A stretch of 58,932 nucleotides of DNA from Porticoccus sp. (GCA_041592135.1 JBFHQR010000001.1); one strand, 5' to 3'; numbered from the stretch's first letter, positions 1 to 58,932 are shown. Notes: generated by a model from the letters alone, not told the origin. Translations and numbers: made by a program.

Positions 1-54
1 CGCTTCAGGGCGATTGGGCGGGATGATTTTCTGGCCATGGGGGGCGAATTATGA
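1..54 (+). CDS. pxpB: C-terminal fragment of probable 5-oxoprolinase subunit B (KipI/allophanate hydrolase subunit 1 family), cut by window edge
   Basis: Frame 1 reads RFRAIGRDDFLAMGGEL*, resembling PxpB C-termini. Its stop overlaps the pxpC start (ATGA, 51-54). Confidence 0.6.
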   Translation, partial: RFRAIGRDDFLAMGGEL

Positions 55-992
55 GCACTTCCGGATTGGTGGTGGAGCGCCCCGGGGTATTGACCCTGAT
101 TCAGGATGCCGGGCGCAGCGGTTGCCAGCGCCTGGGGATCACCACCGGTGGTCCCGCCGATCCACTGGCCTTTGACTGGGCCAATCGCCTCTGTGGCAAT
201 GGTCCCGGCGCGGCCGCCCTGGAATTGTCGGTGGGGGGGCTGGCGCTGAGTGCCGAGGTGGCGACCCGTGTCGCCCTGTGCGGTGCTTATATGCCGTTCA
301 GTATCAACGGACGGATTCTCCCATCCTGGTGCAGTTACCAGGTTAATCCCGGTGACAGGATCGAAGTCGGTTTTGCCCGTGCGGGGGTGCGCGCCTACCT
401 GGCGGTGGCCGGCGGCCTGGACCTCCCGCCAACCCTGGGCAGTGTCGCGACGGTGGTGCGCGAGGGCCTGGGCGGATTGCACGGCACCAAACTGGCCGCA
501 GGTGATCATCTGCCCTGCGGTGATGCGGGGGAGGGCGATTGCCTCCGGGTGCCGGCCGGATACCGCCCGGTCTACACCAAGCGGGTACTGTTGCGGGTGG
601 TTACCGGCTACCAGTACGAGACTTTCGATGAGGAGCAACAACAGCGTTTTTTTGCCTCGGAGTACCGGGTGTCCGGGCAGTGCGATCGGATGGGCTATCG
701 CCTGGAGGGGCCCGCTGTGCATTGTGAACTGCCGGACATGTTATCCGAAGGCATCTGTCTCGGGGCCGTCCAGTTGCCGCCGGACGGCCAGCCCATTGTG
801 TTGATGTGCGACCGGCAGACCATTGGCGGCTACCCCAAACTGGGGTCGGTGATTTCGGTCGATCTGGCCCAGCTGGCACAGTTACCCCCCGGCGGCAAGG
901 TCAATTTTGCGCCGATCAGTGTGGAGCAGGCCCGCCAGGTCAGGATGATGGCGACCCGGCAGTTTCAGCAGCTGAGTCCGGAGGTGTGTTGA
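51..992 (+). CDS. pxpC: 5-oxoprolinase subunit C (KipA / carboxyltransferase-like family)
   Basis: Motifs IQDAGR, RAYLAVAGG, DRMGYRL and GAVQLPPDGQPIVLMCDRQTIGGYPKLG; 313 aa. Confidence 0.9.
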   Translation: MSTSGLVVERPGVLTLIQDAGRSGCQRLGITTGGPADPLAFDWANRLCGNGPGAAALELSVGGLALSAEVATRVALCGAYMPFSINGRILPSWCSYQVNPGDRIEVGFARAGVRAYLAVAGGLDLPPTLGSVATVVREGLGGLHGTKLAAGDHLPCGDAGEGDCLRVPAGYRPVYTKRVLLRVVTGYQYETFDEEQQQRFFASEYRVSGQCDRMGYRLEGPAVHCELPDMLSEGICLGAVQLPPDGQPIVLMCDRQTIGGYPKLGSVISVDLAQLAQLPPGGKVNFAPISVEQARQVRMMATRQFQQLSPEVC

Positions 993-1023
993 TGGCGAAG
1001 TACTTCAAAGGGACATACCGGTC

Positions 1024-1881
1024 ATGAACGTCGACGCCGACCTATTGCTCAGCCAGCGTATCGAACAGTTGCTGGTGGAGCGCAATCTGCGCGGCATGGC
1101 CGACCTGCGGGCGCACCTGAAGCCCGGTTACTGCCTGCGAGCGGCACAGTTGCTGCGGGATTGCCGCGGCCCGGCATTGATCGGCACCGGTTTCCCGGTG
1201 CTGGATACCTTTGAAACCGACGGGCCGGCCGGGGCCATTGCCCTCTACCGGGTTCTGGAGGCGCTGGGGTCAGAGCCGGTGCTGGTCTGTGGTGAACAGC
1301 TGGCCAATGCCCTGGCAGGAGACTATCGGGTAGAGGCCATGCCCCTGGGGCCAGTCCCCGGGCTGATAGACAAGGTCAAGGAAGTGGTCGGCCGCATCGA
1401 CCCCGAATTGCTGATCAGTATTGAACTGCCGGGGCGGGCGGCGGATGGCCGCTACTACAATATGAGGGGAGAGGACATCAGTGAACACTGCTTCTGTTTT
1501 GATGATTTTCTCAGTGTGTTGGCCTGTCCCTCTGTCGCCATCGGCGACGGCGGCAATGAAATTGGCATGGGCAACGTGGTTGGCGGCCTGGCCGGGCTCG
1601 ACATTATCCCGGCGGCCACCTGCTGTGATGAGCTGGTGATTGCCGATGTGTCCAATTGGGCGGCCCACGGCCTGGTGGCCATGCTCAGTTACTGGAGTGG
1701 CGAGGATTATCTGGCCCGTTGGGATAATCGCCTTGTGCTGGAGTATTTGGCGGTCAGGGGCAGTGTCGACGGTGTGACCCGTGAAAACACCCTGTCCGAG
1801 GATGGCCTGCCCTGCGAGAGTGGCAAGCTACTGGTTGAGGCCTTGCAGCAGCTGGTGGCAGAGGCCAGGTCGGCTCCTTAA
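1024..1881 (+). CDS. DUF4392 / D-glutamate cyclase-like C-terminal domain protein
   Basis: Motifs GTGFP, ETDGPAGA, IELPGRAADGRYYNMRG, AIGDGGNEIGMG, VSNW and DGVT; located next to pxpBC. Confidence 0.8.
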   Translation: MNVDADLLLSQRIEQLLVERNLRGMADLRAHLKPGYCLRAAQLLRDCRGPALIGTGFPVLDTFETDGPAGAIALYRVLEALGSEPVLVCGEQLANALAGDYRVEAMPLGPVPGLIDKVKEVVGRIDPELLISIELPGRAADGRYYNMRGEDISEHCFCFDDFLSVLACPSVAIGDGGNEIGMGNVVGGLAGLDIIPAATCCDELVIADVSNWAAHGLVAMLSYWSGEDYLARWDNRLVLEYLAVRGSVDGVTRENTLSEDGLPCESGKLLVEALQQLVAEARSAP

Positions 1882-1898
1882 GAAGACGGGATTTATCT

Positions 1899-1927
1899 TT
1901 GCCTGCCTGCGGGGCCACTGCTAAGAT
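1899..1927 (+). promoter_or_regulatory. Candidate sigma70 promoter for dat-alr
   Basis: TTGCCT (1899-1904), 17-nt spacer, TAAGAT (1922-1927) with an extended -10 TG, 54 nt upstream of the dat ATG. Confidence 0.4.
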
Positions 1928-1981
1928 CAGCCGCTTTTCCCGGGCCGGGCTGGTTGGCAAGCTTAGAGAGCTGAGTGAACG

Positions 1982-2836
1982 ATGAGCACAGTATTTTTGA
2001 ACGGTGATTACCTGCCCATGGAGGAAGCCCGCATTTCACCCATGGACCGGGGCTTCCTGTTCGGCGATGGCATTTACGAGGTGCTGCCTTCCTACCGGGG
2101 CAAAATGATCGGTTTTGACCTGCATCTGGCGCGCATGAACAATGGTCTGGCTGCCATTGGCATCGAACTGGGTTGGAGCAATGCCCGCTGGCGGGAGCTG
2201 TGCGACACCCTGATCGATGCCAATGGCGGCGGCAACCTCGCGCTGTACCTGCAGGTCAGTCGCGGCGCTGACACGCGCCGCTTTCACGCCTACCCGGAAA
2301 ATGTCACGCCGACGGTGTTCGCCTTTACCTTCGAAATCCCCGCGGAGCCGGTGGCCGACAAGTCCCGCGCAGCCTATCGGGTGGTGACGGATCGGGATCT
2401 GCGCTGGGAGCGCTGCCATATCAAATCCACGGCACTGCTGGGCAACGTGCTGCATTTCCAGCAGGGCTACCAGCAGGGGGCCGATGAAACCCTGTTGTTC
2501 AACGAGCGGGATGAACTCACCGAGGCCAGTGCCTGCAACGCCTATATCGTCAAGGATGGGGTGGTGATCACCCCGCCGCTGGACAACCACAAGCTGCCGG
2601 GTATCACCCGTCACATTTTGCTGGAGCTGCTGCGCAAGGACGGCCGCATTCCGGTGGAAGAGCGGGCGGTGACCAAAGCGGAAGTGTTCAATGCCGACGA
2701 GGTCTGGGTCACCAGTTCCTCCAAGGAGGTGGTGCCGGTGATCGAGGTGGATGGCAAGCCTGTCGGCAATGGCGAGATCGGCGATGTCTGGCTGCTGGCC
2801 CAGCAGATCTATTCTGCCGGTAAGTACGACTACTGA
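1982..2836 (+). CDS. dat: D-amino-acid aminotransferase (PLP fold type IV)
   Basis: DRGFLFGDGIYEV, YLQVSRG..RFH, DLRWERCHIKSTALLGNVL (catalytic Lys, D-AAT-like) and LPGITR. Confidence 0.8.
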   Translation: MSTVFLNGDYLPMEEARISPMDRGFLFGDGIYEVLPSYRGKMIGFDLHLARMNNGLAAIGIELGWSNARWRELCDTLIDANGGGNLALYLQVSRGADTRRFHAYPENVTPTVFAFTFEIPAEPVADKSRAAYRVVTDRDLRWERCHIKSTALLGNVLHFQQGYQQGADETLLFNERDELTEASACNAYIVKDGVVITPPLDNHKLPGITRHILLELLRKDGRIPVEERAVTKAEVFNADEVWVTSSSKEVVPVIEVDGKPVGNGEIGDVWLLAQQIYSAGKYDY

Positions 2837-2874
2837 CACGCCACACTGTTACCGGAGCAACGACGAAACCCTAT

Positions 2875-3969
2875 ATGTCCAGACCTGCGAAAGCCCTGAT
2901 TGATCTCGATGCCCTGCGCCACAACGTCGCGCTGGCCAACGGTCTGTCCCCCCATTCCGGCACCATGGCCATCGTCAAGGCCAATGCCTATGGCCACGGT
3001 GCGGTAGCGGTGGCGCGGGCGATTGAGGAGATGGTGCCGGCGTTCGGGGTGGCCTGTCTCGAGGAGGCGCTGGAGTTGCGGGAGGCGGGCATCGCCAAGC
3101 CGGTCTGCCTGATGGAAGGGGCTTTCTGTCCCGATGAAATTGCCGTCGCGGCAGAGCATGATTGCTGGCTGTCGGTGGTCAACCGGGAGCAGTTGCAGGC
3201 CCTTGTCGCCGCCAGACTGAGCCGACCGGTCAAGGCCTGGCTGTGGGTGGACAGCGGCATGCACCGCCTGGGCATCCGGCCCGAAGAGATTGTTGACAGC
3301 CATGCCGCGCTGAACGCCTCGAGCAATGTCGCGGATGGCATTGTGCTGGCGACCCATTTTGCCTGTGCCGATGAGCTGCACAACGACTTCACCCGACAGC
3401 AGCTGTCGCGTCTGCAAGCGGGCATGGCGGGGCTGCCAGAGCAGCCCAAAGTGCCCCTCAGTCTGGCCAATTCCGCCGCGCTGCTGGCCTGGCCCGAGTG
3501 CCGTGCCGACTGGAATCGCCCCGGCATCATGCTCTACGGCAGCTCACCCTTTCCCCAGTCCCACCCGGAGGCGGACAAGTTACAGCCGGTGATGACCCTG
3601 GTGTCTTCAGTTATAGCCCTCCGGGATGTGCCGGTCGGCGAGTCGGTGGGGTATGCGGCGCGCTGGCGTGCCGCCCGGCCCAGCCGCATCGCCACGGTGG
3701 CCATCGGTTACGGCGATGGCTATCCCGTGCACGCCCCGGATGGCACCCCTGTGCTGGTCAAGGGGCAGCGCTGTCCGCTGGTGGGCAGAGTGTCCATGGA
3801 TATGATCACCGTGGATGTGACGCAGCTGTCCGAGGTGACGCTGGGGGATGAAGTGGTGCTGTGGGGCAGGGGGTTGTCGGTCAACGAAGTGGCCGACAGC
3901 GCCGGAACCATCAGCTATGAACTGCTGACCCGTATGCCCCGGCGGGTGCCACGCATTTATTCCGCGTAG
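2875..3969 (+). CDS. alr: Alanine racemase
   Basis: AIVKANAYGHG PLP-lysine motif, DSGMHRLG, RPGIMLYG, GYGDGYP and GRVSMDM. Confidence 0.93.
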   Translation: MSRPAKALIDLDALRHNVALANGLSPHSGTMAIVKANAYGHGAVAVARAIEEMVPAFGVACLEEALELREAGIAKPVCLMEGAFCPDEIAVAAEHDCWLSVVNREQLQALVAARLSRPVKAWLWVDSGMHRLGIRPEEIVDSHAALNASSNVADGIVLATHFACADELHNDFTRQQLSRLQAGMAGLPEQPKVPLSLANSAALLAWPECRADWNRPGIMLYGSSPFPQSHPEADKLQPVMTLVSSVIALRDVPVGESVGYAARWRAARPSRIATVAIGYGDGYPVHAPDGTPVLVKGQRCPLVGRVSMDMITVDVTQLSEVTLGDEVVLWGRGLSVNEVADSAGTISYELLTRMPRRVPRIYSA

Positions 3970-3970
3970 C

Positions 3971-4018
3971 TTTTATTCCCAGTCACTTGTATTCCCAGTC
4001 ACTTTTATTCCGAGTCAC
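3971..4018. repeat. Tandem repeat, 3 x 16 bp
   Basis: ttttattcccagtcac / ttgtattcccagtcac / ttttattccgagtcac between the convergent alr and SSS transporter genes. The third copy contains the transporter stop codon. Confidence 0.85.
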
Positions 4019-5426
4019 TTTCCCGCCGTGGCTGGCGAAAACCCAGCTGGAGGCCCGCCGTCAGGATCAGCAAGCCTGTCAGAATCCCCGCCATACCCTC
4101 GTAGGCGGCATGGTGCCAACCCAGTTGACGCCACAGCAAAGCGCTGGCCAGGCCGCCCATAATTGCCGCCAGGCTCAGCCGGGGCGAGGGCCTGGCGCCC
4201 ACACAAAGCGCTAACAGCAGCGGCGCAAAGGCACTGGCCAGTCCCGACCAGGCCAGCACCACCAGGCTGAACACGCTTTGACTATTGCCCAGGGCCCACA
4301 GTAGTGCCGCCAGTGTCACCAGGACGGTGACAGCTTTCATGAAGCTGGTGTGCTCGATCCGGTGAGGTAGCAGGTCGTGGGTGATGGCCGCCGAGCAGCC
4401 CAGTACCAGCGAATCGGCGGTGGACATGGTGGCGGCGAAGATGCCCGCCAGTACCAGCCCCACCAACACTGGCGGGAACAGCGCCAGAGCCATGGTGGGC
4501 AGTGCCAGCTCGGCGTCGAAACTGCCGCTATCACTGAGGTAGACCCGGGACAGCATGCCGACGGCGGTGGCCATGGCGTAGAACAGCAGATACCAGAGGT
4601 AGTACCAGCAGCGCGCCCGGTTCATCTGCGCGCTGTCCTTCAGGCTCATGAAACGGATCATGATGTGGGGCTGGCCTATCACCGACAAGCCGGCGAACAT
4701 CCAGCTGGCGGCAAATAACAATCCACCGGCCAAACCTGGCAGGGCGAGGTCGGAGGGGAACCAGTTGAGGAACCCCTGTACGTCGGACATCGCCGCATAG
4801 GCCCCCGCACTGCCCCCCAGCGCGGTCGTGGCGGCGATGAGCAGCAGGCCCATGGCAACCAGCATCACCATGGACTGGGCGGCATCGGTCCAGATGGAGG
4901 CGCGAATGCCACCAGCATAGCAGTATAGGCAGACCAGGCTGGCGGATAGCGTGGCGCCGGCCCAGGCTGGCCACTCGAACAATACCTGTAAGGCCTTGCT
5001 GCCGGCCACCAGCTGGGCGCTGGCGTAGGCCAGCAGAAAGACCAGCGAAATGATGCCCATGCTGCGCTGCAAGCCGTTATGGCTGCCGCCATACCAGTTG
5101 CTGAGGACGCCCGCATAGCTGACTTCTGCCGTTTTCGGCGCCTGTTCCCGCAGGCGTCGGTGCACAAATTGCGAGGCCAGGAAATCGCCGGCAATCCAGC
5201 CCAGCATCAGCCAGACGGCGGAGAGACCGGCGGTGTAGGTGTAGCCGATCACACCGATAAACATGTAGCCACTGTTGTTGGTGGCCACGGCGGACAGCCC
5301 CACCAGCCAGGGCTGCACACTGTTGCTGGCGAGATAGTAATCCTGTTTGGTGCCGCGACTGCGCCTGGCGGACAGCAGCCCGACCAGGGTAAACATCAGC
5401 AGAAAGCCGATAAATGAGACGATCAA
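4005..5426 (-). CDS. Sodium:solute symporter (SSS family, PutP-like); possible compatible-solute transporter
   Basis: Highly hydrophobic 473 aa with DYYLA, SAVATNNSGYMFIG, GGIRASIWTD, GQPHIMIRFM and AATMSTADS. TTG start overlaps the upstream stop. Confidence 0.85.
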   Translation of the reverse strand: MIVSFIGFLLMFTLVGLLSARRSRGTKQDYYLASNSVQPWLVGLSAVATNNSGYMFIGVIGYTYTAGLSAVWLMLGWIAGDFLASQFVHRRLREQAPKTAEVSYAGVLSNWYGGSHNGLQRSMGIISLVFLLAYASAQLVAGSKALQVLFEWPAWAGATLSASLVCLYCYAGGIRASIWTDAAQSMVMLVAMGLLLIAATTALGGSAGAYAAMSDVQGFLNWFPSDLALPGLAGGLLFAASWMFAGLSVIGQPHIMIRFMSLKDSAQMNRARCWYYLWYLLFYAMATAVGMLSRVYLSDSGSFDAELALPTMALALFPPVLVGLVLAGIFAATMSTADSLVLGCSAAITHDLLPHRIEHTSFMKAVTVLVTLAALLWALGNSQSVFSLVVLAWSGLASAFAPLLLALCVGARPSPRLSLAAIMGGLASALLWRQLGWHHAAYEGMAGILTGLLILTAGLQLGFRQPRRESDSE

Positions 5427-6064
5427 CCGGGCATCTCCACATGGAGTACCTGGCCACGTACACGGGTGGGCAGGTCGAGGGTGAGATGGGTCATTTCCAG
5501 TGGATAACGCCGTGCCAGCTGTTTGCTCAGTGCCAGAAAGGGCGCCCGTCCGCTATCGGCCAGCACCAGTTGCCCGCCGCCCTGGTGTGCCAGTTGCAGG
5601 CAGAGTGTTTCGATGTGGCGGGCTATTTCCGCCGTGTAGCAGATATCCGCCCCGATCAGCAGGTCCACCGGTTGCAAGTCCCAGCTTCCAAGCTCCTGCA
5701 CGCTGCAATGGTGGATCGGCACGCGGGTGGCGTTGTGTCGGCACAGGAGTTCCTGATAGGCAAACACGTTGCTGTCGATATCCGTGGCGGCGACCTCCAC
5801 CCCGCAGTGTTTTTGCAGGTAGAGCCCCCCGAGTCCCCAGCCGCAGCCTAATTCGATTGCACGGGCAATCCGGGCGTCCAGATAGTTCGCCAGATAGTGG
5901 ATCAACAGATAGCTGGATCGCCAGATGCGGGAGCCGAACTCACAGGGTGTGTGACCCTGCTCGCGCAGTTCCAGCACCTCAGGATGATTGGGTTTGAGGG
6001 CCTTTACGCCCTGTACGTAGAACTGCTTGTGCGGACCCTTGAGGGTTTCGGTGACGGAATGCAT
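5423..6064 (-). CDS. Class I SAM-dependent methyltransferase, METTL21/family-16-like
   Basis: GSRIWRSSYLL, motif I IELGCGWGLGG, post-I AATD and the DLLIGADICY (DxxY) signature. Confidence 0.8.
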   Translation of the reverse strand: MHSVTETLKGPHKQFYVQGVKALKPNHPEVLELREQGHTPCEFGSRIWRSSYLLIHYLANYLDARIARAIELGCGWGLGGLYLQKHCGVEVAATDIDSNVFAYQELLCRHNATRVPIHHCSVQELGSWDLQPVDLLIGADICYTAEIARHIETLCLQLAHQGGGQLVLADSGRAPFLALSKQLARRYPLEMTHLTLDLPTRVRGQVLHVEMPG

Positions 6065-6070
6065 TGCCCG

Positions 6071-7510
6071 CTACACCGCCAGGCAGATGGCGCGGCCGTG
6101 ATCGTGGACCTCAACCAGGCATTGGTGCAGGCTCTTGATGGCGTCTTCCCAGTGCGCCTCATTGATCACGAACTGCATGTCCACCTGGCGCATGGACTGG
6201 TGCATGGCCAGTACGCTGATGTCCTGTTCCGCCAGCGCCGCCACGGTTTTCGCCAGCAGGCCGGGAACCTGCATGTCGCTGCCGATGGCGGAGACAATGG
6301 CCACTTCCTGCTGGTTGATTTCCGCCTCGGGAAAGGTTTCTTCCAGTGCCCGGCAGATGCGCTTCACCGTCTTCAGGTTGGTGGAGAGGTAGTGGGTGAT
6401 GGTGTTGGCGTTGATGTCCTTCGAGATGACATGGGCGCGGAAACGCTCGATCACGTCCAGGATGGCGCTGTCGCAGCGGCTGTAGTTGCCGGCCATATCC
6501 TGGTTGAACAGCTCGATGGCGAACACGCCGCGGCAGCCGGCGATGATCTCCACGCAGGGGGTGTCGCTGACATAATCGCTGGTGATCAGGGTGCCACTGT
6601 GCTCCGGTTCAAAGGTGTTTTTCACCCGCAGCGGAATCTGCTTCTGGCGCAAGCCCTTGGCGGCCTTGGGGTGAATGGCCTCCATGCCGAGGTTGGCCAG
6701 CTGGTCGGCCACGTCGTAGTTGGTGCGGCCAATCGGCACCGCTTTTTCATCGCCCACCACCCGTGGGTCGGCGCTGCTGAGGTGGAACTCCTTGTGGATG
6801 ACGGCCTCGCGGGCGCCCGTCATCACCGCCAGGCGACTGAAGGTCATTTCACTGTAACCCCGGTCGAAGGTGGACATCAGCCCCTCACCGGTGTGGGCAT
6901 AGCCGGTGACAATGGGCAGTTCAGACGCCAGGTCCACCCCTTGAAATACCGTTTCAATGCGCTCGTCCAGAGACATGTGGCGGCTGCTCTGCCAGCCGGT
7001 CAGGTCCACAAAACGGGCGTTGATACCATCCCGCTGCAATAGCTGGGCGGTATTCCAGGTGCTGTGGGCCTCGCCGATACTGGCGAGCATCTCCCGCACC
7101 GTGTCCAGGTGGACCTCCAGGGCAAAGTGGCCGTGCTGGCAGAGTTTCTTGAGATCGGTGAGGCAGCGCTCCGCCTCTTCCAGCCGATTGCCAATGAACT
7201 GATTGGCAGCCGTCAGCAGTGGCTGTTCGGGGAACAACGCTTGGTTGATGGCAAACAACTGTTCTTTCAAGGCGGCCAGCAGCTCCTGCCAGCTGTCGTC
7301 TTTGACGCCATTGGCAAAGGACGCGAACACCCCGGGTTGCCCGGTTTTCTTGTGCTCGAGCAGTTGGTCGGTGATGCCACCATAGGCGGATACCACAAAG
7401 ATGCGTTGGTAGCGGTCCTTGCCTGCGGGCCTCAGGATGATATTGTCCCTGACGGCGGCGTAGTTGCTCATGGAGGTGCCGCCGATTTTTTCCACACTGT
7501 GAAAACCCAT
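6071..7510 (-). CDS. ask: Aspartate kinase, ectoine-associated (Ask_Ect)
   Basis: Start set at MGFHSVEKIGGTSM; VVSAYGGITD, FDRGYSE and C-terminal ACT domain; directly follows ectC. Confidence 0.92.
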   Translation of the reverse strand: MGFHSVEKIGGTSMSNYAAVRDNIILRPAGKDRYQRIFVVSAYGGITDQLLEHKKTGQPGVFASFANGVKDDSWQELLAALKEQLFAINQALFPEQPLLTAANQFIGNRLEEAERCLTDLKKLCQHGHFALEVHLDTVREMLASIGEAHSTWNTAQLLQRDGINARFVDLTGWQSSRHMSLDERIETVFQGVDLASELPIVTGYAHTGEGLMSTFDRGYSEMTFSRLAVMTGAREAVIHKEFHLSSADPRVVGDEKAVPIGRTNYDVADQLANLGMEAIHPKAAKGLRQKQIPLRVKNTFEPEHSGTLITSDYVSDTPCVEIIAGCRGVFAIELFNQDMAGNYSRCDSAILDVIERFRAHVISKDINANTITHYLSTNLKTVKRICRALEETFPEAEINQQEVAIVSAIGSDMQVPGLLAKTVAALAEQDISVLAMHQSMRQVDMQFVINEAHWEDAIKSLHQCLVEVHDHGRAICLAV

Positions 7511-7568
7511 TAAAAACTGTCTCCTTTTTTCGGGCTGGTATCGCTGGAATACGTTGCTTGTCCCGTGC

Positions 7569-7973
7569 TTACGCGCCGATGGTCTCCGCTTCCAGCTCAT
7601 AGGCGCCGTCGGCGTTGTGTACTTCCTTGCCGTTCAGGGGCGGGTTGAACACACAGGCCATTTTCATCTCTGAAAAGGCTCTCAGGGTGTGGCGGTCGTG
7701 TTTGTCGAGCACGTAGAGTGTGCCGGGGGTAATAGAGTGAACCTTGCCGTCATCGAGGGTTTCCACTTCCCCTTCACCGGATAGGCAATAGACGGATTCA
7801 AGATGGTTTTGGTAGTGCATATTGAAATCTGCACCGGCATAGATGGTGGTGATGTGAAAGGAAAAGCCCATGTTGTCGTCCTTCAGCAGCATCCGGGTAC
7901 TTTCCCAGTTGCCGTCGGGGGAGACGATGCGGCGGTTGCTTTGTTCGGCGTATTGCAGGTGTCTGACGATCAT
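7569..7973 (-). CDS. ectC: Ectoine synthase
   Basis: [36 protein letters not shown] and [13 protein letters not shown]. Confidence 0.96.
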
Positions 7974-8050
7974 GTTGGTCTCAATCTCAAATAAATTGGC
8001 CGATACCCGCCATCGCTGGTGTGGGTGTCGGTATGGAAAGCAGGGTAGGG

Positions 8051-9897
<1,847 letters not shown>

Positions 9898-10017
9898 GCT
9901 GATTAAGCTCCCGGTTAAATAATATATACAGCTCAAATTATTATTGTTTATGGAGTCAGCAAATATTCATTTTAGTTTCAATATGTGATTGATATATTGT
10001 TTCCATATCCGAATTTA

Positions 10018-10039
10018 AATGTTTAGAGATCGAAACATT
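10018..10039. promoter_or_regulatory. Inverted repeat, candidate EctR operator in the divergent ectA/ectR region
   Basis: AATGTTTAGA-GA-TCGAAACATT: 10-bp arms with one mismatch and a 2-bp spacer, in an AT-rich intergenic region. Confidence 0.55.
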
Positions 10040-10121
10040 GTACAGGATATCGGCAACCAGTCCAAATGAGCCCTGGCAACATTGGGCTATACTGGCCCGT
10101 CCGCAACACCGGGGGAACGTA

Positions 10122-10622
10122 TTGGAATCCATCGAACAGGTACTGATTGCCCTGCGCCGGGTGATCAGGGCGACCGATTTGTATTCAAAGCATCTGGCAA
10201 AGACCAGTGGCTTGACGGCGCCGCAGATTCTGCTGTTGCAGGCCATTCGCGACCGCGGCCAGGTGACCATCGGCGAGCTGGCGGGGGATATCAGTCTCAG
10301 TCAGGCGACGGTGACCACCATTATCGATCGGCTGGAAAAGCGGGGACTGGTTTACCGGGAGCGCTCCACCGCCGATAAGCGCAAGGTGCACGCGCATTTG
10401 ACCGAGCGGGCCGTGGAGGTGTTGCGGCATGCGCCGAAGCCGCTGCAGGAGCACTTTGCCCGGCAGTTTGAAGCCTTGCAGGAGTGGGAGCAGAGCATGA
10501 TTTTATCCTCTCTGCAGCGGGTTGCCGGGATGATGGATGCGCAGCACATTGACGCGTCGCCGATTCTCGATATCGGCATGCTGGATCGCTCCTCCAACCC
10601 GGTTGAAAAACCTGAGGGATAG
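10122..10622 (+). CDS. ectR: MarR-family transcriptional regulator of the ectoine operon (EctR-like)
   Basis: LIALRRVIRATDLYSKHL..SGLTAPQ, LSQATVTTIIDRLEKRGLV and DKRKV; divergent from ectA. Probable TTG start with GGGGGA RBS. Confidence 0.85.
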   Translation: MESIEQVLIALRRVIRATDLYSKHLAKTSGLTAPQILLLQAIRDRGQVTIGELAGDISLSQATVTTIIDRLEKRGLVYRERSTADKRKVHAHLTERAVEVLRHAPKPLQEHFARQFEALQEWEQSMILSSLQRVAGMMDAQHIDASPILDIGMLDRSSNPVEKPEG

Positions 10623-10670
10623 GGGCGGGGAGAGGTGCGGTGGGCACGTTAATGTCCACCGCGGTTTGAA

Positions 10671-11774
10671 TCAGTCAATCAGGCCGTACTGGTCGCGCAG
10701 GACCTCAATGATTTCAGCTTTGGGGTTGTCCGGCAGATGCAGTTTGGCACCGGTGATGCGCTCGGCGATGCTCACGTAGGTGTTGGACACTGCCATCAGT
10801 ACGGAGGGGGGCAGGTCGTTGTATTGGGCCAGCGCCTTGCGCTCTTCCATGCGATCCTTGTTGAGCAAGATGTCCGGGTCGGGGAAATGGTTGAGCAGCA
10901 GTTGCCGGAAACCCTCTTTCGAGTTCTCCACCACCTGGCCTTCCCGGTAACTGGGGCCGTCCCAGATGCGGGATGAGTCGGGGGTGCCCACCTCGTCCAT
11001 GTAAATCAGTTTGCGCTGGCCGCTGCTGTCGGTGACGTAGCCAAACTCGAATTTGGTGTCCACGAAGATCTGGTCGATGGCCGCCAGGGCCTCACTGATC
11101 ACCTCAAAGCCTTCCCTGAGCAGGGTTTCATAGCGATCGATATCGCCGAGGCTGCGGAAGTTGAAGGCCTGGTAGTTGTTCTCGATATCCGCCCGGGAGA
11201 TATTCACATCGTCCGCTGCGGGGATGCCCGGCAGATCGGTCATGATGCCCTTGGTGGAGGGGGTGATCAGCAGTTCCGGCAGCTTCTGGTCTTTCTGCAA
11301 GCCGTCTGGAAGCTGGATGCCGCAGAATTCCCGCTCGCCCTTCAGGTAGGCGCGCCACATGGAGCCGGTGATGTACTGGCGGCAGATGGCCTCGATCATC
11401 ACCGGTTCCGCCTTTTGCACAATCCACACCAGCGGGTGGGGGATGTCCAGAATATGGCTGTCCGCCAGGCCCTTTTCCCGGAACAGGTGGAACCAGTGGT
11501 TTGAGATGGCGTTCAGCGCCGCGCCCTTGCCGGGCACACCATCCATGCCACCTTCGCCGTGCCAGATGCAGTCAAAGGCGGAAATGCGGTCGCTGATCAC
11601 CATGATGGCTAGCGGGGCATCGGCAGCCACGTCGTAGCCGCGCTCCTCGATCAACCGGCGGCTGTCGGCTTCGGTGAGCCAGTAGACGGAACGCACCTTG
11701 CCGCTGTGAACCGGGGCATGGGTACGAATGGGCAGGTCGTTGTTGACGGCCAGCACTTTGTCAGCAAGATTCAT
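10671..11774 (-). CDS. purC: SAICAR synthetase, long Vibrio-type
   Basis: [43 protein letters not shown] and [13 protein letters not shown]. Confidence 0.92.
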
Positions 11775-11951
11775 GGCGTTGTGTCCTGTCTTCGGCAGGG
11801 TGGTGCGGTCTCTGAACGGATGATCCGATGGCCCTGCGCGCCTGTATTCAGCCCGGTACGATGGTTTATACGGGGTTGCCAAAGGGCGGGAATTCTACCA
11901 GATCAATGGCGCCGCACCAGATGCGCCGCCGTAATTGTGGTGAAATTGTGG

Positions 11952-12347
11952 TCAGTCCGGACGCAGGGCGTATTTGCCGCTGCCCAGCAGCGCGATGGCA
12001 ACGGCCCCGAGCAGGTACATGCCCTGCAGTTCCAGCGCCCAGCCGCCGTTGTCGGTCAGCGTGAACAGCTGTGGAATGTGCACCAGCAACATGGCGAACA
12101 GCATATTGATAACGATGATGATGGCCCCCAGCCGGTTGAAGTAGCCGAAGATGATCATCAGGGGGGCGAGCACCTCTCCGATATAAACCAGATAAGCCAA
12201 TTCTCCGGGCAGCCCGAGGTGACCCAGTTTGTCGGCAATAAAGTCCAGTATTCCGGGGTTGAGAATTTTGGCAACGCCGTGCAGCAAAACCAGTATACCG
12301 AGACCCAGGCGCAGAATCAGGGTTGCCAGTGATTGGTAATAGCTCAT
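11952..12347 (-). CDS. DoxX family membrane protein
   Basis: LILRLGLG.LVLLHGVAK, GGWALELQ and LLGSGKYAL; about four hydrophobic segments. Confidence 0.85.
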   Translation of the reverse strand: MSYYQSLATLILRLGLGILVLLHGVAKILNPGILDFIADKLGHLGLPGELAYLVYIGEVLAPLMIIFGYFNRLGAIIIVINMLFAMLLVHIPQLFTLTDNGGWALELQGMYLLGAVAIALLGSGKYALRPD

Positions 12348-12518
12348 GATCCTTTATCTCCCACAGGGCGCAAAAAAAAGTCGCAGAAGGATAGTAGCAG
12401 TGGTCATGGTGCTTTGACATCCATGGCCGTCAGTTTCTTGGTCCGTCTCAACCTTCAAGGTATGATGGCGCCCGTATTTCGAATCGATGCCCGGTGGGGC
12501 AACTAGTGGAGACTGGCA

Positions 12519-13706
12519 ATGATTATCAAACCGAGAGTCCGCGGCTTTATGTGTATCACCACCCATCCGGTGGGCTGTGAAGCCAATGTGCAACAGCAGA
12601 TTGACTACGTCAAAAGCCAGGGTGCCATCGACGGCCCCAAGCGGGTGCTGGTGATCGGGGCCTCCACCGGCTATGGCTTGGCGGCCAGAATCACCGCCGC
12701 TTTTGGTTGCGGTGCCGCTACCCTGGGTATTTTCTTCGAGAAGGAAGGTGTTGAGAAAAAGCCGGGCACTGCCGGCTGGTATAATTCCGCGGCGTTTCAC
12801 AAGTTTGCCGAGGCGGAAGGGCTCTATGCCAAGAGTATCAACGGCGACGCCTTTTCCGATGAAATCAAGCAGAAGACCATCGATACCATCAAGGCCGACC
12901 TGGGACAGGTGGATCTGGTGATCTACAGCCTGGCATCGCCGCGCCGCCAGCACCCGAAAACCGGGGAGCTGTTCAACTCCACCCTGAAGCCGGTCGGCAA
13001 AAACGTCACCTTGCGCGGCATTAATACCGACAAGCAGGAAATCCAGGAATTCTCCCTGGAGGCCGCCACCAACGAGGAAATCGCCAACACCGTGGCCGTC
13101 ATGGGTGGTGAGGACTGGCAGATGTGGATGGATGCCCTCAATGAGGCCGGCGTGCTGGCGGCAGGCGCCAAGACCGCGGCCTTCACCTATGTGGGCGAAA
13201 AAGTCACCTGGGATCTGTACTGGGACGGCACCATCGGCCAGGCGAAGAAAGACCTGGACAAAAAAGTGATCGGCATCCGCGAGAAACTGGCCGCTATCGG
13301 CGGCGATGCCCGGGTGGCCGTATTGAAAGCGGTGGTCACCCAGGCCAGCTCGGCCATTCCGATCATGCCCCTGTACCTGTCTCTGCTGTTCAAGGCGATG
13401 AAGGAGGATGGCAGTCACGAAGGCTGCATCGAGCAGCTGTACCGCCTCTACACGGAGTGCCTGTACAGCGACAGCCCGCGCATGGACAGCGAAGGGCGCA
13501 TCCGCGTCGACGAACTGGAACTGCGTCCGGAAATTCAGCAGCGGGTGGCCGATGACTGGTCGCGCATCACCTCCGAGAACATTCCCGAGCTGACTGATTT
13601 CAAGGGCTACCAGCACGAGTTCCTGAAACTGTTCGGTTTTGAGATCGACGGCGTTGATTACGAGGCCGAGGTGGACCCGGTTGTGCCCATCAAAAACCTG
13701 GTGTAA
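12519..13706 (+). CDS. fabV: Enoyl-ACP / trans-2-enoyl-CoA reductase FabV
   Basis: [37 protein letters not shown] (YX8K) and FLKLFGF. Confidence 0.95.
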
Positions 13707-14587
13707 TGCCCGGTGAGGTACGGATTGCATGCCGGCGCGGGACCGTCGGCTTGAAACAACTGTCCCCGCTGGTGGGGCGCCTCACCGCGCCCAACGGCAA
13801 TCTGATGACCGGTCCCGGCACCAACAGTTACCTGGTGGGACGGGAGCGGTTGGCGCTGATCGATCCGGGTCCGCTCATTGACGACCACATTGAGCAACTC
13901 CTGGTCGCCTGTGGCGAGCGGTTGCACTGGATTCTGGTCACCCACACCCACCCGGATCACTCCCCCGCGGCGAGCATCCTTGCCGAGCGCACCGGTGCCC
14001 GGTTGCTTGGCTGTGTGATGGAAGACGATGGTCACCAGGACCGCAGCTTTCAGGTCAAGGAAAACCTCAGCCATGGCCAATTGTTGGCAACGCCGGAATT
14101 TACCCTGGAGGCCATCCACACCCCCGGCCATGTGGCCAATCAGTTCTGTTTCCTGTTGCGGGAGGAGGGGATGCTGTTTTCGGGGGATCACATCATGCAG
14201 GGATCGTCCGTGGTGATTATCCCGCCCAGTGGGGATATGGCCGACTACATCCACGCCACAGAAACCTTGATGGATTACCCGATTCAGGTTATCGCTCCGG
14301 GGCACGGTGAGTTGCTCGACAGGCCCCGGCAGGTGTTGCAGCAGATTGTCGCCCATCGCCTGGAGCGGGAGCAGCGGGTGCTCGGGGCGCTGATCAGGCT
14401 GGGAGAATCCGGTCTTGACCGATTGTTGCCCGAGGTCTACAGCGAGATTATCCCCGAGCTTTTGCCCATGGCCAGGCTGTCGCTCTGGGCGCACCTGCTG
14501 AAGCTGGAAAAAGAGGGCCGGGCCTGCAAACGCATCGCCAGCCATTGGGCTCTCGGGGAGGAACACTGGGTGTTGTCCGGCAGATAA
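13706..14587 (+). CDS. Metallo-beta-lactamase-fold hydrolase, LACTB2-like with C-terminal winged helix
   Basis: APNGNLMTGPGTNSYLVG, THTHPDH, TPGH, FSGDH, PGHG and AHLLKL. Confidence 0.85.
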   Translation: MPGEVRIACRRGTVGLKQLSPLVGRLTAPNGNLMTGPGTNSYLVGRERLALIDPGPLIDDHIEQLLVACGERLHWILVTHTHPDHSPAASILAERTGARLLGCVMEDDGHQDRSFQVKENLSHGQLLATPEFTLEAIHTPGHVANQFCFLLREEGMLFSGDHIMQGSSVVIIPPSGDMADYIHATETLMDYPIQVIAPGHGELLDRPRQVLQQIVAHRLEREQRVLGALIRLGESGLDRLLPEVYSEIIPELLPMARLSLWAHLLKLEKEGRACKRIASHWALGEEHWVLSGR

Positions 14588-14656
14588 AAGTAGTTCCGAC
14601 ATTGCTAATTCCCGCGGCGGCTTCTATATAGAAGCTAAGGAGAGCAACTAAACACC

Positions 14657-14890
14657 ATGGATACCGACATTCACACACTATCTGACCTGTTCGACCAGCT
14701 GGGCCTGCCGTCCGGCCAGCTCGCCATTGAGCAATTCGTGGCGAATCACCGTCCGTTGCCCGATCAGGTCCTGCTGCCGGAGGCGGCTTTCTGGAGCAGT
14801 GCCCAGCGCGCCTTTCTGATCGAGGCCATCGTCGACGATTCCGATTGGGCGGAACAGGTCGACCAGCTCGACGCTCTGCTCAGAGCGTAG
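14657..14890 (+). CDS. DUF2789 family small protein
   Basis: LFDQLGLPS, FWSSAQRAFL and DSDWAEQVDQLD; AGGAG RBS. Confidence 0.8.
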   Translation: MDTDIHTLSDLFDQLGLPSGQLAIEQFVANHRPLPDQVLLPEAAFWSSAQRAFLIEAIVDDSDWAEQVDQLDALLRA

Positions 14891-14973
14891 CTGCCCCCGC
14901 CAAGCACACCTGTATGGTTCACCGCTCGTCGGCTTTGCCCGTATAATGCCTTCCCCCGCTGTTCGGACCTGTC

Positions 14974-15903
14974 ATGTACGACAATCAACAATTTCAGAGG
15001 CAATTTTTGCAGCCCCGCTACTGGTTGACCTGGCTGGGACTGGCCTGCTGGTGGTTGCTGGTGCAATTGCCCTACCCGATGATCACCTGGCTTGGGGGCA
15101 GATTGGGGACCCTGATGTACCTGCTGGGGGGCTATCGTCGCAAGGTGGCGGAGATCAATCTCAAACTCTGCTTCCCCGAGATGAACCCGCAACAGCGGGA
15201 AAAGCTGTTGCGCGACAACTTCCGCAACTATGGCATCGCCTTTTTTGAAATTGGCATGGCCTGGTGGTGGCCGACAAAACGCCTGAACCGACTGGTACAG
15301 CTGGAAGGGCTGGAGCATATCGAGGGGTTGCGGGGGCAGGGCGCGCTGCTGATGGCCATTCACTACAGTACCCTGGAAATCGGCGCAGCGGCACTGTCGG
15401 CACGCTGCTCCATCGACGGTATGTACCGGGCGCATAAAAACCCGGTTTACGACTATGTGCAGAGTCGGGGGCGGCGCAGCCGTGACCCGGCGGGCGTGGT
15501 TTACCCCAGGGAGGATGTGCGCGGGTTGTTCAAGGCGCTGCGCCAGGGGCGTGTCATCTGGTATGCGCCGGATCAGGACTACGGGCGCAAGCAGAGTGTG
15601 TTTGCCACGTTTTTTGGCGTGCCCGCCGCGTCGGTCACGGCCACGGCGCGTTTTGCCAAAACCGGTCATGCTGCGGTATTGCCGTTTTCCCAGGTCAGAT
15701 TGCCCGGTAATCGCGGCTACCGGGTGACGATTCACCCGCCCCTGGAAAATTTCCCCGTGGGTGACGATGTCGCCGATGCCGAGACCATCAATCGCAAAAT
15801 CGAGGAGTTGATTCTTCGGCAGCCGGATCAGTACATGTGGATTCACCGCCGTTTCAAGACCCGGCCCGCCGGCGAACCACGACCCTATCCGAAGAGCAAA
15901 TAA
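14974..15903 (+). CDS. lpxL: Lipid A late (lauroyl) acyltransferase, LpxL/HtrB family
   Basis: HYSTLE (HX4E), WYAPDQDYG and PDQYMWIHRRFKTRP. Confidence 0.88.
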   Translation: MYDNQQFQRQFLQPRYWLTWLGLACWWLLVQLPYPMITWLGGRLGTLMYLLGGYRRKVAEINLKLCFPEMNPQQREKLLRDNFRNYGIAFFEIGMAWWWPTKRLNRLVQLEGLEHIEGLRGQGALLMAIHYSTLEIGAAALSARCSIDGMYRAHKNPVYDYVQSRGRRSRDPAGVVYPREDVRGLFKALRQGRVIWYAPDQDYGRKQSVFATFFGVPAASVTATARFAKTGHAAVLPFSQVRLPGNRGYRVTIHPPLENFPVGDDVADAETINRKIEELILRQPDQYMWIHRRFKTRPAGEPRPYPKSK

Positions 15904-16020
15904 ACCGCAGCAGATGGCGCTTGGGGGGAGAATTTAATTCTTCTGCAAGTGCTTGTGCCCCCTCCAGCGGGTCAGTACCATTACGCCTTTGATTTTTCCA
16001 CAGACTTTTTGAGGCCCTCG

Positions 16021-16926
16021 ATGATCACCGGAAGTATTGTTGCCCTGGTCACTCCCATGATTCGCAATAACCTGGAAGTGGACTGGGACGGACTGAAACG
16101 TCTGGTGGAATGGCATATTGAACAGGGCACTGATGCCATTGTTGCCGTGGGCACCACCGGTGAGTCGCCGACCCTGGATGTGCAGGAGCACATGGCCACC
16201 ATTGCCGCCATTGTTGAGGATGTGGATGGTCGCGTACCCGTGATTGCCGGGACGGGTGCAAATTGTACCCGAGAAGCCATCGAGTGTACCCGGCGCGCCC
16301 TCCAGGCCGGAGCCGATGCCTGCCTGTTGGTGACACCCTATTACAACAAGCCAACCCAGCAGGGGCTGTACCTGCACCACAAGGCCATCGCGGAGGCGGT
16401 GGACATCCCGCAGATTCTCTACAATGTGCCGGGCCGTACCGCCTGTGATATGCTCCCCGACACCGTGGCCAGGCTGGCCGAAATTCCCAATATTGTGGGC
16501 ATCAAGGATGCTACCGGCGATCTCGCCAGGGGCCGCCAGTTGATTGATATTTGCCCCCCGGGTTTTGCCATTTATTCCGGCGATGACCTGACGGCGGCGG
16601 AACTCATTTTGATGGGCGGTCACGGCGATATCTCCGTCACGGCGAACGTCGCCCCCAAATTGATGTCAGAAATGTGTCGCCTGGCCCTGGCGGGTCAGGC
16701 AGAGGAGGCGCGGGCCATTAACCAGTTGTTACAGCCCGTCCACCAGGCCCTGTTTGTCGAATCCAACCCTATCCCGGTGAAGTGGGCCGTTGCCGAGATG
16801 GGATTGATGCAGCATGGCATTCGTTTACCGCTCACGGAATTGTCTGCGGAACACCACCACATAGTGTTGGCAGCCCTGCGGCAGGCAGGTTTGCTCAACA
16901 GCAATGAAATGAAAGCGGAGTCCTAA
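16021..16926 (+). CDS. dapA: 4-hydroxy-tetrahydrodipicolinate synthase
   Basis: [38 protein letters not shown] and ESNPIPVK. Confidence 0.96.
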
Positions 16927-17969
16927 TGAAGCCTAGCCTGAAACAGTTTTCTATCGCGGTATTAACTCTGGCCGTGGCAGGCTGTGGTAACAACGGGGTG
17001 AGGGATCGCAGCAACGATTATCTGCGGGCGGGAGAGATTCCGCCCCTGGTCGTCCCCGAAGAAAAAAGCAGTGCGGCGATCGGCCAGCTTTATGACATTC
17101 CCGTCATTCCCGACACCGCCGCTGAAGCCACACGCTTCTCGTTGCCCAGACCCCAACCGCTGTCGGAAAACCTCTTTGAGCAAACCGTTAAAATCGACAG
17201 TTTTGGCGATAAGCGCTGGATAGCCATCAACAAACCGCCCGCCGAGGTCTGGCCGAGAATTCGCAATATCCTCTCTCGCAGCCGGGTGCCGACTACCCGG
17301 GTTGATGCCATTGCCGGTGAAATTGAAACCTCGTGGCTACAGTTCAAGGATGATACGGCCAACAGCCACCGATTCCGCTTCACCATCACCCCTGGCGTCG
17401 GGGTCAACAGCACGGAAGTCGGCATCCTGGAAATGGCCGCCCCCCTGGGGAAGGAGACGGAGGTTGCCGGCTGGCCGGAGACGTCGATGAATGACGCCAG
17501 GGAAATGGAATTTGTCCAGATTACCTCCGATGCCCTGGCCAGCGATATCACCAGTGGCAGTGTTTCCCTGCTGGCCCAGACAATCGGTGGTGACGAGCGC
17601 GTTCAGGTCGTTTCCGACAACGGTGTCGAGCCCTATATACGCGTTAACCTGGGCTACGACAGGGTTTGGACCTCGATGATCAACTCCTTGTCGCGCGGCG
17701 GCTTTAGCGTCATCGACCAGAACCGCACCGCCGGTAAGGTAATGGTTGAGTTCAAGGAGCTCGTCCCCGATGAAGAGGAGCGAACCCTGATGGAAATACT
17801 GCTCAACTTCGGACACAAGGTGGAAGAAGTCCCGCCGGTTCAATATCAGGTTAACCTTTCCCAACAGGAGCAGGTGGTTGAAGTGCGTATTCTGGATGAT
17901 GAGCAAAAAAACCTCGATCGCGCTGTTGCCATGAAACTGCTTAAAGTGATTCGCAGCAACCTCAGCTAG
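16926..17969 (+). CDS. bamC: Outer membrane protein assembly lipoprotein BamC (NlpB)
   Basis: Lipobox LAVAGC and RDRSNDYL; coupled to dapA as in other gammaproteobacteria. Confidence 0.8.
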   Translation: MKPSLKQFSIAVLTLAVAGCGNNGVRDRSNDYLRAGEIPPLVVPEEKSSAAIGQLYDIPVIPDTAAEATRFSLPRPQPLSENLFEQTVKIDSFGDKRWIAINKPPAEVWPRIRNILSRSRVPTTRVDAIAGEIETSWLQFKDDTANSHRFRFTITPGVGVNSTEVGILEMAAPLGKETEVAGWPETSMNDAREMEFVQITSDALASDITSGSVSLLAQTIGGDERVQVVSDNGVEPYIRVNLGYDRVWTSMINSLSRGGFSVIDQNRTAGKVMVEFKELVPDEEERTLMEILLNFGHKVEEVPPVQYQVNLSQQEQVVEVRILDDEQKNLDRAVAMKLLKVIRSNLS

Positions 17970-17971
17970 CG

Positions 17972-18754
17972 ATGCGCTTTGCCTCCCTGGGCAGCGGCAG
18001 CAAGGGCAACGCCACCGTTGTCGATTGCGGCACTGCCCGCTTCCTGGTCGATTGCGGCTTTTCTGTTCGCGAGACGGAGCGGCGGCTGGCGCGACTCGGG
18101 CTGGCCGGTCAGGATATCAACGCCATTCTGGTCACCCACGAGCATTCGGACCATGTGCGCGGGGTGCTGCCCCTGGCCAAAAAGTACCGTCTGCCGGTTG
18201 TGATGACCGCCGGTACCAGCAAGGCTGTACAAGCTGACGGACAACCCCATCTGAGGCTGATTGAGAGCCATTCTCCCTTCGTTCAGGATGGTATTGAGAT
18301 TACCCCCGTCTCTGTTCCCCACGACGCTCGTGAGCCGGTTCAGTACGTTTTCAGGAGCGGTGCCCTGACCCTCGGCGTGCTCACCGATCTCGGCAGCGTC
18401 ACCCCCCATGTGATCGAGCACTTCTCACGCTGTGACGGCCTGTTACTGGAGTGCAATCACGATCTGAACATGCTGCAAAACGGCAGCTATCCACCGGCAT
18501 TGAAGCGGCGTATTGCCAGCAGCTGGGGGCATCTCAACAATCAGCAATCCCGGTCGTTACTGGACAGTATCGAGCTGCAGCAGATGCAGCACCTGGTATT
18601 GGGGCACATCAGTCAGCAAAACAACGATGTCGATATTGTCCGACAGGTGATGGGTGACATTGAGCAATCTGTTAGCTCGGTCCACTATGCCTGTCAGCAA
18701 CAGGGGTTTGACTGGTTACAGCTCACACAGTCGCTGTCGACTGATCGAAACTGA
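17972..18754 (+). CDS. MBL-fold metallohydrolase (YycJ/WalJ-like)
   Basis: LGSGSKGN, THEHSDH, VPHDAREP, LECNHD and GHLNN; conserved position after bamC. Confidence 0.88.
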   Translation: MRFASLGSGSKGNATVVDCGTARFLVDCGFSVRETERRLARLGLAGQDINAILVTHEHSDHVRGVLPLAKKYRLPVVMTAGTSKAVQADGQPHLRLIESHSPFVQDGIEITPVSVPHDAREPVQYVFRSGALTLGVLTDLGSVTPHVIEHFSRCDGLLLECNHDLNMLQNGSYPPALKRRIASSWGHLNNQQSRSLLDSIELQQMQHLVLGHISQQNNDVDIVRQVMGDIEQSVSSVHYACQQQGFDWLQLTQSLSTDRN

Positions 18755-18803
18755 CACAGTTTGTAGAGCATTTGTGCAGTAATCAGGGGTTTTTGGTAGG
18801 CCG

Positions 18804-19015
18804 TTGTCCACAATTACCACTATAACTTTACAGAATTCTTTGGAACTCCTCCTAAGTCATTGATATCTGCTTTTGATTTTGTTAACTATATGAAAAATAA
18901 GAATAAATTGAAGTGATCAAAAAATAGACACTTTGTTTATATAGCCCAAATTCTGCGGAGTTAGCTGAGTTTTACGAAAGTAATGCACAAAGTTATCCAC
19001 AGAATTTGTGGGTAA
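18804..19015. promoter_or_regulatory. DnaA-box cluster with IHF- and Fis-like sites (DARS-like element)
   Basis: TAATGCACA (18981-18989), TTATCCACA (18993-19001), opposed TGTGGGTAA (19007-19015) and distal TTGTCCACA (18804-18812). IHF consensus match TATCAATGACTTA on the minus strand (18853-18865); Fis-like GATCAAAAAATAGAC (18915-18929). Confidence 0.7.
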
Positions 19016-19066
19016 CTTTCGGGGGTGGCTGCGAATATTTTGTCAACCTTTTTAGGGTTAGAACGT

Positions 19067-19507
19067 TTACTGAGAGCAGTGAGTGGGTAGACTGACTGCA
19101 CCGCTGGCCTGATCGGTGAGCAGTTTGGCATCGCCACAGTTGAGTGCCTCGTTGCCTCCAAGCAACACCGTGTCGAGGTGAGGCAGGAACAGCAACGGTT
19201 TGATCTCGGTGAGGGCATTATTGCCCAGGTTGACATGGGTCAGGCCGGTGAAGATCTCCAGTCCTGTCAGGTTGGTAATGCCGGCATTGGAGCAATTGAG
19301 CTGGATGAGATCGCGCGCTTTACTGACCTGCTGGTCGAGAATGGCCTGCTTGAGACAGCCGGCGAGCCCCTGGTCGGCAACCTGGTAGTTGCTGAACAAT
19401 CCCGGCGGCGTAAAAACCGGTTGCTCGTTGAGGGTGTAAGTGTAATTCTCGCAACCGGTCAGGGCCAGGGCAGAAACCATGAGGAACAGTGGGGCTAGAT
19501 TTTTCAT
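19067..19507 (-). CDS. Small leucine-rich-repeat lipoprotein
   Basis: Lipobox LTGC; LRR units LNCSNAGITNLTGL, VNLGNNALTEI and VLLGGN. Confidence 0.75.
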   Translation of the reverse strand: MKNLAPLFLMVSALALTGCENYTYTLNEQPVFTPPGLFSNYQVADQGLAGCLKQAILDQQVSKARDLIQLNCSNAGITNLTGLEIFTGLTHVNLGNNALTEIKPLLFLPHLDTVLLGGNEALNCGDAKLLTDQASGAVSLPTHCSQ

Positions 19508-19645
19508 AAAGCTGTGAACCAGTTGTAGTGAGGGGCGTGAAAGCCGCTTGAAAAGGTTTTTTCTTTTCTCACAATTAAGGATAAAGCAATTTTAGGATAT
19601 GGGTGTCAAAGCCCGGGATTTTATGTTCAGGAATGAGGAATAACC

Positions 19646-20296
19646 ATGAAAAAACTTCTGTTAGCCGTGCTGGTTGTGACATTGACGGCCTGTATGTCCA
19701 CCGATCCTTATACCGGCCAGCAAAAAACCAGTAATACTGCCAAGGGCGCGGGTATCGGCGCAGTGGCAGGTGCCGTCATTGGTGCAGCGACGTCCAGTCA
19801 TGACGACCGCAAGAAAGGCGTCCTCACCGGGGCCGTGGCAGGTGCCGCAGTAGGTGGTGGTATTGGTTATTACATGGACCGCCAGGAAGCGGCCCTGCGG
19901 GCCAAGCTGGAAGGTACCGGTGTCAGGGTGGTGCGCGAGGGCGACAACATTCGCCTGGTGATGCCCAGCAACATCACCTTTGGTGTCGACCGCTATGAAG
20001 TGCGGCCGGACTTCTACAGCACCCTGGAATCCGTCGCCATCGTCCTGAAAGAATTCAACAAGACCAATATCCGCATTGCCGGCCATACAGACTCAACGGG
20101 TAGCTCTGAATACAACCAGACCCTGAGTGAGCGCCGGGCTGCCAGTGTCGGTCAATTGCTGATCAGCTATGGCATCCCCAGCGGTCGCGTCTGGACCACA
20201 GGCTATGGTGAGCGCTATGCGATTGCCGATAACGGTACGGAATACGGCCGCCAGGCGAACAGAAGGGTAGAGCTTGAACTGGTTCCCCTCCAGTAA
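19646..20296 (+). CDS. OmpA-family lipoprotein with glycine zipper (YiaD-like)
   Basis: Lipobox LTAC, glycine zipper, YMDRQE, GHTDSTG..YNQTLSERRA and NRRVE. Confidence 0.9.
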   Translation: MKKLLLAVLVVTLTACMSTDPYTGQQKTSNTAKGAGIGAVAGAVIGAATSSHDDRKKGVLTGAVAGAAVGGGIGYYMDRQEAALRAKLEGTGVRVVREGDNIRLVMPSNITFGVDRYEVRPDFYSTLESVAIVLKEFNKTNIRIAGHTDSTGSSEYNQTLSERRAASVGQLLISYGIPSGRVWTTGYGERYAIADNGTEYGRQANRRVELELVPLQ

Positions 20297-21092
20297 CGCG
20301 CTAGACCAGCTCGCCATCCTTGCCCGGCCCGGCTTTGAACAGCGGGCCGGTTTGCTATCTGCCGAGCTGGGCATTGCGCTGTTGGATCCATCCCGGGCTG
20401 ACCAGTATGTCGGTCTGGCGCTGTCTATCGATGCACAGGGGGTGGGGCTCCAGCTGATGGGGCCGGGAGAACCGGGTCCCGTTTATTGTGATTTCGCCGG
20501 CGGGGCACTGCGTCATCGCAGGCTCTATGGTGGCGGCAAGGGGCAGGATATCGCCAAGGCCGTTGGCCTGGGTCACAAGGGCTTCAAACCCCGCTTGCTG
20601 GACTTGACCGCAGGACTAGGCCGGGACAGTTTTGTACTGGCCAGCCTGGGAGCGACAGTGGTGATGGTTGAGCGCCACCCGGTGGTGTTCGCGCTGCTGG
20701 CCGATGGGCTGGAACGAGCCCGTGAGCGGGGGCTTGCCGATCCCGACCTACGGTCCATTCTGGCGCGCTTGAGTGCTGTGCAGAACAGTGCCGAAGCGTT
20801 CCTCAGTGAGCTGGAGCCTTCACAGCAGCCGGATGTCATCTACCTGGACCCGATGTTCCCCCCTCGGGAAAAGTCCGGCAAGGTGAAAAAGGATATGCAG
20901 CTATTTCACCAATTGGTCGGCGCCAATGAGGATGCCGATCACTTACTGCCTTTGGCACTGGCCCGCGCCCGCTATCGGGTGGTGGTCAAGCGGCCGGCTC
21001 AGGCCCCATACCTCAATGGCCGGGAGCCCGGTTATTCCCTGAAGGGCAAGTCCACCCGTTTTGATGTCTATCCATTAAAAAAGCTGCCGTAA
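20274..21092 (+). CDS. rsmJ: 16S rRNA (guanine1516-N2)-methyltransferase RsmJ-like (start uncertain)
   Basis: DLTAGLGRD, DVIYLDPMFP, RVVVKRP and GKSTRFDVY. Confidence 0.85.
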   Translation: MNWFPSSNALDQLAILARPGFEQRAGLLSAELGIALLDPSRADQYVGLALSIDAQGVGLQLMGPGEPGPVYCDFAGGALRHRRLYGGGKGQDIAKAVGLGHKGFKPRLLDLTAGLGRDSFVLASLGATVVMVERHPVVFALLADGLERARERGLADPDLRSILARLSAVQNSAEAFLSELEPSQQPDVIYLDPMFPPREKSGKVKKDMQLFHQLVGANEDADHLLPLALARARYRVVVKRPAQAPYLNGREPGYSLKGKSTRFDVYPLKKLP

Positions 21093-21139
21093 ACGGCCAA
21101 AGTTGATGAACACCACAACAGGCACCGACGCGGCTGAAG

Positions 21140-21928
21140 CTAGCAGTGGATGTGGCCGCTCAGGTAGCAGATGGCGGTTCCAGAGAGCAATACCCGATTT
21201 CCGGCTAGCTCACAGGTGATAGCACCCCCGCGTCGGGAAAGCTGTCGAGCCGAAAGCTGTTGTTTTCCCAGTTGAGCTGCCCAATAGGGTGTGAGGGCGC
21301 AGTGCGCCGATCCGGTGACAGGATCTTCATCGATGCCGCTGGCAGGCGCAAAGAAGCGGCTGACGAAGTCGCATGCTGTACCGGGTGCAGTGGCGATAAT
21401 GCCGCGATAGGGCAGCTGTGCCAGCCATCTGAAATCCGGCTCCAGATCGATAATTTGTTGTTCCGAGGCAAACACCAGCATCAGGTAGCTGGCGGCAAAG
21501 GCTGCAATGGGTATTTGTCCCAGTCCCTGCTCGATATGCTCGGGGATCGCAGCCGCTGTCTGTGCCGTGGCGGGGAAATCCAGCGTCAGGCCCCGAGGGG
21601 TTTTCATCACATAGAGGGGGCCACTGCGGCTGTGAAAGCAGATGCGGTCGCCCTCAATTCCCAGCAATTCAAACAGCACATGGGCACTGGCGAGGGTGGC
21701 GTGACCGCAGAGGTCGACTTCGGTGGTCGGTGTAAACCAGCGCAGCTGATAGGTATTTTCGGTATGCTCCAGGGGGACAAAAAAAGCGGTCTCGGACAGA
21801 GTGTTCTCGGCGGCAATAGCCTGGAGCTTGTCATCCGGCAACCAGGCCTGCAGGGGGCAGACGGCTGCCGGGTTGCCGGAAAATAGCTGATCGCTGAAAG
21901 CATCAATCTGGTAAAGGGGAATGTCCAT
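21140..21928 (-). CDS. PhzF-family isomerase/epimerase-like protein
   Basis: QIDAF..GNPAAV, SETAF, LRWFTPTTEVDLCGHATLA and EDPVTGSAHC. Start at MDIPLY with AAGGA RBS. Confidence 0.88.
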   Translation of the reverse strand: MDIPLYQIDAFSDQLFSGNPAAVCPLQAWLPDDKLQAIAAENTLSETAFFVPLEHTENTYQLRWFTPTTEVDLCGHATLASAHVLFELLGIEGDRICFHSRSGPLYVMKTPRGLTLDFPATAQTAAAIPEHIEQGLGQIPIAAFAASYLMLVFASEQQIIDLEPDFRWLAQLPYRGIIATAPGTACDFVSRFFAPASGIDEDPVTGSAHCALTPYWAAQLGKQQLSARQLSRRGGAITCELAGNRVLLSGTAICYLSGHIHC

Positions 21929-21948
21929 TGAGTTCCTTATGGCGATGT

Positions 21949-23085
21949 TCAGCTTAGGAGTTTGTCCAGTATGCGCCTGTAGATGACACTGAGTTGCTCG
22001 ATGTCCGTCACACTGACGCACTCGTCCACCTTGTGGATGGTGGCATTGACCGGACCCAGCTCCACCACCTGGCAGCCGTAGGGGGCGATGAAGCGCCCAT
22101 CGGAGGTGCCGCCGGCAGTGGATAGCTCCGTTTGTTGTCCGGTGATCTCGCGGATACTGGCGACGGTGGCCTCCACCAGCGGTCCCTCGGCGGTCAGGAA
22201 TGGCTGGCCACTGAGGCTCCACTGCATCTCATAGTTCAAACCGTGCTTGTCGAGAATGGCTTTGGTTCGAGCTTTTAGTTGCTCCGCCGTGACCTCGGTA
22301 GAGAAGCGGAAATTGAACAGCACCTTCACAGCGCCCGGAATGACATTGGTGGCGCCGGTGCCGCCCTGAATGTTGGAGATCTGGAAGCTGGTGGCCGGGA
22401 AAAAGTCATTGCCGTTATCCCAGCACTCTTCAGCCAGTTCAGCCAGTACCGGGGCAATACGGTGGATGGGGTTATCTGCCAGCTGGGGATAGGCCACGTG
22501 CCCCTGTATACCCTTGACCACCAGTTCGGCACCCAGTGAACCGCGGCGACCATTTTTGATGACATCGCCCACCTGTTTTGAGCTGGAAGGCTCGCCCACC
22601 AGACACCACTCTGGGATGGCATCGCGCTCCCGCAGCCACTCCACTACCTTGATCGTGCCGTCGACGGCAATGCCTTCCTCATCACTGGTGATCAGGAAAG
22701 CGATCTGGCCATGATGGTCCGGGTGTTCGGCGACGAACTGTTCCACCGCCGTGATCATGGCCGCCAGGGAGCCTTTCATGTCGGCGGCACCGCGACCGTA
22801 GAGAATGCCGTTGTCGATGTGCGGCTCAAAGGGAGGCCGCTGCCAGTCGCCCTCCGGCCCGGTGGGCACCACATCGGTATGACCGGCAAAGCACAGGGTC
22901 GGGCCGGTTTCCCCGCGCACTGCCCAGAAGTTTTCCACCTCGCCAAAGGGCAGCCTGACGATACAAAAGCCCAGGGCCTGTAGCCGCTCGATCATCAGTT
23001 CTTGGCAGCCATCATCCGCCGGGGTGACTGAGCGGCGCCTGATCAGTTCACAGGTCAGGTCCAGCGTGGGGGAAGCAGTGGTCAT
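21949..23085 (-). CDS. dapE: Succinyl-diaminopimelate desuccinylase
   Basis: [29 protein letters not shown]-like (GIQGHVAYP), GGTSDGRF and TIHKVDE. Confidence 0.95.
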
Positions 23086-23166
23086 GGATAAACGCCCTCG
23101 AAGTGAGGTCGTAAGTTTAGCGAGCTGTCGGGGGATAGGCTACCGCTACGGGCGGTCGCCGGTGGA

Positions 23167-23721
23167 TTAGGCGATGCGATACAGCGTATCGCCATCGGTG
23201 TGATCGAATTCCCGGCCATAGATATCCAGCATGGTGGACTCGGTGTATTCCATGACGTCACCTTTGACCGTAATACTGTGGCTGTAGTGGGTGGTTTTGG
23301 CATTGTTGGCCATGAAGGGGGACTGCAGGATGTTCCAGTGCGGGTCGTCCAGACTGGCGCTGACGTCAATCTGGGTGGCGCCTTCCGCTGTGGTGGTTGC
23401 CGTCCCGCCTGCCAGTACACAGACTGCGCGGGGAATGGTCAGCGACTGGATGACCTGTTGTGCGGCAGCGTCCCACATCCAGTAACCCACCTGGTCGTGG
23501 AATACCTCATGGTTGGATTTGCGGCGCACTTCCTGATGGTAGCGAACTACCCAGAGTTGCTGGGTTTCGGCATTCTTGAGGTCGCCGGCCGCCTCGCAAA
23601 TCAGGGTTTCGTAATAGGGGTTCTGCTCGATACCATCGGATTCGGGGGCGACATCCATACCGCTGTCGCCTTTCCAGGTGCCGATGATGCTGGCCAGTGG
23701 GCCGTATTCAGCGTAGTTCAT
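23167..23721 (-). CDS. Nitrobindin / FABP-like heme-binding beta-barrel protein (DUF1794-like)
   Basis: GPLASIIGTWKG, FHDQVGYW and C-terminal FDHTD with conserved His. Start at ATG 23721 with AGGAG RBS. Confidence 0.75.
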   Translation of the reverse strand: MNYAEYGPLASIIGTWKGDSGMDVAPESDGIEQNPYYETLICEAAGDLKNAETQQLWVVRYHQEVRRKSNHEVFHDQVGYWMWDAAAQQVIQSLTIPRAVCVLAGGTATTTAEGATQIDVSASLDDPHWNILQSPFMANNAKTTHYSHSITVKGDVMEYTESTMLDIYGREFDHTDGDTLYRIA

Positions 23722-23841
23722 ATGTTCTCCTGTCATCTGCCGGGTAGTGTCGATATTAGCGCCTGCGCAGCTTAACCAGAAATGGATAACTGCAATAGGG
23801 TCGATAGCCAGACGTCCAGCGGAAAAATCAGACCCAGATAC

Positions 23842-23871
23842 AAAAAAGCCCAGCCATTGGCCGGGCTTTTT
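23842..23871 (-). terminator. Rho-independent terminator downstream of dapD (possibly bidirectional)
   Basis: aaaaaagccc-agccattggcc-gggcttttt hairpin with A/T tails on both sides. Confidence 0.75.
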
Positions 23872-23889
23872 GGATGGCGGTACAGCGTC

Positions 23890-24924
23890 CTAGTTGGAGG
23901 CGTGCAGGGCTTCGTTGAGCTCAACGGCGGACTTGTTGGTCAGGCACTCCACCGCACCGGTAGTGGAGTTGCGACGGAACAGCAGGTCATCCTTGCCGGC
24001 CAGCTCCCGGGCTTTCGTCTGCCTGACCACCTGATTCCGGTCATCCAGCAGGGCCACCTTGGTGCCGGCGGTGATATACAGGCCGGCTTCCACCGTGCAG
24101 CGATCGCCGAGGGGAATGCCGAGTCCGGAGTTGGCACCCAGCAGGCACTGGTTGCCGATGGTGATGATGATGTTGCCGCCACCCGAGAGGGTGCCCATGG
24201 TAGAGCTGCCGCCGCCCAGGTCGGAACCTGACTTGACGAACACGCCTTGGGAGATGCGGCCTTCCACCATGCTGGTGCCCTCGGTGCCGGCATTAAAGTT
24301 GACGAAACCCTCGTGCATGATGGTGGTGCCCTCGCCGATGTAGGCGCCCAGGCGCACCCGGGCGGTGTCGGCGATGCGCACGCCTGCGGGCACCACGTAG
24401 TCCACCATCTTGGGGAATTTGTCGACGCTGTCCACTGACAGGGCCTTGTTGCTCAATCGTGCTTGTAGCTGTCGGGCGGGGAGTTCTTCCAGATCAATCG
24501 CGCCATCGCTGGTCCAGGCCACATTCTTCAGAACGCCAAACAGTCCCGTGAGGTTGATACTGTTGGGCTTCACCAGTCGATGCGAAAGCAGGTGCAGTTT
24601 CAGGTAGCCCTCGGGGACGGAGCCAGGAGAGTCGTCACCGGCCAGCAGTGTTAAGACAGCAGGGCGGGCACATTCTTGGAACTGAACGGCGATGGCTGCC
24701 TGTTCCGGCGCTCCTGCATGGGCAAGTGCTGCTGCAAGTTTATCCAGTTGCTCTGCGTTGAGGGCAACAGCCTGGTTGCCACCCTGATAGCCGAGAACTG
24801 ATTGTACTGCCTTGAGTACAGCATCGCTGGGTGTCAGCAACGGCTTGGGGTAGAAAACCTCCAGCCAGTCGCCGTTTTTATTCTGGGTGCCGATGCCCAG
24901 GCCAAAGCTGTAGAGTGCGGTCAT
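23890..24924 (-). CDS. dapd: Tetrahydrodipicolinate N-succinyltransferase (Pseudomonas/Mycobacterium type)
   Basis: YLKLHLLSHRL, VDKFPKMVDYVVP, RVRLGAY, GFVNFNAGT and LLFRRNS. Confidence 0.94.
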   Translation of the reverse strand: MTALYSFGLGIGTQNKNGDWLEVFYPKPLLTPSDAVLKAVQSVLGYQGGNQAVALNAEQLDKLAAALAHAGAPEQAAIAVQFQECARPAVLTLLAGDDSPGSVPEGYLKLHLLSHRLVKPNSINLTGLFGVLKNVAWTSDGAIDLEELPARQLQARLSNKALSVDSVDKFPKMVDYVVPAGVRIADTARVRLGAYIGEGTTIMHEGFVNFNAGTEGTSMVEGRISQGVFVKSGSDLGGGSSTMGTLSGGGNIIITIGNQCLLGANSGLGIPLGDRCTVEAGLYITAGTKVALLDDRNQVVRQTKARELAGKDDLLFRRNSTTGAVECLTNKSAVELNEALHASN

Positions 24925-24947
24925 GTCTCGATGTATCTCCAAAAAAA

Positions 24948-25301
24948 TTACAGATTAAAGCGTGATGCGTATAACGCCGGCTTGAAGCCGATCGTGATGT
25001 TGCCCTGCTGATCCAGCACCGGGCGCTTGATCATGGCGGGGTGTTCCAGCAACAGTGCCGCGACATTGTCGGCAGAGACTGCTTTCTGGGTCGCTGGGTC
25101 CAGCTTGCGCCAGGTGGTGCCGGCCTTGTTGAGCACTTTCCCCCAGCCGGCGGCGGCTATCCAGCGGTTGAGCAAATCCAGTTCCAGGCCGTCGCTGCGC
25201 ACGTCGTGAAAACGGTAGATTACCTGATGCTCCTCCAGCCAGCGGCGGGCTTTTTTGACGGTGTCGCAGTTCTTGATGCCGTAAAGAATGACGTCATTCA
25301 T
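24948..25301 (-). CDS. ArsC/Spx-family protein (YffB-like)
   Basis: YGIKNCDTVKKARRWL, LNKAGTTWR and PAMIKRPVL; usual dapD/dapE neighbour. Confidence 0.88.
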   Translation of the reverse strand: MNDVILYGIKNCDTVKKARRWLEEHQVIYRFHDVRSDGLELDLLNRWIAAAGWGKVLNKAGTTWRKLDPATQKAVSADNVAALLLEHPAMIKRPVLDQQGNITIGFKPALYASRFNL

Positions 25302-25415
25302 GGGTTTGTCACGTGTTTGTCACGGATTGGCGGTATCAACCAGCCAATCTCATACTCATTTATAGACAGCGGCGAAGGATAGCAAACTTGAGCCATGCAT
25401 TCACGGGAGACTGCC

Positions 25416-25937
25416 ATGAAGACGATTGCGCTGATTCGCCACGCTAAATCCAGCTGGAAAGATGCGACCATGCCCGATCTGGATCGACCCCTCAACCGCC
25501 GCGGCCGCGTGGATGCGCCGGAGATGGGGCGGCGCTTGCAGGAACAGCCGGTTTCATTGAAACGCGTCTTCTCCAGTCCGGCGGTCAGGGCCACTGAAAC
25601 GGCTGAGTGGCTGATGCCCAACCTGGGGTTGAGTGACGCCAGCCTGGAAGTGGTCCCGGCACTCTATACTTTCAATTATGAGGAGATATTGGCCTGGTTG
25701 CGCTCGCTGGACAGCGTGGCCGACAAGTTTGTGGTGATTTGTCACAACCCGGCCATGACCGATCTGGTGAATTTTCTGACGTTGTCGCAAATTGAGAAAA
25801 TTCCCACCTCCGGGCTGGTGCTGTTGCGCGTGCGTATCGGCCAGTGGCATGACCTGGGCGCCGGCATGGCGGAACTGACCTATTTCGATTTCCCGAAAAG
25901 TGTGACCGGCAAGAAGATTTCCCTGGGAATTGATTGA
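25416..25937 (+). CDS. SixA-like histidine phosphatase
   Basis: LIRHAKS, DRPLNRRG, SSPAVRA and CHNP. Start at ATG 25416 with GGGAG RBS. Confidence 0.85.
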   Translation: MKTIALIRHAKSSWKDATMPDLDRPLNRRGRVDAPEMGRRLQEQPVSLKRVFSSPAVRATETAEWLMPNLGLSDASLEVVPALYTFNYEEILAWLRSLDSVADKFVVICHNPAMTDLVNFLTLSQIEKIPTSGLVLLRVRIGQWHDLGAGMAELTYFDFPKSVTGKKISLGID

Positions 25938-25957
25938 TCACCAATAGCGGTGGAGGA

Positions 25958-26839
25958 ATGGAAACAGCCGTGGACACCTTCGCCTTCAATAGCTGGGATT
26001 TACAGGGCGAGTTCAACCGGATTATTCGCCAGCAATCATCGCTGGCACTGGATCAGTTGCAATCCGTGACGGCATCCCAGCTCGACGGTATCCACGAGGC
26101 GCGCAAGTGCTTCAAGCGCCTGCGCGCCTGCTATCGCTTGCTCAAACCCTCGGATAAGCTGACCTTTCGACAGGGCAACCAGTTTTTTCGCGATCTCTCA
26201 GGGCAGTTGTCTGGGCTGCGTGACCATCAGGTGATGGGGGCTACCCTGGCCAGGCTTTGCAAGGTGGATGCCGCTCTGGTTGTGGATCCTCTAACCGCGG
26301 AATTGGTCGGGCTGTTGTCCCGGCGGGAGCGTGAGGCAGCCGCCCAGGCCTCGCTGCAGGTGGTACCGGTGGCGGACCGGCTGAAACATTTTATTCGCCA
26401 GCAGGGCCAGGCGGGGCCGATCCCCTTTGATTTTCGGGCGCTGTCCCTCGGTATATCCACAACCTATGCTGCCGCCCGGCGCGGCTGGAAGCTGGCTCGC
26501 CGCAGCGGCGAGGATGAGGATTACCACTACTGGCGCAAACACGCCAAGTACCACTGCTATCAGATGCAGTTGGTCACATCGCTGTGTCCGCTGCCCAAAA
26601 CAGCGATGGCCGACCTGGATAGCTTGTGTGATCTGTTGGGGGAACACCATGATCTGGCGGTGCTGGCCAGCCGCTGGGTAACGCCCCGGCAGGGCAACCG
26701 GTGGTTGCTGGAAAGCCTGTCGGCGCAACAGGCCCGGTGGTCTCGCCAGACTCTCAAATTGGCCAAGGGGCTGTTCCCGAGAAGTCCCGCTGCCTATGGC
26801 CATTGGTTTGCACGGCGCTGGCGGAAAGCGGTGGGGTGA
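25958..26839 (+). CDS. CHAD domain (polyphosphate-binding) protein; start uncertain (25934-25970)
   Basis: IHEARKCFKRLRA, LSGLRD, YHYWRKHAK and LGEHHDLAVL. Confidence 0.82.
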   Translation: METAVDTFAFNSWDLQGEFNRIIRQQSSLALDQLQSVTASQLDGIHEARKCFKRLRACYRLLKPSDKLTFRQGNQFFRDLSGQLSGLRDHQVMGATLARLCKVDAALVVDPLTAELVGLLSRREREAAAQASLQVVPVADRLKHFIRQQGQAGPIPFDFRALSLGISTTYAAARRGWKLARRSGEDEDYHYWRKHAKYHCYQMQLVTSLCPLPKTAMADLDSLCDLLGEHHDLAVLASRWVTPRQGNRWLLESLSAQQARWSRQTLKLAKGLFPRSPAAYGHWFARRWRKAVG

Positions 26840-26854
26840 CCGCCGCTGAGCGGT

Positions 26855-27508
26855 TCAGGCTTTGCGGGTTTGCAGCGGGCGCTTGCGGTTGGGAAAGCAG
26901 GTTCGGCATATTTCACAGCTCAAGCCGTTGCAGCTGCGGGCCGGACAGAATTCGCGGCCGTAGTAGATGATCTGCAAGTGCAGGGCGTTCCAGCTCTGTT
27001 TGGGGAACAGTCGTTTCAGGTCCTTCTCTGTTTGCGTCACGCTGCTGCCGTTGCTCAGCCCCCAGCGCTGGGCCAGCCGGTGAATATGGGTGTCCACGGG
27101 AAAGGCGGGCTGACCAAAGGCTTGGGACATCACCACGCTGGCGGTCTTGTGGCCGACCCCGGGAAGGGTTTCCAGTGCCGCCATATCCTCCGGCACTTCG
27201 CCGCCGTACTGCTCCACCAGAATCTGCGAGAGCCTGACAATTGCCTTCGATTTTTGCGGCGCCAGGCCGCAGGGGCGAATGATGTCGTACACCTGTTCCA
27301 CGGCAACCCGGCTCATGTCCCGGGGGTTGTCCGCCAGGGCAAACAAGGTTGGTGTGACCTGGTTGACCCGCTCATCGGTACACTGGGCCGACAGCAATAC
27401 CGCCACCAGCAGGGTGTAGGCGTCCCGGTGGGCCAGTGGGATCGGCGGCTCCGGGTACAGTTCCTCGAGCCGTTGGCGAATATACTCAGCCCGTGCTTGC
27501 TTGAGCAT
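26855..27508 (-). CDS. nth: Endonuclease III
   Basis: LLSAQCTDERVN, HhH motif LPGVGHKTA, VDTHIHR and a C-terminal Cys cluster. Confidence 0.92.
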   Translation of the reverse strand: MLKQARAEYIRQRLEELYPEPPIPLAHRDAYTLLVAVLLSAQCTDERVNQVTPTLFALADNPRDMSRVAVEQVYDIIRPCGLAPQKSKAIVRLSQILVEQYGGEVPEDMAALETLPGVGHKTASVVMSQAFGQPAFPVDTHIHRLAQRWGLSNGSSVTQTEKDLKRLFPKQSWNALHLQIIYYGREFCPARSCNGLSCEICRTCFPNRKRPLQTRKA

Positions 27509-27512
27509 GGTA

Positions 27513-28727
27513 TCAGCGTGCCGCGGGGGCGGTTTTGATAAATTGACGGATGCGCAATGCCGCTTCCCGGCACTCTTCAGTCGGGGCCACCAGCGCCATG
27601 CGCACCCGGTTCTCGCCGGGATTGATGCCGTCGCAATCGCGCGCCAGGTAGCGACCGGGCAGCACGGTGATGTGCTGCCGGGCGAACAGTTCCCGGGCGA
27701 AGTCTTCGTCACTGCCCAGCTGTGCCGGACGGGTATCCGCCCAGAAATAAAAGCCCGCATCGGGCGTGCTCAGCGGCAGGATATCGCCGAGAATTTCCTG
27801 GAACACCTGGAACTTTTGCCGGTACAGTGCGCGGTTTTCCCGCACGTGCTGTTCATCGTTCCAGGCGGCAACACTGGCCAGTTGGGTGGGTACCGGCATG
27901 GCGCAGCCGTGGTAGGTGCGGTAGCGCAGAAAGGCTTTTAGCACCTGGGCATCCCCCGCCACGAAACCGGAGCGCAGTCCGGGCAGATTGGAGCGCTTGG
28001 AGAGGCTGTGAAACACCACACAGCGGCGGTAGTCGCTGCGGCCCATAGCGGCGCAGGCCTGCAGCAGTCCCGGCGGCGGGTTGGCTTCATCGGGATAGAT
28101 TTCCGAGTAACACTCGTCGCTGGCAATGATGAAATCGTAGCGGTCTGCCAGGGCGATCAGTGCCTGCAACGTCGGCAGGTCGGCAACTGCTCCGGTCGGG
28201 TTGCCGGGGCTGCACAGATAGAGCAGCTGGCAGCGCTGCCAGGTGTCTTCCGACACCGCCGCAAAGTCGGGGGCAAAGCCCGTTGCCTCGGTACAGTTGA
28301 GAAACTGCAGCTCTGCGCCGGCCAGCAGCGCTGCGCCCTCGTAGATCTGGTAGAAGGGATTGGGGCTGAGTACCAGCGGTTTTTTGTCGCGCTCGACCAC
28401 CGCCTGGGCAAAGGCAAACAGTGCCTCGCGGGTGCCATTGACCGGCAACACCTGGGTTTCAGGGTCCAGCTGTGCCAACTGGAAGCGGCGGCACAACCAG
28501 CTGGCGATGGTTTCCCGGAGTTCGGGAATCCCCTTGGTGAGGGGGTAGGCGGACAGTTTTTCCAGGGATTCCATCAGCACCTGCTTTACAAATGCCGGGG
28601 TAGGGTGCTTGGGTTCGCCAATGGACAGGGCGATGTGCTGCAGATGGGTCGGCGGCACAATGCCCGACTTCAGGGCATTGAGTTTTTCGAACGGGTAGGG
28701 ATGCAGCTTGTCGAGATCGGTGTTCAT
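27513..28727 (-). CDS. dapC: N-succinyldiaminopimelate aminotransferase
   Basis: LHPYPFEKL, PNPFYQIYEGA, SDECYSE, SLSKRSNLPGLRSG and YRTYHG; follows glnD. Confidence 0.92.
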   Translation of the reverse strand: MNTDLDKLHPYPFEKLNALKSGIVPPTHLQHIALSIGEPKHPTPAFVKQVLMESLEKLSAYPLTKGIPELRETIASWLCRRFQLAQLDPETQVLPVNGTREALFAFAQAVVERDKKPLVLSPNPFYQIYEGAALLAGAELQFLNCTEATGFAPDFAAVSEDTWQRCQLLYLCSPGNPTGAVADLPTLQALIALADRYDFIIASDECYSEIYPDEANPPPGLLQACAAMGRSDYRRCVVFHSLSKRSNLPGLRSGFVAGDAQVLKAFLRYRTYHGCAMPVPTQLASVAAWNDEQHVRENRALYRQKFQVFQEILGDILPLSTPDAGFYFWADTRPAQLGSDEDFARELFARQHITVLPGRYLARDCDGINPGENRVRMALVAPTEECREAALRIRQFIKTAPAAR

Positions 28728-28775
28728 GGCTGTCGCTATAGGGTTGTGTGGGTCAACGGCTCGCTGGCGCGGACG

Positions 28776-31487
28776 CTATTGCCAGAGTTTCATCTGCTGT
28801 AACGGTTCACCCTCGACGTCTTCCTTGTTGCGGGCATCCAGCTCCTTGCAGATGGTGTCGCTCAATTCCTCGCAGAAAGCGGCGTCGCTGAGAGGCTGGT
28901 AATCGGTGTTTACCAGGTAGAAAACGTCTTCCACCCGCTCGCCGAGGGTGGCAATTTTCGCACTCAACAGGCGCAGCTCGAAACGCATGAAAATGCGGCC
29001 CAGGTGAGCCAGCAGGCCGGGGCGATCCGGGGTGATCACTTCGAGAATGGTGGCGCTTTTCTCAATGTCGTTGCTGATGCTGGCAATGGTGCGCAGGGTG
29101 AACTGCTTGAGGTGGCGCGGTGTGCGGCGCTGTACCTCGAATATTGCCGGGTTGGGATTCTTCAGCGCTTCCGCCAGGGTGCGCTGAATTTTTGCCAGCA
29201 TCTCGGTGTTGTGGCCAAAGGGCTGGTTGTTTTCATCCAACACATAGAAGGTGTCAAAGGTGTGTCCCTCTGTATCCCGGTGCAGCCGCGCATCCATAAT
29301 GTTCAGTTGCAGGTGGTCGAGGGTGGCGGCAGTGGTGGGAAACACATTGTCGATACCCTTGGTGTGGATGAAGATCTGGGTAGCGATGGGGATTTCCACC
29401 CCGGCATTCTGGATCAAAATCACCGGATCAGAGCTGCCCTCCTGTTTGGCGATGGCCGCGGTGTACATGGCAATATCGTCCGACTTCTCCCGCAGAAAAA
29501 ATTCATCATCCACATTACCCCAGATATCGAGTGCCCGGGGCTGGCTGATACCGTATTCAGCCAGGGTTTCGATGGCGGCCTGTTTGGTGCTTTCAACCCA
29601 GGCATCCCGGTCGAAGGGGTTTTCCAGACCGCGCAACAGGGCGCGTTTGGTTTCGGAATAAAGCTGGCGCATCAAGGACGCCTTCCAGGTATTCCACAGG
29701 GTCGGGTTGGTGGCGGTGATGTCGGCGACTGTCAGTACGAACAGGTAGTCGAGGTGCAGCTGATTGCCCATTAGCTTGGCGAATTTGTAGATCACGTCCG
29801 GATCCGAGATGTCCGCCCGCTGTGAGGTGTTGGACATGATCAGGTGGTGCCCCACCAGCCAGGATATCAGCCGGGTTTCCTCGGCGCTGAAACCGTGGCG
29901 GCGGCAAAATTCCTCCGCATCGTGAGCCCCGAGGGAAGAGTGGTCGCCACCGCGGCCCTTGGCGATATCGTGGTAGAGGCCCGCAACAAAGACCAGTTCC
30001 GGTTTGGGCAGGTTTTTATAAATGTGCGAGCACAGCGGGTAGCGTTCGGCCATCTCCGGGCGGTCCAGCACCCGCATGTTCTTGATCAGTTGCAGGGTGT
30101 GGGCGTCCACGGGATAGCGGTGGAACAGGTCGTGCTGGGTCTGGCCGATGATGCGGCCGAACTCGGGCAGGTAGCGACCGAGGATGCCGTAACGGGTCAT
30201 GCGCTGCAGCTGGGTGCTCATCTTGTGGGGGCTGCGCAACAGCCGCAGGAACAGCGCCTTGTTCTGGGGTTCGTTGCGGAAATCGTCGTCGATCAACTTG
30301 CGGTGCTGGCGGATCTGCCGGATGGTGGCCGCGCGGATGCCCTCTATGTTTTCGTTCTCCCCCAGCAGGCAGAAAATTTCCAGCAGGGCGGAGGGGTATT
30401 TGGCGAAGACATACTCGCCGACGGTTTCGATGTGTTTGTCGCGCACCTGGAAGCGCTCATTCAGGGCATAGACGTTTTTAGCCTTGTCCTTGCGCAGAAT
30501 GACTTCATCCAGGTATTGCAGCATCACATCATTGAGTTCCCGCATCGACAGCACCACCTGATAGTAGTGCTGCATGAATTTTTCCACGCCGAGGCGCTCT
30601 TCGCTGTCGTGGTAGCCAAACATGGCCGCCAGTTTGCGCTGGTAGTCAAACAGCAACCGCTCTTCAGGGCGTTCGGCGAGCAGGTGCAAGCCGTAGCGGA
30701 CTTTCCACAGGAAGGCCTCGCCGCGCTTTAACTGCAGGAATTCCTCGGTATTCAGAAATTCCTTGCCCACCAGTTCATCGAGGGATTCAACGTTGAAGTG
30801 CCGCTTGGCCACCCAGTTGATCATCTGGATGTCGCGCAGTCCCCCGGGGGCTTCCTTGACGTTGGGCTCCAGGTTGTACTCGGTATTGCCGTGTTTCCGG
30901 TGCCGTTCAATCTGCTCGTCCAGTTTGGCGCGGAAAAAGGCCTTGTCCGGCCAGATCTTCCTGGGCCCCGTTTTCTTGATCATCGCCTGGCGCAGGCATT
31001 CGTCGCCGGCGATGGTGCGGGTCTCCATCAGGTTGGTGGCCACGGTGATATCGATTTTTGCCTCGGCCACACAATGGGACAGGGTGCGGACACTGTGGCC
31101 GATCTTCAGCTGGATATCCCAGAGGAACGTCAGGAACGCCTCAATATTTTTCTGGTGGCGACGGGGATTGCCCCAGCGAATCAATATCAGCAGGTCGATA
31201 TCGGACTGCGGGTGAAGCTCTTCCCGGCCATACCCACCCACAGCCAGCAGGGAGATATTCTTGCTCCAGTCAAAGCGGTTCCAGGCCTGGCGCAGCATCA
31301 TATCCATGAACTTGGCGCGATCGTGGATGATGTTGGCGGTTTGCTCCCCCTCGTGAAAACGGGCATTAAAGTGATGGTTGGCCGCGCCGATGGCATTTTT
31401 GAACACGTGGATGGGATTGCGCGTCGCCAGATCCTCACGGAAGCGGCGCCGGTCAAAGAACAGCAGGTATTTTGACTCGTCTTCCAT
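28776..31487 (-). CDS. glnD: PII uridylyltransferase / uridylyl-removing enzyme
   Basis: AVGGYGR..LHPQSDIDL, LEPNVKEAPGGLRD, HD domain YHDIAKG and ACT domains. Start overlaps the map stop (TAATG). Confidence 0.95.
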   Translation of the reverse strand: MEDESKYLLFFDRRRFREDLATRNPIHVFKNAIGAANHHFNARFHEGEQTANIIHDRAKFMDMMLRQAWNRFDWSKNISLLAVGGYGREELHPQSDIDLLILIRWGNPRRHQKNIEAFLTFLWDIQLKIGHSVRTLSHCVAEAKIDITVATNLMETRTIAGDECLRQAMIKKTGPRKIWPDKAFFRAKLDEQIERHRKHGNTEYNLEPNVKEAPGGLRDIQMINWVAKRHFNVESLDELVGKEFLNTEEFLQLKRGEAFLWKVRYGLHLLAERPEERLLFDYQRKLAAMFGYHDSEERLGVEKFMQHYYQVVLSMRELNDVMLQYLDEVILRKDKAKNVYALNERFQVRDKHIETVGEYVFAKYPSALLEIFCLLGENENIEGIRAATIRQIRQHRKLIDDDFRNEPQNKALFLRLLRSPHKMSTQLQRMTRYGILGRYLPEFGRIIGQTQHDLFHRYPVDAHTLQLIKNMRVLDRPEMAERYPLCSHIYKNLPKPELVFVAGLYHDIAKGRGGDHSSLGAHDAEEFCRRHGFSAEETRLISWLVGHHLIMSNTSQRADISDPDVIYKFAKLMGNQLHLDYLFVLTVADITATNPTLWNTWKASLMRQLYSETKRALLRGLENPFDRDAWVESTKQAAIETLAEYGISQPRALDIWGNVDDEFFLREKSDDIAMYTAAIAKQEGSSDPVILIQNAGVEIPIATQIFIHTKGIDNVFPTTAATLDHLQLNIMDARLHRDTEGHTFDTFYVLDENNQPFGHNTEMLAKIQRTLAEALKNPNPAIFEVQRRTPRHLKQFTLRTIASISNDIEKSATILEVITPDRPGLLAHLGRIFMRFELRLLSAKIATLGERVEDVFYLVNTDYQPLSDAAFCEELSDTICKELDARNKEDVEGEPLQQMKLWQ

Positions 31488-32257
31488 TAAAACTGTTCTT
31501 CCCTGCGCGCGGTGAGGACTTCCACGCCATCCGCGGTGACCGCCAGGGTGTGCTCCCACTGGGCGGAAAGGCGGCCATCCTTGGTTTCTACTGTCCAGCC
31601 ATCTTTTTTCAGCTTGGTCTGATAGCGGCCCGCATTCACCATGGGTTCAATGGTGAAGGTCATGCCTTCCCGCAGTACCAGGCCAGTGTCGGGTTTGCCA
31701 AAATGGAGTACTTGCGGGTCCTGGTGGAACTCGGTGCCGATGCCATGGCCGCAGTAGTCTCGCACCACACTGTAAAAATGACTTTCCGCGTGCTGCTGGA
31801 TGATGTGGCCGATGTCGCCCAAACGGGCGCCCGGGCGCACCACGCTGATGCCCTTATAGAGGCACTCCTGGGCGACCTGGCACAGCCGCTGGGCGTGTTC
31901 CGGCACATTGCCGACATAAAACATCATGCTGGTGTCACCGTAGTAGCCATCCTTGATGACGGTGATATCGAGATTGACGATGTCGCCGTCGTTCAGTTTC
32001 TTCTTCTCCGAGGGAATGCCATGGCAGACCACCTGGTTGACGGAAGCGCAGATGGATTTCGGGAAACCGCGATAATTGAGTGGCGCGGGAATGCCCTGCT
32101 GCTGGTTGACCATGTATTCGTGGCAGATCCTGTCGAGTTCGCCGGTGGTCACACCGGGCACTACGTAGGGCTCGATCATTTCGAGTACTTCGGCCGCCAG
32201 CCTGCCGGCAATGCGCATTTTCTCAAGTTCGGCGGCGGTTTTGATGGAGACTGCCAT
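31487..32257 (-). CDS. map: Methionine aminopeptidase type I
   Basis: SVNQVVCHGIP, GDTS, GHGIG..FH, TIEPM and SAQWEHT. Confidence 0.96.
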   Translation of the reverse strand: MAVSIKTAAELEKMRIAGRLAAEVLEMIEPYVVPGVTTGELDRICHEYMVNQQQGIPAPLNYRGFPKSICASVNQVVCHGIPSEKKKLNDGDIVNLDITVIKDGYYGDTSMMFYVGNVPEHAQRLCQVAQECLYKGISVVRPGARLGDIGHIIQQHAESHFYSVVRDYCGHGIGTEFHQDPQVLHFGKPDTGLVLREGMTFTIEPMVNAGRYQTKLKKDGWTVETKDGRLSAQWEHTLAVTADGVEVLTARREEQF

Positions 32258-32366
32258 AGCGTGGATCCCGGTTACACTGCTAAAAACGGGCCATTGTAAC
32301 GGATTGTCCGGGGTAGTGGCATCCGTCGCATAAAGGTGATTTTTGCTTCAATAAAAGCCGCCGATA

Positions 32367-32381
32367 TGGTATAAAGCGCAC
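32367..32381 (+). promoter_or_regulatory. rpsB promoter: extended -10 plus GC-rich discriminator
   Basis: TGGTATAAA followed by GCGCAC, matching the architecture of gammaproteobacterial rpsB promoters. Confidence 0.7.
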
Positions 32382-32424
32382 CGCTTCGCGGCACTCCGCC
32401 CCGTGGCAATTCGTATCTTTAACG

Positions 32425-32498
32425 ACACACACGTACCGTCACGCTTGTCTGGGTGCCCTGAAAGGGGTTGATGGGTGGGGTATGTGGAGGTTTAACCC
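32425..32498 (+). ncRNA. rpsB 5' leader (t44 / S2 autoregulatory RNA); boundaries approximate
   Basis: cacacacgta...gggtgccc-tgaaa-ggggt...tatgtggagg-tttaaccc closely resembles the E. coli t44 leader. Confidence 0.75.
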
Positions 32499-32516
32499 TT
32501 AAACAGGACATTAAAA

Positions 32517-33281
32517 ATGGCAAGTGTAAGCATGCGTGACATGTTGCAGGCTGGTGTGCATTTTGGTCACCAGACCCGCTTCTGGAATCCCAAAATGGAT
32601 CAATACATCTTTGGGGCCCGCAACAAAATTCATATCCTCAACCTGGAATACACCGTCCCCGCGTTCAATGACGCGCTGGAAGTGGTCCGTCAGGTTGCGG
32701 CCAATGGCAACAAGGTATTGATGGTTGGCACCAAGCGTGCCGCGCAGAAAGCCATCGTCGAACAGGCGCAGCGCGCCGGTATGCCTTTCGTCAGCCATCG
32801 CTGGCTGGGCGGTATGTTGACCAACTACAAAACCATCCGCGCCTCAATCCGCCGCTTCCGCGAGCTGGAAGCCCAGAGCCAGGATGACACCTTCGAAAAG
32901 CTGACCAAGAAAGAAGCGCTGATGAGAACCCGTCTGATGGAGAAGCTCGAGCGCTCTATCGGTGGTATCAAGGATATGGGCGGCCTGCCGGATATGCTGT
33001 TTGTGATCGACGTGGATCACGAGCGCATCGCTATTCAGGAAGCCAACAAGCTTGGCATTCCGGTCATCGGTGTGGTGGATACCAACAGCAATCCCGAAGG
33101 TGTCGACTACGTTATCCCCGGCAACGATGATGCAATTCGCGCCATCAAGCTGTACACCACGGCCATTGCTGACGCCATTCTTGAAGGCAAGTCGCAGTCT
33201 GGCAACACCCCGAACAAAGATGAATTTGTCGAGGTGGTGGAGGAAGGCGACAACAGCAACAGTGAAGCGGCCGCCGAGTAA
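32517..33281 (+). CDS. rpsB: 30S ribosomal protein S2
   Basis: [25 protein letters not shown] and PGNDDAIRA. Confidence 0.98.
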
Positions 33282-33319
33282 TTATCAGCAGCCACATCTC
33301 TGTGGGTGTCATTGAAATC

Positions 33320-33344
33320 AAAAGGGGGCGATGCCCCCTTTTTT
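33320..33344 (+). terminator. Intrinsic terminator/attenuator between rpsB and tsf
   Basis: aaaaggggg-cgatg-ccccctttttt. Confidence 0.7.
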
Positions 33345-33378
33345 CCAGCTAAACAGAACGATCGAGAGGAATTCACAG

Positions 33379-34242
33379 ATGGCAGCAATTTCTGCATCTC
33401 TGGTAAAAGAACTGCGCGAGCGCACTGGCCTCGGCATGATGGAATGTAAGAAGGCCCTGGTTGAGGCTGATGGCGATATCGAAAAAGCGATTGATGATCT
33501 GCGCAAGTCCAGTGGTATGAAGGCCGCCAAAAAAGCCGGTCGCACCGCTGCTGAAGGCGTGGTCGCCGTCAAAGTGGCCGCTGACAACAGCTACGGCGTG
33601 TTGGTGGAAGTGAATAGCGAAACCGACTTCGTCGCGCGGGATGATAACTTCATGGCGTTTGTAAATGCCGTGGTGGAAAAAGCGTTTGCCGACAAGCAAG
33701 CGGATGCCGCGGTGCTGGCAGCAGACGTGGAAGAAGCGCGCCAGGCGCTGGTGCAGAAGATTGGTGAGAATATTTCCGTGCGCCGCGTGGTGCTGCTGGA
33801 AGCCCCGCTGGTTGGCAGCTACGTGCACAGCAACAACCGTATTGGGGTGCTTGCTGCGTTGACCGCTGGCGATGCCGAATTGGCCAAAGATGTCGCCATG
33901 CATGTGGCGGCGGTCAATCCCCAGGTGGTCAAGCCGGAAGATATGCCGGAAGAGCTGCTGATCAAGGAGCGCGAAATCTTCTCGGTGCAAGCCCGCGAAA
34001 GTGGCAAGCCGGAAGAGATCATCGCCAAGATGATCGAAGGCCGTATCAGCAAGTTCCTGGCAGAATCCAGCCTGGTGGCACAGCCCTTTGTCAAAGACCC
34101 GGACGTCAAGGTGGGCAAACTGGTCAAGGATGCCGGTGCCGACGTGCTGTCATTCACCCGCTTTGAGGTGGGAGAGGGTATCGAGAAAGAGGAAGTGGAT
34201 TTTGCCGCTGAGGTGGCGGCCCAGGTCGGCGCGGCCAAATGA
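33379..34242 (+). CDS. tsf: Elongation factor Ts
   Basis: [28 protein letters not shown] and [10 protein letters not shown]. Confidence 0.97.
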
Positions 34243-34249
34243 CCTGAAG

Positions 34250-34275
34250 ACGGGGGCTGCGGCCCCCGTTATTAT
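34250..34275 (+). terminator. GC-rich hairpin after tsf, possible terminator
   Basis: acgggggc-tgcg-gcccccgt followed by a weak A/T tail. Confidence 0.45.
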
Positions 34276-34313
34276 ATACGCCGAATTTTTTCCCATTCCG
34301 GAGTACCGATTAC

Positions 34314-35051
34314 ATGCCCAGTATCAAAGATAAAAAGTACAAACGGATTCTGCTCAAGCTGAGTGGCGAAGAGTTGATGGGTGAAGAGGGTTTTGGCATT
34401 GATCCCAAAGTGCTCGATCGCATGGCGCTGGAGATTGGCCAACTGGTCGGCATCGGAGTGCAAGTGGGGCTGGTGATCGGCGGTGGCAATTTGTTTCGCG
34501 GTGCGGCATTGCACGCCGCCGGCATGGAGCGGGTTACCGGTGACCACATGGGTATGTTGGCCACCATGATGAATGGCCTGGCCATGCGCGATGCCCTGGA
34601 TCGCAATAATATTTCCGCCCGGGTGATGTCAGCCATCCCCATGAGTGGGGTGGTGGAGCACTATGATCGCCGCACCGCGGTTCGCTACCTGGCTGGCGGC
34701 GACGTGGTGATTTTCTCCGCCGGAACCGGCAATCCCTTTTTCACCACCGACTCTGCCGCCTGCCTGCGCGGCATAGAAGTCGGTGCCGAAATCGTTCTGA
34801 AGGCGACCAAGGTGGACGGTGTATACTCCGCCGACCCGATGAAAGATCCCAGCGCGACCATGTATACCCGGTTGACCTACGACGACGCGCTGCAGCAAAA
34901 ACTGGGTGTCATGGACCTGACTGCCATCTGCCTGTGTCGAGAGCACGACATGCCATTGCGGGTATTTCGCATGTCGAAACCCGGCGCGTTGCTGCATATC
35001 GTGGTCGGCGGTGACGAGGGCACCCTGATCGAGGAGAGTTTTGATGATTGA
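34314..35051 (+). CDS. pyrH: UMP kinase
   Basis: [25 protein letters not shown] and GNPFFTTDS. Confidence 0.97.
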
Positions 35052-35601
35052 AGATCTTAAAAAAGATGCAGAACAGCGTATGGCCAAGAGCATTGAAGCC
35101 CTTGGACATGCCTTTAACAAAATCCGCACCGGCCGGGCGCACCCCAGCCTGCTGGATGGCCTGATGGTGAGCTACTACGGTTCGGATATGCCCCTCAATC
35201 AGGTGGGCAACGTCAACGTGCTGGATGCCCGCACCCTGTCCATTTCCGTGTGGGAGAAAAGCATGGTGCCCGAGGTTGAGAAGGCCATCATGAAATCCGA
35301 CCTGGGGCTAAACCCGGTCACCACCGGTGAGCTGATACGCGTGCCGATGCCCGCCCTGACGGAGGAGACCCGTAAAGGTTTCATCAAGCAGGCCAAGGCC
35401 GAAGCGGAAAACGCCCGCATCGCCATCCGCAACATTCGCCGGGATGTGCTGTCCGACATCAAGGAACTGCTCAAGGAAAAGGACATCAGTGAGGACGATG
35501 AACGCCGCGCCGGGGAAAGCATACAAAAAATTACCGACAAATATATCCAGCAGGTCGACAAGGCGCTGTCCGTTAAAGAAGTGGATTTGATGGAAATCTG
35601 A
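35044..35601 (+). CDS. frr: Ribosome recycling factor
   Basis: [20 protein letters not shown] and IRNIRRD. Confidence 0.96.
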
Positions 35602-35628
35602 TCCCGTTTGACGAAAAGCCGCGCCACC

Positions 35629-36387
35629 ATGAGCCAATCACCTGACCAGTCAGTACCCTGCCATCCACTGCGCCATGTGGCGATCATTATGGATGGCAAC
35701 AACCGCTGGGCCACCGAGCGTGGCCTGCCGGGTACAGCCGGCCACGAAGTTGGTGTCGAGCGAGTCAGGGATGTGCTCGATGCCTGTCAGCGACACGACA
35801 TTGACGTCGTCACCCTGTTTGCTTTCAGTAGTGAAAATTGGAAACGGCCTGAGCTCGAAGTGAGAGCGCTGATGTCGCTGCTCGGCTCCTACCTGCGCAA
35901 GGAAGTCCCGCAATTGGTGGAGCGGGGGATCAGCCTGAGGTTTATCGGTCGCCGGGATAATTTCACTGACAAATTAAAGTCACTGATCGCCGACAGCGAG
36001 GCGTCGACAGCCGGTGGGGAGCGGACCCTGGTGCTGGCCGTGGATTATGGCGGGCGCTGGGAAATTACCGAGGCGGCCCGCAACATTGCCCGCCAGGTGC
36101 AGACCGGTCGACTGCGTCCAGAGGATATTACGGAGCAGTTGATGCAGCAACAAATGTGCCTCAAGGACCTGCCGCCCCCCGATCTGTGCATACGCACCGC
36201 GGGTGAACAGCGCATCAGCAATTTCCTGCTCTGGCATATGGCGTACACTGAGTTTTATTTTGCCGACTGCTATTGGCCCGATTTCGATGGCCCCGCCTTC
36301 GATGCCGCCATTGCTAACTACTACCAGCGCCAGCGCCGCTTTGGCAAGCGGGACGACCAGCACGAGGAGCGCAGCCGACGTGCTTAA
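35629..36387 (+). CDS. uppS: Undecaprenyl diphosphate synthase
   Basis: [23 protein letters not shown] and [14 protein letters not shown]. Confidence 0.95.
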
Positions 36388-37222
36388 GGAACGAATTATG
36401 ACGGCATTGCTGATGGCAGTGCTGTTTCTGGCGACGCTGTTTCTGCTCAGTCCGTTCGGATTTTCCCTGGCGATCGGACTGGTGGTGGTTTACGCCGCCT
36501 GGGAGTGGTCCGATCTCGCCGGGTTGTCCCGCCAGTCGCTTCGCCTGGCCTATGTCGCCGCCGTGGCGGGATGCCTGTTGGCCGCCGCCGTCCGCCTGGG
36601 GCTCGCGCCGGGGAGCACGCCCCTGATAGATAAAGGGCATGACCTGTTGGTTCTCACCACTCCCTGGTGGGCACTGGCACTGCTCTGGGTACAGGGTTAT
36701 CCCTCCAGCGCCATTCTGTGGGGCAGTCGCGCGGTGCGTGCACTGATGGGCCTGTTGGTGCTGCTGCCCACCTGGGTGGCTGCGGTGTTGCTGATTCATG
36801 GCGGCAATGGTCCTTGGATAATTCTGCTGGTGGTGGCGATTGTTGCCCTGGCAGATATCGGTGCCTATTTCAGCGGGCGCCGTTTTGGCCGCCACAGCCT
36901 GGCCTCCAGCGTCAGTCCTAAGAAGACCCTGGAAGGTCTGTTCGGGGGCGTGCTGGCCAATGTGTTATTGGTGGCTGTCCTGGGCCTCTGGTTGCAACTA
37001 CCGGCCCGGGAATGGGCGCTGTTTGGCGGGGTGGTGATGGTGACGGTGTTGGTGTCGGTGCTCGGCGATTTGCTTGAAAGTATGGTGAAGCGACACCGGG
37101 GCCTCAAGGACAGTGGCAGTATTTTGCCCGGTCACGGGGGGGTGCTGGATCGCATGGACAGCCTGACTGCCGCATTGCCGGTGTTTGCGCTCATTTATAT
37201 TGTCAGTGGGGTACAGCTTTAA
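36380..37222 (+). CDS. cdsA: Phosphatidate cytidylyltransferase
   Basis: GTG start (VLKERIMTA); [15 protein letters not shown] and [18 protein letters not shown]. Confidence 0.94.
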
Positions 37223-37225
37223 TCC

Positions 37226-38410
37226 ATGCAGTACCTGACAGTTTTAGGGGCCACCGGCTCCATCGGTGAAAATACGCTGGATGTGGTGGCGCGGCATCCG
37301 GATCGCTTCCGGGTGTTCGCCCTCAGTGGTCACAGCCAACTGGATAAGCTGGCCCGCCAGTGTGGTCAGTTCAAGCCGAACTACGCGGTGGTGGCTGACC
37401 GGGAATCTGCTGCGCTACTCAGCGGGAAATTGCGCTCCCTGAGCCTCGCTACCGAAGTGGTTTTTGGCCAGCAGGCCCTGTGCGACCTGGCGGCTGCGCC
37501 AGAGGTCGACATGGTCATGGCGGCCATTGTCGGTGCGGTGGGTTTGCGGCCGACCCTCGCCGCCGCGCAGGCGGGAAAAAAGGTGCTGTTGGCAAACAAG
37601 GAATCCCTGGTGATGGCCGGCGGCCTGTTTATGGATGCCGTGCGCTCTGCGCAAGCCACACTGCTGCCCATCGACAGTGAGCACAATGCCATTTTCCAAT
37701 GTTTGCCGACCACCTACGGCCCGGGGCAGCGGGGCGGGGTGCGCAGGGTATTGTTGACAGCCTCCGGCGGCCCATTTCTCAGTGTGCCGCTGGACAGTCT
37801 TGCCGCCATGACCCCCGATCAGGCCTGTGCTCATCCCAACTGGCAAATGGGTCGAAAAATTTCGGTGGACTCCGCCACCATGATGAACAAGGGGCTGGAG
37901 CTGATCGAAGCCTGCTGGCTGTTCGATTTGCGCCCCGAAGAAATAGAAGTGGTGATTCATCCCCAGAGCGTTATCCACTCCATGGTGGAGTATGTGGACG
38001 GTTCAATCCTCGCCCAGCTCGGCAACCCCGATATGCGCACACCCATCGCCCATGCCATGGCCTGGCCTGAGCGCGTGGTATCCGGGGTCGCCAGTCTCGA
38101 TATTATCCGGACAGCGCGGCTGGATTTTGCCGCACCGGATCTGCAACGTTTTCCCTGTTTGCAACTGGCGATGGAAGCCGCGCGCCGCGGTGGCAGTGCC
38201 CCGGCACTGCTGAATGCGGCCAACGAAGTGGCCGTTGCGGCTTTCCTCGGAGGTCGATTGCCTTTCACCGGTATTGCCGAGGTGGTCTCAGCGGTACTCG
38301 ATCGGGTGGAAATCACTGAACCGGACTCGCTCGAGGCTGTCCAATCGTGCGATCAAATGGCGCGTCGAAGCGCTGAAGAGGTTATTGTGCAGCTGACCGG
38401 GAAGGGTTAA
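37226..38410 (+). CDS. dxr: 1-deoxy-D-xylulose-5-phosphate reductoisomerase
   Basis: [43 protein letters not shown]. Confidence 0.97.
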
Positions 38411-39765
38411 TGGCGTTACTACAGACAGTATTTTTCACCCTGGTGGCACTGGGTGTGCTGGTGACTTTTCACGAATTTGGTCACTTCTGGGTTGCGCGCC
38501 GCTGTGGCATCAAAGTGCTGCGATTTTCCGTGGGGTTTGGCACACCGCTATTCCGCTGGCGCGACCGTTTGGGCACCGAGTTCGTTTTGGCTGCCCTGCC
38601 CCTTGGCGGCTATGTGCGCATGGTCGATGAGCGCGAGGGCAATGTGCCAGAGGCCGATTTGCCCTACGCCTTCACCCGCAAGCCTGTGTGGCAGCGGATG
38701 GCCGTGGTGGCAGCGGGCCCGCTGGCCAATTTTATCCTCGCCGTACTGCTGTACTGGGTTGTCTATGCCTTGGGGGTTACCGGCATAGCCCCGGTAATCG
38801 GCTCGCTCAAACCCAATTCGGTGGCGGAACGGGCGGGACTTGAAGCCGGACAGGAAATCGTCGCGGTGGACGGTGAACCGACTCCCACCTGGCAGGCGCT
38901 CAATGAGCGATTGGTCAGGCGTATAGGGGAGAGCGGCCCCATCAGCTTCAGGGTCAAATTGCCTGAGGACAGTCTGCAGTACGAATATCAGGGGGAATTG
39001 CGTGACTGGCTGAATGACGCGGAACAGCCCGATCCCATTGCCGGCCTGGGCATTGTCCTCTATTCACCACAAATCCTGCCCGTCGCCGCAGAGATCGTTC
39101 CGGGCGATCCGGCTGACCGCGCCGGGTTGTTGTCCGGCGACCAGATTCTGAGCGCCGATGGTGAACCCATGCCCGATTGGTCGACCTGGGTGAATTATGT
39201 GCGTGCCAGACCCGGGCAGAAGATCGGCTTGCTGGTCAAGCGGGGTGAGGATCGTATTGAAACCACCGTGGTGCCGAAGGCTTCCGTCGCCGAGGACGGG
39301 GCCAAAATTGGCCAGGTCGGGATGAGCGTGCGCGTTCCCGAATGGCCCAAAGAAATGATTCGCCAATCTGACTACAACCTGTTCGAAGCCCTGGGGCAGG
39401 GGCTTTCCCAGACCTGGAACACCTCGGTATTAATCCTCGATTCTGTCAAGAAGATGTTGGTGGGGCTGATTTCCGCAAAACACTTGAGTGGACCCATCAC
39501 CATTGCTAAAGTGGCGGGCGCTTCTGCTCAATATGGACTGACGGCCTATCTGGGATTTCTGGCTTTCTTGAGCGTCAGCCTGGGCGTTTTGAATTTGCTG
39601 CCCATCCCGGTTCTGGATGGCGGCCACCTGATGTATTACATCATCGAGGCAGTGAAAGGCAGGCCTGTATCCGAAAAAATCCAGATGATGGGTTTTCGGA
39701 TCGGGATGTTTTTGGTAATTGGGTTGATGTTGCTCGCTCTATACAATGACCTGATGCGACTGTAA
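38410..39765 (+). CDS. rseP: RIP metalloprotease RseP
   Basis: HEFGH, two PDZ domains and NLLPIPVLDGGH. Confidence 0.96.
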   Translation: MALLQTVFFTLVALGVLVTFHEFGHFWVARRCGIKVLRFSVGFGTPLFRWRDRLGTEFVLAALPLGGYVRMVDEREGNVPEADLPYAFTRKPVWQRMAVVAAGPLANFILAVLLYWVVYALGVTGIAPVIGSLKPNSVAERAGLEAGQEIVAVDGEPTPTWQALNERLVRRIGESGPISFRVKLPEDSLQYEYQGELRDWLNDAEQPDPIAGLGIVLYSPQILPVAAEIVPGDPADRAGLLSGDQILSADGEPMPDWSTWVNYVRARPGQKIGLLVKRGEDRIETTVVPKASVAEDGAKIGQVGMSVRVPEWPKEMIRQSDYNLFEALGQGLSQTWNTSVLILDSVKKMLVGLISAKHLSGPITIAKVAGASAQYGLTAYLGFLAFLSVSLGVLNLLPIPVLDGGHLMYYIIEAVKGRPVSEKIQMMGFRIGMFLVIGLMLLALYNDLMRL

Positions 39766-39805
39766 CTGCCACAACGAACAAGAATCGAGAGAATACCGGT
39801 TTCCA

Positions 39806-42133
39806 ATGAAACACTTTTATCTGTTGCTGTGCCTTTTTTTGTTTGCTTTAGCCGCTCGGGCGGATGTGTTTCAGGTCGAGGATATTCGCATCGATGGCCT
39901 GCAGCGGGTTTCTTCCGGCACGGTGTTCGCTTCCATGCCCCTCAGTGTGGGAGACCTGATTGATGAAGATACCATCCGCAGAGCAACCCGGGCATTGTTT
40001 CGAACCGGTTATTTTGAAGATATTCGCATTTCCCGGGACGGGGGTATTCTGATCGTCGCGCTCAAAGAGCGCCCCGCCGTGGCCGAGATTACCCTGTCGG
40101 GAAACAAGGCCATCCCCGAAGAGGATTTGCTCAAGGCATTGCGTGACAACGGCCTGGCCGAAGGACAGATCTTCCGCCAGTCAATCCTGGAGGGAATGTC
40201 CCAGGAGCTGGAGCGCCAATACGTTGCCCAGGGCCGTTATGGTGCCACCGTAACACCCAATATCGAGGAGCTGCCCCGCAACCGCGTGGCGGTACGTATT
40301 GTGGTTGATGAGGGTGAGGTCGCCTCCATCAAGCACATCAACGTGGTGGGCAACCACGCCTTTAGTCGCGACGACATTCTGTCCCTGTTTGAATTGAAGA
40401 CCACCGGCCTGCTGTCCTGGATTTTCAACGATGACAAGTATTCGCGGGAAAAGCTGTCCGGTGATCTGGAGCGGATCGAATCCTTTTATTTGAATCGCGG
40501 TTACCTGAAATTTGCCATCGATTCCACCCAGGTGGCGATCAGTCCCGATCGCAAGTCGGTGTTTGTGACCGTGAACCTGAACGAAGGGGATGCCTACAAG
40601 GTTGACCAGATTCAGCTGGCGGGAGACCTGGTGGTTTCGGAAGCGGAAATCCGTCGGCTGATCGTGCTGAAGGAAGATCAGACCTTTTCCCAGCTGTTGA
40701 TGACCAATACCTCTGAGCTGATCACCCAGCGTCTCGGTAATGAGGGTTACACCTTTGCCGAGGTGAAAGGCATTCCGGAGGTCAATGAAGAAGATAAAAC
40801 GGCCAACGTAACCTTCTTCGTCAACCCCGGCAAACGGGCCTATGTGCGGCGCATTGAATTCCGCGGCAATACCAAAACCATGGATGAAGTACTGCGCCGC
40901 GAAATGCGCCAGATGGAAGGTGCTTCCGCTTCCACCGCGAAAATCGAGCACTCGAAAAACCGCCTCAATCGACTGGGGTTTTTCAAGGAAGTGGAAGTGG
41001 ATACCCAGCAGGTCCCCGGTACCAATGACCAGGTGGATGTGATCTATACCGTCGAGGAACAACCGTCCGGCAGCATCGGCGCCAGCGTCGGCTTTGCGCA
41101 AACCTATGGCCTGACACTGGGGGGAAGCATCCGTGAACAGAACTTTCTGGGCACGGGTAACAACGTTGGCATCGCCTTGAATCGCAGTGCCTATCAGACC
41201 AATATCTCGTTAAGCGCCACCGATCCCTACTTCACCCGGGACGGCATCAGTGCCGGTTTTTCCATCTTTGCCCGCAGTACCGATTACGAGGAAGTGAACG
41301 TTTCCAATTACACGACTGACAGTATGGGCGGCAGTTTGACGTTCGCTTATCCCATCTCGGAATTTTCCAGTATTGGTATGGGCCTGGGCCTGGAAGCCCT
41401 CTCACTCGATGTTGGCTCCTTTCCGTCTGAGGAAATTCTCGATTTTGTGGACCAGAATGGTGAGGATTACACCACCCTTACCACCAGTATCAACTGGGGC
41501 TATTCCACGCTGAACCGGGGCACCATGGCCACCGCTGGCGTATCGCATCGTGTCAGCCTGGAAGTTGCGGTGCCCGGGAGTGACCTGGAATACTTCAAAA
41601 CCTCCTATGCGGGACAATATTTCCGCCCGCTGACAGATGACTATACCCTGCGGATGAGAACGGACCTGGGCTATGGCGACAGTTACGGCTCCGGAGATCG
41701 CCTGCCCTTCTTCAAGAACTTCTTTGGCGGCGGATGGGGTTCGGTTCGCGGCTTCAAGAAGAATACCCTGGGCCCACACGAAACCCCCGACCCCGACAAT
41801 CCCTTTGACAACGACGACGATCCATTTGGTGGCAACGTGCTGGTTGAGGGCAGTGTCGAAATGTTGTTTCCCCTGCCCTTTATTCGGGATCAAAGAAGCA
41901 TGCAGTTCGCCGTTTTCCTGGATGCCGGAAACGTATTTGATACCGATTGTGGCGATAAGGACGAGGCTCTCTGTCAGGAACCGGACCTGGGCGAACTCCG
42001 TTATTCCGTCGGCATAGGTGGAACCTGGATCAGTGGCTTTGGTCCCATTACCGTCAGCTTTGCCAAGCCCTTGAATGCCGGAGATGAAGACGAAGAAGAA
42101 ATATTCCAATTTCAATTTGGGCAGACTTTTTAG
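39806..42133 (+). CDS. bamA: Outer membrane protein assembly factor BamA
   Basis: POTRA repeats, VRGF motif, terminal Phe and synteny. Confidence 0.96.
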   Translation: MKHFYLLLCLFLFALAARADVFQVEDIRIDGLQRVSSGTVFASMPLSVGDLIDEDTIRRATRALFRTGYFEDIRISRDGGILIVALKERPAVAEITLSGNKAIPEEDLLKALRDNGLAEGQIFRQSILEGMSQELERQYVAQGRYGATVTPNIEELPRNRVAVRIVVDEGEVASIKHINVVGNHAFSRDDILSLFELKTTGLLSWIFNDDKYSREKLSGDLERIESFYLNRGYLKFAIDSTQVAISPDRKSVFVTVNLNEGDAYKVDQIQLAGDLVVSEAEIRRLIVLKEDQTFSQLLMTNTSELITQRLGNEGYTFAEVKGIPEVNEEDKTANVTFFVNPGKRAYVRRIEFRGNTKTMDEVLRREMRQMEGASASTAKIEHSKNRLNRLGFFKEVEVDTQQVPGTNDQVDVIYTVEEQPSGSIGASVGFAQTYGLTLGGSIREQNFLGTGNNVGIALNRSAYQTNISLSATDPYFTRDGISAGFSIFARSTDYEEVNVSNYTTDSMGGSLTFAYPISEFSSIGMGLGLEALSLDVGSFPSEEILDFVDQNGEDYTTLTTSINWGYSTLNRGTMATAGVSHRVSLEVAVPGSDLEYFKTSYAGQYFRPLTDDYTLRMRTDLGYGDSYGSGDRLPFFKNFFGGGWGSVRGFKKNTLGPHETPDPDNPFDNDDDPFGGNVLVEGSVEMLFPLPFIRDQRSMQFAVFLDAGNVFDTDCGDKDEALCQEPDLGELRYSVGIGGTWISGFGPITVSFAKPLNAGDEDEEEIFQFQFGQTF

Positions 42134-42163
42134 ACCATCAGTTAAACCGAACGGAGACCTAGT

Positions 42164-42679
42164 GTGCGTATAGCAAAATTGTTGTTGATTACTCTGGCTG
42201 TCAGCTTCACCTCATCTGTGCTGGCCGCAGAGGGTAATATTGCGGTAGTTGATTTTGGCAAGGCCATTTTCGCTACTGAGGTGGCAAAAAACCGTCTGAA
42301 ACAGAAGAAAGGCGAGTCTGGTTATGCTGCGCTGTCGGCAAAATACGAGTCAACTGTAGCGGATATGAAGGCGCTGAAGCAGGAAATTGATACCAAGGGT
42401 ATGACCTGGTCTACAGAACAGGCGACGGAAGCGCAGAAAAAAATGGAGTTCCTGCGCGCAGACCTGGAGTTGACTACCCGTAAAATTCAGACCGACCAGC
42501 AGGCGCTGCAAAACAGTATCGTTCAGGAACTGCGTCCCAAAGCCGGCGAAGCGCTCCAGGAGCTGATAGACGAGGAGGGGATTGTACTGCTGATCAGTGC
42601 CGAGGCTGTCGTCACGGCGGCGCCGAGCCTTGACGTCACTGCAAAGCTGACCGATCGCCTGAACAAGAAAACCCAGTAA
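42164..42679 (+). CDS. skp: Periplasmic chaperone Skp/OmpH
   Basis: Signal peptide, IAVVD, coiled-coil body; lies between bamA and lpxD. Confidence 0.85.
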   Translation: MRIAKLLLITLAVSFTSSVLAAEGNIAVVDFGKAIFATEVAKNRLKQKKGESGYAALSAKYESTVADMKALKQEIDTKGMTWSTEQATEAQKKMEFLRADLELTTRKIQTDQQALQNSIVQELRPKAGEALQELIDEEGIVLLISAEAVVTAAPSLDVTAKLTDRLNKKTQ

Positions 42680-42705
42680 TTTCGGATCGCAGCGGGCGAG
42701 GGGAG

Positions 42706-43719
42706 ATGGTCAGTTACAGGCTGGCAGAAGTGGCTGATCGGATCGGTGCCGAAGTGCGCGGCGATCCAACCCTTACCGTGACGGGGTTGAACAGCCTGGG
42801 CGAGGCCGGGGACAATCAACTAAGTTTCCTGGCCAACCCGGTTTATCGGCGCTATCTCGATACCACCTCCGCGGCTGCCGTTATCCTGCAGCCGCGCATG
42901 GCGGAAGAGTTTGCCGGCAACGCCTTGCTGATGGAAAACCCCTATTTGGGCTACGCACTGGCTACCGCATTGTTTGACAGCGCTCCTGTCATGCCGGTCG
43001 GTATCCACGACAGCGCTGTGGTGGCGTCCACTGCCAAAATCGATGACACTGCATCCATTGGTCCACAGGCGGTCATCGGGGAAAGGGTTGTTATTGGTCC
43101 CAACAGCCGCATCGGCGCTGGTACGGCCATAGGTGATGACTCGATTATTGGTGCCGATTGCCGTATTGCCGCCAACGTCAGTATTTACCACGGAATCCTG
43201 ATTGGGAATGGTGTCACTATCCACAGCGGTGCCGTCATTGGTGCCGACGGATTTGGTTTTGCCCCGCATCAAGGGAGCTGGGTGAAAATTCACCAGTTGG
43301 GATCGGTGGTGATCGGCAATCGGGTTGAAATCGGTGCCTGTACCACGGTCGATCGCGGCGCACTGGGTAATACCCTGATTGAGGATGGAGTCATTCTCGA
43401 CAACCATGTGCAGATCGCCCATAACGTGCATATCGGCGAAAATACCGCCATGGCGAGTTATGCCGGGGTGGCTGGAAGTACCGTGGTCGGCAAGAACTGT
43501 ATTTTTGCGGCTAGAGCGGGTTCCGTAGGGCATGTGACCCTGTGCGACGGCGTCCATCTGACGGCTGCAGCGGTTCTGACCAAGTCACTGACAGAACCTG
43601 GATCCTATTCATCAGGCACCATGTTCAGCAAGACCAAGGACTGGAAGAAAAATGCTGTTCGTTTTAACCAACTCGATGAGCTGGCCAACCGGATCAGGGA
43701 ACTGGAAAAAAAATTGTAA
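42706..43719 (+). CDS. lpxD: UDP-3-O-acyl-glucosamine N-acyltransferase
   Basis: Hexapeptide repeats, IGADGFGFA, DRGALG and DNHVQIAHNV. Confidence 0.96.
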   Translation: MVSYRLAEVADRIGAEVRGDPTLTVTGLNSLGEAGDNQLSFLANPVYRRYLDTTSAAAVILQPRMAEEFAGNALLMENPYLGYALATALFDSAPVMPVGIHDSAVVASTAKIDDTASIGPQAVIGERVVIGPNSRIGAGTAIGDDSIIGADCRIAANVSIYHGILIGNGVTIHSGAVIGADGFGFAPHQGSWVKIHQLGSVVIGNRVEIGACTTVDRGALGNTLIEDGVILDNHVQIAHNVHIGENTAMASYAGVAGSTVVGKNCIFAARAGSVGHVTLCDGVHLTAAAVLTKSLTEPGSYSSGTMFSKTKDWKKNAVRFNQLDELANRIRELEKKL

Positions 43720-43759
43720 CTAACGCTGTTTCGAACTTTGCTGGATTTGAGAAAAGCCG

Positions 43760-44194
43760 ATGGATATTAATGAAATTAAACAGCGCTTGCCGCACCGTTA
43801 CCCTTTTTTACTGGTTGACCGTGTGGTTGAGCTGGATCCGGGTAAACGTATTCTTGCCTATAAAAATATCACTGGAAATGAAGATGTCTTTAATGGCCAT
43901 TTTCCCAATACACCCATTTTCCCCGGCGTGATGATTATTGAGGCCATGGCCCAGGCTGCCGGCGTACTGGGTTTCGTCACGGCAGACAAATATGCTGATG
44001 ACAACGCACTCTACCTGTTTGCCGGTGTGGATGGCGTACGTTTCAAGCGTCAGGTGATACCCGGTGACCGGCTGATGCTCGAGGCGGAAATCGATTCCGT
44101 CAAACGCACCATCTGGCGCTTCAAGTGCCGCGCCACCGTGGACGGTGAGCTGGCTTGCGAAGCGACCATCCTCTGTGCGCTAAAAGTTTCCTGA
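43760..44194 (+). CDS. fabZ: 3-hydroxyacyl-ACP dehydratase
   Basis: [13 protein letters not shown] and [20 protein letters not shown]. Confidence 0.97.
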
Positions 44195-44198
44195 GTCT

Positions 44199-44975
44199 AT
44201 GTCTCAAATTGATCCCCGTGCGATTATCGACCCCAGTGCCGAACTGGGAAAGGATGTGGTTATCGGCCCCTGGACCCTGATTGGTCCCGACGTCAAAATT
44301 GGTGAGGGCACTGTCATTCACTCCCACGTGGTGGTCAGGGCATTGACCACCATCGGCCAGAACAACCGCATTTTTCAATTTTCCACCATCGGTGAAGATA
44401 CTCCCGACCTGAAATATCATGGTGAACCCACCCGTCTCGAAATCGGGAATAACAACACCATCAGGGAGGGGGTGACGATCCATCGGGGCACGGTTCAGGA
44501 CAACGGCCTGACCGCCATCGGCGATGACAACCTGCTAATGGCCTATGTCCATATCGGCCATGACTGCAATGTGGGCAGCAATTGTATCCTGGTGAACAAT
44601 GCCTCCCTGGCCGGTCATGTTCAGGTGGGGGATTGGGCCATCATTTCGGGCTATGCTCTGATCCACCAGTATGTTTCCATCGGCGCCCACAGTTTTATTG
44701 GCGCTGGCGCTTATTTGACCCAGGACTTGCCGGCCTACGTGATGGCCGCCGGAACCCCCAGTGAACCGAAAACCATCAACAGTGAAGGGTTGCGGCGCAG
44801 GGGCTTCGACAAAGGCCAAATCGCTGCCATTAAAAAGGCCTACAAGATTCTCTATCGGCAGGGCCTGCCGCTGGACGAAGCTTTGGAGAAAATGGCATTG
44901 CTTGCCGCAGAGCAACCGGCCGTTCAGCTCATGATTGACACTGTCCGCGCGTCCTCCCGCGGACTGCTGCGCTAG
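44199..44975 (+). CDS. lpxA: UDP-N-acetylglucosamine acyltransferase
   Basis: Hexapeptide repeats, [17 protein letters not shown] and LAGHV. Confidence 0.97.
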
Positions 44976-44989
44976 CCACGCCAGCTTCC

Positions 44990-46138
44990 ATGAGCCGGCA
45001 AATCAAAATAGGGGTGGTCGCCGGTGAAGCTTCCGGTGATCAGCTCGGCGCCGGTTTACTGAAGGCGCTGCGCGCCCGCTACCCCGAGGCCCTGTTCGAG
45101 GGCATCGGTGGGCCCAAAATGCTGGCCGAGGGATTTCATTCACTGTTTCCCATGGATCGCCTGTCTGTAATGGGCCTGGTCGAGCCACTAAAACGATTGC
45201 CGGAACTGCTTGGCATCCGCCGGGCGCTATTCCATCACTTTCTCAACCATCATTTTGATCTGGTTATCGGCATTGACTCGCCCGATTTCAATCTCGGGTT
45301 GGAGCTGAAGCTCCGCAAGCGGGGTGTCAAGACAGCCCACTATGTCAGCCCCTCCGTGTGGGCGTGGCGTCAGGGCAGAATCAGGAAGATTGCCCGCGCC
45401 GTGGATCTGATGGTTACCCTGTTTCCCTTTGAGGCGGATTTCTATCGCGAGCACGCCGTGCCGGTGACCTGTGTCGGCCACCCCCTGGCGGAAGAAATCC
45501 CGTTGCGACCGGATAGCCAGCAGGCCCGGCAGCAGCTGGGTATTGCTGAGGGCGCCAGGGTGCTCACCCTGATGCCGGGCAGTCGCGCCTCGGAGGTGGA
45601 TGCCATGGGCCGACTCTTTCTGGACACGGCCAACCGCTGTCGCGACGCTGTGACTGATTTGCAACTACTTATTCCGGCGGCCAACGACGAGCGAAAAGTT
45701 CAGCTGCAACAGCTTTTGACGCAATACCCCGACCTGAATTGCCAATTGTTGTCGGGACAATCACATCTGGCCATGAGTGCCGCAGATGTGGTGTTGCTGT
45801 CCTCGGGGACATCCGCGCTGGAGGCGATGTTGCTGAAAAAACCGATGGTGGTGAGTTATCGCATCGGCAAGTGGACTTACGCCCTGATTTCCCGAATGCT
45901 GAAGGTGGATTGGGTGTCATTGCCCAATCTGCTCGCCCAGGAAACCCTGGTGCCCGAGTTGCTGCAGGATCAGGCCACCGTGGAAAATCTCGTTGCGACC
46001 GTTAATCAGTTGTTTCTGGCGCCAGACCAGGTGTCGCACCTGCAACAGCGCTTTTGTGAGCTGCATCAATCGTTGCGTCACGGTGGCAGTGACGCCGCCG
46101 CCGCCGCACTCAGTGAGCTGATCGGGGCACCTCGGTGA
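44990..46138 (+). CDS. lpxB: Lipid A disaccharide synthase
   Basis: [28 protein letters not shown] and SGT..LE. Confidence 0.96.
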
Positions 46139-46749
46139 TGGCTGGGTTTCAATTGGCATACCGCGGTGAACTGCTGGCCGGTGTCGATGAGGTGGGCAGG
46201 GGACCGCTGGCGGGAGATGTGGTGACGGCGGCGGTTATTCTCGATCCCCGCCAGCCTATTCAGGGATTGGCCGATTCCAAACAGCTCTCCGAGACCCGCC
46301 GTGAACAGTTGGCCGAGCAGATTCGTGAGAAGGCGTTGTACTGGCATATTGCCAGGGCTTCTGTAGCGGAAATCGATAGCTATAACATCCTCCAGGCGAC
46401 CCTGATGGCCATGGCGCGCGCGGTTGACGGGCTGGCCGTCGAGCCAGAATATGTGGCGGTGGACGGCAATCGCATGCCGCGCTGGCGCTATACCAGTGAA
46501 ACGGTGATAAAAGGTGATGCACTGGTTCCAGCAATCAGTGCCGCGTCGATACTGGCTAAGGTTTGTCGCGATGCTGAAATGTGCCAGTTTGATCAACAGT
46601 ACCCGGGCTATGGGTTTGCCGCTCACAAGGGTTACGGTACTGCGCAGCACCGGGAGGCGATAGCGCAGCTCGGGCCCTGTCCCATTCATCGGCGATCCTT
46701 CGACCCCGTTCGGAGCATGCTGGCGGCCAGCCAACGGCAACTTCGCTGA
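46138..46749 (+). CDS. rnhB: Ribonuclease HII
   Basis: [28 protein letters not shown] and HKGYGT. Confidence 0.96.
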
Positions 46750-46982
46750 ATTGATCCGGCCTTTTGAGCCGGCCCCGGGTATTTCCGGCGCAATAGTTTG
46801 CTATGCTAGGTGGGTACCGCTCCGGAGCACACGGCAATTGCTTTGCTGTGTGCAGTTGGTTTTCTGGCGATGGCTGTGTAAGACCCCCGAAATAGCGGGA
46901 TGCCTTTGCCTCTGTTGCTTCCTGGTCGCATGATCATCGACCTGCGGCCTGTGGTCTTTCCAGCGCACTCAAGGAACGCCCC

Positions 46983-48512
46983 ATGAAACAGCTTAACGGT
47001 CACGATGCAGTCTACTTATATGCCGAGACACCTTCCACCCCGGGACATCTAGGCTTGCTCTACGTCTACGACCAATCCACGGCGCCGCAGAACCGGGTCA
47101 GATTCAAAAGCATTCTGGAGCACATCCGGGAGCGTTTGCACATTTCCCATGTGTTCCGCTCCAAATTGATGCGTATGCCCTTTGATGTCGATCATCCCTA
47201 TTGGGTCGACGATGAAAATTTTGATCTGGAATACCATGTGCGCCATCTGGCACTGCCCAAGCCCGGTGATTGGCGACAGTTTTCAATACTGGTTTCGCGA
47301 CTTCATTCGCGGCCACTGGATATGTCAAAACCCCTCTGGGAGATGTACGTCATTGAGGGGCTGGACAACATCCCCTGGCTGCCGAAAGGGTCCTTTGCCA
47401 TTTATACCAAGGTGCACCACTGTGCCATCGACGGCGCCGCTGCCATTGACCTGGCGAGTCTATTCCACGACAAGAGTGCAGAAGCAGCTGGCGGAGTTGA
47501 GGAGCAGAGCTGGACCCCCAGTCCCAAACCGCCGGTGAAGAACCTGGTGATCAACACCCTGCTGAATAACGTTAAGCACAACTTTGAAACCGCTTTTGAT
47601 CTGATCAATGCCATTCCCTCGCTCGGCAAGATGTTGCTCGAAAAAACCCGCAGGCGGGATATGGAGCCAGAGGAAACCGTGGTGAGACCGGAAACCCGTT
47701 TTAACCACGATCATGTTTCACCCCATCGGGTATTTGGCGGTGTGGAATGGAGTCTGGATGATATCAAGGCGATCAAGAATGCGGTGAGTGGGGCGACCAT
47801 CAACGACGTATTGCTGGCGCTCTGTGGCGGTGCACTGCACTACTATCTCCAGGCCAAGGAAGAATTACCCTACCACTCGCTGCGCGCCATTGTTCCCGTT
47901 CGCCAGAATGACAACGGCAACAATCATGCGGATAAGCTGGCCTTGATGACGCCACCCTTGCACACCCAGGTGTCCGATCCCCTGGAGCGCCTGGAAGCCA
48001 TTCAATGGGACACTTCCACCAGCGCGGCACTGGAACATGCCCATGGCGCCAAGGACATGACCGATATCACCAAGCATATGCCCTCCTTTACCATGGCGCT
48101 GGGGATTGGGGTCGCCACCCACAGTCATTTGTCCCGCAAGACCCTGGCGGCCATCGGCAACTGTGTGTTGACCAATGTGCCGGGGCCGCAGATACCCCTG
48201 TACATGCGCGGTGCCAAACTGGTGTATGTGTCTGCCCTGGCGCCGCTGGTAGAGGGGCTGACACTGATGTTCAACGCGGTCAGTTACAATGGCCGGATCA
48301 GCGTGTCCTTCCAGTCCGACCGGGATGTATTGCCGGACCCGGAGTTTATGGAGCAGTGCTGGGAGCGCTCTTTTAGTGAACTGAAATGCGCCGCCACCAA
48401 TCAGTGTGAAGACGCTGAAGGCGAGGTGATTCACAAGGTGCGGATCCCGAAAACCGCCAAGCGCACACCGGGAGCCAGTCGCGGACGCGCCAGGCAAACG
48501 GGGCAAGCATAG
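46983..48512 (+). CDS. Wax ester synthase / diacylglycerol acyltransferase (WS/DGAT)
   Basis: Catalytic HHCAIDG (HHxxxDG), PLDMSKPLWE, TINDV and TNVPGP; 509 aa. Confidence 0.9.
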   Translation: MKQLNGHDAVYLYAETPSTPGHLGLLYVYDQSTAPQNRVRFKSILEHIRERLHISHVFRSKLMRMPFDVDHPYWVDDENFDLEYHVRHLALPKPGDWRQFSILVSRLHSRPLDMSKPLWEMYVIEGLDNIPWLPKGSFAIYTKVHHCAIDGAAAIDLASLFHDKSAEAAGGVEEQSWTPSPKPPVKNLVINTLLNNVKHNFETAFDLINAIPSLGKMLLEKTRRRDMEPEETVVRPETRFNHDHVSPHRVFGGVEWSLDDIKAIKNAVSGATINDVLLALCGGALHYYLQAKEELPYHSLRAIVPVRQNDNGNNHADKLALMTPPLHTQVSDPLERLEAIQWDTSTSAALEHAHGAKDMTDITKHMPSFTMALGIGVATHSHLSRKTLAAIGNCVLTNVPGPQIPLYMRGAKLVYVSALAPLVEGLTLMFNAVSYNGRISVSFQSDRDVLPDPEFMEQCWERSFSELKCAATNQCEDAEGEVIHKVRIPKTAKRTPGASRGRARQTGQA

Positions 48513-48575
48513 ACTAATCAACTCGCAGTGCCCCTGGGCCTGCACCCCTGATCCGCGCTAGAGAAAACAGAATTT

Positions 48576-51500
48576 ATGGAACCGTCGTTCGTCCACCTCC
48601 GTTTGCACAGTGAATATTCCCTGGTCGATGGCATGGTACGTCTCAAACCCCTGGTAAAGCGCGTGGCGGAGCTGGCCATGCCGGCTGTCGCACTCACCGA
48701 TGTCTGTAATTTTTACGGCTTGGTCAAGTTTTACAAGGCCGCTCAGGGGGCGGGCGTGAAGCCTATCTGCGGCGCCGACCTGCAGGTCGCCAGTGTCGTG
48801 CCCGATGGCAATCCCTTCACGGTCACCCTGCTGGTGATGAATCATCAGGGCTACCGCAATCTCACGCGCATCATCTCCCGCGCCTTTCAGGAGGGCCAGG
48901 TGCAGGGAAAACCCTTTGTGCAGCGCCACTGGATCAGTGAGGCCGCGGAAGGGCTGATTGTCTTGATCGGTCGTTTTGGCGATGTCGGCCAGGCGCTTCT
49001 GAGCGCTAAGGACGACCAGGCCAAACAATTGCTGAGCGAATGGCAGCGTGAATTCCCGGATCGGCTGTATCTGGAATTGACCCGCACCGGTCGCGGCGGC
49101 GAGGAGGATTACCTGCACCGGGCCGTGGCGCTGGCAGCCGCTTTTGACTGCCCGGTGGTGGCGACCAATGATGTGCGTTTTCTCGAGGCTGAACACTTTG
49201 ACGCCCATGAAGCGCGGGTCTGTATCGGCGAGGGGCGGGTGCTGAACGACCCCCGTCGGGAACGCCGTTACAGCGAGCAGCAATACCTGCGCTCAGCGGC
49301 GGAAATGATGGAGCTGTTCAGCGACATCCCCGAGGCGCTGGAAAACTCCGTGGAAATTGCCCGGCGCTGCAGCCTGGAGCTGAAGTTCGGCGAGTATTTT
49401 TTGCCCGAATACCCGATTCCCGAGGGCATGACCACTGACGGCTACTTTGAAAAAGTCTCCTGGGATGGGCTGGATGAGCGACTGTCGACTTTGCTCGACA
49501 GCAGCGCTACGGATTACCAGCAACAGCGGCAAGTCTATCTGGATCGTCTGCGGTTCGAACTGGACATCATTATCCAGATGGGCTTTCCGGGCTACTTCCT
49601 GATCGTGATGGATTTCATTCGCTGGGCGAAGGACAACGATATTCCCGTGGGGCCCGGCCGGGGTTCCGGCGCCGGCTCCCTGGTGGCCTACGCGCTGGGA
49701 ATTACCGATCTGGATCCGCTCGAATACGACCTGCTGTTTGAACGCTTTCTCAATCCGGAACGGGTATCGATGCCGGACTTCGATATCGACTTTTGCATGG
49801 ATAATCGCGACCGGGTGATTGCCTACGTGGCGGACCGCTACGGTCGCGACGCGGTGTCCCAGATCATTACCTTCGGCACCATGGCCGCCAAGGCGGTGGT
49901 CAGGGATGTGGCCCGGGTACAGGGCAAGTCCTACGGCCTGGCGGACAAGCTGTCAAAAATGATTCCGCCCGATATCGGCATGACCCTGGAGAAAGCCGTT
50001 GCCCAGGAAGAGGTGCTGAGAGAATTCCTCGACAACGACGAGGAGGCCCAGGAAATCTGGGAAATGGCCCTGCAGCTGGAGGGTGTTACCCGCAACGTCG
50101 GCAAACACGCCGGTGGCGTGGTGATCGCCCCCACCACCCTGACGGATTTTGCGCCGCTCTACTGCGACGAAGCCGGGGACGGGCTGGTGACACAGTTCGA
50201 CAAGGATGATGTGGAACAGGTGGGGTTGGTGAAGTTTGACTTTCTCGGCCTGCGCACCCTGACCATCATCGACTGGGCCGTGAAAATGGTGAATCAGCGG
50301 CGTCTGGCGGCCGGTGACCCGGCGGTGGCGATTGGGGCGATCCCCCTCGATGATCCCGCCACCTACGGACTGATGCAGCGGGCGGAAACGACGGCGGTAT
50401 TCCAGTTGGAATCCCGCGGCATGAAAGACCTGATCAAGCGGGTGGAACCGAACTGTTTTGAAGATATTGTCGCCCTGGTGGCGCTGTTCCGCCCGGGTCC
50501 GCTGCAATCGGGCATGGTGGACGACTTCATCAATCGCAAGCACGGCCGGGCGGAGGTGGCCTACCCGGATTCCAAGTTCCAGCACCAGAGCCTGAAACCG
50601 GTGCTGGAGCCGACCTACGGCGTCATTGTCTACCAGGAACAGGTGATGCAAATCGCCCAGGTGCTGGCCGGCTACACCCTCGGTGGCGCGGATATGCTGC
50701 GCCGCGCCATGGGCAAGAAAAAGCCAGAGGAAATGGCCAAGCAGCGGGAGATTTTTGAAGAGGGTGCCAGGAAGCAGGGCATAGATCCCGACCTCGCTAT
50801 TAAAATTTTTGATCTGGTGGAAAAGTTTGCCGGTTACGGTTTTAACAAGTCCCATTCCGCCGCCTATGCGCTGCTGGCCTATCAGACCGCCTGGTTGAAA
50901 CAGCATCATCCTGCCGAGTTCATGGCCGCGGTGTTGTCGGCGGATATGCAGAACACCGACAAAGTGGTCACCCTGATCGAGGAGTGCCGCTCAATGAAAC
51001 TCGCGGTGCTGCCCCCGGATGTGAACCGCGGTCACTTTATGTTTACCGTGTCGGATGCCGAGGAAGTGATCTACGGCCTGGGCGCGATCAAGGGGCTCGG
51101 CGAGGGCCCCGTGAACAGCATCATGGCGGCCAGGGAGGAGGGTGGCCCATTCCGGGATCTGTTTGATTTCTGTGCCCGGGTGGATGCGCGCCGGGTCAAC
51201 AAACGAGCCCTGGAGGCGCTGATTCACTCCGGGGCGTTGGACACCATTGGCCCGGAAGGCGAGATAGGCTACCGCCGCGCCGTGATGCTCGGGGCGATGG
51301 AGGAAGCGGTGAAAATGGCAGAACAGCACTCCCGCAATGCCGATTGCGGCATGTCCGATCTGTTTGGTGCCACGCCGAAGGAGAGTGCCCCCGAAATAGG
51401 GTATCAGGCCTTTCGCAACCAGCGCAGCCTGAGCGCCAAAGAGCGGTTGCGGGGTGAGAAGGATACCCTCGGCCTGTACCTGACCGGCCATCCGGTAGAT

Positions 51501-52070
51501 GAATACCTGGATGAACTCAAACATTTTGTCGGTGCTCGCATCGCGGACCTGAAGCCGGATAAAAAAGCGCAGCTGGTGGCCGGCCTGGTGGTGGGCATGC
51601 GCATCATCAAAACCAAGCGCGGTGACAATATGGCGGTGATTACGCTGGATGACCGCAGCGGTCGCATTGAAGTGGCCATCTTTGCGGATATTTTCCGCGC
51701 GCATCGGGAGAAGATCGACAAGGATGCCCTGTTGGTGTTGGAAGGGCAGGTGTCCGAGGACGACTACACCGGTGGTCTGAAAATGCGCGCTGAATCGGTG
51801 CGCAATTTAGTTGAGGCGCGGGCCAATTACCTCAAGGGGATCGCTATCCAGCTCCATCGGGATAGATTGAGCGGAGCCTGCCTGGAGCAATTGGCGGATA
51901 TCATGTCCCCCTATCGCGAGGGTAGCTGTCCGGTGCGAATCCACTACCGTTCGGATTCGGCGGCGGGTGAAATTGCCCTCGGTGAGCAGTGGGCTGTGGC
52001 ACCGGAGGACGACCTGCTGCACAAATTGCGCGACCTGTTTGGCAACGGCGGCGTACAGTTGAGATTTTAA
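48576..52070 (+). CDS. dnaE: DNA polymerase III alpha subunit
   Basis: FVHLRLHSEYSL, GPGRGSGAGSLVAY, PDFDIDF and YGFNKSH. Confidence 0.98.
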   Translation: MEPSFVHLRLHSEYSLVDGMVRLKPLVKRVAELAMPAVALTDVCNFYGLVKFYKAAQGAGVKPICGADLQVASVVPDGNPFTVTLLVMNHQGYRNLTRIISRAFQEGQVQGKPFVQRHWISEAAEGLIVLIGRFGDVGQALLSAKDDQAKQLLSEWQREFPDRLYLELTRTGRGGEEDYLHRAVALAAAFDCPVVATNDVRFLEAEHFDAHEARVCIGEGRVLNDPRRERRYSEQQYLRSAAEMMELFSDIPEALENSVEIARRCSLELKFGEYFLPEYPIPEGMTTDGYFEKVSWDGLDERLSTLLDSSATDYQQQRQVYLDRLRFELDIIIQMGFPGYFLIVMDFIRWAKDNDIPVGPGRGSGAGSLVAYALGITDLDPLEYDLLFERFLNPERVSMPDFDIDFCMDNRDRVIAYVADRYGRDAVSQIITFGTMAAKAVVRDVARVQGKSYGLADKLSKMIPPDIGMTLEKAVAQEEVLREFLDNDEEAQEIWEMALQLEGVTRNVGKHAGGVVIAPTTLTDFAPLYCDEAGDGLVTQFDKDDVEQVGLVKFDFLGLRTLTIIDWAVKMVNQRRLAAGDPAVAIGAIPLDDPATYGLMQRAETTAVFQLESRGMKDLIKRVEPNCFEDIVALVALFRPGPLQSGMVDDFINRKHGRAEVAYPDSKFQHQSLKPVLEPTYGVIVYQEQVMQIAQVLAGYTLGGADMLRRAMGKKKPEEMAKQREIFEEGARKQGIDPDLAIKIFDLVEKFAGYGFNKSHSAAYALLAYQTAWLKQHHPAEFMAAVLSADMQNTDKVVTLIEECRSMKLAVLPPDVNRGHFMFTVSDAEEVIYGLGAIKGLGEGPVNSIMAAREEGGPFRDLFDFCARVDARRVNKRALEALIHSGALDTIGPEGEIGYRRAVMLGAMEEAVKMAEQHSRNADCGMSDLFGATPKESAPEIGYQAFRNQRSLSAKERLRGEKDTLGLYLTGHPVDEYLDELKHFVGARIADLKPDKKAQLVAGLVVGMRIIKTKRGDNMAVITLDDRSGRIEVAIFADIFRAHREKIDKDALLVLEGQVSEDDYTGGLKMRAESVRNLVEARANYLKGIAIQLHRDRLSGACLEQLADIMSPYREGSCPVRIHYRSDSAAGEIALGEQWAVAPEDDLLHKLRDLFGNGGVQLRF

Positions 52071-52163
52071 TCCGGGTAGGAATTACCCTGTGCTGTCAGT
52101 ACAATTGACAATCCTCCAGAGCGGAGTCGAACTCATCTTGAACACCATGGAAAAGCGGGCCCT

Positions 52164-53114
52164 ATGAATCTGAATTATCTCGATTTCGAGCAACCCATTG
52201 CAGAACTCGAAGCCAAGATCGAAGAACTGCAACTGGTCGGTAACGACAATGAAGTGAATATTACCGACGAGGTGGTGAAACTGCGGGATAAGAGTCAAAA
52301 GCTGACAGAAAAACTCTATTCTGACCTGACGCCCTGGCAAATTGTCCAGGTGGCCCGCCACCCGCAACGCCCGTATTCAATGGATTACATCAGACGAGTG
52401 TTCACGGATTTCGAAGAGCTGCACGGCGATCGTCACTTTGGCGATGACAGGGCCATCGTCGGTGGCGTTGCCCGACTCAATGGCAAGCCGGTGATGATCA
52501 TCGGCGAGGAAAAGGGCCGTGGGGTTAACGAAAAAGTCTTTCGCAATTTCGGTATGCCCAAGCCGGAAGGTTATCGCAAGGCCATGCGCCTGATGGAAAT
52601 GGCCGAGCGCTTCAAAATGCCGGTGTTGACCCTGATCGACACGCCCGGGGCTTATCCCGGCATCGATTCCGAGGAGCGGGGCATCAGCGAGGCGATTGCT
52701 CAGAACCTGGCGGTGATGTCGCGGCTCAGAACCCCCATTATCTGTACGGTGATCGGTGAAGGCAGTTCCGGTGGCGCACTGGCCATTGGCGTGGGTGACT
52801 ATCTGAATATGCTGCAGTACGCCACGTATTTTGTGATCTCGCCGGAGGGCTGTGCCAATATCATCTGGAAGACCACGGAAAAAGCACCGGATGCCGCTGA
52901 AGCCATGGGCGTGACCTCTTCCGTGCTGCTGGATTTGGGCATTATCGATGAGACTATCCCGGAACCCCTCGGCGGCGCCCACCGGGATATTGATGCCATG
53001 GCCGCCACCCTGCGCGAGCGCTTGTCAGCTCAGCTTGACCAACTGCAGGCGGTGCCCCTTGATGAATTGCTTGAGAAGCGCTATCAGCGGCTGATGAATT
53101 ACGGCAATTCCTGA
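52164..53114 (+). CDS. accA: Acetyl-CoA carboxylase carboxyltransferase alpha subunit
   Basis: [27 protein letters not shown] and ISPEGCA. Confidence 0.97.
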
Positions 53115-53158
53115 TAGGTTAACCCTTGCCCAGGGCGCTTCCACGGGGCCCAACCATT

Positions 53159-54478
53159 TCAGTGCTGCGCGGACAAGACCACCAGAGTTCCCACTATGTT
53201 GTGGTGCAGCTCGATGGGCAGCGTCAGTTGTTTTTCGAGCCAGACTGGCATATTGGCTTTGGACAGGGGCAGTTCCAGATCCAGCGCCGGCAGTCGGCAC
53301 TGTGGACTCAACACCAAATCGGCGCCCAGTAGTTTGAGGGTGGGGTGGGCCTGTTGGTTGGCGCGCACCAGTCTGCCCCGACGATCGAAAGCCAGCAGCC
53401 CCTCTGTTTTCCAGCCGAGGAACATGGTGCGGGTGGCTTCGATCACCTGTTGGCGCGAATGGAAATAGTCTTTGGCCAGATTGGATTCAATCAACCTGGC
53501 TGCCATGATGGCAAAATCGAGCGCATTGCTTTGGTAGGTGTCTGTCAGGCCCGACAGATCCACGGCGCCCAGCACCTTGCCGTCGTGGGGATCGCGGATT
53601 ACATCCGCGGAGCAGGTCCAGTGCTTGATCCCGGCGCAAAAGTGTTCCGCACCGTAGAGTTGCACCGGTTCGGCCGCTGCCAGGGCGGTACCGACAGCGT
53701 TGGTGCCGGCGGTTTTCTCATCCCATACGCCCCCCTGTACAAGGTTGATGTCCCGGGCTTGGCTGAGCACCCCTTCATCTGCCTTGACATCGAGAATCAG
53801 ACCCTCTGCATCGGCCAGCAGGATCAGGCTGTCGGTACGAAACAGGACCTGTGACGCCCTCTGTAATATCGGGTGGGCGGCTTTCAGTAAGTCCGCCTGA
53901 ATAACCCGGCGATGTTCCAGTTGATCCGAGTCGGAGAGAAGGGGCGCATATTGCAATTCCGGGTCGGTCTGGGATTCGTAACACCTGCGCCAGGAATCCC
54001 CCACTACCGGCCTGATGAAGTCGCCCGGGTATTCCTCGTCTACCAGAAATTTTTCCCAGGCGGCCAGCAACTGGTTGTGTTGCTGTGGGTTGCTGAGCAT
54101 CTGGGTGCGGTCGCGCATTTGCGCGGTAGCCAGCGCCGCCTGTTCCCGGGTATAAAAATGACCCCGTTGTACAAAACCGGAAATGATGCCGGGGCGGACT
54201 GCAGTTACCTTGCCGTCGGAGAGCCGAGATGCCACCACATCGTTCGGCAGCCCATCCAGCACGTGCATGGGGGCTTCGTGGCCGTTGGCGAATTTGGAGT
54301 CGTAGACAGTGCCGCTTTCCATATCGTAGAAAGCGGGCTTGAAGCCATAGGCTCGGTTTTCTTCACTGATGCCACCTTTGCCACGGTAAAAGTCGTTCTC
54401 CTCCTGCAATCCTTCAAGAGTTAACGCGCCACGCTTGGTGGTTGTATCTTCTACCGTGTCGAACTTAATTGTGGACAT
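53159..54478 (-). CDS. Fusion protein: uncharacterised N-terminal domain + AcoR-type GAF (and PAS-like) region, no visible output domain
   Basis: SWRRC, WDEKTAGTNAVGTAL, GAEHF, WTCSA..IRDP and GAVDLSG are typical of the GAF input of sigma54 activators. No AAA+ (GESGTGKE/GAFTGA) or HTH motif. ATG 54478 has a GGAGGT RBS. Confidence 0.75.
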   Translation of the reverse strand: MSTIKFDTVEDTTTKRGALTLEGLQEENDFYRGKGGISEENRAYGFKPAFYDMESGTVYDSKFANGHEAPMHVLDGLPNDVVASRLSDGKVTAVRPGIISGFVQRGHFYTREQAALATAQMRDRTQMLSNPQQHNQLLAAWEKFLVDEEYPGDFIRPVVGDSWRRCYESQTDPELQYAPLLSDSDQLEHRRVIQADLLKAAHPILQRASQVLFRTDSLILLADAEGLILDVKADEGVLSQARDINLVQGGVWDEKTAGTNAVGTALAAAEPVQLYGAEHFCAGIKHWTCSADVIRDPHDGKVLGAVDLSGLTDTYQSNALDFAIMAARLIESNLAKDYFHSRQQVIEATRTMFLGWKTEGLLAFDRRGRLVRANQQAHPTLKLLGADLVLSPQCRLPALDLELPLSKANMPVWLEKQLTLPIELHHNIVGTLVVLSAQH

Positions 54479-54783
54479 CGACACCTCCGGGCTGAGTACA
54501 TCATTTATTACGGCGCCGATAGGCTGTTAGATTTTCAGGCTAACCAACGCGTTCCCGCCATGTCCCTTTGCTTAGAAGTATAGACACTGAAATGTCGATT
54601 ACGTCTCATAAGCGCACTGTTTATCAGTGTTTCCGACCGATTGGCCATTATATGGCGGCACCGGTTGGCGACTTGTTTTGACTTTGTGGCCTCAGTATCC
54701 GGACGACATTTTGCCTGGAGCGTTTCCTTGCCATAGGTGGTGTTAACCGGTACTTTACCAGCATCTCTGCTCCACCGGTATTT

Positions 54784-56112
54784 ATGGCCTTTACTCCCGA
54801 CTCTCTGGCTCCGTTCCTCCCCAGGTTGCACTGCGCAGAGCGCTGTTATGTGGGGTATAGCGGAGGTCTCGATTCCCATGTGCTGCTGCACGCCCTGGTG
54901 AGGTTACTGGGGTCAGGGGGCGTAACGCCTATCCATATCAATCATCAATTATCTCCCCATGCCGAGCAATGGCAACAGCACTGCCTGGCGCGCTGTCGGG
55001 ATCTGGGCGTCGATCTGTCGCTGGAAAAGGTGTCAGTCAACGTTGCGGGGCGAGGTCTCGAAGACGCGGCCAGGGCGGCCCGTTACCAGGTGTTTGAACA
55101 ATACCTGCAGCCCTCTTCACTGTTGTTGCTGGGGCACCACGCCGATGACCAGGCGGAAACAGTCCTCTACCGGCTGTTGCGGGGCAGTGGACCCCGCGGC
55201 CTTGCCGGTATTCCCGTCAGCCGTGCGCTGGGCGCGGGCGAACTGCTGCGCCCGTTGCTCAATTTCACGCGCCGGGAATTACAAGCCTATGCCGAACAAC
55301 ATGAGTTGGTCTGGGTGGAGGATGAAAGCAACGACGAAACGGCATTTGATCGCAATTTCATTCGCCATCGGCTGCTGCCTCCGCTGGCAGAGCGCTGGCC
55401 CGATTACGCCAGCCGGATTGCCCACAGCGCTTCGCGATGCCGGGACAATGAACAGTTGGTGGCCATGCTGGCGGCACAGGACCTGATGGGGGTCTGCGAG
55501 CGCCCCGAGCGGCTCGGCTGGAGTGTCGACCTGGAGGCATTGCAGGGGCTCGACGAACTGCGTCAGGCCAATCTGCTGCATTATTGGCCCGGCCATCACC
55601 ATCTGCCCCGTCCGGGACATCGGGCGGTGGATGCAATCCTGAATGAGTTGTTACCCGCCAGGGAGGATGCTGAACCGCTGGTCAGCTGGAGTGGGGCACA
55701 GCTGCGGCGGTTCCGGCGGCGCCTTTACTTGCTGCCGAGGTCTGGTGAGACGCCAATGCCGCCTTCCGAAACGATTGCCTGGGACCCCTCCGGGCCGCTT
55801 GTGTTGCCGGATGGCAGTCGACTGGAGGTCAGTGTTGTGCCCGGAAGGGGGGTGTTTTTCCCCGCCGACGCCAAGGTGGAAATTCGTTATCGGCGGGGCG
55901 GTGAGCGCTGCAAACCACTGGGGCGCAGTGGCTCCAACACACTGAAAAAGTTATTCCTGGAATACGGTCTGGAACCCTGGTTGCGGGATCGGGTGCCGCT
56001 GATTTACGTTGATGGCGCGTTGGCTGTCGTGGCGGATCTGTGGATTTGTGAAGGTTTTGCCGCCGCTCCGGCTCAGTCCGGCACTGTCATTGAATGGTCA
56101 TTTCCCGAGTAA
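54784..56112 (+). CDS. tilS: tRNA(Ile)-lysidine synthetase
   Basis: PP-loop SGGLDS, HHADDQAET, RPLL and DESN..FDRNFIR. Confidence 0.95.
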   Translation: MAFTPDSLAPFLPRLHCAERCYVGYSGGLDSHVLLHALVRLLGSGGVTPIHINHQLSPHAEQWQQHCLARCRDLGVDLSLEKVSVNVAGRGLEDAARAARYQVFEQYLQPSSLLLLGHHADDQAETVLYRLLRGSGPRGLAGIPVSRALGAGELLRPLLNFTRRELQAYAEQHELVWVEDESNDETAFDRNFIRHRLLPPLAERWPDYASRIAHSASRCRDNEQLVAMLAAQDLMGVCERPERLGWSVDLEALQGLDELRQANLLHYWPGHHHLPRPGHRAVDAILNELLPAREDAEPLVSWSGAQLRRFRRRLYLLPRSGETPMPPSETIAWDPSGPLVLPDGSRLEVSVVPGRGVFFPADAKVEIRYRRGGERCKPLGRSGSNTLKKLFLEYGLEPWLRDRVPLIYVDGALAVVADLWICEGFAAAPAQSGTVIEWSFPE

Positions 56113-56294
56113 TTCGCATTGAGCGCACAGCAGCTTTCTGGTAGTCTGACATCCCATCTTGAAGTGGATGGGCGCCGGTCTGCAGTTGTTCTAACCCGTA
56201 GCCAAGTTTGCATGATTTATCAATAACATACCTTTCATGAGGTGTGGGTTCGGCATTTTTCAAAGTAGTCTTCAAAGTGTTCGGAAGGGTCTAG

Positions 56295-58781
<2,487 letters not shown>

Positions 58782-58853
58782 CCCTGGAGAAGCGGTTTTT
58801 TAAGTACAGTGGCCGCGCCAGGTCGCCGCTGTAAATGTTTGAGGGAGAACTAG

Positions 58854-58932
58854 ATGACCAAAATTACCGACATCCGCGCCTACGAAATACTGGATTCCCG
58901 GGGCAACCCCACCGTGGAAGCAGACGTGATTC
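58854..58932 (+). CDS. eno: Enolase N-terminus (cut by window edge)
   Basis: MTKITDIRAYEILDSRGNPTVEADVI; follows kdsA. Confidence 0.93.
   Translation, partial: MTKITDIRAYEILDSRGNPTVEADVI

What the first reader, a model, noticed from the sequence alone, without database searches (positions are those of the whole stretch)
1..3969. pxpB-pxpC-DUF4392-dat-alr: candidate undescribed D-glutamate / 5-oxo-D-proline utilisation pathway
Seen: five co-oriented genes, with a 4-nt overlap followed by gaps of about 31, 100 and 38 nt. Established: PxpABC is the ATP-dependent 5-oxoprolinase; DUF4392 is the C-terminal domain of mammalian D-glutamate cyclase (D-Glu to 5-oxo-D-proline); D-amino-acid aminotransferase interconverts D-Glu + pyruvate and 2-oxoglutarate + D-Ala; alanine racemase converts D-Ala to L-Ala. 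Inference: the products chain into a coherent route, 5-oxo-D-proline -> D-Glu -> 2-oxoglutarate + D-Ala -> L-Ala. This would let the cell assimilate peptidoglycan-derived D-Glu or its lactam, and would give bacterial stand-alone DUF4392 a function. The Pxp paralogue might be D-specific. Caveat: a sigma70-like promoter lies upstream of dat, so dat-alr may be a separate unit.
Basis: partly seen in the sequence, partly recalled or inferred. Interest (0 to 1): 0.75.

Follow-up and report, generated by a model that had tools for sequence, protein, structure and literature searches.

The report
Conserved D-glutamate / pyroglutamate operon
These five genes are the end of a seven-gene cluster conserved in many marine bacteria that mostly lack the usual D-glutamate-making enzyme; its last two genes likely supply D-amino acids for the cell wall, while the rest would return surplus D-glutamate to L-glutamate through pyroglutamate, an untested route that would give two long-unexplained protein families a job.

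Summary
All seven genes occur in 20 of 20 close loci and 31 of 49 order/class-wide loci; dat is the constant partner, alr variable. MurI is found in 16 of 53 DUF4392 genomes versus 286 of 348 others. Best reading (0.4): Dat/Alr supply wall D-amino acids; DUF4392, DUF1445 and PxpABC likely drain D-glutamate to L-glutamate via 5-oxoproline using ATP. The mouse enzyme's D-only product argues against the inversion step. No chemistry was tested. Not found in print in ten searches, but several key papers were unreadable; this scan noted the same operon in other genomes before.

The parts
1..54 (+). 3' end of pxpB (5-oxoprolinase subunit B); residues 1-185, pxpA and DUF1445 lie at the end of contig C12 of the same genome
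   Evidence: Frame-1 translation matches the C-termini of relatives' PxpB; tblastn places the rest on C12
51..992 (+). pxpC, 5-oxoprolinase subunit C, 313 aa, overlapping pxpB by 4 nt
   Evidence: PF02626 301 bits; TIGR00724 over cut-off, NF045499 PxpC under cut-off
1024..1881 (+). Stand-alone DUF4392 (D-glutamate-cyclase-like C-terminal domain), 285 aa, with all six metal ligands of TON_0340 (E64, D66, E134, D175, E179, D260)
   Evidence: PF14336; alignment to 4FC5/5GKX; ligands invariant in 40 homologues; ligand list from PMC5132392
1899..1927 (+). Promoter-like motif (-35 hexamer, 17-nt spacer, extended -10) in front of dat; function inferred
   Evidence: Position; extended -10 seen in 16 of 18 same-genus loci while the spacer varies; below the threshold of the consensus scan
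1982..2836 (+). dat, D-amino-acid aminotransferase (PLP fold IV), 284 aa
   Evidence: Best nine PDB matches are D-amino-acid/D-alanine aminotransferases; Y32, H102, K148 invariant in 113 sequences, R100 in 111; 59% identical to the dat of Pseudoalteromonas sp. CF6-2
2875..3969 (+). alr, alanine racemase, 364 aa; the only copy found in the genome
   Evidence: TIGR00492 364 bits vs cut-off 168; one match in G000

Best explanation
The five genes end a conserved seven-gene cluster (DUF1445-pxpA-pxpB-pxpC-DUF4392-dat-alr) in which Alr and Dat likely supply D-alanine and D-glutamate for the cell wall, while DUF4392, DUF1445 and PxpABC would return surplus D-glutamate to L-glutamate through 5-oxoproline at the cost of one ATP. 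Shown: gene set, order, conservation, distribution against murI, fusions, conserved residues. Inferred steps: (1) Alr: L-Ala <-> D-Ala; Dat: D-Ala + 2-oxoglutarate <-> pyruvate + D-Glu (established family chemistry), read from an internal promoter in this genus. (2) DUF4392 uses its two-metal site to cyclise D-Glu to 5-oxo-D-proline (downhill). (3) DUF1445, with two invariant cysteines (C116, C224) each just before a helix, inverts 5-oxo-D- to 5-oxo-L-proline; this is the weakest step. (4) PxpABC opens 5-oxo-L-proline to L-Glu with ATP. Net: a one-way, indirect glutamate racemase that also repairs spontaneously formed lactam of either hand and lets nitrogen taken from D-Ala by Dat reach L-Glu in cells without MurI.
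For: Cluster kept as a unit in varied surroundings: 20 of 20 close loci, all seven genes in 31 of 49 and the six without alr in 39 of 49 order/class loci, dat in 61 of 69 GTDB loci with enough flank; a distant metagenome contig has the same set in another order, dat-pxpA-pxpB-pxpC-DUF1445-DUF4392 (L238; 1 of 7 loci). murI over cut-off in 16 of 53 DUF4392 genomes vs 286 of 348 others in one 401-genome sample (kin not independent) and in 8 of 50 further genomes. Nesting: all 53 DUF4392 genomes have DUF1445; of the 37 with DUF1445 only, 36 have murI, as expected if DUF4392 is the D-Glu entry step added to a DUF1445-oxoprolinase module. DUF1445 is fused to DUF4392 in both orders (82 of 121 long proteins), to the unrelated hydantoinase-type oxoprolinase (14 of the 120 listed) and to PxpB/C (4 of 120); DUF4392 is fused to PxpC (19 of 31 hits) and to a MurD-like part (7 of 31). 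C116 and C224 are present in 114 of 114 domains and precede helices in the model; the nearest unrelated fold is the NrpR regulatory domain (3NEK, Z 10.0, rmsd 4.1, 167 aligned), recalled as 2-oxoglutarate-binding. Keq [Glu]/[5-OP] about 0.035 (PMC13274462), so a cyclase plus a same-handed ATP oxoprolinase would be a futile cycle (inference). Housekeeping role of dat-alr; alr sits in the cluster in 33 of 36 murI-lacking vs 4 of 11 murI-bearing genomes. Pseudoalteromonas sp. [quoted passage not shown]
Against: The purified mouse two-domain enzyme was reported to give 5-oxo-D-proline, with D and L standards resolved, and no L-Glu; humans excrete the D-lactam (PMC5339696), although bird DGLUCY keeps both cysteines: an active lactam racemase in DUF1445 should scramble the product. 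This genome has murI (C100), so the route is not needed here. Within the genus the trend is reversed: murI in 14 of 26 DUF4392 genomes and 0 of 9 without; 62 of the 99 murI-lacking genomes of the order sample have no DUF4392, so the module is not required when MurI is missing. The only assayed prokaryotic DUF4392 (TON_0340) was described as a weak Mn phosphatase (PMC5132392), and that paper finds no DUF1445 in archaea. G640 has DUF1445-DUF4392-dat with pxpABC elsewhere, and four of five g369 loci have pxpA-DUF4392-dat-alr with DUF1445 and (where searched) pxpBC elsewhere. A LysR orthologue lies in 31 of 149 loci (sets overlap), hinting at induction rather than housekeeping. Distant DUF4392 proteins on rhizobial replicons sit in sugar or amino-acid ABC loci, so the family is not single-function.
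Confidence: 0.4

Rival explanations
1. One reading: DUF1445 and DUF4392 together act as a reversible D-glutamate cyclase that opens 5-oxo-D-proline to D-Glu, pulled by Dat (to 2-oxoglutarate and D-Ala, then L-Ala) and by MurD; PxpABC handles the L-lactam in parallel. No stereo-inversion occurs.
For: Fits the D-only product of the mouse enzyme (PMC5339696). G640 has LysR, DUF1445, DUF4392 and dat without pxp genes in the locus. DUF4392 and dat overlap or abut in many families. Fusion to a MurD-like part. LysR stays with dat even when dat has moved (L229).
Against: Opening is uphill by about 8 kJ/mol and a free cyclase would drain the D-Glu pool that murI-lacking cells need. Does not explain fusions of DUF1445 to both kinds of ATP oxoprolinase or of DUF4392 to PxpC, nor 37 genomes with DUF1445 but no DUF4392. 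No recurring transporter among 26 co-oriented upstream neighbours scanned. alr absent from 38 of 69 loci.
Confidence: 0.3
2. The ATP step makes D-Glu: this PxpABC is D-specific (or made so by DUF1445), and the module feeds D-Glu to wall synthesis from 5-oxo-D-proline, possibly from L-Glu via the two lactams, as a second MurI substitute beside Dat.
For: Scarcity of murI in cluster genomes; MurD-like fusions; ATP would solve the uphill step.
Against: Nine of ten genomes whose cluster lacks dat carry a Dat-like gene elsewhere and the tenth has murI, so no genome was found that needs this route. It is the only pxpABC found in G000, so it probably serves the ordinary L-lactam (though two hydantoinase-type genes exist). 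With a D-cyclase it would form a futile cycle.
Confidence: 0.12
3. DUF4392 is not a cyclase here but a Mn-dependent phosphatase or other accessory of 5-oxoprolinase (for example removing gamma-glutamyl phosphate), and dat-alr are wall-supply genes that merely share the locus.
For: TON_0340 has weak Mn-dependent phosphatase activity, kcat/KM 190 per M per s on AMP (PMC5132392); PxpC-DUF4392 fusions; promoter-like motif before dat; dat-alr survive alone; G049 has pxpABC-x-dat-alr without either DUF.
Against: DUF4392 stays next to dat when pxpBC are elsewhere (g369, G640, Pseudoalteromonas); the same set was assembled in another order in a distant lineage; the cluster Dats form one branch apart from dacA-linked Dats in a quick tree; the animal fusion acts on D-Glu.
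Confidence: 0.13

Closest known systems
Animal D-glutamate cyclase DGLUCY / C14orf159 / 9030617O03Rik (PMC5339696)
   Same: Same two domains (DUF1445 = PF07286, DUF4392 = PF14336); metal-ligand motifs and both DUF1445 cysteines shared with bird DGLUCY.
   Different: Here two separate, non-adjacent genes flanking pxpABC and followed by dat-alr; no activity shown; which domain is catalytic is not resolved in the paper as read. A gut-microbiome survey lists 6 split homologues of the human protein without functional analysis (PMC12547972, one table row seen).
Prokaryotic 5-oxoprolinase PxpABC operons, e.g. Bacillus subtilis pxpA-ycsG-ycsI-pxpB-pxpC; Corynebacterium glutamicum pxpTABC (PMC13274462, PMC10448178)
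   Same: pxpA, pxpB, pxpC together; DUF1445 is also found in B. subtilis (control).
   Different: Adds DUF4392, dat and alr; no transporter in the cluster; PF14336 rang in 0 of 14 control genomes including B. subtilis.
Dat/Alr route to D-glutamate for peptidoglycan (alternative to MurI; PMC5885031, PMC12363236)
   Same: Same two enzymes; all 9 murI-lacking (under cut-off) genomes with a usable hit among other families, 26 style comparison carry a Dat-like gene in the cases inspected (G037, G041, G046, G048, G049, G050, G055).
   Different: Tied to an oxoproline module; a Dat branch distinct from dacA-linked Dats.
TON_0340 of Thermococcus onnurineus (PDB 4FC5, 5GKX; PMC5132392)
   Same: Stand-alone DUF4392, all six acidic metal ligands kept.
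   Different: Described as a probable Mn phosphatase of unknown substrate; D-Glu was not among the substrates in the parts read.
DgcN-DgcA-DgcH D-glutamate catabolic pathway (Yu et al. 2023; paper not held, known from a passage and reference in PMC12363236 and recall)
   Same: Energy-consuming indirect D-Glu to L-Glu conversion through an N-acylated intermediate in marine Proteobacteria (steps recalled).
   Different: Unrelated enzymes; no DUF1611/DgcN match in G000 (92% complete); here the lactam itself would be the N-acyl intermediate.
D-alanine catabolism via D-Ala aminotransferase in Pseudoalteromonas sp. CF6-2 (Yu et al. 2022; title only)
   Same: That strain's replicon has DUF1445-pxpA-DUF4392-dat, dat 59% identical.
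   Different: I could not read whether the studied gene is this one or whether its neighbours were examined.

Membership tests
DUF4392 / PF14336 | Profile match over cut-off | tested here: met
   211 bits vs 27.9
DUF4392 / PF14336 | Six acidic metal ligands of TON_0340 | tested here: met
   E64, D66, E134, D175, E179, D260 align with E59, D61, E115, D157, E161, D246 and are invariant in 40 sequences
D-glutamate cyclase (DGLUCY) | Both DUF1445 and DUF4392 domains encoded together | tested here: met
   DUF1445 on contig C12, PF07286 224 bits; same cluster in 20 of 20 relatives
D-glutamate cyclase (DGLUCY) | One two-domain polypeptide | tested here: not met
   Separate genes with pxpABC between them; works-like claim is unaffected, fused bacterial forms exist
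D-glutamate cyclase (DGLUCY) | D-Glu <-> 5-oxo-D-proline activity | not testable with these tools
   Needs enzyme assay
PxpABC 5-oxoprolinase | Three subunits encoded together | tested here: met
   pxpA and pxpB on C12 by tblastn with a relative's proteins; pxpC PF02626. pxpA and pxpB of G000 were not scanned against family libraries
PxpABC 5-oxoprolinase | PxpC equivalog score | tested here: inconclusive
   NF045499 239.7 vs cut-off 500; TIGR00724 271 vs 230 met
PxpABC 5-oxoprolinase | ATP-dependent opening of 5-oxo-L-proline; handedness | not testable with these tools
   Needs assay with both enantiomers
D-amino-acid aminotransferase (Dat) | Closest characterised relatives and active-site residues (Tyr, Arg-x-His, PLP Lys; roles recalled) | tested here: met
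   Top nine PDB hits; Y32, R100, H102, K148 conserved
D-amino-acid aminotransferase (Dat) | Curated equivalog cut-off | tested here: inconclusive
   TIGR01121 229.6 vs 277.45; NF005209 246 vs 320, still the best two models
Alanine racemase (Alr) | Equivalog score and both domains | tested here: met
   TIGR00492 364 vs 168; PF01168 and PF00842
Two-cysteine cofactor-free racemases (MurI, DapF), for DUF1445 | Two invariant cysteines at helix starts | tested here: met
   C116 and C224 in 114 of 114 domains; both precede helices 118-126 and 227-235 in the model
Two-cysteine cofactor-free racemases (MurI, DapF), for DUF1445 | Shared fold | tested here: inconclusive
   Listed matches are DUF1445 structures and NrpR
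Two-cysteine cofactor-free racemases (MurI, DapF), for DUF1445 | Cysteines face each other across one pocket; racemase activity | not testable with these tools
   Coordinates were not returned; needs measurement on 2PIF/3DB9 and assay
Inducible substrate-utilisation operon | Dedicated uptake gene in the cluster | tested here: not met
   None between the seven genes; 26 of 35 co-oriented upstream neighbours scanned, no recurring transporter; downstream neighbours were not scanned systematically
Inducible substrate-utilisation operon | Dedicated regulator | tested here: inconclusive
   LysR orthologue in 31 of 149 loci, none in the same-genus loci

The most novel reading that the evidence does not exclude
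An undescribed ATP-driven, one-way glutamate racemase built from three parts: DUF4392 is the true D-glutamate cyclase, DUF1445/YcsI is a two-cysteine 5-oxoproline racemase on an NrpR-like fold (a new racemase fold), and PxpABC finishes the job; with Dat and Alr it replaces MurI in many marine Gammaproteobacteria and turns D-alanine and D-glutamate from seawater peptidoglycan into L-glutamate. The animal DGLUCY would be the fused first two steps.
Probability: 0.3. Interest if true: 0.8.

Novelty: new variant of a known kind. Interest (0 to 1): 0.6.

Why it matters
DUF1445 (YcsI) and prokaryotic DUF4392 have solved structures but no agreed function, and the paper that named the animal D-glutamate cyclase did not assign the catalytic domain in the parts I read. 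A naturally split version beside enzymes of known chemistry lets each domain be assayed alone. The cluster is common in marine Gammaproteobacteria (53 of 401 genomes of this order carry DUF4392; PxpC-DUF4392 fusion clusters hold up to several hundred member sequences) and mostly in genomes without glutamate racemase, so it bears on how these cells balance D-glutamate and on the turnover of D-amino acids in seawater; a recent D-amino-acid gene survey of the Mariana Trench does not mention cyclase or oxoprolinase (PMC12363236, term search).

Tried and rejected
Complex prediction DUF1445 + DUF4392: no answer, score 0.00 in two runs, controls not folded; not evidence either way. RNA runs for window 1-3969: none was listed, so co-transcription across 1881-1982 is untested. 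No MurI/DapF-type racemase fold was listed for the DUF1445 model and no internal repeat was found (hhalign probability 0.2); the Atlas gave no usable hit for DUF1445 outside its own family and only PF14336 clusters for DUF4392. The profile search over all protein representatives never ran (queue full five times), so phylum-wide counts are missing. Looked for genomes with the cluster but neither Dat nor MurI: none among 10 examined (murI was not searched in four of them). Looked for a racemase-DUF4392 fusion suggested by the Thermovirga annotation in PMC5339696: none among 31 long hits (weak evidence). Class-wide sample: DUF4392 over cut-off in only 3 of 401, so the cluster is patchy outside this order. 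Alanine dehydrogenase over cut-off and DgcN were not found in G000 (92% complete). Papers not held: Niehaus 2017, Yu 2023, Yu 2022 on CF6-2; Katane 2018 on mouse DGLUCY was not looked up and is not used except as recall. The careful Dat tree did not finish; a quick tree was used. Rejected: 'Pxp paralogue' (single set); chance adjacency.

Full report
Observation. The five co-oriented ORFs, the 4-nt overlap and gaps of 31, 100 and 38 nt are as described. The window begins at base 1 of contig C1 of a 2.4-Mb, 92%-complete genome; the closest named DUF4392 homologues are from Porticoccus (59-64% identity). Family assignments: pxpC PF02626, DUF4392 PF14336, class IV aminotransferase, alanine racemase. 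DUF4392 keeps all six metal ligands of TON_0340. Dat's nine best PDB matches are D-amino-acid aminotransferases, though it scores under the curated cut-offs.

The unit is seven genes. Contig C12 ends in DUF1445-pxpA-pxpB(1-185). DUF4392 was found in 28 of 61 relatives, G000 included; I fetched 20 of these loci (18 same genus, 2 other families) and all 20 carry DUF1445-pxpA-pxpB-pxpC-DUF4392-dat-alr in that order, one with a LysR gene before dat and one with both DUF genes broken. In an even sample of 401 genomes of the order, 53 have DUF4392 over cut-off; in the class sample 3 of 401. Of 49 further loci (47 order, 2 class): DUF1445 43, pxpA 46, pxpB 42, pxpC 42, dat 46, alr 37, all seven 31. 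In two loci alr stands at the head of the cluster instead (L139, L150). One of seven distant metagenome loci has dat-pxpA-pxpB-pxpC-DUF1445-DUF4392 (L238); the other six did not show the set, several being short. Upstream neighbours are unrelated genes (thyA, fumarase, transaldolase, proS, groEL and others; 26 of 35 scanned).

dat-alr looks like housekeeping supply. alr has one match in G000. Nine same-genus genomes lack DUF4392; all nine lack murI, and eight keep dat-alr with no pxp or DUF gene in the fetched loci (the ninth is 63% complete). In a quick tree their Dats nest inside the cluster-type Dats, apart from dacA-linked Dats (SH-aLRT 98, long branches, careful search unfinished), which suggests loss of the upstream block. 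A promoter-like motif at 1899-1927 is conserved before dat in the genus (extended -10 in 16 of 18 loci), while in other families DUF4392 and dat overlap or abut. MurI is over cut-off in 16 of 53 DUF4392 genomes against 286 of 348 others, and in 8 of 50 further genomes (50 of the 80 loci given; completeness not reported). alr lies in the cluster in 33 of 36 murI-lacking and 4 of 11 murI-bearing genomes (two loci dropped for contig ends), and in 19 of 42 versus 1 of 8 in the second set. Kin are not independent. Against a simple replacement story: G000 itself has murI, within the genus murI goes with DUF4392 (14 of 26 vs 0 of 9), and 62 of 99 murI-lacking genomes have no DUF4392. Nine of ten genomes whose cluster lacks dat have a Dat-like gene elsewhere; the tenth has murI.

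What the upstream block does. All 53 DUF4392 genomes also have DUF1445 (90 of 401), and 36 of the 37 DUF1445-only genomes have murI. Long homologues show DUF4392 fused to PxpC (19 of 31 hits) and to MurD-like N-terminal and middle domains lacking the C-terminal part (7 of 31), and DUF1445 fused to DUF4392 in both orders (82 of 121 proteins examined), to hydantoinase-type ATP oxoprolinases (14 of the best 120 of 573) and to PxpB/C (4 of 120). So DUF1445 is tied to ATP-dependent lactam opening by two unrelated enzymes, and DUF4392 to D-Glu users. DUF1445 has two cysteines invariant in 114 of 114 domains including birds, each before a helix in a model of pLDDT 91; the fold matches 2PIF/3DB9 and next the NrpR domain 3NEK (its 2-oxoglutarate binding is recalled, one search showed only a reference title). 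The equilibrium favours the lactam (Keq about 0.035, PMC13274462; +8.3 kJ/mol to open). By inference a cyclase and an ATP oxoprolinase of the same hand waste ATP, and of opposite hands are unconnected unless something inverts the lactam; DUF1445 is the candidate. This gives D-Glu -> 5-oxo-D-Pro -> 5-oxo-L-Pro -> L-Glu, every step downhill or neutral. The main evidence against is that the mouse two-domain enzyme gave 5-oxo-D-proline and humans excrete the D-lactam (PMC5339696). Also against: the weak phosphatase reading of TON_0340, loci where pxpBC or DUF1445 lie elsewhere, a LysR in 31 of 149 loci and distant DUF4392 genes in unrelated settings. That the block handles D-Glu and 5-oxoproline in some way is about 0.8.

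Experimental anchor. Pseudoalteromonas sp. CF6-2 carries GH3-DUF1445-pxpA-DUF4392-dat, its Dat 59% identical. A 2022 paper on D-Ala metabolism via D-Ala aminotransferase in that strain exists (title in a reference list).

What is in print. Ten searches of the Creative-Commons PMC and bioRxiv library found no description of this operon; 'DUF4392' occurs in two papers. Seen: PMC5339696 parts 1-2 of 4, further passages and supplement passages; PMC5132392 parts 1-3 of 4; passages only of PMC12547972, 10.1101/2021.12.09.472016, PMC13274462, PMC10448178, PMC5885031, PMC12363236, PMC2723118. Not seen: Niehaus 2017, Yu 2022, Yu 2023, Katane 2018; these, subscription journals and unread supplements may already mention the neighbourhood. 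The split form of the human enzyme is listed in PMC12547972. This scan reported the same operon on other genomes at least seven times; the DUF1445 two-cysteine and NrpR-fold points were not found among earlier notes.

Verdict. Real, conserved, apparently undescribed combination of known and orphan enzymes; direction and step assignment unproven and directly testable. New variant of a known kind; interest 0.6.

Noticed in passing
window 4005-5426 (-): Sodium:solute symporter (PutP-like, under cut-off) convergent on alr; present in about half of the same-genus loci, not part of the conserved cluster.
   Followed up: partly
window 3970-4021: 16-nt tandem repeat, 3.2 copies, filling the gap between the convergent alr and symporter stops.
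   Followed up: no
window 6071-10622: Ectoine genes (ask, ectC, ectB, ectA on minus; MarR-type regulator divergent), named from the translations by recall; ordinary.
   Followed up: no
G000 C56:11548-12390 and C45:13437-14270 (L224, L225): Two hydantoinase/oxoprolinase-A family genes elsewhere in the genome, one beside a 760-aa partner; substrates unknown.
   Followed up: partly
L091, L193, L198; P0121-P0139: PxpC-DUF4392 fusion in Porticoccaceae, clusters with up to 592 member sequences.
   Followed up: partly
P0140, P0142-P0147, P0188, P0209, P0212, P0216, P0218: DUF4392 fused to MurD-like N-terminal and middle domains with an altered P-loop and no C-terminal domain, sometimes followed by DUF1445; could be a sensor of the MurD substrate (speculation).
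   Followed up: partly
L059 (G049), L065 (G036): pxpABC next to dat-alr without either DUF in a murI-lacking genome, and regulator-pxpABC-alr without dat in a murI-bearing genome.
   Followed up: no
L230:3611-5419, L189: GH3 beta-N-acetylhexosaminidase-like gene directly upstream of DUF1445 in Pseudoalteromonas, a possible link to peptidoglycan recycling (under cut-off).
   Followed up: partly
L231, L232: Distant DUF4392 subfamily (about 30% identity) on rhizobial replicons among sugar oxidoreductases or amino-acid ABC transporters, in one case two copies.
   Followed up: no
P0250, P0252, P0255, P0256, P0201, P0258: DUF1445 also fused to PF01035 (methylguanine methyltransferase-type), threonine-dehydratase-type PF00291 and TRAP binding-protein PF03480 domains.
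   Followed up: no
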